The notes under the pieces are model-generated. The model saw nothing but the letters and a program-made list of their open reading frames with translations, searched no databases and had not been told where the DNA came from. DNA of 54,564 bases from the NCBI GenBank assembly GCA_038064595.1, contig JBBTSV010000002.1, positions 1 through 54,564 on the forward strand, read 5' to 3'. This stretch comes from Patescibacteria group bacterium. GTDB lineage: Bacteria > Patescibacteriota > Minisyncoccia > Phycocordibacterales > Phycocordibacteraceae. Each line of letters opens with the position of its first letter. The first letter of the stretch is position 1. The translations under genes were made by a program, and so were the position numbers. Positions 1 through 54,564 of this stretch are shown one piece after another.

Positions 1-52
1 ATCATTAATTCGGGTTTCGTGTAAAATGGGTTCTAGCGTGCTTTAATAGAGA

Positions 53-209
53 CTCCAGAATCAAAACAAGGTCAGATTCGCCGTCAGAAAATTTCGCGGC
101 GCGGAGCGCCGCGTAGGGGGGATGCGCATTTCCGCGCGCTTCGCGCGCGTGGAGGAGGTTCAGAAATACCAGATCCGAAAATTTTTGGAGGAAGGATTTT
201 TTGGAGGGG
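53..209. repeat. Left inverted repeat (IRL); reverse complement of 3285..3435
   Basis: By direct comparison, 53..155 is a perfect reverse complement of 3333..3435 (103 bp). Homology continues imperfectly, with a 6-nt indel, to 209 / 3285. Confidence 0.9.
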
Positions 210-304
210 AATGCGAATACAGAATACATCCGTAGTGTGCTTGCCCCTCCCACCCGTGCGCGCACCAGCCCCTTCGCTGGCGGGTCTGAAACCAGCGAAG
301 CTCC

Positions 305-1093
305 CTAAATGGAACTAGCGCTTGCCCATCTCGTCTCGAAATTAGCCGTTATCGTTTTTCTAATGTCTTTTCCGTAGCGATCTTGAACAACGACTATTAA
401 AGATTCTCTGTCACCAAGGTCTTTTATCCCATGTCCGACAATCAGAAATTGGTCCGTTGAGATGATGTACCGGTCGTGTAAGTCGTTGTGCGAAGTGACT
501 CGCATTTCAACTTTTTTGGAATGCTCTTTTTTAAAGTCAGTTAGGGCTCTGCTCAAGGTCGCCTGTTTCTCGCCCCCACCTACGCGAGCTGTCAAAAATC
601 GGATTTTCTTGTGGTGCTTCGCAAATGCCTCCAACACCTCTAGGGTTCTTAATCCATAGTAAGGGTCGCAAATTAACAGCTCTCCTTTAGGGAGTGTTCT
701 TATGAGCGACTCTAGCGTCCTTCGTGCGGTACGAGGTTTGTTGGGGTTCACATAAAGGACATTGAGTGGTTCGTCCTTCTTCAATCCCTTAAAATAAGCC
801 TCGCCTGGGCTACTGATTTTTAATCCGTTGCCGTTAGGACTTTTGATTATTTTTTTCCCAATAACCGGCGCAAACGCCTTCTGAAGGCGTTTTATGGTGA
901 TTGGTATGTCGAGAAACTCTTGCAAGATCGTTTGAATCTCCTCATAAGTTAAGTAGTCGACTCCGAACTCGTCCTTGCTCACGAACAAACACCACAGCCC
1001 CGCATCGAGAGATGCTTTGGTAAACCCGTAAACCGAAGGCAAGTCAGCCCTGCTCACTGCCGACATTCTCCATTTTTTCTTGTCTCCCTTCAT
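305..1093 (-). CDS. Hypothetical protein with an N-terminal winged-helix-like region and a C-terminal PLD-superfamily-like (MIT_C-type) domain
   Basis: 262-aa ORF with an ATG start. The C-terminal pattern LICDPYY...(about 75 aa)...LHDRYIISTD...GHGIKDLG resembles the DPY / HDR signature of the MIT_C PLD-like fold. It is the last gene of a tightly packed three-gene operon. Confidence 0.7.
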   Translation of the reverse strand: MKGDKKKWRMSAVSRADLPSVYGFTKASLDAGLWCLFVSKDEFGVDYLTYEEIQTILQEFLDIPITIKRLQKAFAPVIGKKIIKSPNGNGLKISSPGEAYFKGLKKDEPLNVLYVNPNKPRTARRTLESLIRTLPKGELLICDPYYGLRTLEVLEAFAKHHKKIRFLTARVGGGEKQATLSRALTDFKKEHSKKVEMRVTSHNDLHDRYIISTDQFLIVGHGIKDLGDRESLIVVVQDRYGKDIRKTITANFETRWASASSI

Positions 1094-1095
1094 GC

Positions 1096-1515
1096 TCAGT
1101 CAAATATGCTCATCCATCCTTGGCGCAAGTGATAGAAACCGTACTTTTTGGAATCTACCCAACCCTGAGTTACCGCCTCATTCGGGTACTTCCCGTTAAA
1201 GGTATATCCCAAAAGGTTCTTGGCTTTCATTTTGTTCCACTTGCTACTAATTACACCCACTTCAATATCGGAACCAGTTTTCCCTTTCGTCATGTGCGCG
1301 AGAAGGAGCGTGAATTTTTTCGGCCCGCTCAACCCTTTTGCATAGATTTTTATAAAGTTTTTCTCATTGAGTCCAAAATCTAGTTTAGTCGGTTGCGATG
1401 ATTTTGTGTCTGTCGTTTTCGCAACTGGCTTGTTTTTACCAGAATTGAACACCGCCCTTTCCAGACGTTCTAGCCGAGTAAGTATGGCCTTTGTAGTTTT
1501 TTCATTCATAAGCAT
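1096..1515 (-). CDS. Hypothetical protein, middle gene of the cassette
   Basis: 139-aa ORF. Its start abuts the stop of the upstream gene (1515/1516) and its stop lies 2 nt from the next start. It has an N-terminal coiled-coil-like LTRLERLERAV, a Lys/Thr-rich linker and a C-terminal globular part. No family was recognised. Confidence 0.6.
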   Translation of the reverse strand: MLMNEKTTKAILTRLERLERAVFNSGKNKPVAKTTDTKSSQPTKLDFGLNEKNFIKIYAKGLSGPKKFTLLLAHMTKGKTGSDIEVGVISSKWNKMKAKNLLGYTFNGKYPNEAVTQGWVDSKKYGFYHLRQGWMSIFD

Positions 1516-1890
1516 CTATTGAACGTAAAGCCAGCGCTTCTTATCTTTAATTCTTCGCAGGTGCCGCTTCCTGACAAGACGCAACGCAGTCGGAGACAAC
1601 GACGTGACGGGATAATGATAGCCCTGCTCGGCCAGGGCATTCTTTATTGCACTCAGCTCGCGCGGCTTCTTGAAGAATCCGCCGTCAATCAAGTCAGTAA
1701 CGAGGCTAATGGGAGTGGGACGCGCTTTATCAGACATCGCCTCCTTTCTCGAACTACGTCCATCCGTCTTAGTAGGAGCAGAACGTGATTTGCCGCCTTG
1801 TAGTTGTGAGACAAGATCGGCGACTTCCTTTGGCGTACCCTCCACGGTTATCTTTACGCCTTCTTTCGTTGTAATGTTAGCTTTTGCCAT
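1516..1890 (-). CDS. Hypothetical protein, first gene of the cassette, with a possible C-terminal winged-helix
   Basis: 124-aa ORF with an ATG start, transcribed divergently from the recombinase across a 57-bp spacer. It has a small N-terminal beta-rich segment, a basic disordered linker and a basic C-terminal tail (LRLVRKRHLRRIKDKKRW). Confidence 0.6.
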   Translation of the reverse strand: MAKANITTKEGVKITVEGTPKEVADLVSQLQGGKSRSAPTKTDGRSSRKEAMSDKARPTPISLVTDLIDGGFFKKPRELSAIKNALAEQGYHYPVTSLSPTALRLVRKRHLRRIKDKKRWLYVQ

Positions 1891-1947
1891 ATTCCATTAT
1901 TCAGATGTATGCTATCATAAGGGATAACTGAATACAAAGTCAAGCCT

Positions 1948-3495
1948 ATGCTCTACTTCCTTTACGCCCGCAAAAGCACCGATGTCGAGGATAAGCAGGT
2001 GCTGTCTATCGAAGCCCAGCTCGTCGAGCTCCGCGCGCTTGCTAAGCGCGAACAGCTCAACATCGTTGAGGTATTCGTGGAGAAGAAATCCGCAAAGATG
2101 CCGGGTCGCCCTATTTTCGGCGATATGATGGCGCGAATACAAAAGGGCGAAGCGCAGGGCATTATCTGTTGGAAGATTGACCGGCTCGCGCGTAATCCGG
2201 TAGACGGCGGGCAGATTCAGTGGCTCCTGCAACAGGGTGTGATTCGCCATATTCAGACGCACGACCGCTCGCACTTCCCAAACGACAATGTGCTGATGAT
2301 GTCGGTGGAGCTCGGTATGGCGAATGAGTACATCCGGCAATTGAGCGCGAATACTTCTCGCGGGCTCAGGCAGAAAGCGCGACAAGGTATCTATCCCGGC
2401 CTCGCGCCGTTCGGATATTTGAACGACCCGAGTACAAAGACTATCAAGACGCATCGTAAAAATGCGAAGTTAATCCGAGAAATTTTTGAACGGTATGCGA
2501 CCGGCAAGGATACTTTAGACATTCTCGCCACGATGCTTGAGAAGGCGGGCGTTCTGTCTAAAGGCAATCGTCGCATTCATATCTCGCAAATTTCGTTCTT
2601 TCTCCAAAATCCGTTCTACTACGGACACTTCCGCTACGCGGGCGAAGTGTACGAAGGCACGCACGAGCCGCTCGTTTCTAAAGAGCTTTTTGATAAGGCG
2701 AATGTCGTCCTGCATAGTCGCGGTCGTGTACCAGATATCAAGGATGATCCGAGCCCGTATTGTGGCCTGCTCCGCTGCTCCTGCGGTATGAGCATCACCG
2801 CCGAGAAGAAAGAGAAACACCAGAAGAACGGCAATATTCACCTCTATACCTACTACCGCTGTACGCGAAAATCTAAGGCGGTTAAATGCGTCGAAGCGCC
2901 GATACGAAGCGAATTGTTGGATTCTCAACTCTCGGCGCTTCTTGGTGAATACACGATGCCCGAGGAGTGGGTATCGCCGTTGTCTGCCCTTCTTGATACA
3001 GAAGCCGCCAACGCCTCTAAAACGGCAGCAGGTGCCGTTGCCGACCTGCGGGACAAGGTTACGGACATCTCGCGCACGCATGCTCGGCTAACCGACCTCT
3101 ATGTCGCCGAGGATTTGGAGCGCGAGGAGTACTTGTCCCGCCGCCGTTCGCTTATGAGCGAGCGCCGGACGATTGAGGAACAAATCGTCCGCCTTGAACG
3201 AACCCCTGCCGCGTGGGTTGAACCGGTCAGGAATTGGATAGAAGACGCTTCGCGTCTTGATGAAATCGCCCATTCTGAAAACTACCCCTCCAAAAAATCC
3301 TCCCTCCAAAAAATTTTCGGATTGAACCTCTCCCTCCACGCGCGCGAAGCGCGCGGAAATGCGCATCCCCCCTACGCGGCGCTCCGCGCCGCGAAATTTT
3401 CTGACGGCGAATCTGACCTTGTTTTGATTCTGGAGCCGAGAGTCGGGATTGAACCGACGACCTGCGCCTTACCATGGCGCTGCTCTACCAACTGA
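1948..3495 (+). CDS. Large serine recombinase
   Basis: The N-terminal resolvase catalytic motif is YARKSTDVEDKQVLSIEAQ. A recombinase domain follows, then a Cys-rich zinc-ribbon (CGLLRCSCG...YYRCTRK...KC) and a coiled-coil tail. The ORF has no stop until 3495, so it runs through IRR and antisense into tRNA-Thr. The true C-terminus is uncertain. Confidence 0.9.
   Translation: MLYFLYARKSTDVEDKQVLSIEAQLVELRALAKREQLNIVEVFVEKKSAKMPGRPIFGDMMARIQKGEAQGIICWKIDRLARNPVDGGQIQWLLQQGVIRHIQTHDRSHFPNDNVLMMSVELGMANEYIRQLSANTSRGLRQKARQGIYPGLAPFGYLNDPSTKTIKTHRKNAKLIREIFERYATGKDTLDILATMLEKAGVLSKGNRRIHISQISFFLQNPFYYGHFRYAGEVYEGTHEPLVSKELFDKANVVLHSRGRVPDIKDDPSPYCGLLRCSCGMSITAEKKEKHQKNGNIHLYTYYRCTRKSKAVKCVEAPIRSELLDSQLSALLGEYTMPEEWVSPLSALLDTEAANASKTAAGAVADLRDKVTDISRTHARLTDLYVAEDLEREEYLSRRRSLMSERRTIEEQIVRLERTPAAWVEPVRNWIEDASRLDEIAHSENYPSKKSSLQKIFGLNLSLHAREARGNAHPPYAALRAAKFSDGESDLVLILEPRVGIEPTTCALPWRCSTN
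3285..3435. repeat. Right inverted repeat (IRR); reverse complement of 53..209
   Basis: Same comparison as for IRL. It lies inside the 3' end of the recombinase ORF and ends 5 nt inside tRNA-Thr. Confidence 0.9.
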
Positions 3496-3506
3496 GCTAT
3501 CTCGGC
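3431..3506 (-). tRNA. tRNA-Thr (anticodon GGT), CCA encoded
   Basis: Manual cloverleaf: GCCGAGA/TCTCGGC acceptor, GCTC/GAGC D stem, GCGCC-ATGGTAA-GGCGC anticodon arm, GTCGG-TTCAATC-CCGAC T arm, discriminator T, then CCA. Confidence 0.9.
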
Positions 3507-3554
3507 AATGTGCGCACACACTACCATATTTTAAAATCAGTATATACTGGAGCG

Positions 3555-3908
3555 ATGGAAGGACTCGAGCACTACGAGAAGGAGGAGCGCCCCTGGGGCG
3601 CCTTTGAACGCTTCACGCTCAATCAAGAGACGACGGTAAAGATAATCACCGTAAAGGAGGGTGAGGCCTTCAGCCTCCAGACCCATGAGCACCGCGATGA
3701 GTACTGGCGCGTTCTCTCTGGGGTGGGTACTGTGCGCATTGGCGACACTGATCACGAGGCACACGCGGGGGACAGTTTCTTTGTGCCGCGGCACACCGAG
3801 CACCGCGTCACGGGCGGCGAGGGCGGGATCACCTTTCTCGAAATCGCCTTTGGCACCTTCGACGAGAGCGACATCGAGCGCCTCGACGACCGCTACGGCC
3901 GGACCTAA
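3555..3908 (+). CDS. Cupin-domain protein (mannose-6-phosphate isomerase type II C-terminal-like)
   Basis: Cupin motifs are SLQTHEHRDEYWRVLSG and FFVPRHTEHR. The start was moved to ATG 3555 because the longer ORF (3474) overlaps the tRNA. Confidence 0.8.
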   Translation: MEGLEHYEKEERPWGAFERFTLNQETTVKIITVKEGEAFSLQTHEHRDEYWRVLSGVGTVRIGDTDHEAHAGDSFFVPRHTEHRVTGGEGGITFLEIAFGTFDESDIERLDDRYGRT

Positions 3909-3914
3909 CAGAAA

Positions 3915-3940
3915 AGCCGGGGACCAACCCGGCTTTTTCT
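3915..3940 (+). terminator. Rho-independent terminator
   Basis: Hairpin AGCCGGG-gaccaa-CCCGGCT followed by TTTTCT, directly after the cupin stop. Confidence 0.7.
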
Positions 3941-3947
3941 TGCTTTG

Positions 3948-4022
3948 CGCGGTCGATGGGATTTGAACCCACGATCTCGTCCGTGACAGGGACGCGCTTT
4001 GAACCAACTAAGCTACGACCGC
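3948..4022 (-). tRNA. tRNA-Asp (anticodon GTC)
   Basis: Manual cloverleaf: GCGGTCG/CGACCGC acceptor, GCTT/AAGC D stem, CGTCC-CTGTCAC-GGACG anticodon arm, GTGGG-TTCAAAT-CCCAT T arm, discriminator G. CCA is not encoded. Confidence 0.9.
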
Positions 4023-4694
4023 ATTCTTCTTCGTGGCTAAAAATCGCTCAAAGACGACTTTCTTCCTTACCAGCAGTAATTCCGAAGAATCCTCCCGATT
4101 ATACATCAATTTATATAATTTCAAAGAATCTCGCGTCCCGAGCTGCAACCGAGAATAGTTATTTTTTGAGTCATAAATTGATCCTCCGTCGATACCCTGC
4201 TGTCGCAGTTTCTTCAGAAGAAGAACGAGAAAACGCCTCGAACAAGAGGTGAACGCCGTCAAGAGCGTCAAGCTGGGACTTTTCCTCTCCTTTTTCGTAA
4301 GGCCGAACCACACATTCCCATCTCCATCGAAATACCCTCGAACAAAGTGTGAGAAATACTTTTGGGGAACATGTGGTACCGCCAGACTTTTTGTTTTATT
4401 TGGCATGAATCCCAATTTCTCCAAATCCGTACACATCTCTTTATTTCCTATTTGAAGACGGTAGATAATCTTTTCATTTCCCTTCCTCGATCGAACACTT
4501 ATTTTATGCTCAGACCGTATCGCTTTTTTAATCTCGATAAGAATATGTTCATCAGTAATTTGAATATTCCAAAAATGAGCACCCCTCTTATTAAGAGTTA
4601 GATATCCGTCTGCGGCGAAAAATCCAAGAATGTAGGCCATTTCGGGCGACCATGTTTTAAAGAAATCTGCGTTCACCGCGCGATGCATCGGCAT
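4008..4694 (-). CDS. LAGLIDADG-family homing endonuclease, double-motif and free-standing
   Basis: Two LAGLIDADG-type motifs are present: YILGFFAADGY and FVRGYFDGDGNV. The gene is markedly A+T-rich relative to its neighbours. Its last 15 nt, including the stop, overlap the 5' end of tRNA-Asp. Confidence 0.85.
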   Translation of the reverse strand: MPMHRAVNADFFKTWSPEMAYILGFFAADGYLTLNKRGAHFWNIQITDEHILIEIKKAIRSEHKISVRSRKGNEKIIYRLQIGNKEMCTDLEKLGFMPNKTKSLAVPHVPQKYFSHFVRGYFDGDGNVWFGLTKKERKSPSLTLLTAFTSCSRRFLVLLLKKLRQQGIDGGSIYDSKNNYSRLQLGTRDSLKLYKLMYNREDSSELLLVRKKVVFERFLATKKNAVVA

Positions 4695-4720
4695 ATCCCA
4701 AGTATATTTTGTGACAGTGC

Positions 4721-4726
4721 ATTATA
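4721..4726 (-). promoter_or_regulatory. Candidate -10 box (TATAAT on the minus strand) upstream of the LAGLIDADG gene
   Basis: The plus strand reads attata, which is TATAAT on the minus strand, 27 nt upstream of ATG 4694. No experimental support. Confidence 0.3.
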
Positions 4727-4780
4727 CTAGCCGTCTTATACACAAACTGGGTTTAGGAAGCCGGTGCGCTATGTCGCGAC

Positions 4781-6733
4781 TCACTTTTGTGAGGCGGTGG
4801 CGAAATACTGTTTCGCGAGTGCGGCCATATCGCTTGCCTGTGCGGTATCGCCGAGACGAGCGTAGGCAGTACTCGCCTGAAGGTAGACATTGGCAACCTG
4901 CTCCCACACCACCTTTTTGTACGGATTCACCCAATATGGGTTCGCATAGAGCTCTGGGGGGTAGGAGGGGAGGATTCTTTTCGCAATAGCGATGGCTTTT
5001 TCATACGCTTTCTGCTGGACATAGAGCTGCATGAGCTGCTCGTATTCATATATCCCCTCTACAGGGTTAAAAGTGATCGTTTTGAGAAGTGCGGCTTCAT
5101 ACTGTTCTTCGTCACCCAGCTCTCTGTAAATGAGAGCTTCCCAGCTGTAGAAGAGCGGCTTCTTGGGCTTCTTTTCGATACTGCGGTGTATCTCGTCTAA
5201 CGCCTCTTCGAGCAATGCTCTTCTCTTGGTTGGATCGTTAGTCAGATGTGAGAGCCGCTCAAGTGTGGTGGCCGCATGAAAGTGTGGAGAAAAATCAAAA
5301 TCGCCAAGCCGCGTTGCGGTTCTAAATTCAGCGAGCGCCGCATCATACTTTTGATTGCTCAAGTAGGCCAGGCCCATTTCAAGATGGTACGAATCATACC
5401 AATACGAGATACTGAAACAGCTTATGGCTGCGGCGCTCCCGAGCACGAGTATGGCGAGGCCCCTTCCCCATCGATGCACCCTTTCTGGTGTCACTATGCC
5501 CCGCTGTCCGTAGACTGCGCCTACTATAAGGAAGAAGAGGAGCGGGTTTGCCGCGTATCCCCAGTTAACCTCCATACAGAGCGCCAGAATTGTCGCCACA
5601 GCTCCTATGAAGACGGCACTGCGCGCAACCTCCTCTCCCGAGGAGTCGTCCTGGCGCGCAGAGCGATACAGAGACCAGACAATCACGAAGACGAGGAGAG
5701 TGAAGAGAAGCCCGCCAAGAAGGCCGATCTCGGCAAAGAGCTTAAGAAATTCATTGTGCGGGCTTGACGCATAATACGCAGGCGTATCTTTATACCGTTT
5801 GACTGCCTCGCCATACGTCCGGAGTCCAACCCCCATAAGAGGGTTGTGTCGTATGATGGTCAACGCGTCATCAAAATAATGGAGTCGCGCGGTGAGCGCA
5901 TTCGCCTCGAGCGTTTCTCCGGTAAACACCCCCACCTCTTGACCCTGTGTCGCCGCTCGCTGCTGCGTGAGCGCCAATAGACCAGCAACCAGAAGCGCGC
6001 TGCAGGCAAGAAGAGCGAGTATACGTACGGCGACCACTCTCGTTCGCGCCAACGCCACCACCGGTCGAAAGAACAGCGCCGCCCCGAGGACAAGCGCGAT
6101 GAGGAGGCTGAGCCAGCTCCCCCGAGAGAACGTCAGTACAAAAGCGGCGCTCACCAGCGTGCCGCATACACCCCACCCTATCGCGCTGACGCGCGTTTTG
6201 GCTGTGGCGGTACGCGCATACAACAGCACGAGTGGGAGCAATAAAAACCCAGCAAAAGCGTTGTGGTCGTTGAAGGTAGAAGCGAGTCGAAGATATCCGA
6301 AGTTATTGGTGAAAAAGAGTTCTACGATACCCCAGAGAGCGAGGAGGCCCGCGCTCACCATAGCTACGGCGGTCAGAAACTCGAAGCGAGGGCGTGAGTC
6401 AACGACGAGGCGCGCAGAGATAAACGCTACATAATACCCAACCCAGTGCAGTACATTTATGCCCGTCGTCGTCCGATCTGCTGAAGGGATAAACGACAGC
6501 GCCATGGCGCCAAGGAGGAGGAGAAACAGCACACTGACTGGTTCACATAGTGCACGTTGAAATGCCTCACGACGGTGCCTCCAGGCAAAATACGCAAACG
6601 GTCCTGATAAGAAAAAGAGGAACAGTTGCGCCTCGTACCTCGCTCCCCCGTGATAGAAGGGCACAACAACCAGAAGAAGACCAAGAGCAAGCAATGCAAA
6701 AAAAGAAGGGCGGTCTGCAGCGTTCACGCTCAT
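4781..6733 (-). CDS. O-antigen ligase (Wzy_C)-like polytopic membrane protein fused to C-terminal TPR repeats
   Basis: It has many TM segments and the motif SPHNEFLKLFAEIGLLG typical of O-antigen ligase/polymerase domains. The C-terminal approximately 200 aa are TPR-like. The start was set at ATG 6733; the ORF track begins at 6769. Confidence 0.8.
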   Translation of the reverse strand: MSVNAADRPSFFALLALGLLLVVVPFYHGGARYEAQLFLFFLSGPFAYFAWRHRREAFQRALCEPVSVLFLLLLGAMALSFIPSADRTTTGINVLHWVGYYVAFISARLVVDSRPRFEFLTAVAMVSAGLLALWGIVELFFTNNFGYLRLASTFNDHNAFAGFLLLPLVLLYARTATAKTRVSAIGWGVCGTLVSAAFVLTFSRGSWLSLLIALVLGAALFFRPVVALARTRVVAVRILALLACSALLVAGLLALTQQRAATQGQEVGVFTGETLEANALTARLHYFDDALTIIRHNPLMGVGLRTYGEAVKRYKDTPAYYASSPHNEFLKLFAEIGLLGGLLFTLLVFVIVWSLYRSARQDDSSGEEVARSAVFIGAVATILALCMEVNWGYAANPLLFFLIVGAVYGQRGIVTPERVHRWGRGLAILVLGSAAAISCFSISYWYDSYHLEMGLAYLSNQKYDAALAEFRTATRLGDFDFSPHFHAATTLERLSHLTNDPTKRRALLEEALDEIHRSIEKKPKKPLFYSWEALIYRELGDEEQYEAALLKTITFNPVEGIYEYEQLMQLYVQQKAYEKAIAIAKRILPSYPPELYANPYWVNPYKKVVWEQVANVYLQASTAYARLGDTAQASDMAALAKQYFATASQK

Positions 6734-6779
6734 AAGCCACTCTTTCACGGTGACTCGATAGTAGCACATAAGACAAAAG

Positions 6780-7574
6780 TTACTCCGTCATAAAACGAGT
6801 GAAGAGCCCCCGTCGCAATACCAAACGATACACATACCGCAGAAGAACAAAAGACCCTACGAGATAGAGGAGGGAGAGGGCTGAAGCAATAAGAAAATAG
6901 TACATCGAGAAACTTCCACCGCCCACAATATGTCGCATGCTTTCAAATACATACGTGGTAGGAAGTAGGTACGAAAACGGGTGAATAAAAGCAGGGAGCG
7001 TGCTGATTGGATAAAATACTCCTGAAAAGGGCATGGTGAAAACGGGGAGGGACCATACCAAGATTTCCGCAGCAGGACCCATGCGCAATACCGCTGCCGT
7101 TGCAACGATACCCATCGCCCAACCAAACATACATAAGATAAATGCAAACGGTATGATATATAGACCAAACTGAAACACATCATACGCGAAGAGGAGCGCC
7201 GCAAAAACTGTCATAGTCACGATCGCAAGAATTGTGGTAACGATACTGGTGAGTATCAGTCCCATGCAGTATTCGCCTACCGTAAGCGGTGAAGAGAAAA
7301 GATTAATTAAGTTGCGGGTCCATACATCCTCCAAAAAAGCGTTCGTCATGCTCTGTTGAATACGTGTAAAAAAATTCCAAAATATAACAGCACCAATCAG
7401 TACCCCCAACACGGTGAATGGTGTCCCCCCAAGACTCATCAGGTATTGAGTGATGAGACCCCATATAAAGAGCTCGACGGTAGGCCAGTAAAGTGACGAT
7501 ATAAATCGAGTCTTACTCCGCGATTGCAAATAAAATTGCCTTAAAAAAATGGCGTATACGCGTTTAAGACTCAT
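6780..7574 (-). CDS. ABC-2 type transporter permease (polysaccharide/teichoic-acid exporter-like)
   Basis: A 264-aa protein with about 6 TM segments. Its start overlaps the stop of the upstream ATPase gene by 11 nt. Confidence 0.8.
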   Translation of the reverse strand: MSLKRVYAIFLRQFYLQSRSKTRFISSLYWPTVELFIWGLITQYLMSLGGTPFTVLGVLIGAVIFWNFFTRIQQSMTNAFLEDVWTRNLINLFSSPLTVGEYCMGLILTSIVTTILAIVTMTVFAALLFAYDVFQFGLYIIPFAFILCMFGWAMGIVATAAVLRMGPAAEILVWSLPVFTMPFSGVFYPISTLPAFIHPFSYLLPTTYVFESMRHIVGGGSFSMYYFLIASALSLLYLVGSFVLLRYVYRLVLRRGLFTRFMTE

Positions 7575-8310
7575 GGTTGGAGTGTGCGCGACGATTTATG
7601 AGAGCAACAAACAGTTGATCAAGATTCTTAGTACCGTGCATTGATGCGAGCTCTCGCGGATTCCCTTCAAGAATGATCGAACCGCCTGCAATGAAGAGCA
7701 CCCGATCACATACTGCCTCTACTTCGTACATATCGTGTGAAGTCCATAAAATTGCCGCGCCACCTGTAACCGCATATTTCTTCAATTTTTTTCGAATCGT
7801 ATCCGACGTGTGCGGGTCAAGAGACGCAGTTGGTTCGTCAAGCAACAAAAGTTTTGGCTCGTTTAGAAATGCCTTCGCTAGGCTGAGTCGAGACTGCTCT
7901 CCCGAGGAGAGCAGTCCCACCTTTGTATTGGCTAATCGCATGAGACCAAAATCCTCAAGAAGCGTCCTGACACGCTGTGGAGGGTGCGGGATGTCGTATA
8001 GGTACGAGAAAATTGTTAGGTTTTGCCACGCTGTTAGATTGCCCGGCAAATGAGCATAAGGGGCCACAAAATTGATCTGCCCGAGCAGATCGCCGCGATG
8101 TGAGGTGAGATTTTTACCAAATATGTGTATCGATCCTGTGGTTGGAGTCACAATGCCAAGAATCATGTTGAGCGTGGTCGTTTTCCCTGCACCGTTTTCA
8201 CCCAATAAACCGACTATTTCGCCCGGTTTGACGGAAAAGGAGACATCTTTAACTGCCACAGTGGAGCCATATGTCTTACCTAACTGAGTAACTAAAAGGG
8301 TGCTGTCCAT
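7564..8310 (-). CDS. ABC transporter ATP-binding protein
   Basis: Walker A GENGAGKTT, signature LSSGEQSRLSL, Walker B LLLDEPT. Confidence 0.9.
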   Translation of the reverse strand: MDSTLLVTQLGKTYGSTVAVKDVSFSVKPGEIVGLLGENGAGKTTTLNMILGIVTPTTGSIHIFGKNLTSHRGDLLGQINFVAPYAHLPGNLTAWQNLTIFSYLYDIPHPPQRVRTLLEDFGLMRLANTKVGLLSSGEQSRLSLAKAFLNEPKLLLLDEPTASLDPHTSDTIRKKLKKYAVTGGAAILWTSHDMYEVEAVCDRVLFIAGGSIILEGNPRELASMHGTKNLDQLFVALINRRAHSNHES

Positions 8311-8361
8311 ATCAGGTCATTTTGATTTTCCTCAGTAATTACTCTATCATAATCGAATACC

Positions 8362-9186
8362 ATGGATGATCCGACAAATCGAGGCGAACGAATGGTACCA
8401 GAAATGCAGCGTGATGACCTCATCTACTTGGAACACATCACCCGCTATCTTTTCGCGAAACAGTTTGTTACTCAGGCTCGCGTGCTCGACCTTGCCTGCG
8501 GTGCTGGGTACGGATCCTCTATGCTCGCTTCTGCAAACGCTACACACGTACACGGGATTGATGTTTCTCCAGAAGCGATTGCCTACGCACAAAAGAGGTA
8601 TGCGCATGAACGAATTTCGTTCCAAGTAGGAGACGCTGACGCTATTCCACTTGAGACGGGGTCGATCGACGTGGCTGTTTCTTTTGAAACAATAGAGCAC
8701 GTGCATCACCCAGAACGCTTTGTCAAAGAACTCGTACGCGTGCTTAAAGAAAATGGTCTTCTCATTCTCTCAACCCCCCACAGTCCGGTAGCACCAGAGG
8801 ATAATGAGCACCATTTGCATCTCTTTACCGCCGCACAGCTCCTGTCTCTCTTGCACGATTTCCCGCACATTCGTACGTTCTATCAAAACACAGTGGCAGC
8901 AAGTTATGTGGTCGAGGAGAACCACCTTAAAGAGGGAGCGTACCCCCTTCATACAGAACAAGTATCAGACAAAGAGCCCGGACAACAGCAATACATCATC
9001 GTGGTCGCCTCCCGCCACGCCCTCCCTGCCTTACAGGAGATTGCGACGCTATTTACCGATCGAGAGTTACAAAAAGGACTCGCCCTTGAACGAACCCATC
9101 AATTGCGTGCGCGAACGTGGCAATGGAAATTATTACGGATGCTATACAAAACGAGCAATTTTTTCTCCTCTCGAAAATCAGGATGA
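8362..9186 (+). CDS. Class I SAM-dependent methyltransferase
   Basis: SAM-binding motif VLDLACGAGYGS, plus an acidic loop and the FETIEHV motif. Confidence 0.85.
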   Translation: MDDPTNRGERMVPEMQRDDLIYLEHITRYLFAKQFVTQARVLDLACGAGYGSSMLASANATHVHGIDVSPEAIAYAQKRYAHERISFQVGDADAIPLETGSIDVAVSFETIEHVHHPERFVKELVRVLKENGLLILSTPHSPVAPEDNEHHLHLFTAAQLLSLLHDFPHIRTFYQNTVAASYVVEENHLKEGAYPLHTEQVSDKEPGQQQYIIVVASRHALPALQEIATLFTDRELQKGLALERTHQLRARTWQWKLLRMLYKTSNFFSSRKSG

Positions 9187-10226
9187 AAAAGGTAGCCGTC
9201 ATCATTGTTAATTGGAATGGGCGTCGTTTCTTAGAAAACTGCCTCAACTCACTCTCTGCACAAACCTACCATCCCATAAAAATCTACTTCGTAGATAACG
9301 GCAGTGACGACACTTCTGTGGCTTTTGTGGAGAAAGCGTACTCGCACGTAACCCTTATTCGAAATTCTTCAAACCTCGGGTTCGCAGAAGCGAACAACCA
9401 GGGTATTAAGGCGGCACTTGCAGATCCCGAGATCTCTCACATTGCTCTCCTTAACAACGACACTGAAGTAGATCCCGACTGGCTTAACTCGCTCCTACAA
9501 GGTATGCAGACGGACACGACTATCGGTGTGGCAGCCAGCAAAATATACAACTTTACTCAGCGAGACATTATCGATTCTGTAGGCGACTCCTTTTCAAGAA
9601 CAACAGGGCGGGTACGAAATCGAGGCCATAATGAACGCGACGAGGGTCAGTATGAACTATTTGAAGAAGTATTTGCTGCGTGTGCCGCTGCGTGCCTTAT
9701 CCGGAGAGAAACGCTTGAAGATATTTGCATGGATGGTTCATATTTTGACACCGACTTTGGAAGTTATATTGAGGACGTTGACCTTTGCATACGCGCTCGT
9801 CTTGCTGGGTGGACATGCTGGTACGTACCAACCGCCCGGGTATACCACGTTGGATCCGGAACATCCTCTCGCCTCGTCCGTACATGGAAGTACAGTATCT
9901 CCCAGCGAAACCGAATTTTCACCGTCATAAAGAATATGCCATTCCCGTATGTGGTTGTGCTTCTTTTCCACTACCTCATTCCTATCCGTGATGCGGCTTA
10001 TGTTGCTTTGAAGCTGTTCCCATTTTTGCGCCGCTTCCGTACGAACCCAGCTGCCCCAATCGAGAGTTCTCTAAGTATCCAAGACGTTGGATACGTGTAT
10101 GTACAGGGAACCTTAGGTGCTCTGCGACTTCTCCCAAAAATGCTGAAGAAAAGACGCATCATCCAACGAAGCCGCGTTATTTCAAACAACGAGGTGCGAC
10201 GTTGGTTTCGCGAACTCGCACTATGA
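9183..10226 (+). CDS. Glycosyltransferase family 2
   Basis: Motifs VAVIIVNWNG, DNGSDD and LNNDTEV. The start was chosen at ATG 9183, which overlaps the upstream stop (ATGA). Confidence 0.85.
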   Translation: MKKVAVIIVNWNGRRFLENCLNSLSAQTYHPIKIYFVDNGSDDTSVAFVEKAYSHVTLIRNSSNLGFAEANNQGIKAALADPEISHIALLNNDTEVDPDWLNSLLQGMQTDTTIGVAASKIYNFTQRDIIDSVGDSFSRTTGRVRNRGHNERDEGQYELFEEVFAACAAACLIRRETLEDICMDGSYFDTDFGSYIEDVDLCIRARLAGWTCWYVPTARVYHVGSGTSSRLVRTWKYSISQRNRIFTVIKNMPFPYVVVLLFHYLIPIRDAAYVALKLFPFLRRFRTNPAAPIESSLSIQDVGYVYVQGTLGALRLLPKMLKKRRIIQRSRVISNNEVRRWFRELAL

Positions 10227-10999
10227 ACGACGTTTCGGTAGTCCTGGTAACCTACAATTCTGAACACTATATCCGTACGTGTCTCGATGCACTTGCAGAG
10301 GCGCAGGTGCGCGATGTTGTTGTTGTCGACAACAATTCGCATGACTCTACCCGCGCTATTTTAAGTGAATTTTCAAGTCTGACCGTGATTCTAAACGACA
10401 CGAACCGGGGATATACTCAAGCGGTAAATCAGGGGGTTCGCGCGACTGGGACTCCGTACATACTGGTACTCAATCCCGATGTTGAGATATCGGCTGACAC
10501 TATCCAAGTGCTCGTATCTGAGCTGCATACGGACCCTCGAGTTGGGATCGCCGCCCCAAAACTGGTCTACCCTGATGGAAAGCTGCAGTACTCGTGTCGT
10601 CGCTTCCCCACCTTTTTTACCTTCCTTTTACGAGGTCTCGGGTGTACCGAGGCACGAGCATGGATGCCCCGACTGCTCCACAGGCACCTCATGACGGAAT
10701 ATGATCACGTGCAGCCTCTCGATGTCGATTGGGTATTGGGAGCATGCATGCTTATACGCCGAGACATGCTTACTTCGATCGGTCTTCTAGATGAATCCTA
10801 CTTCCTCTACTACAGTGACATAGATCTCTGCTTGCGCGCTAACCGTGCCGGATGGAAAGTGCGATATGAGCCTCGTGCCACAGCGATACACCAGTACGGC
10901 CGAGTGAGTGCGCAGAATCGACTCTCTAATCCTGCAACGCGTTCGCATATACGGAGCGCCCTCCGCTTCTTTTGGCGCCAATTGACGAAGGCGGTATGA
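10223..10999 (+). CDS. Glycosyltransferase family 2
   Basis: Motifs VSVVLVTYNS, VDNNSHD and LNPDVE. The start at ATG 10223 overlaps the upstream stop (ATGA). Confidence 0.85.
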   Translation: MNDVSVVLVTYNSEHYIRTCLDALAEAQVRDVVVVDNNSHDSTRAILSEFSSLTVILNDTNRGYTQAVNQGVRATGTPYILVLNPDVEISADTIQVLVSELHTDPRVGIAAPKLVYPDGKLQYSCRRFPTFFTFLLRGLGCTEARAWMPRLLHRHLMTEYDHVQPLDVDWVLGACMLIRRDMLTSIGLLDESYFLYYSDIDLCLRANRAGWKVRYEPRATAIHQYGRVSAQNRLSNPATRSHIRSALRFFWRQLTKAV

Positions 11000-11006
11000 T
11001 AGTACG

Positions 11007-12089
11007 ATGAGAGATTTGGATGTCAGTCAAGCATCACCGTCAACAATCCTCCTTTTTGATGTTGGTGCCCTCGCCACGAGCTTCTTTCTTGCATACACAC
11101 TCCGTGGCTCTTTTGGGTATGCACTGCAACCGTCCTCGTTCTACTTATTGTTTATAGGGTCTGCGCTTTGTGCGTTCGTCATACTTGGCACGCTTTTCTC
11201 CCTCTATACCAACCGTAAAAATATCCTTTCTCTTTCATACTTATCTGATTTTCTACGGACCTACGCACTGTGGGGAGCTTTTATAATTACGTGGCCTTTT
11301 TTGATTAAAACGGACTACTCACGCACGGTCGTCCTCTTCTTTGTCGTTATTTCTTTCTTCATGCTCTATGGAGGAAGGATCCTGCTCGCATTCGTTACAC
11401 GAATGAGTGGGAGTTCTGATGCCGAGGTAACGCGAGCCGTACGCGGTATTCTTACCCTCATCCGGGTGACCCCCGACCCAATCGCCTTACTTGAGGATGT
11501 CCGTATCAGCCGCTCCTTGCGACCGATGGATCGCCTTGCGAAACGCTCTCTCGATATCGTCGGCGCCAGCGTCGGGTGTGTCATACTACTCCTCGTTATT
11601 CCCGTTATCGCGTGGCGTATACGTCGAGAGAGTCCTGGACCAATCTTCTTCGTCCGCGAACGAGTCGGGAGGGACGGAAAGATATTTAAGATGTTCAAGT
11701 TCCGCACCATGTATCTCCACGAGAAGCGCAATAGCCCTCCTCGTTCAAGTGACGACCCACGCATTACCCCGTTTGGCAGAATTCTTCGCCGTTACAGCAT
11801 TGATGAATTACCCCAAGTCATCAATGTCCTGCGCGGAGATATGAGCTTGGTCGGCCCTCGCCCTGAGCTCCCCGCGCTGGTTGAGAAGTATGAGCCGTGG
11901 CAGCGGGCGCGACTGCGCACCCTCCCGGGTCTTACGGGGCTTTGGCAAATCCTAGGACGAAAAGATCTGCCTCTCAATGAGAATCTCGAATACGATCTGT
12001 ACTATGTTTTCAATCAGTCGTTCTTCCTCGATTGCGCGATTATCCTCAAAACCATCCCGCACCTCGTCCTACCTAAAGGTGCGTATTGA
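11007..12089 (+). CDS. Polyprenyl-phosphate sugar phosphotransferase (bacterial sugar transferase, WbaP/EpsL-like)
   Basis: N-terminal TM segments precede the conserved C-terminal block KRSLDIVGA...PGPIFF...KFRTM...DPRITPFG...DELPQ...SLVGPRP. Confidence 0.9.
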   Translation: MRDLDVSQASPSTILLFDVGALATSFFLAYTLRGSFGYALQPSSFYLLFIGSALCAFVILGTLFSLYTNRKNILSLSYLSDFLRTYALWGAFIITWPFLIKTDYSRTVVLFFVVISFFMLYGGRILLAFVTRMSGSSDAEVTRAVRGILTLIRVTPDPIALLEDVRISRSLRPMDRLAKRSLDIVGASVGCVILLLVIPVIAWRIRRESPGPIFFVRERVGRDGKIFKMFKFRTMYLHEKRNSPPRSSDDPRITPFGRILRRYSIDELPQVINVLRGDMSLVGPRPELPALVEKYEPWQRARLRTLPGLTGLWQILGRKDLPLNENLEYDLYYVFNQSFFLDCAIILKTIPHLVLPKGAY

Positions 12090-12094
12090 ACGGG

Positions 12095-12168
12095 TGCCGA
12101 GGGTGAGAGTTGAACTCACGACCTTCTCTTTATGAGTGAGATGCTCTAACCACCTGAGCTACCTCGGC
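12095..12168 (-). tRNA. tRNA with CAT anticodon (elongator Met or Ile2-type)
   Basis: Manual cloverleaf: GCCGAGG/CCTCGGC acceptor, GCTC/GAGC D stem, anticodon loop CTCATAA, GTGAG-TTCAACT-CTCAC T arm, discriminator A. There is an A31/A39 mismatch, and CCA is not encoded. Confidence 0.85.
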
Positions 12169-12184
12169 AGTACTATTGACTCTA

Positions 12185-12928
12185 TCAAATTTTTGTATAC
12201 GACTCAAATCCGCTCGTGAGGGTCGCGATGCCTTGTGCATCTATGAGGTAGCCCTCAAGGCCGGGAAGGGACTCGATAAAAACGATACCCTTCTTCCCCA
12301 TCGCAAAGGCTCCTGTAGCGAAGCGATCAGCTTCGAGTACGTCAGGGCCAATCACCGTGAGGCTCACGATTTCATTCTGCTTCAAATGCGGCGCGTGGGG
12401 GTTGTAGATGTGGTCGCCACGAATATACGAACCCGACGTCGCAATTCCCCTCCCTCGCGGATAGATCACCTTTACTATCTGGGTCGGATTGAATGGGTTC
12501 CGGATCCCCACACTCCAGTCTTTCCCTTTGCTGTTTTTTCCGGCAAGCGCGATATCGCCCCCCGCATTCACAAAGTAGTGCTCACACCCTGCGGTCGCGA
12601 TGAGTGCCGCGACGTTTTTAATCGCCCATCCTTTCACGATCCCAGACGGGTCGAGAAGCCCGTCGGGGCGCTTGATATTGAAATACCCCTGTGTCTCTTG
12701 GTGTGTTTTTGTAGCCACGTCAAAGACTTCGCGCATGTCAGTGCTCATCGCGGCAAGCGGCAGCTCGCCGCGATTTATCTGCGAGATCTCACTCGTCTCC
12801 TTGTAGGTACTGAAGCGTTCATCAACGCCTCGGAGATAGTCAAACGCGGCATGCATCGTTGCTGCAGGGTCGAGGGCCACAATCTCGATCTCAATCGGCA
12901 TACCCATTATGGACTGTACTGACCTCAT
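12185..12928 (-). CDS. apbE: FAD:protein FMN transferase (ApbE family)
   Basis: ApbE-like blocks are DPSGIVKGWA, NAGGDIA and IATSGSYIRG. Alternative ATG starts lie at 12907 and 12901. Confidence 0.85.
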   Translation of the reverse strand: MRSVQSIMGMPIEIEIVALDPAATMHAAFDYLRGVDERFSTYKETSEISQINRGELPLAAMSTDMREVFDVATKTHQETQGYFNIKRPDGLLDPSGIVKGWAIKNVAALIATAGCEHYFVNAGGDIALAGKNSKGKDWSVGIRNPFNPTQIVKVIYPRGRGIATSGSYIRGDHIYNPHAPHLKQNEIVSLTVIGPDVLEADRFATGAFAMGKKGIVFIESLPGLEGYLIDAQGIATLTSGFESYTKI

Positions 12929-12999
12929 CTCTCTATACTACCGAAGTACTCCCCACCCGCCACTTTTATTCAGAGGAGAGTGTTCTACAATGGAGATAT

Positions 13000-13533
13000 A
13001 TGAACACGTACAGCGTCGAACAATCACGGATTATCCATTTCTTTACCGCAAGCACGATGAGCGCCCCCCTCTGGCTCCTCGTCCGCCTCTATCTTGGATA
13101 TGAATGGTTTATAGCTGGCTGGGAAAAAGTCATTAATCCGGTCTGGTTTGGTCCTAGCGCTGGTGCAGCCGTCCAGGGCTTTGTCAAAGGCGCGCTCACG
13201 AAAACGACCGGACTTCACCCTGACGTATCGATGTGGTACGCATCATTCCTCCAAAATATGGTGTTGCCGAACGCGACAGCGTGGTCAAACGCAGTCGCGG
13301 TCGGCGAGGTCTTGGTCGGGCTTGGTCTCATTGTCGGGCTCTTCACCGGTATCGCTGCGTTCTTTGGGTTTGTGATGAACATGAGTTATCTGCTCGCAGG
13401 CACGGTGAGCATGAACCCCGTCATGCTCTTCCTGGCACTTCTCCTCATGGCCGCATGGCGAGTCGCTGGGTACTGGGGTCTCGACCGTTTCGCGCAGCCG
13501 ATGATTCGTAGGAAATTCTTTCGGCTCACTTGA
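13000..13533 (+). CDS. DoxX-family-like membrane protein
   Basis: A 177-aa protein with 4 TM segments. The start was set at ATG 13000, preceded by GGAG; the longer track ORF (12859) overlaps apbE. Confidence 0.6.
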   Translation: MNTYSVEQSRIIHFFTASTMSAPLWLLVRLYLGYEWFIAGWEKVINPVWFGPSAGAAVQGFVKGALTKTTGLHPDVSMWYASFLQNMVLPNATAWSNAVAVGEVLVGLGLIVGLFTGIAAFFGFVMNMSYLLAGTVSMNPVMLFLALLLMAAWRVAGYWGLDRFAQPMIRRKFFRLT

Positions 13534-13543
13534 CACGTTCCGT

Positions 13544-14830
13544 ATGTCCTCTCTGCGTAACCAGAGCGCGCTCCAGGTAACCGCGCTTCGTACCGATGCG
13601 CTTGCTATCGTCGAGGCCGGCTACGACGCAATCAATGTCGAAGCCGCCCTCTCTCAAAGGCTTGTGGTTCGCGAAGAAGAGCTTGTGCTCGACGGGGTAC
13701 CCTACCCTATTTCCGAGCGGCGTCTGTATGTCGCTGCCGTCGGTAAGTGCGCGTTTGCGGCAAGTCGCGCACTAGAGAAGCTCGGCAGCACACATCTTGC
13801 GGGCGGGATCGCGCTTGATGTGGTTGACCCAGAGCCCTACGCACTCACGACCATTACCCCCTACCAGGGTACGCATCCGCTCCCCAGTGGGACGAATGTG
13901 TCTGCTGCTACTGCGTTGCGTACCTTCCTTTCTGACCGTACGCCTGAGGACTTTGTTCTGATGCTTATCTCGGGCGGCGGCTCGACACTCTTGTGCCTGC
14001 CCGAGCTTCCTATGACTGCCGCCGATGAGGAGATCCTTTTCAAAGAACTGACCGCGCGAGGCGCATCAATTCAAGAATTGAATACGGTACGCAAGCACAC
14101 CTCGCACGCACGCGGCGGCGCTCTGGCCGCCGCGTGCCCTGCCACAATGCTCACTCTCCTCGTCTCCGATGTTCCTGGGAATGATCCTGAGTATATTGCG
14201 TCTGCCCCAACACTTCTCGATCCATCAACCATCGCCGATGCAAAAGCGGTTCTCACAAAGTACGACATCACGCCCCCATCTACCACGACCTTCATTGAGA
14301 CACCCAAAGACACTGCAGCATTTGCGCACGTCACGACGACTCTCTTCCTCACTAATAAGCACGCGCTTCACGCGATGCAGGCAGCAGCAGAAGCGCGCGG
14401 CTACACAACCGCTATCATGAATGATCAGGTGGTGGGGGAAGCGAATAATCTCGGGAGAGATATCGTTGAAGAACTTCACAGCACACCCCCGAAGACTGCG
14501 CGACTCTACGCAGGCGAGAGCACCGTAACAATCGGCGGCGCAGGCGGCGCAGGCGGGCGCAATCAGGAACTTGTGCTCGCCACGCTTGAAGACATTCATG
14601 ACGATGAGCTCGTACTCGCCTTCGCTTCTGACGGACACGACAACACAGATCACGCCGGAGCAATCGCGGATGTGACCACGCGCGAGCATGCGGTCACGCA
14701 CGCGCTCGTGCCGCGCGAATACCTCACCGAGCACCGCTCCTATGACTTCTTTAAAACGAGCGGGGACGCCCTCATAACCGGGTATACTGGATCTAACGTG
14801 TCTGACATTATTCTTGCGCTCAAAAAATAA
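13544..14830 (+). CDS. Glycerate 2-kinase-like protein (DUF4147 + MOFRL family)
   Basis: 428 aa, with the pattern VAAVGKCAFAA...LISGGGSTLL...GESTVTIGG...GGRNQE typical of MOFRL-type glycerate kinases / hydroxypyruvate reductase-like proteins. Confidence 0.75.
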   Translation: MSSLRNQSALQVTALRTDALAIVEAGYDAINVEAALSQRLVVREEELVLDGVPYPISERRLYVAAVGKCAFAASRALEKLGSTHLAGGIALDVVDPEPYALTTITPYQGTHPLPSGTNVSAATALRTFLSDRTPEDFVLMLISGGGSTLLCLPELPMTAADEEILFKELTARGASIQELNTVRKHTSHARGGALAAACPATMLTLLVSDVPGNDPEYIASAPTLLDPSTIADAKAVLTKYDITPPSTTTFIETPKDTAAFAHVTTTLFLTNKHALHAMQAAAEARGYTTAIMNDQVVGEANNLGRDIVEELHSTPPKTARLYAGESTVTIGGAGGAGGRNQELVLATLEDIHDDELVLAFASDGHDNTDHAGAIADVTTREHAVTHALVPREYLTEHRSYDFFKTSGDALITGYTGSNVSDIILALKK

Positions 14831-14835
14831 CTACT

Positions 14836-17256
14836 ATGGCTACTGAACACATTCTCTGGATGCACAAGGTTGGGATGGAACAGGTCCCCCAAGTGGGTGG
14901 CAAGAATGCCTCGCTCGGTGAGCTGTTACGCGCCGTGGTGCCCCAGGGCGTACGTGTCCCCGGCGGCTTTTGTATCACGGCCGATGCGTATTATCACTTT
15001 TTGAAAGAGACCGGACTCGATACCTTTATTGAAACGACACTGAAAGATCTCGACACCCGTAATCTAAAGGAGCTCGCGCGGTGTGGAAAGCTGATACGTG
15101 AAAAAATGCGCGCCACCCCCCTCCCTCCGGATCTGGAGAAAGAAATCGTTGAGGCATATGCCGAGATGGAAAAGGAATACGGCAAAAACGTCGATGTCGC
15201 CGTGCGCTCAAGCGCGACTGCAGAAGATCTTCCGGGTGCCTCCTTTGCTGGTGAGCATGAGACGTACCTCAATATCCGAGGTGCCTCTGATGTCGCACGT
15301 GCAAGCATTTGGGCAATGGCTTCCCTCTTCACCGACCGAGCAATCTCCTATCGTGCCGACAAAGGCTTCGCCCACACCAAGGTCGCGCTCTCGGTCGGGG
15401 TGCAAAAGATGGTCCGCTCTGATAAGGGTGCTTCGGGGGTGATGTTCACGGTCGATACCGAGAGTGGCTTCAGCGACCTTGTCCTTATGAACGCTGTATG
15501 GGGGCTTGGCGAGCTGATCGTTCAAGGACAAGTCACGCCCGATGAATATCTCGTGATGAAATCGAAGATCGGCAAGGTGAGCAGTCCGCTCATAAGTAAG
15601 ACGCTCGGCGCGAAGACTAAAAAGATGCTCTACGCCTCCGGCAAAAAAGGTGTGATCCAGACAAAGACCGTACGCACCTCCGCTGCTGAAGAGAGTCGCT
15701 TTGTTCTCACCGACGCTGAGGCGATTGAGCTTGCGCGCTGGGGTGCCTTGATCGAGACGCACTACTCAGAGCGTGCTAAAACCTGGACTCCCATGGATAT
15801 GGAGTGGGCCAAAGACGGGATCACTGGCGAGCTCTACATCGTGCAGGCGCGCCCCGAGACCGTGCAGGCAGGACGTGACTTTTCAAAGTTTATCGAATAC
15901 CGCGTCTCGGGTGCAGGGAAAGAGCTCGTGCGTGGAATCTCAGTCGGCTCGAAGGTCGCAAGCGGAGTCACCCGCACCATCAAGAGTCCTCGCCAGATCA
16001 AAGATTTCAAGCAGGGCGAGATCCTCGTAACCGAAATGACCGACCCTGACTGGGAGCCGATTATGAAGATGGCCTCGGCAATCGTCACTGACCGCGGTGG
16101 GCGCACGAGTCATGCCGCGATTGTCTCACGCGAACTTGGTCTCCCTGCCGTGGTCGGCACTGGTAACGCGACCCGGGTGCTGAAGAACGGAACTCTGGTC
16201 ACTGTGGATGCTTCGGGAAGCGTCGGGAGTATCACCACCGGTAAAGCAAAGATCGAGATGCGTGAGCACTCAATCGGTACCATTCCAGAGCCAAAAATCA
16301 AAGTGATGGTCAATATCGCTTCACCTGACATTGCGTTTGAAAACTCCTTCCTCCCCGTGAAGGGGGTGGGGCTCGCGCGTGAGGAGTTCATCATCGCATC
16401 GACGATCGGTGTGCATCCACTCGCGGTGCTCAATTTCAAGAAACTCTCACCCACGCTCCGCACCGCGATAGGAAAGAAGATGCAGGGATGGAAAAATCCG
16501 ATCGACTTCTACGTCGACAATCTCGCGTACGGTATCGCAAAGATCGGTGCTGCCTTTGCTCCTCGTCCGGTTATCGTCCGCTTCTCTGACTTTAAGACCA
16601 ACGAATACGCCACCCTCCTCGGCGGAAGTGCGTATGAGCCGAGTGAGGCCAACCCGATGATCGGCTGGCGCGGTGCCTCCCGCTACTATGATCCAAAGTT
16701 TAAAGACGCTTTTGCACTCGAGTGTCGCGCATTGGTAAAAGTACGTAAGGAGATGGGGCTCGAGAATGTGATCCCGATGATCCCCTTCTGTCGTACCGTC
16801 AAAGAAGCGGAGGAGGTGCTCACGACAATGCGTGATCATGGTCTCGTCGCAAAGTCACTCGCAAAAGGAGGTGAGACGACCACGCCCGTCTACATGATGT
16901 GTGAGATCCCGAGCAATGTCCTCCTTGCAGAAGAATTTCTCGACCTCTTCGACGGCATGTCAATCGGCAGTAACGACCTCACTCAGCTCACGCTTGGGCT
17001 CGATCGCGACTCGGGTATCGTCACCCATATTGCCAACGAAAACGACGAAGCCGTGCGTGCGCTCATCTCCATGGTCATCCGTAAGTGCACTGCGCGCGGC
17101 AAATATATCGGTATCTGCGGTCAAGGCCCTTCTGACCTCCCTGACTTTGCTGCATTCCTCGTGAGAGAGGGCATCGAGAGCATATCACTCAATCCTGACT
17201 CGGTGATTAAAACGATCGAACAGATTGCGGAGCTTGAGGAGAAACTGGCTACTTAA
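14836..17256 (+). CDS. ppsA: Phosphoenolpyruvate synthase (pyruvate, water dikinase)
   Basis: 806 aa, with an N-terminal ATP-grasp (VGGKNASLGE), the phosphohistidine motif GGRTSHAAIVSRELGLPAVVG and a C-terminal PEP-utilising TIM barrel. Confidence 0.95.
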   Translation: MATEHILWMHKVGMEQVPQVGGKNASLGELLRAVVPQGVRVPGGFCITADAYYHFLKETGLDTFIETTLKDLDTRNLKELARCGKLIREKMRATPLPPDLEKEIVEAYAEMEKEYGKNVDVAVRSSATAEDLPGASFAGEHETYLNIRGASDVARASIWAMASLFTDRAISYRADKGFAHTKVALSVGVQKMVRSDKGASGVMFTVDTESGFSDLVLMNAVWGLGELIVQGQVTPDEYLVMKSKIGKVSSPLISKTLGAKTKKMLYASGKKGVIQTKTVRTSAAEESRFVLTDAEAIELARWGALIETHYSERAKTWTPMDMEWAKDGITGELYIVQARPETVQAGRDFSKFIEYRVSGAGKELVRGISVGSKVASGVTRTIKSPRQIKDFKQGEILVTEMTDPDWEPIMKMASAIVTDRGGRTSHAAIVSRELGLPAVVGTGNATRVLKNGTLVTVDASGSVGSITTGKAKIEMREHSIGTIPEPKIKVMVNIASPDIAFENSFLPVKGVGLAREEFIIASTIGVHPLAVLNFKKLSPTLRTAIGKKMQGWKNPIDFYVDNLAYGIAKIGAAFAPRPVIVRFSDFKTNEYATLLGGSAYEPSEANPMIGWRGASRYYDPKFKDAFALECRALVKVRKEMGLENVIPMIPFCRTVKEAEEVLTTMRDHGLVAKSLAKGGETTTPVYMMCEIPSNVLLAEEFLDLFDGMSIGSNDLTQLTLGLDRDSGIVTHIANENDEAVRALISMVIRKCTARGKYIGICGQGPSDLPDFAAFLVREGIESISLNPDSVIKTIEQIAELEEKLAT

Positions 17257-17257
17257 C

Positions 17258-18448
17258 ATGCGCGTTGATTACGTTGAAGCACGAGCGATTGTCGACACGC
17301 GTGGACGTCCGACTGTCGAGACCACTATCGCGGCGCATGCGCTCACAGCAACTGCTTCGGTCCCTGCGGGCAAGAGCACCGGCACCCACGAAGCGGTTGA
17401 ATTGCGGGACACCGATGGTGGTGTGGCAGCCGCAATCGAGAATGTAAATACTACGATCCGGCACGCGCTCGTGGGCCGCCGCTTTGAAACACTCGATGAG
17501 CTCGACACGTACCTTATCGAGCTCGATGGTACGCCGAACAAGGCGCGCCTCGGCGCGAATGCGATACTCTCCGTCTCGATCGCGGCACAGCGCCTCGCGG
17601 CCCTCTTGGCCGACGAGCCGCTCTGGAGAAATATCGCGCGACGTGTGAACGCGGCGCCTGCGGCGCCGCATCTCTATATGAATGTCATGAATGGTGGAGT
17701 TCACGCCGATTTCAAGCTCCCCTTTCAAGAATATATCCTCGTGATTGAGGGAGAAACAAGCAGCGCGCTCGCCACTGGGCGAGAAGCGTTTGCCAAGCTC
17801 GGTGAGAAGCTCGGCGCAGATACCCCGATGGGCGACGAGGGCGGCTACGCGCCCTCCTTCGACACGCTCGAGAGGCCTTTTGAGATTCTCACTGAAATCG
17901 CCGCACACTTTTCGAATGTCTCACTTGCTATTGATGCGGCCGCGAGCGAGTTTTATAAAGACGGCAGTTATATGCTTCTCGGGACACCATATTCGGCAGA
18001 CCAACTCACTACGATATATCGTAGTATTTCAGAAAAGTATGCGATCCACAGTATCGAAGATCCTTTTGATGAAGAGGCAGCACCTGACTTCACTCGTCTC
18101 ACTGAGCAGCTCGGCAACAAGCTCCTCATTGTTGGTGACGATTTCACCGTTACCAACCCCGCACGCATTAAGAAGGCGGCGGCAGAGAAAGCGGTCAATG
18201 CTGTGTTGATTAAGCCAAATCAGATCGGCACTGTTATGGAGGCACTCCAAGCCGTTGCGGATACCCGCGCACTTGGTTGGCAGCCGATCGCCTCACATCG
18301 CTCGGGCGAGACGCTCGACACCTTTATCGCCGACTTCGCCTACGGCACTGGCTGCCACGGTATCAAGGCCGGCGGCCTCGGCCAGCGTGAGCGCCTCGAA
18401 AAATACGAGCGCCTTCTCGCCATCGAGCAAGAAGCAAAAGTCGTGTAA
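17258..18448 (+). CDS. eno: Enolase
   Basis: Motifs RAIVDTRGRPTVE, VPAGKSTG and SHRSGETLDTFIADFA. The start was set at ATG 17258, 1 nt after the ppsA stop. Confidence 0.95.
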   Translation: MRVDYVEARAIVDTRGRPTVETTIAAHALTATASVPAGKSTGTHEAVELRDTDGGVAAAIENVNTTIRHALVGRRFETLDELDTYLIELDGTPNKARLGANAILSVSIAAQRLAALLADEPLWRNIARRVNAAPAAPHLYMNVMNGGVHADFKLPFQEYILVIEGETSSALATGREAFAKLGEKLGADTPMGDEGGYAPSFDTLERPFEILTEIAAHFSNVSLAIDAAASEFYKDGSYMLLGTPYSADQLTTIYRSISEKYAIHSIEDPFDEEAAPDFTRLTEQLGNKLLIVGDDFTVTNPARIKKAAAEKAVNAVLIKPNQIGTVMEALQAVADTRALGWQPIASHRSGETLDTFIADFAYGTGCHGIKAGGLGQRERLEKYERLLAIEQEAKVV

Positions 18449-18458
18449 TATACCGAGT

Positions 18459-19466
18459 ATGAAAATCCATTACTTTGCGGGCGAGGGGTGGGAGGAGCAG
18501 GTGGTGAGGGAGAAACTTGTGGGAGATGAGATCATTTTTCATGAGGGACCCTTCTCGGCTCACGCTGACGTGAGCGACTCCTCCGCAGATGCGCTCTGTG
18601 TCTTTATGGAGTCCAGAATCGGCGAGGCGGAGATGAACCGATTTCCTGCGCTTAAGCTTATCGCCACCCGCTCAACCGGCTTTGATCATATTGACCTTGC
18701 GACGGCAGCGGCAAAGGGCATCACGGTAGTGAATGTCCCGTTTTACGGTGAGAACACCGTTGCCGAGTTTGCCTTCGCGCTCCTCCTCTCCCTCTCGCGC
18801 CGCATACCCGAGGCGCAGGCGCGCGTGCGGAGCGGGGCTTTCTCACCCGCAGGACTCCGCGGTTTTGACCTCGCCGATAAGACGATCGGGGTTGTCGGTT
18901 GCGGCCACATCGGCATGCACATGATTAAAATGGCCAATGGCTTTGGTATGAAGGTGCTCGGCTTTGACGTCCGTCAGGACCCGCAGTGCGCGATCGACAA
19001 TAACTTCACCTACGCGACGCTCGACGAGATCCTCGCCTCTGCCGACATTATTTCACTCCATGCACCCTACAACCCGCATACCCATCACCTTCTCAACGCC
19101 GAGAATATGAAGAACATTAAGAAAGGTGCTTACCTCATTAACACCGCGCGCGGCGCGCTCGTCGACACTGCGGCGCTCGTTGCCGCGCTTGAGCAGGGTG
19201 TACTCGCTGGCGCCGCGCTCGATGTCCTCGAGGAGGAGGGCGATCTCGCTCATGAAGAGTCGCTCTTAAACCAGCCCCATCCAAAAGAAGAAGAGCTGCG
19301 CACGACTCTCGCAAATCACTACCTCATTGACCATCCGCGCGTCATCGTCACCCCGCACCTTGCCTTTAATACCCAAGAAGCGGTGGGGCGTATTCTCACT
19401 ACCACCATAGAAAATATCCAGCACTTTGCGACAGGGGCCCCCACTAACGTCGTCAAAAGTTCCTAG
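18459..19466 (+). CDS. D-isomer-specific 2-hydroxyacid dehydrogenase (NAD-binding)
   Basis: Rossmann motif GVVGCGHIG, plus NTARG and the catalytic His region TPHLAF. The start was set at ATG 18459. Confidence 0.85.
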   Translation: MKIHYFAGEGWEEQVVREKLVGDEIIFHEGPFSAHADVSDSSADALCVFMESRIGEAEMNRFPALKLIATRSTGFDHIDLATAAAKGITVVNVPFYGENTVAEFAFALLLSLSRRIPEAQARVRSGAFSPAGLRGFDLADKTIGVVGCGHIGMHMIKMANGFGMKVLGFDVRQDPQCAIDNNFTYATLDEILASADIISLHAPYNPHTHHLLNAENMKNIKKGAYLINTARGALVDTAALVAALEQGVLAGAALDVLEEEGDLAHEESLLNQPHPKEEELRTTLANHYLIDHPRVIVTPHLAFNTQEAVGRILTTTIENIQHFATGAPTNVVKSS

Positions 19467-20605
19467 AGCGTCGGATCGCCTGGGGTGTAGAAAAAGAGAT
19501 CATCACTCGAGCGCGCCCACCTCTCCTGCACCGGCGCGAGAATGCGCCACGATTCAATCACCTCCGCGCTTGAGACAAAGAGTGCGTGATCAGAGCGGAG
19601 CGCCTCCACGAGCACCTTCTCGTAGGCGTCAGGGTCAGTCGAGGTGAAAGCGGCCTCCGGTGCCATATCGTTTTTATACCGTATATGGATGGCCGTATCC
19701 TTTTCTGCGAGCATCTTGCCGGTCACCAGCCGTACCCTGACACCCTGCCACTCGGGTGCGCTCGAGACAAGCGTGAGATCAACATAGGTCTCGGTAGTAC
19801 TCGCAGGGTTGGCCACGTCGTCACGATAGCCTCGGTATTGACCGCGCCGGATCGCGGCGCCAGGCGCGAGCGTGAGCGTGGCGAGCGCGTTCGTGCGACG
19901 CTCGGGAATGCTCACCGACTCATCGAGACGCATGAGCACAAGGGCCGCAAGCTGCAGCAGGTGGCTCTGCAACACATCTCGGAGCGCACCCGTCTGCTCA
20001 TAAAAGTGGGCCCGCCCTTTGGCGCCAATTATCTCTCGCGCACTGATCTCGATGCGCTCGATGGACTGATTGTTCCATGTCGTCTCTCGTCGAAATGAGA
20101 GCAGATTCTGCACCATCTGCTTGGCGAGGTAGTGGTCGATCCGGTACACCTGCTCTGCCGTAAAGTACTGCTCAACATGGGTGATGAGCTCGGTGGCTGA
20201 CGCGAGGTCAGTGCCAAACGGCTTCTCGAGGAGAAGCTTCGTCCCCGGCTGCGCGAGCCCAGCTGCCCCCATGTGGGTAACGATAGGCGAGACAGCGTTC
20301 GGCGGCACGGACATGTAGAAGAGACGTTGTGCGGGCTCCCCTTCTTCAAGCGCCACGAGACGCTCCGCGAGACGCGTATAGCCAGCTCTATCGTCGGTGT
20401 CGAGGGTGAAGAGCTCAAGGTGCTCTTGGACAAAGGGTGAGAGGTCGTCGAGCGTCACTCCCTCACGACGCGTAGTACCGAGAATTGTTGTGCGCGCCGG
20501 GAACACACCTGCCCCCGCGATCGCCTCTATGGCGGGGAGGAGTTTCTGCCGTGCGAGGTCACCGGTAACCCCAACGATCACGAGAATAAGGGGTTTTTCA
20601 ATCAT
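19463..20605 (-). CDS. zwf: Glucose-6-phosphate dehydrogenase, short form
   Basis: Motifs GVTGDLARQKLLPA, EKPFG and RIDHYLAK. At 380 aa it is shorter than the usual Zwf. Confidence 0.85.
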   Translation of the reverse strand: MIEKPLILVIVGVTGDLARQKLLPAIEAIAGAGVFPARTTILGTTRREGVTLDDLSPFVQEHLELFTLDTDDRAGYTRLAERLVALEEGEPAQRLFYMSVPPNAVSPIVTHMGAAGLAQPGTKLLLEKPFGTDLASATELITHVEQYFTAEQVYRIDHYLAKQMVQNLLSFRRETTWNNQSIERIEISAREIIGAKGRAHFYEQTGALRDVLQSHLLQLAALVLMRLDESVSIPERRTNALATLTLAPGAAIRRGQYRGYRDDVANPASTTETYVDLTLVSSAPEWQGVRVRLVTGKMLAEKDTAIHIRYKNDMAPEAAFTSTDPDAYEKVLVEALRSDHALFVSSAEVIESWRILAPVQERWARSSDDLFFYTPGDPTL

Positions 20606-20676
20606 CGCCCCAGTATACTAGACCCTTCGGTTGTCCACTTGGTACCTTCCCCTCCTCTCCCGTATACTGGCGGAAT

Positions 20677-21126
20677 ATGCCTCAAGAAACACAGCCCCTC
20701 CCGCCCGCTTCATTCATTAACAAAAAAGTTGCCCTCTCACTTGCGCTCATTCTCGTTGTGGGCGTCTACGTCGTCTGGCAGCGCATGAGTAGCCCTGAAT
20801 CGGCTGTGGCTACCACGCCAGCGACCCCCGAGGTCGTCGGCCGGTTTAGAGATGGTACCTACACGGGCAACTCGGTTGACTCAATATTTGGTCAGGTACA
20901 GGTGCAGGCGGTTGTAAAAGGTGGGGCGCTCGTGAATGTGATCGGACTCGTCTATCCGAACGATCGAGAAACATCGACCCGCATCAGCAATGAATCGCTC
21001 TCTGTTATGACGAAGGAGGCGATCGAGATTCAGAGCGCTGACGTTGATCTTGTCTCAGGTGCGACCCAAACGTGGGAAGCATACGTCGTCTCGCTCGACT
21101 CGGCGCTCAAGCTTGCCGCTCGATAA
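20677..21126 (+). CDS. Membrane-anchored FMN-binding domain protein carrying an ApbE flavinylation motif
   Basis: It has an N-terminal TM anchor. The C-terminal DLVSGATQTW matches the D-x-x-(S/T)-G-A-(T/S) flavinylation motif, with the Thr codon at 21064..21066. Confidence 0.8.
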   Translation: MPQETQPLPPASFINKKVALSLALILVVGVYVVWQRMSSPESAVATTPATPEVVGRFRDGTYTGNSVDSIFGQVQVQAVVKGGALVNVIGLVYPNDRETSTRISNESLSVMTKEAIEIQSADVDLVSGATQTWEAYVVSLDSALKLAAR

Positions 21127-22641
21127 ATGACCTGGATCGACGCATTTCTCAACCGGATCACGATGTACCGGTTGGTGCTCTACTACCTCACGGTGGTGTG
21201 GGTTGCTGCGCTTGGTGCCTCGTTCTTTGATCTGCTCCCCTTCTCAACACCAGAACTCCTCTTCTCAACGGTCGTGATCCTTGGTGCCTGCTGGATCACG
21301 AATGAGGTCTTTGCGTCAGTCTTCAGAGTTCCGGCAAATGTTGAATCGGTGTATATCACTGGGTTCATTCTCGCGCTCCTCATCGCACCCGTTTCTGCAA
21401 CTGATGGAGCCGGAATCGGTTTTCTCCTCTTCGCCTCCGTCACGGCGATTGCCTCGAAGTACATCCTCGCGCTTGGGAAGAAACATCTCTTCAATCCTGC
21501 GGCGTTTGGTATAGCTTTTTCTGCGCTCGCGCTCCACCAATCGGCAACCTGGTGGGCAGGAGGGAGCGTGCTCCTCATGCCGTTCGTCCTTACCGGCGGA
21601 CTCCTGGTGGTGCGCAAGATACGCCGCTTTGATCTCGTCGTTGCCTTTCTACTCTCGGCGTCAATCACTATTGCCCTTGCGGCTACCGACAGCGTGACCG
21701 CGCTCACTCAGACGGTGACCCACTTCCCTCTCTTCTTCTTGGCGCTCGTGATGCTTACCGAGCCCCTCACGATGCCGCCGACGCGTGCAGGACGCATCGC
21801 ATACGGCGTGCTTGTCGGTGTCCTCTTTGCACCCAATGTCTCGTTCTGGCCGTGGGCGATCACGCCCGAGCAGGCACTCCTTATCGGTAATCTCTTTGTC
21901 TATGCGATAAGCCCAAAAGGCCGCTTTGTCCTCACGCTCAAAGCACGTAACCAGCTCGCCAGTGCCACCGAAGAGTTCATCTTCACTCCCGATCGACCGT
22001 TCGCCTTCTCGGCCGGGCAGTACCTCGAGTGGACCCTCGAACCGAAGGGCGCCGACGCGCGCGGCAATCGCCGCTACTTCACTATCGCGTCTTCACCTAC
22101 CGAGAGCGACGGCACTATTCGTCTTGGCGTAAAATTTAACGATCCCTCAAGCACGTTTAAACACGCGCTCCAGACGCTGAAAGCGGGCGACACGGTCTCG
22201 GTCGCGAGCCTCGCGGGCGATTTTACCCTCCCGAAAGACCCAAAAAAGAAATTAGTTTTTATCGCGGGCGGGATCGGCGTGACCCCCTTCCGCAGTCATG
22301 TACAGTACCTCATGGACACCCACGATAGCCGTGCGGTCACACTCTTCTATTCAAATAAGACCGCGGCAGAAATTGCCTACAAAGACGTCTTTGACCGCGC
22401 AGCGAGCATGATCGGCATGAAAACGGTGTATGCCCTCACGAACGAACCCTCTCCTGTGCCGGGAGCACACAATGGTTTCATCGACGGTGAGCTTATCGCG
22501 CGTGAAGTCCCCGACTACAAGGAGTGTGTCTTCTACATCTCTGGTCCGCATGGCATGGTCGAAGCATTCAAAAAGACCCTGCGCGACATGGGCGTCTCGC
22601 GCTTCGCTATCAAGACCGACTACTTCCCGGGCTTTGTGTAG
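21127..22641 (+). CDS. Polytopic membrane domain fused to an FNR-like FAD/NAD(P)-binding oxidoreductase domain
   Basis: The N-terminal approximately 250 aa are multi-TM. The C-terminal part has RRYFTIASSP (FAD-binding RxYS/T-type) and FIAGGIGVTPF (NAD-binding). Its ATG immediately follows the upstream TAA. Confidence 0.8.
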   Translation: MTWIDAFLNRITMYRLVLYYLTVVWVAALGASFFDLLPFSTPELLFSTVVILGACWITNEVFASVFRVPANVESVYITGFILALLIAPVSATDGAGIGFLLFASVTAIASKYILALGKKHLFNPAAFGIAFSALALHQSATWWAGGSVLLMPFVLTGGLLVVRKIRRFDLVVAFLLSASITIALAATDSVTALTQTVTHFPLFFLALVMLTEPLTMPPTRAGRIAYGVLVGVLFAPNVSFWPWAITPEQALLIGNLFVYAISPKGRFVLTLKARNQLASATEEFIFTPDRPFAFSAGQYLEWTLEPKGADARGNRRYFTIASSPTESDGTIRLGVKFNDPSSTFKHALQTLKAGDTVSVASLAGDFTLPKDPKKKLVFIAGGIGVTPFRSHVQYLMDTHDSRAVTLFYSNKTAAEIAYKDVFDRAASMIGMKTVYALTNEPSPVPGAHNGFIDGELIAREVPDYKECVFYISGPHGMVEAFKKTLRDMGVSRFAIKTDYFPGFV

Positions 22642-22939
22642 TATCTTTCGGCAGACCCCACTGCCACTTTGGCGATTCACCTTTCGCATGGCACACCAGG
22701 ATAAGCACGAGTACCGCGAGAGCGGTCTCAATAATGAAAGGCCGCAGGGTATCACTTCCTGAGTGAGAAACGCTATCAAGCCTCACAAAGTTCCAGACCT
22801 CAAACCCAAGAAAGGCGAGCAGAACAAGCCATCCCTGCCAGCGCGCTGGCGTCCAGCCCCAGCCATAGAGCTTGCGCTTAAACCAGTATCCCTGCGGGTT
22901 ATCTCTCAAGTACGCAATCTGCTGATCAAAGAAGTTCAT
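22610..22939 (-). CDS. Small membrane protein, hypothetical
   Basis: A 109-aa ORF with Trp-rich TM segments. It overlaps the end of the reductase gene convergently by 32 nt. Confidence 0.5.
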   Translation of the reverse strand: MNFFDQQIAYLRDNPQGYWFKRKLYGWGWTPARWQGWLVLLAFLGFEVWNFVRLDSVSHSGSDTLRPFIIETALAVLVLILVCHAKGESPKWQWGLPKDTTQSPGSSRS

Positions 22940-22948
22940 AGCTCTATA

Positions 22949-23581
22949 CTACCCCAGGTGGGCATGGTCGTTCCATGTCCAGACCCACCAACCGGGCTCC
23001 TTTTCAGAACCGTACTTGAGAACAGTGAGACCAGTATTTTCCATATGGAACGCGCGGGTGAACGCATCGCACTCGGCGCCTGTAAGCTCATCTCCTAAAA
23101 CAACCACCGCCATAATGATACGCATAAAGAATCCATGCGTAATCACCGCAATATTTTCTTCAGGGCGCTGCGCGAGAAACTCGAGTGCCTCCTGCGCGCG
23201 AGTGCGTAGATCCTCAAAGTTCTCTTCATCGGAGTGTCGCCACCCCGGCACACCAAAGTTACGTATGATTTCTTTATCTATAGCCAAGGCTTCCGGACTA
23301 TGTTTTGGCTGCCCGATTTGCGCTGAAGGACGGCGGCGCTCGCCGAAAAGCTCTGACGACAGCGGTTCTTTGCCTATCTTTGCGGCAATTATGGTCGCTG
23401 TTTCCTGTGCCCGAGTCATGGAGCTCGCTACCAAAAGGTCTATCGGGAGTGTGGCGCAGCGTTTGGCCATAGTCGCCGCCTGTGCGCGCCCGCGATCGGA
23501 AAGACTCGTCATCTTCCCTTGTCGCGTCGGGCCAGTGTTCCCCTCGCTCTCTCCGTGGCGAATAAAATAGATGGTTTTCAT
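22949..23581 (-). CDS. Histidine phosphatase family protein (phosphoglycerate-mutase-like)
   Basis: RHG motif IYFIRHGESEGN and the distal His region ITHGFF. Confidence 0.85.
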   Translation of the reverse strand: MKTIYFIRHGESEGNTGPTRQGKMTSLSDRGRAQAATMAKRCATLPIDLLVASSMTRAQETATIIAAKIGKEPLSSELFGERRRPSAQIGQPKHSPEALAIDKEIIRNFGVPGWRHSDEENFEDLRTRAQEALEFLAQRPEENIAVITHGFFMRIIMAVVVLGDELTGAECDAFTRAFHMENTGLTVLKYGSEKEPGWWVWTWNDHAHLG

Positions 23582-23665
23582 GTCTCAACTATACCTCCCT
23601 TTCAGAAACGCGAAAACCCAGCTTGCGCCGGGCCTTCGATGCTTGTTGCCCGAGGCGGTACGGTA

Positions 23666-24271
23666 CTAAATTTCAGAGACCTTTGCTTGCTGTTTATTTT
23701 TTAAAATATTCCTACGAACTAAGATCATTGTTGCAAAAGATGAGTTGGTGAAAAAGAGACTGCCTATGTACAAGACCGTAGTAACCGAATAGTTCTGCAG
23801 TGCAATAATACTCAATCCGTTCGCAATAGCGCTCACGACAAAAGTGCTCGCCGTTTCTGTAAATGGTTCTTCGAAACCCTTTCGGAAGGTCGGCAAGAAT
23901 CCAACAAAATCGACAAGCGCCACCACTATGGTAGCCCAAACAGGGTTATCAATGAAAAGATAAATGCCTACTGCACCCACAGCAGCAATCAAACAGGACA
24001 AATCAAACTTTGAAATGTTTTTTGTCCCATATTTAAATGACAGAAGAAAGATAGCAAAACAAAAGAATGCGCCAATGGCGAGTGCCCATGCTCCATATCC
24101 GGCGCCATCTTTTATTTGCGCAGCTACCCCGACGATTTGGAGTATCGTCCAAATGAGCCACGAATACATATGCGGCTCGGTTTTCCGTTTCAGAATGTCC
24201 CGCAGATACGGCAAGAAACAAATAATCGCAAGAAGGCTCGATGCGAGCCCAAAAAAGAGTTTAAATTCCAC
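23666..24271 (-). CDS. Polytopic membrane protein, hypothetical
   Basis: A 201-aa ORF with about 6 predicted TM helices. No family was recognised. Confidence 0.6.
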   Translation of the reverse strand: MEFKLFFGLASSLLAIICFLPYLRDILKRKTEPHMYSWLIWTILQIVGVAAQIKDGAGYGAWALAIGAFFCFAIFLLSFKYGTKNISKFDLSCLIAAVGAVGIYLFIDNPVWATIVVALVDFVGFLPTFRKGFEEPFTETASTFVVSAIANGLSIIALQNYSVTTVLYIGSLFFTNSSFATMILVRRNILKNKQQAKVSEI

Positions 24272-24346
24272 GAGTTAAGTATAGCTTGATTTTCAAAACG
24301 TAAAAGCCGCGGCGCTCGACACGCATCTGCGGGGCGCAGCCACGTG

Positions 24347-24385
24347 GCAAAAGAGCCTGCAGGTATTTCCTGCAGGCTCTTTTGC
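24347..24385. terminator. Strong bidirectional hairpin
   Basis: GCAAAAGAGCCTGCAGG-tattt-CCTGCAGGCTCTTTTGC, with T-runs readable on both strands and extended by CCACGT/ACGTGG. Confidence 0.6.
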
Positions 24386-24391
24386 TTTACG

Positions 24392-24543
24392 TGGTTGCGG
24401 GGGCCGGATCGAGTCAGGAATAATTTGTTCGCCGTCGCTCACAAATTTTCACGACCCTTCCTCGCGGTTTTGCCTACTGGCAAAACATCGCTGCGGCCGT
24501 TCGATTCCGGACGGAAAGCATTCAGATGCTTTCCTCCCCGCAA
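24392..24543 (-). other. tRNA-derived structured element: a candidate novel ncRNA or composite att scar
   Basis: The ends pair as UUGCGGGG / CCCCGCAA followed by CCA on the minus strand. The 3' 21 nt are near-identical to the 3' end of the neighbouring tRNA(CAT). It contains internal hairpins, a long-range helix (CCGGAAUCGA / UCGAUCCGG) and an inverted copy of the tRNA T-arm. A hairpin lies immediately beyond each end. Confidence 0.35.
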
Positions 24544-24554
24544 CAAGTAAAGGA

Positions 24555-24578
24555 AAAAGCGCCTTATGGCGCCTTTTC
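24555..24578 (-). terminator. Terminator-like hairpin after tRNA(CAT)
   Basis: The minus strand reads AGGCGCC-AUAA-GGCGCUU followed by UUUUCC. Confidence 0.5.
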
Positions 24579-24586
24579 CATTCTTG

Positions 24587-24657
24587 TTGCGGGGGCCGGA
24601 ATCGAACCGGCGTCTGGAGGTTATGAGCCTCCCGAGGTACCTCTCCTCTACCCCGCT
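24587..24657 (-). tRNA. tRNA with CAT anticodon, with initiator-like features
   Basis: Manual cloverleaf: AGCGGGG/CCCCGCA acceptor with a 1:72 A/A mismatch, D stem GAGG/CCTC giving A11:T24, GGAGG-CTCATAA-CCTCC anticodon arm, GCCGG-TTCGATT-CCGGC T arm. CCA is not encoded, and the D loop is short. Confidence 0.8.
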
Positions 24658-24779
24658 ATATGACTTTACAATGAATTCTCTAGCTTCGCACCCGCCCTCC
24701 CGCTTAGATTACCAACTCTCCTCTACCCCGCATTTAAAAGTATACACATATGTCGCCCGCAGGCAACCGCCCGAGTATT

Positions 24780-24802
24780 TGATGGACACGTAGTGTCCAT
24801 CA
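24780..24802. repeat. REP-like palindrome, inverted-orientation copy
   Basis: TGATGGACAC-GTA-GTGTCCATCA is the reverse complement of the copies at 35509 and 36240. Confidence 0.85.
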
Positions 24803-24863
24803 TTTCATTTGCTTTACAAATGCGAAGCGGCGCCGGGGCGCCGCTTCTTGGGGTGATCGGGGC

Positions 24864-24971
24864 TCATGCCCCGATCACTGGTTGCTTGTGGAAGTGCTCG
24901 TGCAGCACCACCACGATTATCAGTATGCCTCCGGGGAGGCACACGAGTCCGAGTGCGAGAAGGACGTTCAT
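24864..24971 (-). CDS. Candidate 35-aa hydrophobic small protein
   Basis: Manual translation gives MNVLLALGLVCLPGGILIIVVVLHEHFHKQPVIGA. AAAGGAG sits 9 nt upstream of the ATG, and the stop is embedded in the hairpin GTGATCGGGGC-tca-tGCCCCGATCAC. It falls below the ORF-track length cutoff. Confidence 0.35.
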   Translation of the reverse strand: MNVLLALGLVCLPGGILIIVVVLHEHFHKQPVIGA

Positions 24972-25045
24972 GTCCTTTTCTCCTTTGCGCTGCCACCAGC
25001 GCATGAAGACACACTACGATGAAATTCTTATGAAGTCAATGCGCG

Positions 25046-25645
25046 CTATTTCACAACTTTAAATTCGCGAAAGACGCTCTCGTAGCGCGCGATGGTACGG
25101 CGCGCGAGGTCGGCCGAGAGCTCGAAGTTTGACCCTTCGTGCGCAATCTGATTGCGCACCTTGTGGGCATCCCAGGCGTCTTGGATTGAGGCGAAGGCGT
25201 GGTTGTCGAGACTCTTCAACTTCTCGCTCACACTCTCTCCGAGGTAGCCCGCCTTGGTTAGGGTCTCGTCGAGAAGGATATCAGCCTCGATAATCGCCTC
25301 GCGCCACTGGCTCGGCGTCTCTCCGGCGATCAGCTCCTGAATCTGTTCCCAGCGGGGGTGGCCGCCGCTCTCTGCGTCTGGCGCGAGGATAAGCGTGCCG
25401 TAAAATTCCTCCTCACGCTTACGGAGTTCAAAGAGGCGCACCGTGCAGTAAATAACGACGAGCAGCGCGAGAATGGAGAGGATGTATCCCACATACACTA
25501 TCCAGACCCAGAGGTGTGCGAGAAACGGCGCGAGCCAGGAGAGATTGATCCCACCCTGACACCCCTGCCCCCCATGGAGGCACTCATAGAGGAGGCGGAA
25601 AAAGTATTCAACGTTCGCTTGATTCCCTGGGACGTCACTGTTCAT
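25046..25645 (-). CDS. Hypothetical membrane-anchored protein
   Basis: A 199-aa ORF with one central TM helix and a C-terminal helical domain. No family was recognised. Confidence 0.6.
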   Translation of the reverse strand: MNSDVPGNQANVEYFFRLLYECLHGGQGCQGGINLSWLAPFLAHLWVWIVYVGYILSILALLVVIYCTVRLFELRKREEEFYGTLILAPDAESGGHPRWEQIQELIAGETPSQWREAIIEADILLDETLTKAGYLGESVSEKLKSLDNHAFASIQDAWDAHKVRNQIAHEGSNFELSADLARRTIARYESVFREFKVVK

Positions 25646-25668
25646 TCCTTTTAGTATAGTCGAAAGAC

Positions 25669-27078
25669 TTAGTCACGACGCTGTTTCTCCCCCGCTGCGG
25701 TGGCGAATTCAAAAAGAGTATCTTCTCCTTGGTGTGGCGCGGTGAAGTGAATCCCGACTGGAAGCTTCTCGACGGTCCCCATGGGTACCGAGATAGCAGG
25801 CATGCCCGTGAGGTTTGCTGTGACCGTGAAGATGTCCTCAAGGTAGAGCGAGAGCGGATCGGCTTTTGCCCCGATGGTGAAGGCCGGGGTTGGCATAGTC
25901 GGCGTCGCGATCACGTCAACCTGCTCAAAAGCTTTTTCGTAATCGGCGCGTAGCGCCGTGCGCGCAGCGTGCGCCTTGCGGTAGTAGGCATCGATATAAC
26001 CTGAAGAGAGTACAAAGGTCCCGAGCAGGATGCGACGAGTCGTCTCGCGTCCAAATCCTTCCGTGCGCGAGCGCACATAATCTTCATGCAGCGTTTCTCC
26101 ATGCGCGGAATGTCCATAGCGGATCCCGTCGTAGCGCGCGAGATTGGTCGAAACTTCAGCAAAGTTGATGATGTAGTAGGCAGCTAGGGATGGCTTGGCT
26201 GAAGGGATGCTAATCGTTTTCGTTTCGTACCCAAGCGCCACAATCGTGGCGCGAAACTGTGCGAGCATGTCAGGATCCACTCCTTCAAGTAGTTCCTCAG
26301 GGATACCGATTACGCGACGCTCGCGCTTTTGCTCCCCGTAGAGACCGGTGGGGATCGTCGTGGCATCCTTTGGATCTGGTCCCGCAATAGCCTCAAAAAG
26401 AATCCCGGCATCGGCGACCGTCTTGGTAATCGGGCCCACTTGGTCAAAAGAGGAGGCGGCAGCGATTATCCCTGATCTCGAGACTGCTCCATACGTCGGC
26501 TTCAGCCCCACCACGCCGCAGTAGCTCGCCGGATTACGCACTGAGCCACCCGTGTCAGTGCCGAGTGCGGCAATAGCGAGGTGCGCCGCGACTGCTGCTG
26601 CGGAACCGCCTGAGGTACCGCCCGCAACCCGTGAAGCATCGTGCGGGTTCTTGGTCACCCCAAAGGCCGAGTTCTCAGTCGAGCCCCCGAGTGCAAATTC
26701 GTCCATATTGGTCCGACCAAGAAAGAGTGCCCCCGCTGCGCGCAGCTTCTTAATCACGGTCGCATCGTAGGTCGCACGGTAGTTCTCGAGCATCTTTGAC
26801 GCCGCACTCGCCACCTTCCCTTCTATAAGAATATTGTCTTTGATTGCAAGCGGGATGCCGCAGAGGCGTGGGGCCGCCTCGCCCTCGGTATCAATACGCT
26901 TTTGTGCTGCCTCAATCGCCGCATGGTCGGCATCAAAAATCTCTAGATACGCATTCAATTCTGGGTTCTTCGCGTGCGCCGCCTCGGCGCACGCGTCCCA
27001 AAGATCGCGAACCGTGAGTTCGCGCGCGCGCAGAGCGCGCGCCGCCTCTTCGATCGTCATCTCGTTTGGCTTAGTCAT
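25669..27078 (-). CDS. gatA: Glu-tRNA(Gln)/Asp-tRNA(Asn) amidotransferase subunit A
   Basis: Amidase signature GGTSGGSAAAVAA. Its start overlaps the gatC stop by 8 nt. Confidence 0.95.
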   Translation of the reverse strand: MTKPNEMTIEEAARALRARELTVRDLWDACAEAAHAKNPELNAYLEIFDADHAAIEAAQKRIDTEGEAAPRLCGIPLAIKDNILIEGKVASAASKMLENYRATYDATVIKKLRAAGALFLGRTNMDEFALGGSTENSAFGVTKNPHDASRVAGGTSGGSAAAVAAHLAIAALGTDTGGSVRNPASYCGVVGLKPTYGAVSRSGIIAAASSFDQVGPITKTVADAGILFEAIAGPDPKDATTIPTGLYGEQKRERRVIGIPEELLEGVDPDMLAQFRATIVALGYETKTISIPSAKPSLAAYYIINFAEVSTNLARYDGIRYGHSAHGETLHEDYVRSRTEGFGRETTRRILLGTFVLSSGYIDAYYRKAHAARTALRADYEKAFEQVDVIATPTMPTPAFTIGAKADPLSLYLEDIFTVTANLTGMPAISVPMGTVEKLPVGIHFTAPHQGEDTLFEFATAAGEKQRRD

Positions 27079-27370
27079 GAGAGATGATCTGCTTCACCGA
27101 AAGTGCGTCACCCTTTCGCGCCGAGAATTGCTCGACGATTTTCTCGGTATACTGCCCAGCCTCATGGGGCTTCTCATCGGGACGCATTACGTTACGTAGT
27201 GGCGGCTTCTCGTCAGCAACCTGCGCGAGCTCAAGCTGCTCTAGCTGTCCAACATACGCAATTATCGCATCAAATTCCTGCGTAAACTGCTCGAGCTCGG
27301 CCTCGGGCACGGTAATCCGCGCCAAGGCTGCGAGCTTCTTCACCTCATCAGTCGTTGCCATATTAATCAC
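27071..27370 (-). CDS. gatC: Glu-tRNA(Gln)/Asp-tRNA(Asn) amidotransferase subunit C
   Basis: A 99-aa protein with VKKLAALARI...LRNVMRPD, typical of GatC, lying directly upstream of gatA. Confidence 0.85.
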   Translation of the reverse strand: MINMATTDEVKKLAALARITVPEAELEQFTQEFDAIIAYVGQLEQLELAQVADEKPPLRNVMRPDEKPHEAGQYTEKIVEQFSARKGDALSVKQIISHD

Positions 27371-27451
27371 TCTACCACGGCACCAAAAAGCTTACATTGT
27401 CTTGACTGTTTTTCACTTTTCTACCTCTTATCGCTTTTGGTGCGTGGCACG

Positions 27452-29461
<2,010 letters not shown>

Positions 29462-29469
29462 TCAGCGGG

Positions 29470-29973
29470 CTAATAGTACGCCCAGATGCCCCGCGAGATG
29501 TAGCGTGCGGCGCCCGGACTCGCCACGGTCGCGCACGAGGCGTTATATCCTTGGACGTATATCTCGGTCGCGCCAGTCGTGTGCTTATAGACCGTCACGT
29601 CTGCGCACGTTTTTGTGGAGAGTCTAATGCGCTGAATGTCGATAAGTTGACTCCCCGGAGTATACGTATAGCCGCTCAACCGCGTTGTGAAATTGCCCGC
29701 CTCATCGCACGTGACTGATGTGATGAGGAGGGGGGGATTGCTCTGGTCGTGTGACGCGAGATCAAAGAGGTTTGCCCTCTGGTCGGCGTAGAGTGCGCAC
29801 TCGAGCGCCGAGTCAGCAGCATAAAAAGCGTACTGCGACTGAATAGCGTCAGAGGCGAGCACCTGCTGTTTATACGCGAGGGAGCCGAGCGCGAGGCCAA
29901 AGGAGAGCATCACCGACATCACGATGAGGGCGATGAGGAGCGCGAACCCTTTTTTGTACGTCGTTATTGCCAT
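29470..29973 (-). CDS. Pilus-associated minor component (PilX-like N-terminal hydrophobic segment)
   Basis: The N-terminus is MAITTYKKGFALLIALIVMSVML. The start was set at ATG 29973, overlapping the upstream gene by 10 nt. Confidence 0.55.
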   Translation of the reverse strand: MAITTYKKGFALLIALIVMSVMLSFGLALGSLAYKQQVLASDAIQSQYAFYAADSALECALYADQRANLFDLASHDQSNPPLLITSVTCDEAGNFTTRLSGYTYTPGSQLIDIQRIRLSTKTCADVTVYKHTTGATEIYVQGYNASCATVASPGAARYISRGIWAYY

Positions 29974-30524
29974 GGTGTGAGGTGGAGCGTCGCCGCTATA
30001 GAGAAATCGGTACCGTGATAGTTCCACGAAACGGTGGAGACCACCTTGAGATCGGTCGGCGAGACGTCAAACGCTTGAATGGTCCGTGTGTAGGGCTGCT
30101 TCACCCAGCCGCTCGTGCTCTGCTGGCTGTAGATCCCGGTCGTCGAGTGTAGATAGAGCGTCTGGCAAGTACCCACGCACTTGGAGAGTGTCGCACCACT
30201 CGCGATGGGGTCGACCGTGCAGATATTGGGCGATATGCAGTCTTTAATCGAGTTGACGTCAGTGAGCGGGTCGTTGGTTTTGAATCTGGTCCACGCGGTA
30301 TCTGAAATGTTCGTCCCTCTGGCCTGATACGCCGCGAGGTACTCGTTGTCGCGCAGCCGGCGCACCTGCTCGATGCCCTCCTGCGCGAGCGAGGAGGCGG
30401 TGAGCTGCATACTCGACGTCTGTGCGGCGATGATACTCCGATTGGCGGTGAAGAGGGGCGCTGTGATCGCGATAGCGATGATGCTGGTCGCTACGAGGGT
30501 CTCAACAAGGGTGAAGGCTTTCAT
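29964..30524 (-). CDS. Minor pilin-like protein with a prepilin-type N-terminal helix
   Basis: The N-terminus is MKAFTLVETLVATSIIAIAI. The gene lies in the pilin operon. Confidence 0.65.
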   Translation of the reverse strand: MKAFTLVETLVATSIIAIAITAPLFTANRSIIAAQTSSMQLTASSLAQEGIEQVRRLRDNEYLAAYQARGTNISDTAWTRFKTNDPLTDVNSIKDCISPNICTVDPIASGATLSKCVGTCQTLYLHSTTGIYSQQSTSGWVKQPYTRTIQAFDVSPTDLKVVSTVSWNYHGTDFSIAATLHLTPWQ

Positions 30525-30525
30525 A

Positions 30526-31977
30526 TCAATAGGTAATCACCACAAGTCCACGACTCCCTGCTGCGCCCGGCGTTGCAGTTGAGACTCCGCCATTACCGCC
30601 CTTGCCGGCAATACCGTCATAGTCACCGTCAGACGCCCCTCCAGGTGTGAGCTGACCACTCCCGGCTGAACACGAACCAGAAGAGTAGTAGCAAGACCCG
30701 CCGCCGCCGCCGCCGCCACTTGCGTTGGAACCGGGCGCGCCGCCGCCGCCGCCGCCATAGTATCCCGCGCCGCCGCCGCCGCCGCCGCCTCTACTGCTAT
30801 CAGTATCGACTGAGCCGCCTGTCCCGCCGCCGTTGATTCCCCCTGCTCCGGGCGTACCACCCCAAGGACCAGAGGGATCTCTTCCACCATTTCCTCCTGA
30901 AAGAGGACTCCCATTTGAACCTGTTCCTCCTGTAGCAAAGCCTGCAACACCACCCGCGCTCGATGTTCCGCCGCCGCCGCCAGTAGCAGCGCCTGAGCTC
31001 CCTCCAACAACTCCAGTAGTGCCACCCCCCGGACCTCCTGCACCAGCATTAACACCCCCTGCTGCGACAGATGTATTATCTCCGCCACCTCCGCCACCTC
31101 CGCCAGCAGCGATGACCAAGTCAACTCCCGCAAGCTTGACGCCAGAGTAGCCGCCGCCGCCGCCGCCTGCTCCAGATGCAGGACCTGCTAGGTATAAACC
31201 TCCTCCTCCGCCACCGCCGACAAATATATCAAACTTTTGTCCCGGAGTTACTAAAAGCGTGGCAGTGGTGTACCCTCCGGCGCCACCAGCGCCACCAACC
31301 GTTCCCGACCCGCCGCCGCCGCCGCCGCCGCCAGCACCCCACGCTTCGACGGTGATCGAGGTGACTCCTGTCGGTACTTCCCAGCCAGCGCTACTCGCCA
31401 CGAGACTATTACTGGTAAACACGACCGTGGTGGGGGCTGCCACCACCACAGTGCCGATGTCCGAGCCGCGCATGCTCGCCCCGGTCTGGATGCTAAATGA
31501 CTTAGACGTCGCTGGGCCCACCATCACCTTCCCCTTCACCACCACGGTGACATGGGGCTGGGCATAGTCTGACGCGCCTACCGCCCGAGTTCCGTTGACA
31601 TAAAACGTGAGCGAGTCAACCGTCACGGTGGAGGTGTCGGTGAGTGGGGTGCCGTTTTGGGTGATCGCCCCGCTATTGAGTGTGTAGGTTACATCGACAC
31701 CGTTTGCATTGGTGACTTTAAAGGTAGTATTCCCGCCCGGACAGTCGTTGGCGCCAGCGCAGCTAAAACTCTTCCCGGTACGGATCGTCCGCGCCATCGT
31801 CTCTATAGCAAAGGAGAGGTTATTGATTCCTCCTGTCGTCGACTGTGCCTGCCGATTGAGATTAATTATCACAAGGTAGGCTCCCGACGCAAGAAGCACG
31901 ATAATAGAAAAGAGTCCCACCGAGACAATGAGCTCAACAAGGGTAAAGCCTCGTGTGTGGCGGGGGGTTATGGGCAT
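30526..31977 (-). CDS. Pilin-like protein fused to a large glycine-rich C-terminal domain
   Basis: The prepilin motif RGFTLVELIVSVGLFSIIVLL is followed by a pilin-like body. A region of about 300 aa then carries poly-Gly tracts, starting ITVEAWGAGGGGGGGG...GYTTATLLVTPGQKFDIFVGGGGGGG and ending GLVVITY. The start was set at ATG 31977. Confidence 0.75.
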   Translation of the reverse strand: MPITPRHTRGFTLVELIVSVGLFSIIVLLASGAYLVIINLNRQAQSTTGGINNLSFAIETMARTIRTGKSFSCAGANDCPGGNTTFKVTNANGVDVTYTLNSGAITQNGTPLTDTSTVTVDSLTFYVNGTRAVGASDYAQPHVTVVVKGKVMVGPATSKSFSIQTGASMRGSDIGTVVVAAPTTVVFTSNSLVASSAGWEVPTGVTSITVEAWGAGGGGGGGGSGTVGGAGGAGGYTTATLLVTPGQKFDIFVGGGGGGGLYLAGPASGAGGGGGGYSGVKLAGVDLVIAAGGGGGGGGDNTSVAAGGVNAGAGGPGGGTTGVVGGSSGAATGGGGGTSSAGGVAGFATGGTGSNGSPLSGGNGGRDPSGPWGGTPGAGGINGGGTGGSVDTDSSRGGGGGGGAGYYGGGGGGAPGSNASGGGGGGGSCYYSSGSCSAGSGQLTPGGASDGDYDGIAGKGGNGGVSTATPGAAGSRGLVVITY

Positions 31978-32576
31978 GATGAAGCAGTGGCGGTGATAAG
32001 CCCTGAAGGGCCGACCGACACATAGCGCGAAACACCCTGTGGTGAGGTCACGGTGAGACATGCCGACGCAGCGGCATTACCGTTGACAAAGGTGTCGGCA
32101 TTGGGGCGCACAAAGGCTATGTCGAGTGCCTCGAGTGACCCGTCTGAACAATTTCCGCCAATGACGCAGAACTTGGAGACCGAGATGCCGTTCCCGAGCG
32201 TATAGGTCTGGACCAGGGTGTCGGAGTCGCTCGTATAGAGACGGTCTCCTGATGTACAAGCGGGCGTTTGACCCGTACACGACGCACCTCCGATGTCGTG
32301 GGTATCGGCAAATACCTTGATCGTTTTGGGCGCTGCCTTGTCGAAGCGAACCCCATACCCCACGTTCGGGCTCGCCCCAACCGCTCGGGTCCCGAGCCCG
32401 AGGCTCTGGGTCGACCGTATCGTGAGCGCGATATCGTAGGCAGTGTTGGAGAGGATGAGCGTCTTGTTGAAGGTGCTCTGATTGACGAGCGCGACAGCGG
32501 TGATGAGCCCGATGATTGCGAGCACCACCAAGAGCTCGATTACGGTATAGCCACGACGAAGATGAAGGGGTTCCAT
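31968..32576 (-). CDS. Minor pilin-like protein
   Basis: Prepilin motif RRGYTVIELLVVLAIIGLITAVAL. Confidence 0.7.
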   Translation of the reverse strand: MEPLHLRRGYTVIELLVVLAIIGLITAVALVNQSTFNKTLILSNTAYDIALTIRSTQSLGLGTRAVGASPNVGYGVRFDKAAPKTIKVFADTHDIGGASCTGQTPACTSGDRLYTSDSDTLVQTYTLGNGISVSKFCVIGGNCSDGSLEALDIAFVRPNADTFVNGNAAASACLTVTSPQGVSRYVSVGPSGLITATASSCP

Positions 32577-33304
32577 TGGGTAAAGTACGCAAGGAGGAAT
32601 CCAGCCGCCAGATAGGGAGCGAAGGGTACCTCAACGTTCATTCTAGACCCTCGTGGCCTCCTCGCCAACAGCGCTATCCCATGTATCGCTCCGATCCAAA
32701 ATGAAAAAATAAATCCCGGGAGTGCCGCACTCCCTACCAGGAGCGCACACCCAAAGGCGAGCGGCGCATCAGCAAAGCCCATCGCTCTCCCCCGCGAGAA
32801 ATAGTGGATACTCGCGAGAAAGAGAGCACAGAGAAATGCGACCATGAGCGACCCGTACCACTCCTCGAGTGTGGGTACACGCATAAAACCTGAGAGTGCA
32901 GCACACGCGATAAACGGGACAAGGAGCGCCGGGGGGAGGATCTGGTGGGCGAGATCATAAAGCACGAGCGCAAGCAGTAGAGAAAGCGAGAGAAGAAAGA
33001 GGGGGAGAGCACTGACTGCTCCGAGTGTATGGTAAGCAAGAACAAAGAGAACACCGAGAAGGAGCTCGGTGAGGGGTGCCGCGGCACTGATGCGCGCGCC
33101 GCAGCACGTAGCGCGGCCGCGCGCGGCGAGGTAGGAGAGAACTGGGACGAGGGAGAGGGGTGCAAGCGGCTTCCCGCACGCGTCGCAGAAAGAGCGGCCG
33201 CGCAGGATGCTCTGGCCTGTAAAGAGGCGCGCAACAACGACCCCGATAAAGCTCGCGATAATCGCTCCGAGAACAAACAAGAGCGCCCCGATAAAAACGT
33301 CCAT
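32540..33304 (-). CDS. pilD: Prepilin peptidase (A24 family)
   Basis: A polytopic membrane protein with the Cys-rich loop RSFCDACGKPL...TCCGARIS typical of PilD/type 4 prepilin peptidases. The start was set at ATG 33304. Confidence 0.85.
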   Translation of the reverse strand: MDVFIGALLFVLGAIIASFIGVVVARLFTGQSILRGRSFCDACGKPLAPLSLVPVLSYLAARGRATCCGARISAAAPLTELLLGVLFVLAYHTLGAVSALPLFLLSLSLLLALVLYDLAHQILPPALLVPFIACAALSGFMRVPTLEEWYGSLMVAFLCALFLASIHYFSRGRAMGFADAPLAFGCALLVGSAALPGFIFSFWIGAIHGIALLARRPRGSRMNVEVPFAPYLAAGFLLAYFTQWNPFIFVVAIP

Positions 33305-33333
33305 CGCCTCATGATACCAGAAAAAAAGTGAGG

Positions 33334-33834
33334 TTAGTTGAGACTGACGCACTCTCCGCACGACACGCCCGTGAGCGCATTACTGTTGACACCGCAGTGG
33401 TTGGGCGCATGGTCAATGCACCAGTAGGTCGTCGCCGGCTCAGCATTTACCGGACGGCCTACCACCACCGCATAGTCGGCATCATTGGAGAGACAGAGAG
33501 CAGAGCCGCCCGCAGAGTCCTTCACCGCTGAAGCGATAGCGTTCTGCACCGTGATGTCGTGGAAGAGGGTGGTGCCGCTATCACCCGGGAGCGGGCATGC
33601 TGCCGGATTGCCGCCACCGTCATCAAAGACCCCAAACAACCCGTCGTTGTTGGACGCAAAGATTGCGGCCTGCGATTCAACACTACTGAGATTTGACTTC
33701 ACGCCGGCGTCACTCCCCTTTGCGCGGGCAGAGTTGAGCGATGCGAGCACCACCGCAGAGAGGATCCCAATGATGGCGATCACGACCAAGAGTTCGATCA
33801 GTGTGAACCCTCGTGAGCGTTGTGTGGTGATCAT
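33334..33834 (-). CDS. Type IV pilin, paralog 1
   Basis: MITTQRSRG|FTLIELLVVIAIIGILSAVVLASL, with a C-terminal Cys pair (WCIDHAPNHCG...CGEC). Confidence 0.85.
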   Translation of the reverse strand: MITTQRSRGFTLIELLVVIAIIGILSAVVLASLNSARAKGSDAGVKSNLSSVESQAAIFASNNDGLFGVFDDGGGNPAACPLPGDSGTTLFHDITVQNAIASAVKDSAGGSALCLSNDADYAVVVGRPVNAEPATTYWCIDHAPNHCGVNSNALTGVSCGECVSLN

Positions 33835-33856
33835 GGCTAAGAATTAAGCGGATAAG

Positions 33857-34372
33857 TTATGAGTCAGGGCACTTAAACGCACCGTTTATAGGACCCGAAC
33901 GGAGACCAGAGAAGCCACGCGAATCGATGCACCAGACTTTTGCCGACGATGCCATCTTCACCTGTATTGCATACGCTTGTGCAGTTGTGTACCCAGACAA
34001 GTCACTATTGCACTCCATCTCACTTGAGCCAACGATCTTTGCCACATTAGCGAGTGCGATTTGGATCGTGGGATCCATGAACACCGTCGCGGCGTTTAGT
34101 GAGGAACAAGCTCCTGTTGCCGATACGGGGCCGTATGACTTTTTATATCCTGGGTTGGTATTGGTGTCGAAGAATACCTCTGCCTGCACCTGCACGGTCG
34201 CCAAGTTGGCCTCGATCGCGGCGTCAGCACTCTGGAGCTGGGCGGTGCGCACCGACACGAGCACTACCGCAGAGAGGGTACCGATGATGGCAACAGTGAC
34301 AAGAAGCTCAATATAGGTGAATCCTCTCTTCCCATTCTGTCTCTGCAGACAACTAGCCACACTGTGTGTCAT
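33857..34372 (-). CDS. Type IV pilin, paralog 2
   Basis: NGKRG|FTYIELLVTVAIIGTLSAVVL, with a C-terminal WCIDSRG...FKCP. The start was placed at ATG 34372 because the longer track ORF runs through the neighbouring pilin gene. Confidence 0.7.
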   Translation of the reverse strand: MTHSVASCLQRQNGKRGFTYIELLVTVAIIGTLSAVVLVSVRTAQLQSADAAIEANLATVQVQAEVFFDTNTNPGYKKSYGPVSATGACSSLNAATVFMDPTIQIALANVAKIVGSSEMECNSDLSGYTTAQAYAIQVKMASSAKVWCIDSRGFSGLRSGPINGAFKCPDS

Positions 34373-34841
34373 TCGCGGAGAGCGATGAGCCACTCGTCGT
34401 CGTTGCATTGCCTGTTGAGTCTGTGCAGAACATCGGGTTTGCCGGTGGGCCGTTATCAAGCGGCGCCTCAGCAGCCCAGCCGGTTGCGGTCGCATGGCAT
34501 GTAACGGTGGTGTTTGAGCCTGCAGTGCCGATTGCGGTATTGACTGCTGTGCTGATTCCTGCCGACCTCCTCGCGCCTTCGACCTGCGCGTTAATCGACT
34601 TTGCACCGTTGGGAGCTGCGGCAACGTCACAGACACCAGAATAGCTGGCACCATTCCCGAGGAAGAAGAGCTCTGCCTGTTCGCGCGGGCCCACAAGATT
34701 TGCCTTCACTGCCGCATCGCTCCCCTTCCCCCGTGAGGTGTTGAGGGCGGCCAAGACCACCGCAGAGAGCACTCCGATGATGGCGATAACCACCAAGAGC
34801 TCGATGAGGGTGAAGCCGCGGCTTATTTTCATATCAACCAT
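34353..34841 (-). CDS. Type IV pilin, paralog 3
   Basis: MKISRG|FTLIELLVVIAIIGVLSAVVLAAL, with a C-terminal FCTDSTG...TQCG. An alternative ATG lies at 34832. Confidence 0.85.
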   Translation of the reverse strand: MVDMKISRGFTLIELLVVIAIIGVLSAVVLAALNTSRGKGSDAAVKANLVGPREQAELFFLGNGASYSGVCDVAAAPNGAKSINAQVEGARRSAGISTAVNTAIGTAGSNTTVTCHATATGWAAEAPLDNGPPANPMFCTDSTGNATTTSGSSLSANDTQCG

Positions 34842-34900
34842 ACATTACTTGATAACACCCTCAAGTCTCTGCAAGAGAGCTGTGGGAGGGCAGCGATTGA

Positions 34901-35407
34901 CTACGTTGATGGACACTGGGTATTGTTGCCGAGAGCTGTTGTGCGACCACCAGAAAAACCGGTAGAGTCAACACACCAGTAGCTCGTTGCATTGCTTGCA
35001 AGAGGAGAGGAAACTGCGTACTGAGTGCCGTTAGCAGCCATGTTACAGACTACGACCGAGTTCGTTGTGTTTGCAATGTCAGCAGCTATAAGAGCATTCT
35101 TAATATTTGTATCCGACCCAAACATTGTGGGCAACGCTGTGCCGGCGATACAACTATTCCCCGTTGCAGCAGTACCTGTCACGTTGAGGACGGTGGCGCC
35201 ATTGCCTCCATATGCGTTGTTCCACGTACCGTAATAGATCTCTGCCTGGGTCTGGATGGTCGAGAGGTCAGACTGGATGGCGGCGTCATTGCCCTTCGAG
35301 CGAGCCGTGTTGAGCGAGGCGAGCACGACCGCTGAGAGGATACCGATAATTGCGATAACGACGAGAAGTTCGATGAGTGTGAATCCTTGGAAACGATTTT
35401 TTTGCAT
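34901..35407 (-). CDS. Type IV pilin, paralog 4
   Basis: MQKNRFQG|FTLIELLVVIAIIGILSAVVLASL, with a C-terminal WCVDSTG...TQCP. The start was set at ATG 35407. Confidence 0.85.
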   Translation of the reverse strand: MQKNRFQGFTLIELLVVIAIIGILSAVVLASLNTARSKGNDAAIQSDLSTIQTQAEIYYGTWNNAYGGNGATVLNVTGTAATGNSCIAGTALPTMFGSDTNIKNALIAADIANTTNSVVVCNMAANGTQYAVSSPLASNATSYWCVDSTGFSGGRTTALGNNTQCPST

Positions 35408-35508
35408 AATAATTACTATGTGGCTAATAGACGCATTGTACACCCTCCCCTCCTGCGTGAGTGCACACTACCCTCCATCTGTGGATAAGGCTCGCTAAAA
35501 ACCGGGCA

Positions 35509-35531
35509 TGATGGACACTACGTGTCCATCA
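35509..35531. repeat. REP-like palindrome flanking the RAYT gene on its 3' side
   Basis: TGATGGACAC-TAC-GTGTCCATCA, a 10-bp stem. The RAYT stop codon lies inside it. Confidence 0.9.
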
Positions 35532-36222
35532 CATTGGCTTCATTGAGCTGATCAAGTCGATAGAGCATGGATTCTCGCGCGAATTCTTTAAAAGATTCTG
35601 GGGTTTCAAATAACTCTCCGAGCAAGTCGGGGCTAATGATGGGAGTCGCGCGCGCCCCTGCATATACCCCCAAGCTGTTGAGTGGGTCATTGATCGCCTT
35701 TTCATAAGCATCATCAAACTGCTCAATGGCGAGGCGCAGTCCTCCAGGAAATAGTTCAAAGGGATTCTTCACCATTACGTACACTGCAAGATTTTTAAAA
35801 TCAGCGTCACTCTCAACCAGGCGCGACTTAAACGTTCCTTGAAACAAACTGCCGCTCTCGTCATACTTTTCGTTAATATATTTTGAATACGCCATACTCA
35901 CCTTATGCATGAATTTACTCACTCCCCCTTCAACAACCTCTTTGAGCATGAGGTGCACGTGATTGGGCATAATACTGAAACCGAGAACAGCAACGATAGG
36001 CTCCTGCTCCTTCCATGTCTCGGGCCAGTGAGGATGCGTCGCATACCCTTTTCCCTCAATTTCGCGCGTCCAGTTGTCGGGCATGCGATCGGTATGATTA
36101 AAATAATAGAGATTGAGGAGCAAACGCAATAAGTCTTCCTTTTCACGATAGATGGGAAGTTTCTTTACTCCTCGATTATAGACGTGTACATATGAGCCGA
36201 CGCCGAAGGGTTCTCGTGCCAT
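35518..36222 (-). CDS. REP-associated tyrosine transposase (RAYT; IS200/IS605 Y1 HUH family)
   Basis: HUH motif IMPNHVHLML. The C-terminal block GSLFQGTFKSRLVESDADFKNLAVYVMVKNP contains the candidate catalytic Tyr. The gene is flanked by identical palindromes. Confidence 0.85.
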   Translation of the reverse strand: MAREPFGVGSYVHVYNRGVKKLPIYREKEDLLRLLLNLYYFNHTDRMPDNWTREIEGKGYATHPHWPETWKEQEPIVAVLGFSIMPNHVHLMLKEVVEGGVSKFMHKVSMAYSKYINEKYDESGSLFQGTFKSRLVESDADFKNLAVYVMVKNPFELFPGGLRLAIEQFDDAYEKAINDPLNSLGVYAGARATPIISPDLLGELFETPESFKEFARESMLYRLDQLNEANVMDT

Positions 36223-36239
36223 TTCACCCTATATTCCCT

Positions 36240-36262
36240 TGATGGACACTACGTGTCCATCA
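36240..36262. repeat. REP-like palindrome flanking the RAYT gene on its 5' side
   Basis: Identical to 35509..35531 and in the same orientation. Confidence 0.9.
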
Positions 36263-36291
36263 TTTAGATGTGGATTACGGAACGATCTTGA

Positions 36292-36340
36292 GCGCACGGC
36301 ACAGTGAGGGACACTACGTGTCCCTCACTGTGCCGTGCGC
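36292..36340. repeat. Extended REP variant: a 23-bp perfect hairpin sharing the GGACAC-TAC-GTGTCC core
   Basis: GCGCACGGCACAGTGAGGGACAC-tac-GTGTCCCTCACTGTGCCGTGCGC. Confidence 0.85.
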
Positions 36341-36362
36341 GTGGATAAAAAACAGTAATGCG

Positions 36363-37568
36363 CTAGAAGGCGCCTGCAAGGTTATAGATCGGGATCAGCA
36401 CCGCAGCGAGAAGTGTCCCGACCCCAAGACCAAGGAGGACAATCATCATCGGCTCGATGAGGCCGACAAGGGTGTCAACCGCATTACTCACCTCGCGGTT
36501 ATAGAATTTGGCGAGCGTGTTGAGGATCTTACCCAACTCGCCGGTCTCTTCACCCACCTTGGTCATCGCGACCATAATGCCGGGTATCTCTGGGTTCTTA
36601 CTGAACGCATCCGAGATAGACGCCCCTCCTTTGACATCTGTCGCGACTGCTTTGATCACGCGCTCATACACAGAGTTCCCGATCACCGAGGCGGTGATAT
36701 TGAGCGCCTCGATCACTGGCACGCCTGCAAGAAGCATCGTCGAGAAGTTGTCGGAGATGCGAGAGAAGTAGAGCTTCTTGTAGAGGTCGCCGACGTAGGG
36801 GATCGAGAGGCGGAGGTCGTCAAGGATAAGCTTCCCGCTTGGCGTCTGGGCCATCTGGTGGACATACACCCCCCCAGCAAGGATCGCGATGAGCACAAAG
36901 AGACCGTACTTCACGAGAAATGCCGAGAGGCCGATCACGATTGCTGTGTAGATAGGGATCTCCTGCCCTGAATCGATAAGCACGGCGCTAATCTTTGGTA
37001 TCACCATCGTAAGCATAAGCGCCATCACGCCACAGAACACAATCACCACAAAAAGCGGGTAGATGAGCGCGTTCTGCGCTTTACTCATAAGGTCGTAGGA
37101 GCGGTCGAGATAGTCGGCGAGATAATTGAAGGTTTCAGAGAGACGCCCAGACTCTTCACCCGCGCGCACCATGTTTACATAAAAGGTGCTGAAGGCCTTG
37201 GGGTGACGCGAGAGTGACTTACTAATCGGGTTCCCGCCCTGAAGATCATCCGCAACCGCCGAGAGTATTTCAGCGAGCTGCTTATTGTCTACTTCAGCAG
37301 CAAGGAGCCGGAAGACGCGAAGCGCGGGCACCTGTGCCTCAAAGAGTGTCGCGATCTGTCGCGAGAGGATCACGACATGTTTGTTGGTGATCCGACCAAA
37401 AAAGGGGAGCTTCATCTCGAGGAGCGACTTCTTTTCTGCAGAATCAATCATCGAGACAATCAGACTGCGGCGCTGGAGCGCTGAAACGGCAACCTCTTTT
37501 GAGGGCGCCTCTATGGTGCCGTCGCGCTCGTGCCCGTCTTGATCAATCGCGTGGTAGGTGAAAAGCAT
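36363..37568 (-). CDS. pilC: Type IV pilus platform protein (GspF/PilC family)
   Basis: 401 aa with two T2SSF repeats and three TM segments. It lies adjacent to pilT and pilB. Confidence 0.9.
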   Translation of the reverse strand: MLFTYHAIDQDGHERDGTIEAPSKEVAVSALQRRSLIVSMIDSAEKKSLLEMKLPFFGRITNKHVVILSRQIATLFEAQVPALRVFRLLAAEVDNKQLAEILSAVADDLQGGNPISKSLSRHPKAFSTFYVNMVRAGEESGRLSETFNYLADYLDRSYDLMSKAQNALIYPLFVVIVFCGVMALMLTMVIPKISAVLIDSGQEIPIYTAIVIGLSAFLVKYGLFVLIAILAGGVYVHQMAQTPSGKLILDDLRLSIPYVGDLYKKLYFSRISDNFSTMLLAGVPVIEALNITASVIGNSVYERVIKAVATDVKGGASISDAFSKNPEIPGIMVAMTKVGEETGELGKILNTLAKFYNREVSNAVDTLVGLIEPMMIVLLGLGVGTLLAAVLIPIYNLAGAF

Positions 37569-37578
37569 AGCGAATTAG

Positions 37579-38640
37579 TTATAGATAGTGCTCAAACGTC
37601 TTAGTATCGTTTGCATAATCATAGGCATGCTCGACCGTAACCTCGCCGCGTCGCACGAGTTCGGCAAGACTGCGATCCATATCAATCATACCTTCTTGCG
37701 AGGACGTTTGGATAATGGTGTCGATCTCATGGGTACGCGAGTCGCGGATCAGGGTGCTCACCGCGCTGTTGTTGATAAGCAGCTCGTATGCCGGGATCAG
37801 GCCTCCCGAGATCCGTGGAACAAGGCGCTGCGAGAAGATACCAGCGAGACTTCCCGCGAGCTGAACCCGGACCTGCGCCTGCTGCTCGGCAGGAAACATG
37901 TCGATAATACGATCAATCGTCTGTGCGGCGGTGTTGGTGTGGAGGGTGGAAAAGACGAGGTGGCCTGTCTCTGCCGCGGTAACTGCCGCAGAAATTGTCT
38001 CGTAGTCGCGCATTTCACCAACCATAATCACATCAACGTCCTCACGGAAGGCACTCTGGAGCGCAGAATGAAAATCGGGAGTATCGATATGCACCTCGCG
38101 CTGATGGATAAGAGACTTCTTGGGTGTAAAGAGGTACTCGACTGGGTCTTCAATCGTGAGAATATGTTCTGATCGGGTCTCATTGATCCGATCAATCATG
38201 GTCGCAAGCGTGGTCGACTTTCCTTGACCGACCGGACCCACGAGCAGGAAGAACCCTTGCTCACGTTGGGTAAACACCTCAAGAATCGAGGGCAGGTTGA
38301 GCTCAGTAAAGGAGCTGATCGTGCGCGGGATGAGCCGAAACGCGAGTGCCGCCCCCCCTTGCACCCGGTACCCGTTGATACGAAAACGATCTTCAGCCCC
38401 GTGCGCATAGGAGAGATCAATAGTCTGATTCTCCAAGAAAGAGTTCCAACGCTCTGGAGGAACAATTGATTTAAGCATCTCCTCGGTGTCGTCTGGCTTG
38501 AGGGCTTCCCGACGGCTCACCGGAAGGAGCGCGCCGGCGATGCGGATCATAGGCGGCCCACCCGCAAAAACATGGAGGTCAGACCCCCCTTGGGAGATGA
38601 CGAGATCAAGGAGCTCTAGGAGGCGACGGTCGACAGACAT
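37579..38640 (-). CDS. pilT: Twitching-motility retraction ATPase
   Basis: Walker A GPVGQGKST, Asp box, Walker B IMVGEMRD and His box TGHLVFSTLHTN. The start was set at ATG 38640. Confidence 0.9.
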   Translation of the reverse strand: MSVDRRLLELLDLVISQGGSDLHVFAGGPPMIRIAGALLPVSRREALKPDDTEEMLKSIVPPERWNSFLENQTIDLSYAHGAEDRFRINGYRVQGGAALAFRLIPRTISSFTELNLPSILEVFTQREQGFFLLVGPVGQGKSTTLATMIDRINETRSEHILTIEDPVEYLFTPKKSLIHQREVHIDTPDFHSALQSAFREDVDVIMVGEMRDYETISAAVTAAETGHLVFSTLHTNTAAQTIDRIIDMFPAEQQAQVRVQLAGSLAGIFSQRLVPRISGGLIPAYELLINNSAVSTLIRDSRTHEIDTIIQTSSQEGMIDMDRSLAELVRRGEVTVEHAYDYANDTKTFEHYL

Positions 38641-38641
38641 A

Positions 38642-39037
38642 TTATGACGTGCCTTTATCTGCCTCGATCGTCCGTACGGTCTCGGCAAGAACTTCAGAGG
38701 GGATAGCTGAGGCTTTCACGATATAGCCATCGGCGGCATACTGCCTCGCTTTCTCGATATCTGAATCTTGACCTTGGTTTGAAAGGATGATGATTTTTGC
38801 CTTTTGGGCAAGGCCCTCTTTACGGATCGCATCGAGTGCACCAAAGCCACCGATACCCGGCATAATGAGATCAATGAGTATTGCGTCTGGAGGAGTCGTG
38901 CTCTCTTTCTTGAGGGCAGCGATAAGATCTTCACCACTCCCAAACGTTGATACATCGAACCCTGCATTTTTAAACTTCACCGAATACAGGTCAAGTAAAA
39001 ATCGATCATCATCAACGAGATACACGCGGTAGGTCAT
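38642..39037 (-). CDS. Single-domain response regulator (CheY-like receiver)
   Basis: YLVDDD...ILIDLIMPGIGG...IIILSNQ...K, a receiver pattern with no output domain. Confidence 0.85.
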   Translation of the reverse strand: MTYRVYLVDDDRFLLDLYSVKFKNAGFDVSTFGSGEDLIAALKKESTTPPDAILIDLIMPGIGGFGALDAIRKEGLAQKAKIIILSNQGQDSDIEKARQYAADGYIVKASAIPSEVLAETVRTIEADKGTS

Positions 39038-39070
39038 AGATCGTATTCATTAGTATACCCCACGCACGCG

Positions 39071-40861
39071 TCAAGGGAGATCTTCGTCTGGGAATAGCTC
39101 CCCGCCGAGCGTATTGACCTCTTCAAACGGGATCTCCCCCGAGAGCGCTTTCATGATCGCATGTTCACGCATGGTAAACATGCCGCTTGCGCGTGCTGCA
39201 GCATAAATTTTTTCTTCCACTGGCTCTTTGAGCACTACTTGTTCGATCTGTTTGTCCATACGGAGAATCTCAAACACGCCCGTGCGCCCGCGCACTCCAG
39301 CCGGACATTCGTCAGTCGGTATCGCATGATAAAACTCCTTAAATGCGGGCAACGAGCTCCGATACTCCATCGGGAGATCGGCAAAATCTTTTTCCAGAAG
39401 GAGCTTGATGCTGTCGTTAACGGGAAAGGGCTTTCCGGCGCCGGGGCACAACTGCTGTACAAGACGTTGCCCGATAACGGCGATCAACGTTGGCGCGATA
39501 AGGAAGGGGTCGACCCCCATGTCAATCAGGCGCGGGATGGCGCCAGCGGCGGTGTTGGTGTGTACGGTCGTGAACACGAGGTGTCCGGTAAGCGCTGCCT
39601 GGACAGCGAGTGCTGCCGTCTCTTTGTCGCGGATCTCGCCGACCATAATGATGTCTGGGTCTTGGCGCAGAATTGAGCGTAGTCCGCTTGCAAAAGTGTA
39701 GCCTATCTCGGGTCGCACCTGACTTTGGGCAACACCGTTGATCTGATACTCAACCGGATCCTCGAGCGAAACAACGTTCTTCATCTCCCGGTCAGTCTCG
39801 GAAAGCATCGCGAAGAGTGTGGTCGACTTACCGGAGCCAGTTGGACCGGCGATGAGAATAATGCCGTACGGCACTTTCATCATCGCGCGGACCGTCGCAA
39901 GCTGTGCATTCGAGAACCCGACCGAGTCGAGAGTCGCCGTGGCATCAGACTGATCGAGAATACGCATCACAACCTTCTCTCCGTGTTCCGTCGGGAACGT
40001 TGATACACGGAAGTCAATGCGACGTTTCTCAACCATTGCAGAGAAACGACCGTCTTGCGGTTTGCGTTTCTCGTCGAGGCGCAGCTTGGCGAGAATTTTA
40101 ATGCGCGCAACGACCGCTTCGTGCACCTTATTGGGGAGCTCGAGTGAGGTGTGGAGTTTTCCGTCGAGACGAAAACGGATACGAGTTTTCGTCGGTGAGG
40201 GTTCAATATGTACGTCGGACGAGCGCCCCTCAATCGCATAGCGCAAGATGGTCGAGACTATCTTGGTGACTGGTGCGTCCTCTTTGAGAGCTTCGTGGGG
40301 ACCAGTGAGGTTAAGCGTCTCGTCCTCAAGAGCAATGGCTATCTCACTTGGCGCTTTCGAGTCGGTTCCTGGCTTCGCGTCTCCTGCCGCTGGCTTCGCA
40401 ATGGTGTCGTACTCGGAGAGCGCCTTCCCCACTTCTCCCGAGAGGTTCTGATACGCTTCAAGCACGCGATTGAAATCATCCTGCGTGATGAGGAGGATTT
40501 TATACGGCATCCCGATTTTCCCTGAAATGAACTGCAGTGCGTCAAACGCTTCGATGTTATCGGGATCGACCATGCCGACCTCAAGCGCGCCGTCGACAAC
40601 AGCAAGCGGAGCAAAACCGTAGTGTCGCGCCGAGTCGAGCGGGATGTAGGCGAGCGCCTCGTCGTCCGCAGGAGGGTCGCCCAAGATACGTGTGGGGAGA
40701 CCGTACGTCTCTCCGGCGGCAGCGAGTGCACTCTCAAGCGAGACCCCACGCTCGGTCAATACCTCTGCGAGCGGACGACGTTTTGCGAGTTCAGCCTCAA
40801 CCGCTACGCGGTCACTTGAAGAAAGGAGGCCTTTATCAACAAGTAGTCCAAGAAAATTCAT
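39071..40861 (-). CDS. pilB: Type IV pilus assembly ATPase (GspE/PilB family)
   Basis: An N-terminal GspII_E-like domain, Walker A GPTGSGKST, IMVGEIRD and TGHLVFTTVHTN. Confidence 0.92.
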   Translation of the reverse strand: MNFLGLLVDKGLLSSSDRVAVEAELAKRRPLAEVLTERGVSLESALAAAGETYGLPTRILGDPPADDEALAYIPLDSARHYGFAPLAVVDGALEVGMVDPDNIEAFDALQFISGKIGMPYKILLITQDDFNRVLEAYQNLSGEVGKALSEYDTIAKPAAGDAKPGTDSKAPSEIAIALEDETLNLTGPHEALKEDAPVTKIVSTILRYAIEGRSSDVHIEPSPTKTRIRFRLDGKLHTSLELPNKVHEAVVARIKILAKLRLDEKRKPQDGRFSAMVEKRRIDFRVSTFPTEHGEKVVMRILDQSDATATLDSVGFSNAQLATVRAMMKVPYGIILIAGPTGSGKSTTLFAMLSETDREMKNVVSLEDPVEYQINGVAQSQVRPEIGYTFASGLRSILRQDPDIIMVGEIRDKETAALAVQAALTGHLVFTTVHTNTAAGAIPRLIDMGVDPFLIAPTLIAVIGQRLVQQLCPGAGKPFPVNDSIKLLLEKDFADLPMEYRSSLPAFKEFYHAIPTDECPAGVRGRTGVFEILRMDKQIEQVVLKEPVEEKIYAAARASGMFTMREHAIMKALSGEIPFEEVNTLGGELFPDEDLP

Positions 40862-41157
40862 TACCGCGTACCCGTCACACCAGTGAGTGGCGCAAGCGGG
40901 TCAATCCGACCCGATGGCTCTGGAGAGATCGGCTGGGTGATATCAACAAGCGAGAGGAAACGCTCGTCAGTAAAAATGCTGGTATTGAATGACGTTGGCA
41001 ATCGTCCCGCGAGCGTCTCAAACTGTACTTGAGCACTCGAGGCGGCTGGGACCGTAGAGAGCGGCATGTCGTTCCCTGTCTGCGTCATAATGTACCAATA
41101 GGCAGCAGCAGCAACAATGACGACCGCGGCGATGATGATAAGGGTATTTGTTTTCAT
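40861..41157 (-). CDS. Small membrane-anchored protein in the pilus operon
   Basis: A 98-aa ORF with an N-terminal TM helix, positioned after the PilO-like gene. No family was recognised. Confidence 0.5.
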   Translation of the reverse strand: MKTNTLIIIAAVVIVAAAAYWYIMTQTGNDMPLSTVPAASSAQVQFETLAGRLPTSFNTSIFTDERFLSLVDITQPISPEPSGRIDPLAPLTGVTGTR

Positions 41158-41161
41158 GGTA

Positions 41162-41710
41162 TTAGCGCAGCCAATAGAGGCGGATCCTCATACGGTACGT
41201 ATAGACGCCCGTGTCTGATCCCTGGATCGAGAGCTCTTGTACGTCGAGCAAGCGAGCGCTCTTTTCTATCCCCTGTAAAAGGGTTTTCAACGATTCGTAG
41301 GTTCCTGTCGCCACAAAAGAAAAATCAATTGACTGCTCGGGAGGCGCTCCCGTCTGTGCCGCTTCGGCGCTGACGGCGGCAACTTGACCAGGGGCGACAT
41401 CAATGCTCGAGACTTTCAAGCCACTGCGCGCAGCAAGCGCATTGAGGTCGATGACCTGACCGATGTTATTAACCGAGTTAGGGAGAAGCAACGCAAGACG
41501 CTCGAGATGTTCAGGATCCATCGCATCACGATCTGCGGCGAGCTCTTTTTCATGTTCAGCAAAAGCTTGTGCTGCAGCGAGCGCCTGGTTGTACGAAACG
41601 ATGGCCGCGCGTGCGTCAGCGATGCTCCCTGACCACGTCGGATTGACGTAGCCAAAAAAGATCCCGAGAGCGACAGCGAGTGCAACGAACGGTAGAAAGC
41701 GATTGTTCAT
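41162..41710 (-). CDS. pilO: PilO-like pilus assembly protein
   Basis: An N-terminal TM helix, a coiled-coil and a C-terminal alpha/beta domain. The call also rests on operon position. Its start overlaps the stop of the upstream PilN-like gene by 4 nt (41707..41710). Confidence 0.5.
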   Translation of the reverse strand: MNNRFLPFVALAVALGIFFGYVNPTWSGSIADARAAIVSYNQALAAAQAFAEHEKELAADRDAMDPEHLERLALLLPNSVNNIGQVIDLNALAARSGLKVSSIDVAPGQVAAVSAEAAQTGAPPEQSIDFSFVATGTYESLKTLLQGIEKSARLLDVQELSIQGSDTGVYTYRMRIRLYWLR

Positions 41711-42288
41711 GGCGTAAAGACGACCACGCTCGGGTCAATGCCACCCGAGAGAGAAAAGGTAACCGACTCATCATCTTTGTTGATCCCTATGTTGGAAAAA
41801 ATAGCCCTCTTGATCCGCGAGTCGCTCGCAAACGCAACCGACGCAACGGCAAGCGAGTTGAAGTTTTTGGCTACCCCCGCTGCATCAAAACGTGCGGTAC
41901 GACTATCGTCGAGCGAAACACGGACAGAAAGGAAACGAATGGTACTGGGCATAACTGCCTCAAGGGTGGTGAGGAATCCAGAGAGTGCGACATGACTCGA
42001 CATAAGCCGTGCGCCAGCGTCGAGTCGATCGCGGAGTTTGACAAACTCATCTACGGTCTTAACATCGAGGGCCGCAGCGGCCTGCGTCACGGCGGCAGCT
42101 TTTGCCTCGCTCGTCGCGCTCAAGAGACGTCCGTAGATAAAGACTCCAATCGCAATGACAAACACTATCGCGAGAACACCATACGCGATGAACCCAAGAA
42201 CCCCACCAATATCAGAAACTGTCTTTTTGGTGGGAGTACCGCCAGGATGTGGCACAAAAGAAGTTGGGATAGAAGGAAGGAGCGCCAT
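41707..42288 (-). CDS. pilN: PilN-like pilus assembly protein
   Basis: A short cytoplasmic N-terminus, a single TM helix and a coiled coil, located immediately after pilM. Confidence 0.45.
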   Translation of the reverse strand: MALLPSIPTSFVPHPGGTPTKKTVSDIGGVLGFIAYGVLAIVFVIAIGVFIYGRLLSATSEAKAAAVTQAAAALDVKTVDEFVKLRDRLDAGARLMSSHVALSGFLTTLEAVMPSTIRFLSVRVSLDDSRTARFDAAGVAKNFNSLAVASVAFASDSRIKRAIFSNIGINKDDESVTFSLSGGIDPSVVVFTP

Positions 42289-42343
42289 TGGCTCCAGTAT
42301 ACGCTATGTACACCAGCTGTCTGTACAGCAACTGTGCAAAAGT

Positions 42344-43432
42344 TTATATCTCGTCAAGCTTCCGTAGCGCAAGACCGACAGCGACAGCGAACTCTGGCCC
42401 AATTTCTTCGAGAATCGGGCGCATAAACGCTGGTGCCTCGGTCTTTATAAATGGATTCGCGACACGCACATCAATCGAAAAGATGTTCTTCGCGTACTCG
42501 CCGAGCGCCTTGGTCACGCCACCCCCGCCCGTAAGAACAATGGCCGTGACCGGCTTTTTATGTGCGGTCTCAAACTGCATCAACACGCGGCGTGCTTCAG
42601 AAAAGATGCGCGAAAAGACCACTTCAGCGCCACTCATCGTCGCACCATCTCTTAGGCCACGCTCCTTCTTCAGTGCCTCGGCCTGTGAAATGGGAACGTT
42701 CCCCGAGACAGAAATGGCACGGGTAATATCTTGACTGCCCGTGTTAATCGCGTGCGAGAGCGCAACTACTCCGTGTTCTATCACATAGGTCTTAGTCGAC
42801 GCTGCGCCGATATCAATCACCATCACCGGGCGCACCTGCTCGTCGACCACTGCACGTATCGTGCTGAAGATTTCGATCTCATAAAAACTCGCGGTGAGAC
42901 CGACGTTCGTCACGATTGACTGCAGAAGAGCGAGCTCATCATTGTGGACAGCAACCAAAAGTACATCGACTGTTTGGTGCACCGGAGCGGGAGCTGCCGT
43001 TTCTCCTTGCGCTAATTCCGGGCGTGGCACAATAAACCAATCAAGCTGTACTTCCGATACCGGGACGGGTATGTATTTACGCGCCTCAAGCTCTATAACG
43101 GTCTTCTGTTCAGCTTGATCTTTGCGGTATGGAAGCGTCACGAGAGTAAGGAGTGAGCGCGCGTAGGGGATCGAGACACCACAGCTCTTGCTCGTCACTT
43201 TTGCCTCACGCAGGAGGTCGGTCAAGGTCTCGGTAATCTGTTCTGCGGAGAGGTTGGTCGCCTGGCCGACTTCTGACCCCCCATACGGCCCGAGCGCAAG
43301 CTCACCATAGGTCTCAAGTATGGCTTGGCCATGGTCTTTTCGTAACTGAACCACCTTGAGCGAGGATGAGCCGATATCAACCCCCAGTACGCTCTTCTCC
43401 TTCTTTTTGAACAAAAAATCATAAAACGCCAT
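42344..43432 (-). CDS. pilM: Type IV pilus assembly protein PilM (actin-like ATPase fold)
   Basis: VLGVDIGSSSLKVVQL phosphate-1 motif, DIGAASTK and LTGGGG, in a 362-aa protein. Confidence 0.8.
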   Translation of the reverse strand: MAFYDFLFKKKEKSVLGVDIGSSSLKVVQLRKDHGQAILETYGELALGPYGGSEVGQATNLSAEQITETLTDLLREAKVTSKSCGVSIPYARSLLTLVTLPYRKDQAEQKTVIELEARKYIPVPVSEVQLDWFIVPRPELAQGETAAPAPVHQTVDVLLVAVHNDELALLQSIVTNVGLTASFYEIEIFSTIRAVVDEQVRPVMVIDIGAASTKTYVIEHGVVALSHAINTGSQDITRAISVSGNVPISQAEALKKERGLRDGATMSGAEVVFSRIFSEARRVLMQFETAHKKPVTAIVLTGGGGVTKALGEYAKNIFSIDVRVANPFIKTEAPAFMRPILEEIGPEFAVAVGLALRKLDEI

Positions 43433-43446
43433 GCGACAATAGTACC

Positions 43447-44085
43447 ATGCTCTTCAATCGCATCTTAGACTTCCTCTTTCCACCTCGTGTGGATGAAGTG
43501 TTGGTGCGCGAGATCTCAACCGATGTCTTCCTCGCCCATCTACGGCCGGTGCTCATCGTCGAGACGCGGCCTGAGACAACTGGTCTTCTCCCCTTCCACA
43601 CCCCACTCGTGCGCGCCACGCTCCACGAGGCCAAATACCACCGGAACACCCACGCTTTTGATCTTCTGGCTACTGCACTCGCTGACTACCTCCACGATAT
43701 CGCTGATGAAAATTACGGACATCGTAAGTCCGTAATTGTTCCCGTGCCGCTCGGCGCGCTACGCGAAAAGGAGCGTGGCTATAACCAAGTTACGGAAGTG
43801 GTCAGAAAAGCGCTCTGCGAACTCGGTCCTAACGCCGAGCGCTTTACGCTTATTCCCGAGCTCCTCACCCGCACGCGCGAGACTCGCTCACAGGTCTCCC
43901 TCCCCCGCGAGGAGCGTCTCGTCAACATGCGCGGCGCCTTTACGGTAACAGCTCCACTGGACTCCGCCGCAACATATATCGTCATCGACGACGTGATCAC
44001 CACGGGCGCGACGCTCCAAGCGGCCATCGACGCCCTTCGTGCTGCTGGTGCGCGCACTATCCTCCCCCTCGCCCTCGCTCATTAA
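43447..44085 (+). CDS. comFC: ComF family protein (phosphoribosyltransferase domain)
   Basis: The PRT motif YIVIDDVITTGATL follows ERGYNQ, at 212 aa. The gene is divergent from pilM. Confidence 0.8.
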   Translation: MLFNRILDFLFPPRVDEVLVREISTDVFLAHLRPVLIVETRPETTGLLPFHTPLVRATLHEAKYHRNTHAFDLLATALADYLHDIADENYGHRKSVIVPVPLGALREKERGYNQVTEVVRKALCELGPNAERFTLIPELLTRTRETRSQVSLPREERLVNMRGAFTVTAPLDSAATYIVIDDVITTGATLQAAIDALRAAGARTILPLALAH

Positions 44086-44107
44086 ATTTGATAAGGTGGG
44101 GCGATAC

Positions 44108-44196
44108 GGATGGGTGACTGAGTGGCCGAAAGTACCTCACTGCTAACGAGGCAGGGGCGTTAAAACCCCTCGAGGGTTCGAATCCCTCCCCATCCG
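44108..44196 (+). tRNA. tRNA-Ser (anticodon GCT)
   Basis: GGATGGG/CCCATCC acceptor, anticodon loop CTGCTAA, a long variable arm (GGGG..CCCC), GAGGG-TTCGAAT-CCCTC T arm and discriminator G. Confidence 0.88.
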
Positions 44197-44252
44197 CAAA
44201 ACAGCTTCTGTTATTATTGATTCGCGTCGGCACGACTGCTACTATAAACGAA

Positions 44253-45356
44253 ATGAATACATTGAGCGCACTAAAACGCCTTCGTCTATTTTTTCGTGTC
44301 TTTCTTTTTGAAAAACTCTTTCTCGGCGTGATCGCCCGATCAGGCTATGAGCGCATCTGGCATATCATCGGGGGCCATATCTTTTTTCATACCTTGGTCA
44401 CGAGCGTCGAAGTGGGCCTCTTCGATCTCCTCCATACCGAGGGCGCGCTGACCCAGACACAGATCGCCGAGAAGCTCCACCTAGAGCAGAAGCCGGTCCG
44501 CATCCTCCTCCTAGGCCTTACCTCACTCCGACTCCTCGATAAGACGGGGGACCGCTATGCGCTCACCTACCTCTCGCACCGCTACTTTGTCTCCTCCTCA
44601 CCGTTCAATATCCGCGCGGTCCTCGCGTGGCAGAAGCGCATCAACTACAAGGCGATGTTCCATCTCACGGAGGCTGTCGAGCAGAATACCAATGTGGGTC
44701 TTATGGAATTTGCCGGGACGGAGCGGACGCTCTATGAGCGCCTCGAGCATACCCCGGACCTCAATCAGATTTTCCAAGATGCGATGCGCGACATATCCAA
44801 GCAGGCAGCGACCCAGCTCGCGGAATATCTCGACACCTCGGGGAGCGCATATCTCGTCGACGTGGGGGGTGGGAATGGGACCGTCCTTATGTCACTCGCG
44901 AGAAAGAATCCTCGGCTGCGCGGGGCCGTGATGGATCTCGCCTCGATCGAGGCGATCAGCACCGAGAACATACGGCACCACGGCTTTACGGACACGCTCG
45001 AATTTGTCCCCGGAAATTGTTTCTCGGACCCCTTCCCCAAAAAGGCCGATATGCTCCTCTTCTGTCACTTTTTCACCATCTGGTCAGAAGAGAAGAATAC
45101 CCAGCTCCTGAAGAAGTGTTACGAGGCGCTTCCTGCGGGGGGCAAGGTGGTGCTCTTCAACATGATGCAGCGCGACACTGAAGATGGTCCGCTGAGTGCT
45201 GCGATGGGATCCCCCTACTTCCTCACTCTCGCCACCGGTGAAGGCATGCTCTACTGCTGGAGAGATTATGAGAGGTGGATGCGCGCGGTGGGCTTCACCA
45301 AGATACAGAAGTTTGTCCTCCCCACCGACCACGGGATTATCGTGGCAGAAAAGTAG
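44253..45356 (+). CDS. O-methyltransferase family protein (class I SAM-dependent, family 2-like)
   Basis: SAM motif YLVDVGGGNGT and an N-terminal dimerisation-like helix region. ATG 44253 was chosen; the track ORF begins at TTG 44217. Confidence 0.8.
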   Translation: MNTLSALKRLRLFFRVFLFEKLFLGVIARSGYERIWHIIGGHIFFHTLVTSVEVGLFDLLHTEGALTQTQIAEKLHLEQKPVRILLLGLTSLRLLDKTGDRYALTYLSHRYFVSSSPFNIRAVLAWQKRINYKAMFHLTEAVEQNTNVGLMEFAGTERTLYERLEHTPDLNQIFQDAMRDISKQAATQLAEYLDTSGSAYLVDVGGGNGTVLMSLARKNPRLRGAVMDLASIEAISTENIRHHGFTDTLEFVPGNCFSDPFPKKADMLLFCHFFTIWSEEKNTQLLKKCYEALPAGGKVVLFNMMQRDTEDGPLSAAMGSPYFLTLATGEGMLYCWRDYERWMRAVGFTKIQKFVLPTDHGIIVAEK

Positions 45357-45363
45357 CACGAAT

Positions 45364-45401
45364 AAAAACACTCCGCCGGCAGAGCCGGCGGAGTGTTTTT
45401 A
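45364..45401. terminator. Bidirectional rho-independent terminator
   Basis: AAAAACACTCCGCCGG-cagag-CCGGCGGAGTGTTTTT, lying between convergent genes. Confidence 0.85.
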
Positions 45402-45415
45402 TTCGACGAGTACCC

Positions 45416-45655
45416 TTACATCCCCGGCATCGTCGGTGAACTGCACGTACTACAATCTTTTTTATGAGTCGCCATAAGGAATACCGCCGAGAGGCCGGCG
45501 AGTATGTAGTAGATGTTCTCGACTACGGGAACCGAGGCAAACAGGAACTGTCCTATATTCCAATTATTCCCCATCAAGTCTCCGATACTGGCGATACCTG
45601 CGCCAATACTAGTGACGACAACCAGCAAAAACGCGAGCATGTGCATTCCTTTCAT
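45416..45655 (-). CDS. Small 2-TM membrane protein (DUF378-like)
   Basis: A 79-aa ORF. The pattern of two TM helices with NW..G and an LAGLSAV segment resembles DUF378. Confidence 0.55.
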   Translation of the reverse strand: MKGMHMLAFLLVVVTSIGAGIASIGDLMGNNWNIGQFLFASVPVVENIYYILAGLSAVFLMATHKKDCSTCSSPTMPGM

Positions 45656-45718
45656 GTGGTTCTTGAAAGCGGTTAAAGCGGGAGTGGTGATCCGCTCCCT
45701 GTAGTATGCCTCTTTATT

Positions 45719-46429
45719 CTACGAGTGGGTGCCCCTCTGTGCAAAACTAGTCTCGGTGACTTTTTGATCAGAAACAATCTGTCCGTCGTCGAGTTTGACC
45801 ACTCGTTCGGCAAAGAGGGCATACTCTTCTTCGTGCGTCACCATAATGATGGTCTGCCCGCTCTTGTGCAGGTCAGCAAAGAAGTCCATGACGAGTGCCG
45901 ACGACTCTCGATCGAGGTTTGCCGTTGGCTCGTCGGCAAAAAGAACGTCAGGGGTGTGCGCAATGGCACGAGAAATAGAGACGCGCTGCTGTTCGCCACC
46001 CGAGAGCTGGCTCGGGAGGTTACCGAGTCGCGTCCCGAGCCCCACACGCTCGAGTGCGGTTTGTGCTTTTGTCTCCGCCTCGACGCGCGAAACGCCCTGC
46101 ATATAGAGCGGGAGAGCAACGTTTTCAAGCGCGGTAAGCTCGGGAAGAAGGGCATAGTCCTGAAATACATAGCCGAATTCGGCGAGACGAAACAGCATCT
46201 TCTCTCTTTCAGTCATCCGGTGTGCCTCTTTACCGTCAATAAGGATCTCACCTGACGTCGGCTCATCAAGGAGCGAGAGTTGGTACAGGAGGGTGCTCTT
46301 CCCTGCCCCCGAGCGCCCCATAATCGCGATGAACTCCCCGTCTTTGGCAGTAAAATTGATACCTTTCAACACCCGCGTCTCACGAGGACCATCCTTGAAC
46401 GTGCGGACAAGATTTTTTACGTCAATCAT
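45719..46429 (-). CDS. ABC transporter ATP-binding protein (MacB/LolD-like)
   Basis: Walker A GRSGAGKST, signature LSGGEQQRVSI, Walker B LFADEPT. The start was set at ATG 46429, 1 nt after the permease stop. Confidence 0.9.
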   Translation of the reverse strand: MIDVKNLVRTFKDGPRETRVLKGINFTAKDGEFIAIMGRSGAGKSTLLYQLSLLDEPTSGEILIDGKEAHRMTEREKMLFRLAEFGYVFQDYALLPELTALENVALPLYMQGVSRVEAETKAQTALERVGLGTRLGNLPSQLSGGEQQRVSISRAIAHTPDVLFADEPTANLDRESSALVMDFFADLHKSGQTIIMVTHEEEYALFAERVVKLDDGQIVSDQKVTETSFAQRGTHS

Positions 46430-46430
46430 A

Positions 46431-47684
46431 TTAATTGCGACCGAGGATCGAGTCGAGTGTGTTGCGCCGCACAATCATTCGCGATGGTAAATATCCTGCA
46501 ATCACCGTCGTAAGCACGAGAAGTATGATCCGGACGGCCGTCTCCGGCACTGGCGCGACAAGGATGCCATCGCTGAAGGGGAAATCAATCGGGTTGGCCG
46601 CCACCGCTGGCACTAATACACCATAGAGAACCGCTAACCCAATTGCCGACCCGATGACGGCATAAAACAGCGACTGGAAAACGTAAGAAATCTCAATCGC
46701 CGTTCCCGAGATTCCGATTCCTTTTAAGATACCGATGAATTTACGCCTCGTGATGGCATTGATAAAAATCACAATGAAGATGGTGATGGCGGCGACCACG
46801 AGCCCAATCGAGCTAAAGCCGTTCCCGAGCATGGCAAAAGTCGTTTTAATATCTTCAACCCCATTCGGAATTGAGTCGGTGAATGTCCGAACGATGGCCT
46901 TCTCGCCGATCCCGCTCGCAAGAAGGAGTTGTTTAAAGGCAACGGGGTCTGTCCCTGGCACGAGACGAATAGCAATTTGTGCGACGTTTTGATCAGTCCG
47001 ACCCATCAGGGTACGCAGCTCTGTCGCCGGCATAAAAATACTTGTTGCCAGAAGTCCCACCTTACTTTTCACCACACCCTTTACAAAGACTTCTCGGGTT
47101 GTGCCCTGTATCGTCAACCGCACTTTTGTCCCCGGTTCAACATTAGTAAGTGGGGTGAGCCCTGGCTGATCACCAAAGGCATATTTCGCAAGGAGATAGT
47201 TCCCCACCAAGATCTGATCATAGTCGTCTGCCGCTAGGTACTGACCGTCAATAATATGTTGCGAGAGTCCGGTGAACGCGTCTTCAGCCACTGGGTCAAT
47301 GCCGATCACTTGAGCGCCCGTGGCATCAGGCTTTTCGGTACTGTCCGTGCGCGTGAGGTAATTAGCCTCAATGGTCCCTCCCGTTTGATACCGCTCGGTG
47401 ACCCGCGCCACCTGTGGAAGAGTGGAGAGAAAGGCCGTCACGCGTGGTGTGTCTTCAATGTAGTTTTTAGTCGCAAGCGAAGAGAGTATGACATCGCCGG
47501 TGTACTGCGTTCGGTAGCTCTCATTAATACCCTCGATGAGCCCGACGAGAATGCCCGTCACCACCACGAGGTTAAGAAAGGTGAGGAGCATCACAAACAC
47601 AATGAGCCCCGTGGTCCAGAGGCTCGCGCGCCGCAGCTGACGCATCGCGAGATACAGCCCGACGCGGATATCAACGAGGGACAT
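46431..47684 (-). CDS. ABC transporter permease (FtsX/MacB-type)
   Basis: 417 aa with an N-terminal TM helix, a large extracytoplasmic domain and a C-terminal 3-TM FtsX-like domain. Confidence 0.85.
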   Translation of the reverse strand: MSLVDIRVGLYLAMRQLRRASLWTTGLIVFVMLLTFLNLVVVTGILVGLIEGINESYRTQYTGDVILSSLATKNYIEDTPRVTAFLSTLPQVARVTERYQTGGTIEANYLTRTDSTEKPDATGAQVIGIDPVAEDAFTGLSQHIIDGQYLAADDYDQILVGNYLLAKYAFGDQPGLTPLTNVEPGTKVRLTIQGTTREVFVKGVVKSKVGLLATSIFMPATELRTLMGRTDQNVAQIAIRLVPGTDPVAFKQLLLASGIGEKAIVRTFTDSIPNGVEDIKTTFAMLGNGFSSIGLVVAAITIFIVIFINAITRRKFIGILKGIGISGTAIEISYVFQSLFYAVIGSAIGLAVLYGVLVPAVAANPIDFPFSDGILVAPVPETAVRIILLVLTTVIAGYLPSRMIVRRNTLDSILGRN

Positions 47685-47689
47685 GGTTG

Positions 47690-49225
47690 TTATGGCACCG
47701 GCGCAAGTAGAATCTCCTCACCCCCAGTAAGTCCTGAGACAACATGAGCTTGCCCGAGTGCGGGTGTCGGGCCAAGAGTCACTGGACGCATCATCGCCTC
47801 CCCTTCAATAACGACCGAAACGTACGGTGCCCCATTTTTTGTCCCAATTGCTCCGGCAGGTATGACAATCGCCTGATTCAGCTGACCGGTTTCGATAAGA
47901 ACATTCGCTGTCATGCCACTCCGTATCCGCGAATCGGCAAGGCGGAACGAGAGTGTTGTTTTGTAGGTGGGAACACCATCCTTGATGGTTTCTGCAGGGT
48001 CGACCGCTACCACGACTGATGGGAAGGTGATGCGCGGACCATAGGCGTCAAGTGTCGTGGTTGCGGGAGCCCCCGCCATCACCCGTGCGATGGTCACCTC
48101 GGGAATGTAGATAACAATTTGAAACACACCATCGCTCTGGAGCGAGATCTGTGACGTTGTTGGCGAAACGATTTCTCCAACTTCTGCATCCATGCGTGTC
48201 ACGGTGCCCTTGAAAGGAGCGACGACCCGTGTCTTTGCGAGTTGTGCTGCTGCTGACCGGACGTCGGCTTCAGCAGCCGCTACGGCTGCCTCCTGCACCG
48301 CGAGAGTCTCTTCTGACGCGCCTGCCACATCGAACTTAAGCGCACTCACCGCGGCGTCAAGTGCTGCAGCGTTAGCGATGAGGGTAGTCGCCGCAGTATT
48401 AACATTGGTGCGCGCAACCCCAAGCGTGGTGACATAGCTTGCGAGCGTCGTCGCTGACGTTGTTTGATCGGGTACGCCTTGGTTCAGTACCGTATTGGCA
48501 TCGGCAAGCAAGGTGGTGACGCGAGACATATATTCCCGTGCTTGCTTGGCGGCAACGACAACCGTGTCGTCGGTGAGCGATGCAACAAGATGTGCCCACG
48601 CACTGAGTACTGGTTCAACCGCGACACGGTCTTGTTCGACCGTCGCAACCAGTGTTGCGTTTGAGGCAGTAAAGGCGAGTTTGGGGACCGTGCGTGGATT
48701 CGTAAAGAATGAATCAACCCGATTATGTACGGCATCGTCCGAGACGGTGTAAGCATTCTGTATGGAATGCTTGAGGACGGCCGCCGCGTTGGCCACGTTG
48801 GTGCGCGCCACCGCGATTTCTTCTGGTTGCGGCCCGGCTTGGAGCTCGGTGAGTCTCGCTTGAGCTTCTCTCAAGGCAGACTGTTTTTGTGAGAGTGCGG
48901 CAACGAGATCGCCATTTTCAGTTTCGGCAAGGACAGCGCCAGCAGATACCTGGTCTCCTACCGTCGCATATATCTGGGCAATACGACCATTGGCAGCAAA
49001 TCCGAGCGCAACGTCTTGTGCCGCCGTCACGGTACCTGAAATGCTTACCTGCTCTCGAAAATCACTTCGTGCCACGGTGAAGGTGGCACCAAGACTCGCG
49101 CTCCGTCCAAAGAGAATATAAAAAGCGATAATCCCCGCACCCCCAATAAAGAGGAGTGTGAGCCATCGACGCGCAACAAGAGAGCGGAGTGAGTGAATAA
49201 CCCCCATATGACCTAAGTGTACCAC
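47690..49225 (-). CDS. Efflux periplasmic adaptor (HlyD/MacA-like membrane fusion protein)
   Basis: An N-terminal TM helix, a lipoyl-like segment, a long Ala-rich coiled-coil hairpin and a beta-barrel. An alternative ATG start lies at 49207. Confidence 0.8.
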   Translation of the reverse strand: MVHLGHMGVIHSLRSLVARRWLTLLFIGGAGIIAFYILFGRSASLGATFTVARSDFREQVSISGTVTAAQDVALGFAANGRIAQIYATVGDQVSAGAVLAETENGDLVAALSQKQSALREAQARLTELQAGPQPEEIAVARTNVANAAAVLKHSIQNAYTVSDDAVHNRVDSFFTNPRTVPKLAFTASNATLVATVEQDRVAVEPVLSAWAHLVASLTDDTVVVAAKQAREYMSRVTTLLADANTVLNQGVPDQTTSATTLASYVTTLGVARTNVNTAATTLIANAAALDAAVSALKFDVAGASEETLAVQEAAVAAAEADVRSAAAQLAKTRVVAPFKGTVTRMDAEVGEIVSPTTSQISLQSDGVFQIVIYIPEVTIARVMAGAPATTTLDAYGPRITFPSVVVAVDPAETIKDGVPTYKTTLSFRLADSRIRSGMTANVLIETGQLNQAIVIPAGAIGTKNGAPYVSVVIEGEAMMRPVTLGPTPALGQAHVVSGLTGGEEILLAPVP

Positions 49226-49245
49226 TCGCGTATACTAGAGTCACT

Positions 49246-49944
49246 GTGGATCCTTTTTCGATCATCGTCGGCGGGCTTGGGCTTATAGGCATCTTACTTT
49301 TGATGCGCCCCCGACGTTTCTACCTGATTCGTCATGGAGAAACGCTCCTGAACGCCGCGCATATCCGCCAAGGCGCCGATGGCGCACTCTCTGAAAAGGG
49401 GCGGCAGCAGGCAGATGCGGTGGGAAAAGCATTACAGCCGCTCAACATTAAGCTCATTATCACGAGCACCTATCCGCGCGCGATTGAAACGGCACACATT
49501 ATCGGTACGCGCCTCCACGCACGAATAGTCACCTCCCCACTCTTCGTCGAGCGACGCAACCCGAGCGAGATCATAGGCAAGTCGACACGCGACCCGGAGG
49601 TGACGCGTATCGTCGACCAGATGGACCTTGCCTACCATGAAGACGAGTACCGCTTCTCCGATGAAGAAAACTTTCTTGAGCTGCGGGAGCGGGGTCGTAA
49701 GTGTCTCACCCTGCTCCGACACCACGGGGGGCGGCACACAGCGATCGTAACGCACCACGTCACGCTCAAGATGATGTTGGCCTACATGCTCTACCGTAAC
49801 CGACTCCACTCGGCCGACTTCGTCAAACTGTCGTTTTTTAACATCTCTGATAACGCCTGCATTAGTGTGTGTGAATACAACCCCTGGAAACGCTTCTCTG
49901 CCACCCGCGGCTGGAGCGTCATCTCCTACAACGAGCAGCCGTAA
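49246..49944 (+). CDS. Histidine phosphatase family protein
   Basis: RHG motif YLIRHGETLLN and the distal IVTHHV. The start codon is GTG. Confidence 0.8.
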   Translation: MDPFSIIVGGLGLIGILLLMRPRRFYLIRHGETLLNAAHIRQGADGALSEKGRQQADAVGKALQPLNIKLIITSTYPRAIETAHIIGTRLHARIVTSPLFVERRNPSEIIGKSTRDPEVTRIVDQMDLAYHEDEYRFSDEENFLELRERGRKCLTLLRHHGGRHTAIVTHHVTLKMMLAYMLYRNRLHSADFVKLSFFNISDNACISVCEYNPWKRFSATRGWSVISYNEQP

Positions 49945-49976
49945 ACACAACCGGCGCCAAGGGCGCCGGTTGTGTT
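49945..49976. terminator. Bidirectional terminator hairpin between convergent genes
   Basis: ACACAACCGGCGCC-aagg-GCGCCGGTTGTGT. Confidence 0.75.
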
Positions 49977-49977
49977 G

Positions 49978-51609
49978 TTAGTAGCCCATGCCATCCATGC
50001 CGCCGCCCGCTGGCTCTTTTTTGGGTTCGGGGATTTCGGTAATCGCTGCTTCGGTGGTGAGAAGCATCGCTGCTGCCGAGACCGCGTTTTCAAGCGCCAT
50101 ACGCGGCATCTTTACCGGGTCGACAATGCCTGCGGCAAGCATGTCGTCAACAATCGCGTCAGTGACCGCATTGTAGCCTGCATGTGCCTTACCTCCCTGC
50201 ACACTCGTGACAATCGTCGTGACGTCGTCCTTCCCGGCGTTGAGCGCAATCTGCGTGAGCGGCATCTCAAGCGCTGCCATAACGATGGCATACCCCACCT
50301 TCTCGTCGGCAGCGAGCTTACTGTCTTGACCGACGAGCTTCTTGGCTACCTTGGCGAGCGCGGTACCGCCCCCTGCGACGATTCCCTCCTCAATCGAGGC
50401 TTTGGTCGCCTTCACGGCGTCATCGATCTTATCTTTGAGGTACTTCATCTCTGTTTCTGTGGCTGCACCGACGGAGATCACCGCGACTCCGCCCGAGAGC
50501 TTGGCGACCCGCTCCTCAAGCTTCTCTTTATCAAACTTCGAGTCGGTCTGCTCCATCTGGGTGGTGAGCTGCGCCACGCGCTCGGCAATCACAGACTTCT
50601 TCCCTTTCCCTCCCACGATCGTGGTGGTGTCTTTGGTCGCGACGACGCGTGCCGCCTTACCGAGCATCGCGAGGGTCGCATTCTCAAACGTCATGCCAAC
50701 ATCACTGCTGATCACCTGTGCGCCCACCACGGTCGCGATGTCCGCGAGGAGCTCCTTCTTACGATCCCCATAACCCGGGGACTTAACAGCCAAGACCGAG
50801 AAGGTCCCGCGCAACTTATTTACGATAAAGGTCGAGAGCGCGTCACCCTCAACATCGTCAGCTATAATCACCAATTCTTTTTTGCCCGACTGCACGACTT
50901 TCTCAAGAAGCGGGAGGATCTCCTGCACATTCCCGATTTTCTTATCCGTGATGAGCACCAGCGTGTCTTTCATTTCAGCCTCCATCCGCTCCGGATTGGT
51001 GACCATATAGGCGGAGACGTAGCCCTTATCGAGTTGAAGCCCCTCGACAATATCGTAGGAGAGTTCCATACCCTGCGACTCTTCAACCGTGACCACGCCA
51101 CTGCTGCCCACCTTCTCCACTGCTTCGGCGATAATGCCTCCGAGCAGTTCCGATTCGGCAGAGATGCTCGCAACCTGCTTCACCTCAGCCTTCCCACTCA
51201 CTGGCCGTGCCATTTTCTTAAGCTCAGTGAGCGCAACTTCTTTTGCCTTTTCCATACCACGGCGAATCGCCATTGCATTGGTGCCCTTCAGCATGTGGGC
51301 GAGTCCTTCCTGTACGAGAGCCTCGAGGAGGACCACCGAAGTGGTGGTGCCGTCACCTGCAGTGTCGTTGGTCTTGCTTGCGACCTCCTTTACGATTTCT
51401 GCACCCATATTCTCAAAGCGGTCTTTGAGTGAAATTTCTTTCGCGATCGAGACGCCATCGTTGGTGATCCGTGGGCCACCATACGACTTCTCGATCACCA
51501 CATTGCGTCCGCGAGGGCCGAGCGTCACCTTCACCGCACGAGCAGCGTGCGTGAGGCCTTTAGCAATCGCCGTGCGCGCCTCTTCAGAAAAGAGAATCTG
51601 TTTTGCCAT
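49978..51609 (-). CDS. groL: Chaperonin GroEL
   Basis: 543 aa, starting MAKQILFSEEAR, with DGTTT, IVAGGG and a C-terminal GGMDGMGY tail. Confidence 0.98.
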   Translation of the reverse strand: MAKQILFSEEARTAIAKGLTHAARAVKVTLGPRGRNVVIEKSYGGPRITNDGVSIAKEISLKDRFENMGAEIVKEVASKTNDTAGDGTTTSVVLLEALVQEGLAHMLKGTNAMAIRRGMEKAKEVALTELKKMARPVSGKAEVKQVASISAESELLGGIIAEAVEKVGSSGVVTVEESQGMELSYDIVEGLQLDKGYVSAYMVTNPERMEAEMKDTLVLITDKKIGNVQEILPLLEKVVQSGKKELVIIADDVEGDALSTFIVNKLRGTFSVLAVKSPGYGDRKKELLADIATVVGAQVISSDVGMTFENATLAMLGKAARVVATKDTTTIVGGKGKKSVIAERVAQLTTQMEQTDSKFDKEKLEERVAKLSGGVAVISVGAATETEMKYLKDKIDDAVKATKASIEEGIVAGGGTALAKVAKKLVGQDSKLAADEKVGYAIVMAALEMPLTQIALNAGKDDVTTIVTSVQGGKAHAGYNAVTDAIVDDMLAAGIVDPVKMPRMALENAVSAAAMLLTTEAAITEIPEPKKEPAGGGMDGMGY

Positions 51610-51612
51610 AGG

Positions 51613-51924
51613 TTAGGAAAGTTGAATAAGACTAATATCGGACTCATGGAGGACGTAGTACTCGACGCCATCGAGTTTAATCGGTTCGTCCCATGGCTTT
51701 TTAAACACCACCACATCTCCGACAGCAACCTCCATCATGAGACGCTCTCCCGTGTCGCTCAATCGTCCCGGACCCGTCGCCATGACGGTTCCTGAGAGAA
51801 GCTTCTCCTTATCGACCGTGTCGGGGATGATGAGTCCCGAAGCGAGCTTCCGCTCACCTCCATTTTCTGAAGGCTTAACGACCACGCGGTCTCCAAGCGG
51901 CTTTAACGAAAGCTTTTTTGCCAT
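51613..51924 (-). CDS. groES: Co-chaperonin GroES
   Basis: 103 aa with LKPLGDRVVVK, directly upstream of groL. Confidence 0.95.
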   Translation of the reverse strand: MAKKLSLKPLGDRVVVKPSENGGERKLASGLIIPDTVDKEKLLSGTVMATGPGRLSDTGERLMMEVAVGDVVVFKKPWDEPIKLDGVEYYVLHESDISLIQLS

Positions 51925-52041
51925 AGCATGCCTATTTTATGAATAAAAGTGCCCTGCGCCCTTGTAGAGGGAGTATAGAGAAACTGTCGTGCGTATGCAA
52001 CTTGCACCCGCGTGCTTGGGCATGGTATGCTAGCCACCAAG

Positions 52042-52278
52042 ATGGAGGCACTCGTATCGGCACTGCCCTACGCAGAAATCGTCCTCTCGATACTCCTTAT
52101 CGTCGGCATCGTGCTCCAGCAGCGCGGCGCGACTCTCGGGGGAGCATTCGGTGGAGATAATTTTGCGTCGACATTCTACAAGCGCAGGGGCGCCGAGAAA
52201 TTTCTTTTTACTGCCACTATTGCGGTCGCGATTCTCCTCGTTCTCGCGGCGACAGTAAACTTCCTTCTGGTGAGATAA
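52042..52278 (+). CDS. secG: Preprotein translocase subunit SecG-like
   Basis: Two TM helices separated by the Gly-rich loop LQQRGATLGGAFGGDN. The start is ambiguous (ATG at 52012, 52027 or 52042). Confidence 0.65.
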   Translation: MEALVSALPYAEIVLSILLIVGIVLQQRGATLGGAFGGDNFASTFYKRRGAEKFLFTATIAVAILLVLAATVNFLLVR

Positions 52279-54005
52279 TGGAGGACACGCCACAGAAAAA
52301 TTGGCGCGAGGAGCTCACGCGAGCGCGGAGCTTCCGTTTTATTTCCTCGCTTGAAGGGCGTGTACGGGTTCTCTCTTCTGGCGATCGTGCACTCTTCTTC
52401 TTCCTTGCTCTTATCGTGGTGGGGGCAGCGCTCGGCGGTCTGTATACGCTTGAGCAGAAGCTCCTCATTGAGGTTCCCACCTACGGCGGATCCCTCACTG
52501 AAGGTGCTGTGGGGAGTCCGCAGTTTATGAATCCGCTCCTTGCTATCAGTGATGCCGATCGAGATCTCTCCATGCTCACCTATGCGGGGCTCATGGGGCT
52601 CTCGGCAAATGGTGTCCTCATTCCCGTAATCGCCGAACGTTACGAGATCAGCCCTGATGGCAAAACGTACCTTTTTACCATTCGCGCTGACGCTCGATTC
52701 TCTGACGGGACTCCGATAACTGCAGAAGATGTGGTCTTCACGATCCATAAGGCACAAGATCCTTCGCTCAAGAGTCCCGAATATGCCAACTGGTCTGGGG
52801 TGGCCGTCGTGGCGCTCGACGAACGTACGGTGCGTCTCTCCTTGTCAAAACCCTATGCCCCGTTCCTTGGTCTCACCACACTCGGTATCCTTCCGGAACG
52901 CTTGTGGGAAAAGATTGCTAGCAGCGAGTTCCCGTTTACCGGTCTTGAGACCAAGCCGGTCGGCGCCGGCCCTTTCAAGGTGGCGCGGGTTACTCGCGAC
53001 GCTTCCGGATTGATTAAATACGTCGAGCTGTCTGCGAACCCGTACTACCCGCTGGGACGTCCGTATCTTGATGAGATCCACCTTTACTTTTATCCGCGCA
53101 CAGAGGATCTCTCCACTGCGCTCCACACTGGAGCAATTGAGAGTGCGTACGACGCTCCCTCCCCTTCTGCTCTCTCGGCACCCTACGCACGTGTCTTTGG
53201 TGTTTTCTGGAATCCAAGCGAGAAACCCGCATATGCACGTCTCGAGGTGCGCAAAGCGCTCTCCCTGGCGCTCGACCGCAATGCTCTTGTGAACAACGTG
53301 CTCGGCGGCTATGCAACCGCCATCATGGGGCCGGTGCCACGCGGCGGGAATGTGGTCCAAGCTTCACTCCCCGAATCTGCTAATCCGACTGCAGCGGCAG
53401 CAAAGGTGCTCACGAGCGCCGGCTGGACGTACGACGGCACAGAACGATTGTGGAAGAATACTTCTCTTAAGCAGACGCTCGACGATATCACCATCCGTAC
53501 GTCCAACGTTCCGGAACTGAAAGGGGTCGCAAGTGCGGTAAAAACGGACTGGGAGAAACTCGGTGTCCGCGTCACGATTGAGCTGTATGAACCAGGCGAC
53601 CTCTCGCAAAATGTCATCCGCCCGCGTAAATATGAGGCGCTTCTCTATGGCATGGTGATCGGGCGCGATCAAGATCTCTACGCGTTCTGGGATTCCCAAG
53701 AACGGAACGATCCAGGTCTCAATATCGCGCTCTACGCAAATAAAGAGGTGGATACTCTGCTTGAGGACGCACGGAGCTCAACTGACGAGACTATACGCAA
53801 GGGTAATCTCCAGAAAGTTGAGGATATTGTTGCAGGAGAGTATGCAGCTGCATTTCTCTACACCCCCGACTTCACGTACACTATACCCACCGATATCCGT
53901 GGTGTATCCCTCCCGCAGATTATCAGTCCCGCTGACCGCTACGCGACCGTAGCGCAGTGGTACCGAGTGACCGATCGCGTATGGCCGTTCTTTGTCGATT
54001 CGTAA
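52278..54005 (+). CDS. ABC transporter substrate-binding protein, family 5 (peptide/nickel type), membrane-anchored
   Basis: 575 aa with an N-terminal TM anchor, then SBP_bac_5-like blocks (FTIRADARFSDGTPITAEDVVF, GAGPFKV). Its ATG overlaps the secG TAA. Confidence 0.8.
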   Translation: MEDTPQKNWREELTRARSFRFISSLEGRVRVLSSGDRALFFFLALIVVGAALGGLYTLEQKLLIEVPTYGGSLTEGAVGSPQFMNPLLAISDADRDLSMLTYAGLMGLSANGVLIPVIAERYEISPDGKTYLFTIRADARFSDGTPITAEDVVFTIHKAQDPSLKSPEYANWSGVAVVALDERTVRLSLSKPYAPFLGLTTLGILPERLWEKIASSEFPFTGLETKPVGAGPFKVARVTRDASGLIKYVELSANPYYPLGRPYLDEIHLYFYPRTEDLSTALHTGAIESAYDAPSPSALSAPYARVFGVFWNPSEKPAYARLEVRKALSLALDRNALVNNVLGGYATAIMGPVPRGGNVVQASLPESANPTAAAAKVLTSAGWTYDGTERLWKNTSLKQTLDDITIRTSNVPELKGVASAVKTDWEKLGVRVTIELYEPGDLSQNVIRPRKYEALLYGMVIGRDQDLYAFWDSQERNDPGLNIALYANKEVDTLLEDARSSTDETIRKGNLQKVEDIVAGEYAAAFLYTPDFTYTIPTDIRGVSLPQIISPADRYATVAQWYRVTDRVWPFFVDS

Positions 54006-54069
54006 ATCATTTTCGTACGGGTTTCCTTTTATTTTATTCACTACCCGAAAGTAACTAGTCTAGTACTGT

Positions 54070-54564
54070 ATGAATGTAGCACCAGCCCCCGCGCCCGCTC
54101 CACAGCCTGCGCGCCCACACACCCCACCACCAGCCGAACGTCGCCCTGACACGCGAACGCCCGCTTCGCCGACTCATCGAGGCGAGCCACGGCGCTTCGA
54201 GCGATCCTCCCCTAGCAGACAAGGTGGTCGCTCGAGCGGCCCCCGCCCCGGCGGTGCCTCTCGCCGTATTCAGCGCATCCTGCGTCGACCCATGTCGCAG
54301 TCAACGCGCAGTCCGCGAACTGTTGCTGACTACTACCCTGAACCGGCCGGCCCTACCACGGTTCGCATCATCCCCTTGGGGGGGGTTGAAGAGGTCGGCC
54401 GCAACATGATCGCGGTTGAGGTTGGCGCCACCGGCGACATCCTCGTCTTTGACGCGGGCTTTCAGTTTGTCTCCGAAGACTCAGCCCCGGGTGTCGACTA
54501 CATCCTCCCCAACACCAAGTATCTCGAGAAGAATGCTCATCGCGTGAAGGGCGTTATTATCACC
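54070..54564 (+). CDS. rnj: Ribonuclease J (metallo-beta-lactamase fold), 3'-truncated by the window edge
   Basis: The manual frame from ATG 54070 has no stop to the window end. VRIIPLGGVEEVGRNMIAVE...DAGFQF...PGVDYILPN matches the RNase J N-terminus. It is preceded by about 90 aa of Pro/Arg-rich low complexity, and an alternative start lies at ATG 54292. Confidence 0.8.
   Translation, partial: MNVAPAPAPAPQPARPHTPPPAERRPDTRTPASPTHRGEPRRFERSSPSRQGGRSSGPRPGGASRRIQRILRRPMSQSTRSPRTVADYYPEPAGPTTVRIIPLGGVEEVGRNMIAVEVGATGDILVFDAGFQFVSEDSAPGVDYILPNTKYLEKNAHRVKGVIIT

Follow-up and report, generated by a model that had tools for sequence, protein, structure and literature searches.

A large serine recombinase gene bracketed by long inverted arms at a tRNA-Thr gene of a Patescibacteria genome, with a putative second attachment site

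Described systems and the present locus

Large serine recombinases (LSRs) include the integrases of phiC31, Bxb1, A118/LI and SPbeta (SprA), Ccr of SCCmec and TnpX of Tn4451. For canonical members, attP sites of approximately 50 bp suffice, and the half-site motif of attB is nearer to the core than that of attP. To our knowledge, recombination of attR with attP is absent from the characterised enzymes without a directionality factor. The recombinase described here shares the enzyme family and the domain order, and its sites appear to share the simple design, the matching 2-nt core, the imperfectly symmetric attP and the attB motif nearer the core. It differs in that the attP core appears to lie within the recombinase open reading frame (ORF), so that integration would rewrite the C-terminus of the enzyme. 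The arm is 103-150 nt long with covarying palindromes, as against ~25 nt per half-site in the known integrases. Moreover, a putative second attP, in inverted orientation, is always part of the element, and its insertion targets lie at the very 3' ends of tRNA genes of several kinds.

Invertases of the Hin/Gin/Cin/Pin type likewise combine a serine recombinase with a segment that is bracketed by inverted repeats and found in both orientations. They are small enzymes (~190 aa) with 26-bp sites and a Fis-bound enhancer, their gene is located outside the segment that inverts, and integration is not among their activities; here, however, a ~500-aa LSR is encoded inside the segment, the arms measure 103-150 nt, one repeat is a tRNA integration junction, and the exchanges fit attP x attB. 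In mycobacteriophages BPs and Brujita, attP is reported to lie inside the repressor gene, and the integrated and free forms are said to differ in the C-terminus of the protein. The present locus would resemble them in an attP core inside coding sequence and in a C-terminus that depends on the form, but those phages use tyrosine integrases, the protein affected is the repressor rather than the recombinase, and there is no inverted spare attP. The yeast 2-micron plasmid (FLP/FRT, 599-bp inverted repeats) shares long inverted repeats that each hold a recombinase target, a division into two unique segments, one of which encodes the recombinase, and the occurrence of both isomers. FLP, however, is a tyrosine recombinase acting on a free plasmid with copy-number amplification, whereas the element here is chromosomally integrated at a tRNA gene, and no replication genes were seen in it. 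Islander-type islands and tycheposons, a few of which use LSRs, also carry cargo at tRNA genes. Classical tRNA islands differ in their tyrosine integrases and in the direct repeat of the 3' part of the tRNA that is left behind; here the recombinase is of the serine type, few bases are shared, and the inverted repeats are built of recombinase coding sequence.

The locus occupies positions 1-3506 of the window, the whole stretch of 54,564 nt that was analysed. It is best explained, with a probability that we put at about 65%, as the recombinase-proximal end of an island integrated by an LSR at the 3' end of a tRNA-Thr(GGT) gene and carrying a second, inverted attP; the host would be a Patescibacteria (candidate phyla radiation) bacterium. 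The attP would consist of two arms, X and Y, inside the recombinase gene, with the crossover 16 codons before the native stop. X would be the final ~150 nt of the coding sequence, ending at ...LILE, and Y the remaining 15-16 codons (SLLxxARTYF...), after which come the stop and a 3' region rich in hairpins. Integration would have left X fused to the tRNA, with attR at 3285-3435/3436 (a slash marks a junction throughout). A crossover within the recombinase ORF makes the right arm attR and carries the ORF on into antisense tRNA, and the native terminal helix would be exchanged for a tail predicted to be disordered. Since its CCA end is contributed by the island, the tRNA would remain intact. The left arm, X'/Y' (window 211..1), would be a second complete attP in inverted orientation with the native C-terminal tail still attached, which is why recombinase and cargo look bracketed by long inverted repeats. 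If each of the attP copies is able to react with a tRNA attB, both orientations and swapped partners are to be expected. Gene conversion would hold the two X arms nearly identical. What the model explains of the arm identity over 103-150 nt, against ~50 bp of attP in canonical LSRs, and of the covarying palindromes goes no further than this gene conversion, which counts against it.

Inverted arms, recombinase and alternative tails

A preliminary description had reported a 3.4-kb segment between inverted repeats, ending in a tRNA gene and carrying a recombinase gene and three cargo genes, and this observation was confirmed. With a repeat finder, 53-155 and 3333-3435 are exact reverse complements (103 nt, 100%), and weaker homology does run out to 209 / 3285 (178-209 against 3285-3316, 94%). 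The right arm ends 5 nt within the intact tRNA-Thr(GGT) gene (3431..3506, minus strand), covering C72-U73-CCA; the overlap of repeat and tRNA is CTCCA only, in inverted orientation. Halves of the arm core, which the description had proposed to search for further copies, were found exactly twice in the 54.5-kb window (0 expected by chance), and a protein-level search of the whole window returned the two arm copies and no others. The remark that the arms do not form a plain attL/attR pair also holds, since the right arm would be attR and the left an inverted attP copy inside the island.

Between the arms lie the recombinase ORF (1948..3495, plus strand, 515 aa as found) and three minus-strand cargo ORFs. 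The first (305..1093, 262 aa) encodes a candidate defence protein with a PLD-like fold, which matches PADLOC PDC-S05 at 5e-9 and, weakly, Pfam MIT_C/PLD-like families; the products of 1096..1515 (139 aa) and 1516..1890 (124 aa) have no family match in Pfam or PADLOC, and no candidate directionality factor was recognised. The 57-nt divergent region between cargo operon and recombinase (1891..1947) contains promoter-like hexamers on both strands, which are consensus matches only.

The recombinase is a genuine LSR, as the preliminary description had proposed. It carries Resolvase, Recombinase and Zn-ribbon domains (Pfam), with the resolvase-type catalytic domain PF00239 at 3e-22 (residues 4-147), PF07508 (Recombinase) at 6e-15, and PF13408 at 24.6 bits, slightly below its cut-off of 25.3. 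The motif Y-A-R-K-S10-T, with the nucleophilic serine, is invariant in 66 homologues. The AF2 model, with long paired helices at 340-436, matches the full-length structures of the SPbeta, Bxb1 and phiC31 integrases (Foldseek, E 1e-19 to 1e-12) and also that of A118; SPbeta and A118 integrases are the nearest solved relatives in a PDB search.

The relation of the arms to this gene was absent from the preliminary description. The recombinase ORF crosses the right arm: residues 1-496 are real protein, and residues 497-515 (PRVGIEPTTCALPWRCSTN) are antisense tRNA, the stop codon lying only in the D-loop. The right arm comprises an inner part (3285..3332, plus strand, codons YPSKKSSLQKIFGLNLS) and an outer part (3333..3435, plus strand), which is coding, has conserved palindromes at 3339-3355 and 3375-3393, and would serve attR as its P-type half. 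The left arm repeats part of the 3' end of the same ORF. Its outer part (53..155, minus strand), the perfect inverted copy of the last coding stretch, holds palindromes at 95-113 and 133-149 and a putative P-type half-site. Its inner part (156..211, minus strand) corresponds to codons ~446-462 (FPSKKSFLQKFSDLVFLNL) in diverged form and with an indel; no gene start is in frame with it, and its 'F.FLNL' variant is typical of left arms at other loci. Beyond it, Y' (1..52, minus strand, cut by the window edge) is a putative P'-type half-site, and codons 52..5, within a minus-strand ORF at 5..265, encode a family-conserved alternative C-terminal tail, SLLKHARTHFTRNPN*, which would be the native one.

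Nearly all homologues of ~516 aa end in ...LILEP..GIEP.T.....CSTN, the antisense of T-arm and D-loop sequences from various tRNAs. A minority end in ...LILE-SLLxxARTYF..., the tail type encoded beside the left arm of the window (there SLLKHARTHF...); it terminates the full-length recombinases P0005, P0054, P0063, P0074, P0084 and P0095. Overall, 13 full-length proteins are Y-tailed and 131 tRNA-tailed, and in ~45 loci the Y tail is located after the inverted arm. Three pairs of recombinases are 100% identical up to LILE yet have different tails, and five further pairs are at least 98% identical. The Y' tail varies as coding sequence does, with pN/pS of 0.39 in frame and of 0.69 and 1.75 in the other two frames. 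In structure models, the Y tail is predicted to complete a C-terminal helix at 492-509 (pLDDT ~85-88), and residues 485-515 of the protein in the window are predicted as coil (pLDDT 34-46) with a disordered tail. The two forms of the enzyme are thus predicted to differ in this tail, and the exchange may have a regulatory consequence.

The crossover dinucleotide is probably the AG of GG[AG], judging from sequence symmetry. In the window this would place it at 3434..3435 (AG, plus strand) in attR, equal to tRNA positions 72-73, and at 53..54 in the spare attP, where the plus strand reads CT and the recombinase-sense strand AG; the CCA end of the tRNA (3431-3433) would be contributed by the island side. 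The proximal motifs AATCAAAC and TATTAAAC, common to X and Y, lie symmetrically, 4 nt to each side of GG[AG]. The core differs by subfamily (AG, TG, CT) but is identical at all sites within a locus, and as in LSR systems, the partner sites appear to share a central dinucleotide around which attP forms an imperfect inverted repeat. The tRNA, with the T-arm motif TTGAACC in the window, would be the B'-type half-site. The core is 4 nt more distant from the motif TAGAACC in Y than from TCGAACC in the tRNA T-arm, a spacing that resembles that of attP against attB. Assignment of P and B types to the half-sites is likewise suggested by sequence symmetry.

Layout and partner exchange in related loci

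Two collections yielded 63 other non-redundant loci in which an inverted copy of X, linked to Y, stands upstream of a recombinase whose own X adjoins a tRNA gene (Thr isoacceptors, Arg, Gly, Phe, Val or Gln). The recombinases are 50-93% identical to that of the window, and the left fragment has the same boundaries in all. This layout, recurring in some 60 other loci of tiny groundwater bacteria, has apparently not been described before. Y and Y' are usually the same within one locus. Cargo between X' and recombinase is highly variable and, in these islands, largely consists of defence genes; in minimal versions the recombinase stands alone between the arms, with ~300 nt from arm to gene start.

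Twelve loci with long flanks have an additional Y in opposite orientation, at a distance of 1.8-9.4 kb outward from the left arm. The sequence before it is unrelated and terminates in the identical core; this host/Y junction is read as attL. The distal junctions of the relatives indicate that the 3.4-kb segment is no self-contained unit: the window begins within a larger island, which probably extends past the left edge to a host/Y junction of its own. None of the loci yielded an empty attB, free circular forms were not encountered, and the viral contigs searched gave no match to this element family.

The arms of one locus evolve together. X and X' within a locus have a median identity of 97%, 10 of 39 pairs being perfect, and identity between loci is ~60%. 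The two conserved palindromes of each X arm covary. Between the window and its near-twin L094, only three SNPs occur in the 13,260 nt compared; two of the three lie within the X arm, each with its counterpart in X' of the window.

Exchange of partners falls at the same base, exactly at the junction, in a UvrD-recombinase module whose copies on different contigs are at least 99.8% identical. L083 reads Y1/X'...X/Y2; L175 reads Y1/X'...X/tRNA-Thr(CGT), followed by five host genes; and L084 contains the host genes of L175 and then tRNA-Thr(CGT)/X'...X/Y2. Since either arm is joined to the same tRNA-Thr(CGT), both attP copies appear to have been used and the module occurs in both orientations. Similarly, L080 matches L025 at 100% identity for 1856 nt, after which it passes through X/Y into the left flank of L025. 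The X' arm is joined to a tRNA in six loci (L030, L053, L057, L084, L126 and L134), so that the left arm is evidently used. These best-documented rearrangements fit ordinary attP x attB recombination by either attP copy, and the recombinase of the window is the probable catalyst of such exchanges. Chains of sites in L099, L083, L100 and L013 contain more than one single integration event yields. A relative, P0037, was found on eleven contigs from several samples with the same arrangement in all six places shown; switching is thus not frequent everywhere.

Such observations may point to a distinct mode of LSR action, which we consider possible but hold only tentatively: a complex attachment arm of ~150 bp with accessory palindromes, placed in the coding sequence of the enzyme and always present as two inverted copies. 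If so, one enzyme could integrate in either orientation without a separate directionality factor, cargo cassettes could be flipped or exchanged between tRNA 'docks', and the C-terminal helix could be toggled on and off by the action of the enzyme itself, which would make integration self-limiting.

Weighing of other explanations

Among the three readings offered in the preliminary description, that of an invertible segment comes nearest to the truth in that a module at least 99.8% identical stands in both orientations against one tRNA and its host genes. In its full form, the LSR would recombine the inverted arms (attR x internal attP), flip the 3.3-kb segment and toggle its own C-terminus between helix and disordered tail, as phase variation or self-regulation. 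Long, inverted and homogenised arms are consistent with this, as are the predicted difference between the tails and the variation of the Y' tail, which beside a non-coding gene fragment behaves like coding sequence, as if periodically rejoined to the gene. Between L083 and L085, moreover, 2,574 nt flanked by inverted Y arms are inverted at 100% identity, but the ends of this inversion share 115 nt of perfect homology, leaving room for RecA-type recombination. L084 has X/Y2, whereas inversion of L175 would give X/Y1; the set L083, L175 and L084 fits two separate attP x attB reactions and no Hin-like inversion between two repeats. The switch would also need attR x attP, contrary to what would be expected by analogy with characterised LSRs lacking a directionality factor. 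The two states are very unequal, with 63 loci arranged like the window against a handful, and no single sample was seen with both orientations. This explanation is therefore judged unlikely, and integration through either attP copy is preferred.

More doubtful still is a transposon-like cassette, X'...X, with terminal inverted repeats of ~150 bp, mobile by double recombination into 'docks' made of two inward-facing partner half-sites (Y arms or convergent tRNA gene 3' ends). A discrete cassette is indeed seen: the same module occurs in docks Y1/Y2, Y1/tRNA and tRNA/Y2, tRNA-like sequences stand on both sides of the module in L100 and L013, and both the variable cargo and the versions with recombinase alone would suit such a unit. 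However, no target-site duplication is present at the arm flanks of the window (AGAGA/CTCCAG... and ...CTGGAG/CCGAG), and conserved sequence does not stop at the repeat as in an insertion sequence or transposon of the terminal-inverted-repeat type, because the conserved Y arm (~170-260 nt) extends beyond it on the left. The Y arms move and evolve together with the element, Y supplies the end of the recombinase ORF, the host/Y junctions mark a more distal boundary, and single attP x attB events suffice for each step.

The third reading, a lost head-to-head partner, would make the left arm the decayed, functionless 3' end of a second recombinase gene or element, kept similar by gene conversion only. 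The arm is a recombinase gene fragment with an indel, its inner part has stop codons in many loci, and gene conversion is evidenced. A relic is nevertheless very improbable: the same fragment with the same boundaries accompanies all 63 related recombinases, it co-evolves with its partner, the Y' tail is conserved, and the arm is joined to tRNA genes in the six relatives named above.

The suspicion that the left copy arose from a fold-back or chimeric contig end, prompted by its position 52 nt from the window start, by the frequent breaking of contigs at or near these arms and by one relative (L110) whose contig has 1,040-nt perfect inverted ends, can practically be dismissed, given that the layout recurs in the 63 loci, that the mismatches and indel of the left inner arm mark it as a separate locus, that three independent assemblies of the same population (L081, from the Hainich H41 metagenomes, L082 and L094) match the window up to or into this arm, and that positions 1-52 alongside the arm carry the Y tail conserved in the family instead of tRNA sequence. 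With a k=55 assembly, contigs would be expected to end 51-53 nt beyond the junction, provided that further copies of the Y arm exist in the genome.

The inverted repeat and the end of the recombinase gene

The inverted repeat of the preliminary description was recovered by a repeat finder, with arms at 53-155 and 3333-3435 that are 100% complementary over 103 nt. The weaker homology also claimed there, further in from each arm, corresponds to a block at 178-209 and 3285-3316 (94% complementary), with an indel between the blocks. The overlap of the right arm with the last 5 bases of tRNA-Thr(GGT), C72-U73-C-C-A, was confirmed by ARAGORN and Rfam, which place the tRNA at 3431-3506 on the minus strand, and the recombinase gene and three-gene cargo said to lie between the arms were seen as ORFs and Pfam-type domains. 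The recombinase ORF (1948-3495, plus strand) contains Resolvase, Recombinase and zinc-ribbon domains; the cargo ORFs, all on the minus strand, encode 262, 139 and 124 aa. The 54.5-kb window contains exactly two occurrences of each half of the repeat core, against none expected from shuffles, and a protein-level search of the whole window detected no third arm copy. The two tRNAs were the sole Rfam matches; thus, the arms are not a known RNA.

The recombinase ORF reads through the right arm, over the junction and antisense into the tRNA, with its stop codon in the D-loop. The left arm, on the minus strand, is a copy of recombinase codons ~446 to 496, with the translation FPSKKSFLQKFSDLVFLNLLHAREARG...DLVLILE, compared with YPSKKSSLQKIFGLNLSLHAREARG...DLVLILE in the gene. 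Past LILE, the left copy runs into window 52..5 as SLLKHARTHFTRNPN-stop. In the following, X denotes the 3' coding stretch of the gene up to LILE, X' its inverted left copy, Y the alternative tail with the sequence downstream of it, T the tRNA side and o the junction.

Relatives of this recombinase are abundant. Among 8,000 candidates scored in a protein search, 4,887 matched at E <= 1e-10, and a metagenome scan yielded at least 558 relatives; thousands of relatives are found in Patescibacteria assemblies, most of them about 516 aa long and aligned over 100% of the query. An exact-sequence look-up returned no match for the 515-aa recombinase of the window or for its cupin neighbour. The enzyme is an ordinary large serine recombinase (LSR); its sequence matches the SPbeta and A118 integrases, and its predicted fold matches those of SPbeta, Bxb1, A118 and phiC31. 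A scan for relatives in viral contigs found none, so that a phage origin is without support.

Two recombinase tails and the attachment site

Nearly all C-termini of the family read ...LILEP..GIEP.T..LP..CSTN, and a minority read ...LILE-SLLxxARTYFxxN. The GIEP-type tail is the antisense translation of the T-arm, anticodon arm and D-loop of a tRNA, with details that vary with the tRNA; the SLLxxARTYF-type tail is the one encoded beside the left arm of the window. In a wider sample of full-length proteins, 131 were tRNA-tailed and 13 Y-tailed. Three pairs of proteins with different tails are 100% identical up to LILE (P0054/P0136, P0074/P0135 and P0084/P0141), and five further pairs are at least 98% identical, which indicates that the two tails are alternative states of the same genes, swapped at one fixed point.

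The Y tail varies in the manner of coding sequence, with AGA/CGA exchanges at arginine and third-position changes at Leu, Thr, Tyr and Phe. Its pN/pS is 0.39 in frame and 0.69 and 1.75 in the other frames, values that include some ascertainment bias from collection of the set by a peptide motif. In the AlphaFold2 model of a Y-tailed relative, a C-terminal mini-domain (pLDDT ~85-90) consists of a helix at 447-458, a beta-hairpin at 463-470 and helices at 475-486 and 492-509, and the last of these spans the crossover point uninterrupted. In the model of the window's recombinase, residues 485-515 are coil with pLDDT 34-46. According to these models, integration would exchange a predicted terminal helix for a disordered, tRNA-encoded tail, and this swap may alter the activity, stability or direction of the enzyme.

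When all half-sites are oriented outward from o, the consensus is CTCCAgAATCAAAC... for X, TCCCTATTAAAC..GCTAGAACC for Y and CCG..ggccGGAATCGAACC for T. The motifs AATCAAAC and TATTAAAC lie 4 bases either side of the AG in GG[AG]. Because of these equal distances, X|Y is imperfectly palindromic about a core of two bases, which is also the structure of known LSR attP sites. The core is AG, or TG or CT in subfamilies, and is identical at all sites within one locus. The sequence TAGAACC in Y is 4 bases further from the core than TCGAACC of the T-arm in T. In solved LSR complexes, from work on LI integrase, attP half-sites have the zinc-domain motif about 5 bases more distal than attB half-sites do. 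Recognition of the near-universal T-arm sequence by the zinc domain, if it occurs, would account for the range of tRNAs targeted by a single family. If the core is at 3434-3435 (tRNA positions 72-73), the CCA of the tRNA would be supplied by the island. X and X' are equal at CCA, so either arm would leave the tRNA intact.

Island layout and use of the second site

Loci were mapped for X copies, Y motifs and tRNAs, 79 of them from species-representative genomes and 80 from metagenomes. The arrangement of the window, an inverted X'|Y located 0.3-9 kb upstream of a recombinase whose X adjoins a tRNA, is present in 63 non-redundant loci. Loci without a detected X' mostly have short upstream sequence or belong to distant relatives (42-53% identity).

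Conservation on the Y side extends ~170-260 nt past o and comprises the tail, its stop codon and GC-rich hairpins; beyond this, related elements diverge. One Paceibacterota genome (JBAZVG010000001.1) contains three copies of the element, at tRNA-Thr(TGT), tRNA-Thr(GGT) and tRNA-Phe(GAA) (loci L036, L042 and L051), whose Y arms cease to resemble each other ~190 nt from the junction. In 12 loci with long left flanks, a second Y arm is found 1.8-9.4 kb further out in opposite orientation, joined at o to sequence Z, which is unrelated to X and has the same few terminal bases. This is how attL should look if attP is X|Y and attB is Z|T. As read from the sequence, the full island in these loci would be Z|Y, a first segment, the inverted (X'|Y'), a second segment with cargo and recombinase, and X|T. 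We infer that the window starts within an island of this kind, at a point 52 nt beyond its internal site. Contigs of unrelated assemblies end 51-53 nt past o (window position 1, L006, L033, L035, L070, L101 and L166). Such ends would be expected from k=55 de Bruijn assembly of a genome with the Y arm repeated elsewhere, and they hint at a second Y arm in the window's genome too.

These observations are best explained by a twin-attP model. The attP would sit inside the recombinase gene, and its integration at a tRNA 3' end would yield the right arm. The left arm would be a second complete attP, inverted and still intact after integration, which, like a normal attP, could react with another tRNA attB; alternatively, the spare attP may itself be the original integration site, leaving the module the other way round. 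Gene conversion would maintain the likeness of the two copies. The model explains the length and orientation of the repeat, the tRNA overlap, the two tail classes, the partner swaps and the co-evolution of the arms, and it keeps the usual LSR rule of attP x attB unbroken. It leaves unexplained the steady upkeep of the spare site, the role of the palindromes in the arms, and the long alternating chains of sites in L083 and L099.

Use of both copies is best seen in a module with a UvrD-like helicase (X', helicase gene, recombinase, X), which is at least 99.8% identical across contigs of different metagenomes and occurs with three sets of partners. L083, L085 and L086 read Y1|X' ... X|Y2. L175 reads Y1|X' ... 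X|tRNA-Thr(CGT), with five host genes beyond the tRNA. These five genes also precede tRNA-Thr(CGT)|X' ... X|Y2 in L084. Relative to one and the same tRNA with its host flank, the module is thus found in either orientation, with the switch at the same base. A true in-place flip between the two arms, which would be the more remarkable reading, is possible; a simple inversion of L175, however, would have given X|Y1, which L084 does not carry. Under the twin-attP model, a single attP x attB reaction suffices to turn the L083 form into either of the two, L175 via the gene's own attP and L084 via the spare. Junctions of X' with a tRNA are also present in L030, L053, L057, L126 and L134, and both ends of the module adjoin tRNA-like sequence in L100 and L013. 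The contigs of recombinase P0037 from several samples show one fixed arrangement in the six places listed, with no polymorphism among them. L080 matches L025 without a difference for 1,856 nt, after which it passes by X|Y into the left flank of L025, whose arms are perfectly identical over 103 nt, making a path switch by the assembler possible in principle. Between two JGI metagenomes, a 2,574-nt segment with a 665-aa gene and inverted Y arms at its ends has opposite orientations at 100% identity (L083:3523-6096 and L085:3497-6070). This was dropped as proof of a site-specific crossover, since the first 115 nt of the Y arms are identical; either site-specific or homologous recombination may have produced it.

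The element works in the manner of LSR-integrated islands, and its enzyme is a member of the LSR family. Its likeness to invertible-segment systems and the 2-micron plasmid is one of geometry, and it lacks the defining properties of Hin-type invertase systems, classical tyrosine-integrase tRNA islands and transposons with terminal inverted repeats (TIRs). A true TIR transposon from X' to X, with the left flank Y as host DNA downstream of the tRNA, was rejected because Y is conserved beside different tRNAs, shows codon-like variation and ends full-length recombinases.

A full-text literature search found no description of this LSR family or of the twin-attP layout; the tycheposon preprint mentions LSRs in passing only. 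The element is widespread, and several of its features are unusual for LSRs, each directly testable. Patescibacteria have very small genomes and little-understood mobile elements, among which this type of island is apparently common. The enzyme class is in wide use in genome engineering, and the family offers three testable oddities: an attP core within the integrase ORF, so that integration would replace the predicted terminal helix; long arms with covarying palindromes; and a second, inverted attP that is a constant feature and has demonstrably been used. Setting of direction or orientation by the tail swap or the twin sites, with no separate factor, would constitute a new control principle, and the family would also provide tRNA-targeting integrases with recognition of the conserved T-arm.

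Likeness of the arms, cargo and target tRNAs

Within a locus, the outer 103 nt of X and X' are 97% identical in the median, with no mismatch in 10 of 39 pairs; between loci, X arms are only ~60% identical. The identity ends regularly at the same inner boundary, where X' has an indel. L094, an independent assembly 99.98% identical to the window, has its start at window position 227, immediately interior to the left arm. The two differ at 3 positions in 13,260 nt, two of which (3367 and 3375) are in the X arm and mirrored in X' (113 and 121). This suggests a recent gene-conversion tract, which would explain the perfect identity of the window's arms. A separate case is L110:1-3793, a whole contig in which a unique 1,713-nt recombinase core lies between the copies of a perfect 1,040-nt inverted duplication (X, Y and 690 nt); the genome concerned may have a far longer inverted repeat, or the assembly path may have folded back.

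Both outer arms have two palindromes ~36 nt apart, with 7-8-bp stems. Across 49 loci, palindrome 2 (3375-3393) is paired in 90.8% of cells, with compensatory changes in all eight pairs (at the protein level, for example, AALRAA and AELRSA), and palindrome 1 (3339-3355) is paired in 81%, compared with 22-50% in shifted controls. A middle palindrome, ATGCGCAT, is not conserved (45% paired). As the palindromes lie inside coding sequence, selection acts on their symmetry in addition to the protein. Candidate roles are accessory sites for protein binding, hairpins in the RNA where the recombinase transcript ends, or structures of the tRNA trailer. An intrinsic terminator is a further reading: palindrome 2 with AAATTTTCTG (copy at 95-113) scores as terminator-like in the recombinase sense, but it is located within the ORF, ahead of the stop codon and 42 nt before the junction, and its T-run is not a conserved feature of the family. 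Such a terminator, if active, would give non-stop transcripts.

The span from X' to the recombinase start is ~300 nt alone in minimal versions and holds up to 9 kb of cargo in others. This cargo consists mostly of genes for restriction, abortive infection and other kinds of defence, including OLD/AbiEii-type ATPases, type I/II/III restriction-modification systems, DUF4411/M78 pairs, a KAP NTPase and a deaminase; the 262-aa cargo protein of the window matches the defence candidate PDC-S05. In one case, L088:1-9983 (and L089-L092), a copper/heavy-metal resistance set with a multicopper oxidase, a P-type ATPase, a CsoR-like repressor and DsbA lies upstream of the recombinase, which indicates that such islands also bear adaptive cargo beyond defence genes.

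The target is mostly one of three Thr isoacceptors, and Arg, Gly, Phe, Val and Gln tRNAs are also used. In the window, a free-standing LAGLIDADG homing-endonuclease-like ORF of 228 aa (4008-4694, minus strand) is located directly upstream of tRNA-Asp (3947-4022), and a similar gene is present in the same neighbourhood of L088 and L094. Target tRNA-Thr genes often contain an insertion of ~280 nt in the anticodon-loop region, as in L084:3843-4195, where the halves of a tRNA-Thr(GGT) are 278 nt apart, in L013:9500-9695, and in the tails of P0014, P0023, P0085 and others. Recombinase tails of the type ...GIEP.TSSFAYTS... read into these insertions, and such tRNAs are missed by ARAGORN. Part of the L084 insertion is 79-83% similar to distal Y-arm sequence (L083:6-71 and L175:458-548).

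Follow-up and report, generated by a model that had tools for sequence, protein, structure and literature searches.

On the evidence assembled here, a three-gene cassette in a Patescibacteria group bacterium is, on balance, probably an autoregulated conflict module, acting in anti-phage defence, in addiction or in both, and forms the exchangeable cargo of a large serine recombinase (LSR) element of ~3.4 kb. The cassette and its element lie at the left end of the stretch of DNA that we analysed (54,564 nucleotides, hereafter the window). The three genes, in order of transcription, are called A, B and C. The conserved unit within the cassette is the pair A+C, in which C joins a winged helix to a phospholipase D (PLD)-fold domain with an invariant HDR motif.

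Cassette anatomy and control region

The cassette consists of three minus-strand open reading frames (ORFs): A (124 aa; 1516..1890), B (139 aa; 1096..1515) and C (262 aa; 305..1093). As a sequence-only reading of this DNA had described, they are tightly packed, and the coordinates and the stop-to-start gaps of 0 nt and 2 nt were verified. Also in line with that reading, the cassette is richer in A+T than its surroundings: its G+C content is 46.0%, against 54.5% for the window and 54.3% for the LSR itself, and no other 1.6 kb of the window is as rich in A+T; G+C was higher in every other 1586-nt stretch sampled from position 3600 to the window end (mean 54.8 ± 3.2, minimum 46.1). The cassette genes are under purifying selection, with dN of 0.07–0.18 and saturated dS (for gene B, dN is 0.16–0.18). 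The LSR ORF (1948..3495, plus strand) was correctly seen to diverge from the cassette, across a 57-bp spacer (1891–1947).

A cassette promoter and operator region is predicted at 1890..1943 (minus strand), with a −35 box, TTGACT, at 1943–1938 and a −10 box, TATGAT, at 1919–1914. The inverted repeat noticed earlier, TATTCAG (1898–1904) and CTGAATA (1928–1934), is present, with both halves in the spacer. By itself it is unremarkable, since 8% of shuffles of the 57 bp have a 7-bp inverted repeat, but it falls within a conserved inverted pair of 13-nt sites with the pattern TATTC-NN-TWATYC. One of these sites (1922–1934, minus strand) lies between the −35 and −10 boxes and the other (1890–1902, plus strand) in the 5′ leader, reaching to the start codon. 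The 54.5-kb window has no exact copy outside the spacer, where these two stand inverted relative to each other. The 13-nt site upstream of the first gene is kept in the relatives L001, L006, L007, L008, L010, L019 and L024, and the pair is conserved also at loci without an LSR. Two further loci (L004 and L065) have another palindrome, and there A differs only in its recognition helix. From this pattern we infer that the 13-nt pair is a putative operator overlapping the cassette promoter. A promoter-like site for the LSR (1884–1913, plus strand) overlaps the same 13-nt sites.

In the mechanism that we propose, A-B-C would be transcribed as an operon from a single sigma-70-type promoter, and the winged-helix protein A would bind the two inverted sites, which bracket the −10 box. 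Binding by A would repress the operon, and probably the back-to-back LSR promoter too.

The architecture of C and its closest relatives in fold and sequence

The AlphaFold2 (AF2) model of C (pLDDT 90.9) has a winged helix (residues ~28–103) and a PLD-fold domain (~110–262), with no disordered linker between the two. The best-conserved positions of the family are its motifs DPYYG (143–147), LHDRYIIS (205–212) and GHGI (220–223; GHGIKD). In an alignment of 118 sequences, D143, H206, D207, R208, G220, G222, G227 and S231 are invariant, and G147 also counts among the invariant positions of the PLD-fold domain. D143 follows a strand at 138–142 in the model, and H206-D207-R208 precedes a strand at 209–211. 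The canonical HxK(x)4D(x)6GSxN motif is absent from C, which has H206-D-R208...D214...G220-H-G222 in its place: R stands for K and GHGI for GSxN, with the H-to-G spacing (+14) retained. The invariant D...HDR...GxG..D..S set resembles a site that handles phosphate.

No real match to C came from searching PDB sequences by sequence and by profile, and fold comparison alone was informative. Foldseek with the C model matched MITD1, Nuc, NucT, SauUSI, Zucchini and PLD3/4. The match to the MITD1 C-terminal domain (4a5z_B) has an E-value of 9.1e-7, a TMt of 0.60, an rmsd of 3.9 and 22% identity; that to Nuc (1byr) has probability 1.0 and a TMt of 0.71, and probability 1.0 was also obtained for NucT, Zucchini, PLD3/4 and SauUSI. 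Comparison with BFVD gave generic PLD folds only. MIT_C (PF16565) is the top Pfam match of the family, found below threshold in 13 of 26 members at E ≤ 0.1 (best 2.2e-4), and the window protein scores 17.3 bits against a gathering score of 25. The proposal that the last protein has an MIT_C-type PLD fold with HDR in place of the canonical HxK is upheld by the agreement of AF2 and Foldseek, the invariance of HDR and these sub-threshold matches.

HDR-type PLD domains ('PB-PLD1') are recognized by an early strand followed by an acidic residue and a later strand preceded by HDR, and for Menshen NsnC and BrxL an effector role of this domain has been proposed (PMC12065111). In C, the acidic residue D143 and the HDR motif are both invariant. 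The PLD fold, the early acidic residue and HDR in place of HxK are thus common to C, MIT_C (human MITD1) and the PB-PLD1 domains at the C-termini of NsnC and BrxL (PMC12065111), whereas the N-terminal domain of C is a winged helix and not the MIT, inactive PIN or AAA+/Lon domain of those proteins.

Among defence profiles, the PADLOC PDC-S05 HMMs PDLC04869 and PDLC04879 match 26 of 26 diverse C members (E 5e-9 with the protein of the window and 1e-16 at best). The earlier statement that the cassette matches no named system was therefore too strong, with the qualification that the likeness comes through the PLD domain only: in the window protein, the 26 relatives and 10 PLD-only relatives, the match is restricted to profile positions ~165–300 of 285–306, the C family aligning with the last ~120 positions, and none of these proteins matches a PDC-S05 profile over its full length. 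PDC-S05 is a single-gene candidate system in PADLOC. With one representative, T7, T5 and T4 plated 10- to 1000-fold less well, and this representative, the only one tested, is described with a Virulence_RhuM domain (bioRxiv 10.1101/2024.09.26.614923). C differs from it in having no RhuM domain, and C is not a single-gene system because A is present in 88% of loci. PADLOC models also match for NsnC (12 of the 26 members) and DrmC (3 of the 26); the NsnC HMM matches are weak and limited to the PLD part. As for Menshen NsnABC, neither the partners NsnA and NsnB nor the inactive-PIN N-terminal domain of NsnC was found here. The same PLD domain is also found joined to N-terminal modules of other kinds (Zn fingers and pentapeptide repeats).

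The best Foldseek match of C is TrmBL2. The top seven entries are all TrmBL2 chains, matched at full length (E 3e-9 to 2e-7), and 5bpi and 5bpd align with C over ~280 columns. The archaeal regulators and chromatin proteins TrmB and TrmBL2 have the order of winged helix and PLD fold in common with C (Foldseek E 3e-9), and because TrmBL2 is the top match we leave some room for a purely regulatory, TrmB-like role, although we consider it unlikely. C would then be a regulator or chromatin protein whose PLD fold senses a ligand or oligomerizes, and A-B-C would regulate or compact DNA, for example in LSR expression or element maintenance, with no effector involved. Winged helices in A and C, and maybe in B, are consistent with this role, and through an operator that overlaps the two divergent promoters the cassette might also govern the LSR. 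To our knowledge, moreover, catalysis has been shown for no HDR-type (MIT_C-like) PLD domain, including that of MITD1, which binds membranes. However, C lacks the long coiled-coil linker of TrmB/TrmBL2 and keeps an invariant HDR and GxG, and none of 26 C-family members matches Pfam TrmB or Regulator_TrmB at E ≤ 0.1. Its sequence groups instead with defence PLD domains, those of the PDC-S05, NsnC and DrmC models. The resemblance of the invariant polar set to a phosphate-handling site, the constancy of the PLD domain behind swapped N-terminal modules, the absence of an LSR from most A+C loci and the defence or toxin–antitoxin (TA) genes that fill the same slot in sister elements all argue in the same direction.

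An enzymatic C could also act without any abortive or addictive arrangement. C would in that case be a solitary restriction nuclease, modification-dependent or sequence-directed (compare BfiI, NgoAVII and SauUSI), that cleaves invader DNA directly, and A and B would be controller transcription factors. Foldseek groups the PLD domain of C with SauUSI, Nuc and NucT, C brings its own winged helix, the cassette has no methyltransferase, and restriction–modification (R-M) genes are often its neighbours. R-M controller (C-) proteins are small upstream regulators with palindromic operators, and the small upstream regulator and palindromic operator of the cassette resemble them. Yet C has HDR where the known PLD restriction enzymes have HxK, and a stoichiometric complex would better suit the strict pairing of A with a winged-helix C, the overlap of the genes and the presence of as many as three paralogous partners. 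We judge this explanation decidedly unlikely.

In the conflict module that we favour, C would be the effector. Its winged helix would place it on nucleic acid, and its HDR-type PLD domain would cut phosphodiester bonds, probably as a dimer (compare Nuc, BfiI and Zucchini). A would hold C in check, with B as an accessory adaptor, and C would be released upon phage infection or element loss, with a protective or toxic outcome.

Conservation of the A+C pair and the partner proteins

An A-like gene lies directly upstream of C in 38 of 43 full-length C genes (88%), in metagenome-assembled genomes assigned to more than 20 phyla, archaea included; among PLD-only relatives, 1 of 10 has such a gene. 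Each A+C locus holds 0–2 extra B genes, and the closest relatives of the window's cassette are four-gene cassettes. The conserved unit is A+C, and the trio, which the sequence-only reading had taken as the unit, was not borne out as such in the neighbourhood survey: A and C are kept together with 0–2 additional small genes.

Protein A begins with a strand-strand-helix mini-domain (residues 2–31), continues with a disordered basic linker (34–54) and ends in a winged helix (60–123), which in the AF2 model occupies the C-terminal half and is of the Fur, BlaI/MecI, PadR and RosR type. We see it as the probable autorepressor of the operon and partner of C. In protein B an N-terminal helix (ILTRLERLERAVF) is followed by a basic linker and a C-terminal 'B2-type' domain, for which comparisons gave no fold assignment. 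The expectation that all three proteins combine a basic or Lys-rich linker with a winged helix holds for A, as modelled by AF2; C has the winged helix and no disordered linker, and the C-terminal fold of B is unplaced. Neither A nor B matches a profile in Pfam, PHROGs, NCBIfam or PADLOC, and the TA family profiles of these four collections match none of A, B and C. For the A profile, the nuclease domain of Hef/ERCC4 (1j22) was a marginal match, at E 0.0011.

Measured against the four-gene relatives, B is made up of the first ~25 codons of their B1 and of their B2 from about codon 48. Between the window and an 89%-identical four-gene relative (L062), an indel of ~343 nt (3n+1) joins B1 to B2 in frame. 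The fused B1-B2 architecture is found also in other proteins (44–91% identity), among them P0399 (58%), which belongs to the three-gene cassette of the relative L067. These occurrences weaken the idea that B in the window is a recent one-off deletion, and the change may have run in either direction. The idea that A, B1 and B2 are all paralogs was dropped: iterated HMMs merged them, but hhalign backs only the relation of A to B1 (97.3%, E 2.5e-11), not to B2. Common descent of the winged helices of A and C was rejected, with an hhalign probability of 0.3%.

In its layout the cassette resembles type II TA and Abi systems. A small DNA-binding-type protein with a disordered segment comes first and a larger enzyme-like protein last, the genes are coupled or overlapping, a palindromic operator lies at the promoter, and mobile elements and defence islands are the setting. 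It differs from type II TA in that the candidate effector has 262 aa and its own winged helix, and in having up to three partner genes.

The neighbourhoods of relatives vary. The relative L067 sits between a type I R-M system and a ubiquitin-like (Bub-type) operon, in the order type I R-M, A-B-C, Multi_ubiq/ThiF, LSR; on the other contig with this C (L068), BubE follows Multi_ubiq/ThiF. Three other loci (L004, L065 and L069) adjoin methyltransferases, ResIII or MutH. Recognisable defence genes make up ~10% of the ±2 neighbours, and the enrichment is weak outside the CPR group: many non-CPR loci lie amid housekeeping genes, which account for 7 of 9 large neighbours. The top 25 PADLOC neighbour families include no Menshen NsnA/B and no BREX-specific genes except PglX models, which the same type IIG enzymes match.

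The recombinase element, its target site and its cargo

The LSR is a 515-aa ORF with Resolvase, Recombinase and Zn_ribbon_recom domains (Pfam E-values 3e-22, 6e-15 and 3e-5) and a match to PHROG 95 (integrase) at 9e-76. It has no stop codon inside the element and reads through the right arm, antisense to tRNA-Thr. The element is bounded by two inverted-repeat arms, at 53..209 on the left and 3285..3435 on the right; positions 53–155 are 100% complementary to 3333–3435, and 178–209 are 94% complementary to 3285–3316. In the left arm, the core hairpin CGCGGCGC-GGA-GCGCCGCG (95–113, minus strand) reads as the cassette terminator, and in the right arm the core hairpin at 3375–3393 reads as the LSR terminator. 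A tRNA-Thr (GGT) gene (3431..3506, minus strand) abuts the right arm with its 3′ end. The placing of the cassette on a recombinase element next to a tRNA was therefore right, the element being ~3.4 kb long with tRNA-Thr at its right arm.

The left flank (1..57, plus strand) lies outside the element. It forms the outer arm of a MITE-like hairpin repeat (~180 nt, ending ...GACTCCA) and shows which side of the left junction is target DNA. A 20-mer of this flank (window 29–48) recurs in 39 metagenome stretches. In the metagenome locus L082 the 20-mer and an inverted copy of it pair around a G+C-rich centre of 76 nt, and here the site is unoccupied: the motif, a 91-nt palindrome and an identical tRNA-Thr (GGT) are present with no insert. 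In L096 the same site holds an element whose LSR is 89% identical and whose cargo is different. The 103-nt inverted repeats of the window look like attL and attR sites that arose within a palindromic terminator next to tRNA-Thr. An assembly artefact was rejected as their source, since an independent assembly spans 113..3297 at 99.97% and relatives carry their own repeats, homologous and perfect over 112 nt in L062 and 38 nt long in L001. Between the window and L062 the arms are 84–85% identical and the coding DNA 75–77%. Rfam reported only two tRNAs in the region and left the hairpin repeat left of the window unmatched; neither ARAGORN nor Rfam supported a tRNA or tmRNA 3′ end in the flank 20-mer.

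Sister elements, with the same ends and LSRs 69–89% identical to that of the window, lack the cassette and carry unrelated cargo in its slot: KAP NTPases, an EcoRI-like REase with a D12 MTase, HTH-M78 with DUF4411, or an AAA_15/21 ATPase. Directly to the left of the window, next to the element, lies an R-M system. The suspected setting of defence or TA cargo is thus supported, and since sister copies carry known anti-phage or TA genes, the cassette is a credible candidate defence or addiction module; the context favours one or the other.

Small proteins next to a recombinase could instead serve the element and not the host, as recombination directionality or excision factors or in other functions of the LSR life cycle. 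The cassette is divergent from the LSR over a shared 57-bp control region, the minimal 3.4-kb element offers no other directionality-factor candidate, and at least 10 CPR-type loci have an LSR no more than a few kb away. Against such a role, A+C occurs in roughly 30 loci of many phyla without an LSR within 8 kb, and the sister elements manage with closely related LSRs and no cassette. Searches of IMG/VR viral contigs, GenBank phages and PLSDB plasmids did not find the C family either, so it is not typical phage or plasmid cargo. We hold a function confined to the element to be very improbable.

Among recombinase-linked defence cargo and integrative defence islands, one known example is that small serine recombinases mark defence systems (PMC13552941). 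Such cargo and that of the present family have in common a serine recombinase linked, at a fixed site by a tRNA, to interchangeable defence or TA genes, KAP NTPases included. The present case differs in its large (515-aa) LSR, its minimal 3.4-kb element and its hosts, CPR-type groundwater bacteria, as well as in its ends, which are 100–150-nt inverted repeats from a palindromic terminator.

A more far-reaching version of the conflict-module reading is that A+C, with B optional, is an undescribed two-component anti-phage system, widespread among uncultivated bacteria and archaea, with the first active HDR-type PLD effector. In CPR bacteria it would be spread by minimal LSR cargo shuttles, which integrate in the palindromic terminator by tRNA-Thr and swap single defence modules among elements that are otherwise nearly identical. 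We offer this version tentatively, as a possibility that has somewhat more chance of failing than of holding.

The HDR-type PLD domain is found in human MITD1, NsnC and BrxL, and A+C provides a compact, well-conserved two-gene system in which its predicted activity can be tested; an active domain in C would bear on the roles of human MITD1 and of the BrxL C-terminus. The pair is also a candidate immune module for uncultivated lineages, CPR/Patescibacteria included, whose defence repertoire is poorly characterized. With its definable attachment site, an empty site and swappable cargo, the 3.4-kb LSR element shows a route by which defence genes can be exchanged, and it could supply new serine integrases whose sites are known.

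Gene content of the cassette

The cassette comprises three minus-strand ORFs, A (124 aa, 1516..1890), B (139 aa, 1096..1515) and C (262 aa, 305..1093). As the sequence-only reading proposed, they are tightly packed, with intergenic gaps of 0 and 2 nt, and diverge from a large serine recombinase (LSR) across a 57-bp spacer. The greater A+T richness it described also holds: G+C content is 46.0% in the cassette against 54.5% in the window and 54.3% in the LSR, and the cassette lay below all other 1586-nt segments sampled from the remainder of the window. Positions 113..3297 recur at 99.97% identity in an independent assembly of the same groundwater site, so the arrangement is no assembly accident.

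We compared 56 loci from species-representative genomes (all MAGs, from more than 20 phyla including archaea), in which one to three small A-type genes precede C on the same strand. An A-type partner was present for 38 of the 43 C genes with a winged-helix N-terminus, compared with 1 of 10 relatives matching in the PLD part alone. This makes A+C, with zero to two B genes, the functional unit, instead of the trio first suggested.

Close relatives carry a four-gene cassette of A (122–125 aa), B1 (106–108 aa), B2 (145–150 aa) and C, in which A and B1 are paralogous (hhalign 97.3%, E 2.5e-11); hhalign showed no demonstrable relationship of B2 to either, and B2 could not be matched to any fold. The window is collinear with L062, an 89%-identical relative, bar a ~343-nt (3n+1) indel that fuses approximately codon 25 of B1 to approximately codon 48 of B2 with the frame kept; the window's B therefore consists of the B1 N-terminal helix and the B2 domain. 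The fused architecture recurs in proteins at 44–91% identity, in at least one case (P0399, 58% identity) within another three-gene cassette, L067, and the trio is therefore an established variant. Across the window, L062 and the related locus L001, dN was 0.07–0.18 and dS saturated for A, the B2 part and C.

Homologs of A number more than 280, and identity is still ~60% in MAGs with the labels Planctomycetes, Chloroflexi, Alphaproteobacteria and Betaproteobacteria. Its AF2 model (pLDDT 76.8) consists of a strand-strand-helix mini-domain (2–31), a disordered basic linker (34–54) and a winged helix (60–123) with likenesses to Fur, RosR, BlaI/MecI and PadR. The A-family profile also matched the Hef/ERCC4 nuclease domain 1j22 marginally (E 0.0011), centred on the ...LIxxLIDGGFF... 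segment, which is probably a local helix-turn similarity.

The spacer holds a promoter-like site for the cassette (TTGACT-18-TATGAT, 1943..1914, minus strand) and one for the LSR (1884..1913, plus strand). The 7-bp inverted repeat noticed there earlier is not significant alone (8% of shuffles), but forms part of a composite motif, TATTC-NN-TWATYC. This motif has just two exact copies in the window, at 1890–1902 and 1922–1934, both in the spacer and inverted. In the related loci L001, L007, L008, L010, L019 and L024, the same TATTC...GAATA repeats occur upstream of A, after a TTGAC-type -35, and in L006 they come after TTGATT; loci without an LSR are among those sharing them. Two further loci, L004 and L065, have another palindrome, GTAGACC/GGTCTAC, and there the recognition helix differs for A, and not for B1 or C. 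This pairing, across just two operator types, points to A as the likely autorepressor.

Domain architecture of C

The AF2 model of C (118 homologs, pLDDT 90.9) has a winged helix (helices 28–43, 50–60 and 67–77 with a beta wing) and, beyond it, an alpha/beta domain spanning residues ~110–262. At full length, the Foldseek match in the PDB was TrmBL2 (E 3e-9). We consider it unlikely that the cassette encodes a TrmB-like regulatory or chromatin pair lacking an effector. The C-terminal domain alone matched MITD1 (E 9e-7, 22% identity), with further matches to Nuc, NucT, SauUSI, Zucchini and PLD3/4. That C is a solitary restriction nuclease, with the small proteins as its controllers, seems less probable still.

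Residues D143, G147, H206, D207, R208, G220, G222, G227 and S231 do not vary across 118 sequences and build the DPYYG, HDRY and GHGIKDLG motifs, bearing out the pattern recognized by eye. The MIT_C-type PLD fold proposed with it agrees with the MITD1 match and with Pfam, in which MIT_C was the top match of C, albeit sub-threshold (17.3 versus 25 bits). Among 26 diverse C-family members, Pfam MIT_C matched 13 and PLDc_2 matched 5. In PADLOC, two HMMs of the candidate defence system PDC-S05 matched 26 of 26 (best 1e-16), the Menshen protein NsnC 12 and DrmC 3; all these matches are confined to the PLD part (profile positions ~165–300). The HDR-type, MIT_C-like PLD domain 'PB-PLD1' is a predicted effector of unproven activity in NsnC, according to a 2025 Menshen analysis, and likewise a predicted effector at BrxL C-termini (PMC12065111). 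For one representative of PDC-S05, protection of E. coli from T7, T5 and T4 is reported (bioRxiv 10.1101/2024.09.26.614923); that protein is described with a RhuM domain, however, whereas C has none.

Searching 1.84 billion representatives with a C profile yielded 206 clusters at E ≤ 1e-30, and 1802 when the cut-off was E ≤ 1e-3; in some of them, the same PLD domain lies behind DnaJ-type zinc fingers or pentapeptide repeats instead. Three genomes have C broken into two ORFs (L055 7917–8698, L057 3409–4042 and L061 3574–4373), apparently as frameshifted or decaying copies.

Element ends and probable attachment site

The 515-aa LSR contains Resolvase, Recombinase and Zn_ribbon_recom domains (PHROG integrase, 9e-76). 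Together with the cassette, it is bracketed by a 103-nt perfect inverted repeat (53–155/3333–3435) that continues imperfectly, for ~157 nt in all, to 209/3285. Relatives have perfect repeats of their own, of 112 nt in L062 and of 38 nt in L001, beside tRNA-Ser. Each arm contains the hairpin CGCGGCGC-NNN-GCGCCGCG followed by a T-run, and these hairpins are predicted to act as terminators for both divergent transcription units. The LSR frame has no stop inside the element, crossing the right arm and terminator hairpin and running antisense into tRNA-Thr (1948–3495); the L001 frame is likewise stop-free, running antisense into tRNA-Ser. A degenerate version of the LSR tail is encoded in the left arm, by a minus-strand ORF at 5..265.

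The 20-mer GGTTCTAGCGTGCTTTAATA (29–48), which lies just beyond the left arm, has exact matches in 39 metagenome stretches, with up to three copies in a single contig of 693 kb. It forms the outer arm of a hairpin repeat of ~180 nt (MITE-like or structured-RNA) with the end GACTCCA, for which we found no match in Rfam and none by ARAGORN. In the metagenome stretch L082 (6730–6845), a 91-nt palindrome with the terminator hairpin of the arms at its centre comes after this hairpin repeat, and an identical tRNA-Thr(GGT) adjoins the palindrome directly, the arrangement of an unoccupied target site. Given this palindromic terminator, attL/attR is the best reading of the arms: a bidirectional terminator, itself palindromic, would have recombined with a palindromic end of the element. 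Arm identity is 100% within an element and only ~85% between elements, where the arms are nevertheless better conserved than coding DNA; this pattern suggests concerted evolution or inversion.

Cargo exchange, neighbourhoods and proposed function

Sister elements (L076, L077, L087, L096, L097, L105 and L107), with LSRs 69–89% identical to the window's, have arms and a flank motif in common with it and differ in the single cargo in the cassette slot: KAP-family NTPases (L076, L107), an EcoRI-like endonuclease with a D12 methyltransferase (L077), HTH-Peptidase_M78 with DUF4411 (L096), a small protein with HTH-M78 (L097), an AAA_15/AAA_21 ATPase (L087) and one cargo without a recognized family. 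At the same tRNA-Thr site, L096 pairs an LSR 89% identical to the window's with its other cargo. Conversely, the 89%-identical cassette of L062 adjoins an LSR only 70% identical; cargo and recombinase have therefore been reshuffled. An accessory or directionality function for the LSR is highly improbable: roughly 30 loci are LSR-free, and sister elements occur without the cassette.

A contig from the same sample (L085 317–3361) extends the window leftward from position 1. The three genes there, for a 266-aa methyltransferase of the N6_N4 type, a protein of 426 aa and a 355-aa methyltransferase of the D12 type, probably constitute an R-M system directly next to the element. L067 (918–8470) is a compact defence island, in which the cassette has a complete type I R-M system (HsdM, HsdS, HsdR) on one side and a Multi_ubiq plus ThiF/DUF6791 operon on the other, with an LSR 2 kb beyond this ubiquitin-like operon; L068, a second contig carrying the same C, has BubE. 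Methyltransferases, ResIII, MutH or LSRs adjoin the cassette in further candidate-phyla-type (Patescibacteria) loci. Outside this group, neighbours are mixed: ~10% of those within two genes on either side are R-M-type, and seven of nine large neighbours are housekeeping. The window also carries a free-standing, LAGLIDADG homing-endonuclease-like ORF (228 aa, 4008–4694, minus strand, 40–44% G+C) that overlaps the 5' end of tRNA-Asp (3947–4022, minus strand) by 15 nt.

The best-supported reading, which we hold at somewhat better than even, is that the cassette serves as a defence or addiction module that regulates its own expression. From the inverted operator, A would repress the operon; it would probably also restrain C, the predicted effector, which would act as a winged-helix-guided HDR-PLD phosphodiesterase; B would be accessory. 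Precedents exist for the type of effector domain, for defence cargo linked to recombinases and for toxin–antitoxin-like logic. As far as our searches reach, three features are new: a protein joining a winged helix to an HDR-PLD domain is paired with an A-type partner dedicated to it, this pairing extends broadly across uncultivated lineages, and a minimal LSR shuttle has ends derived from a palindrome.
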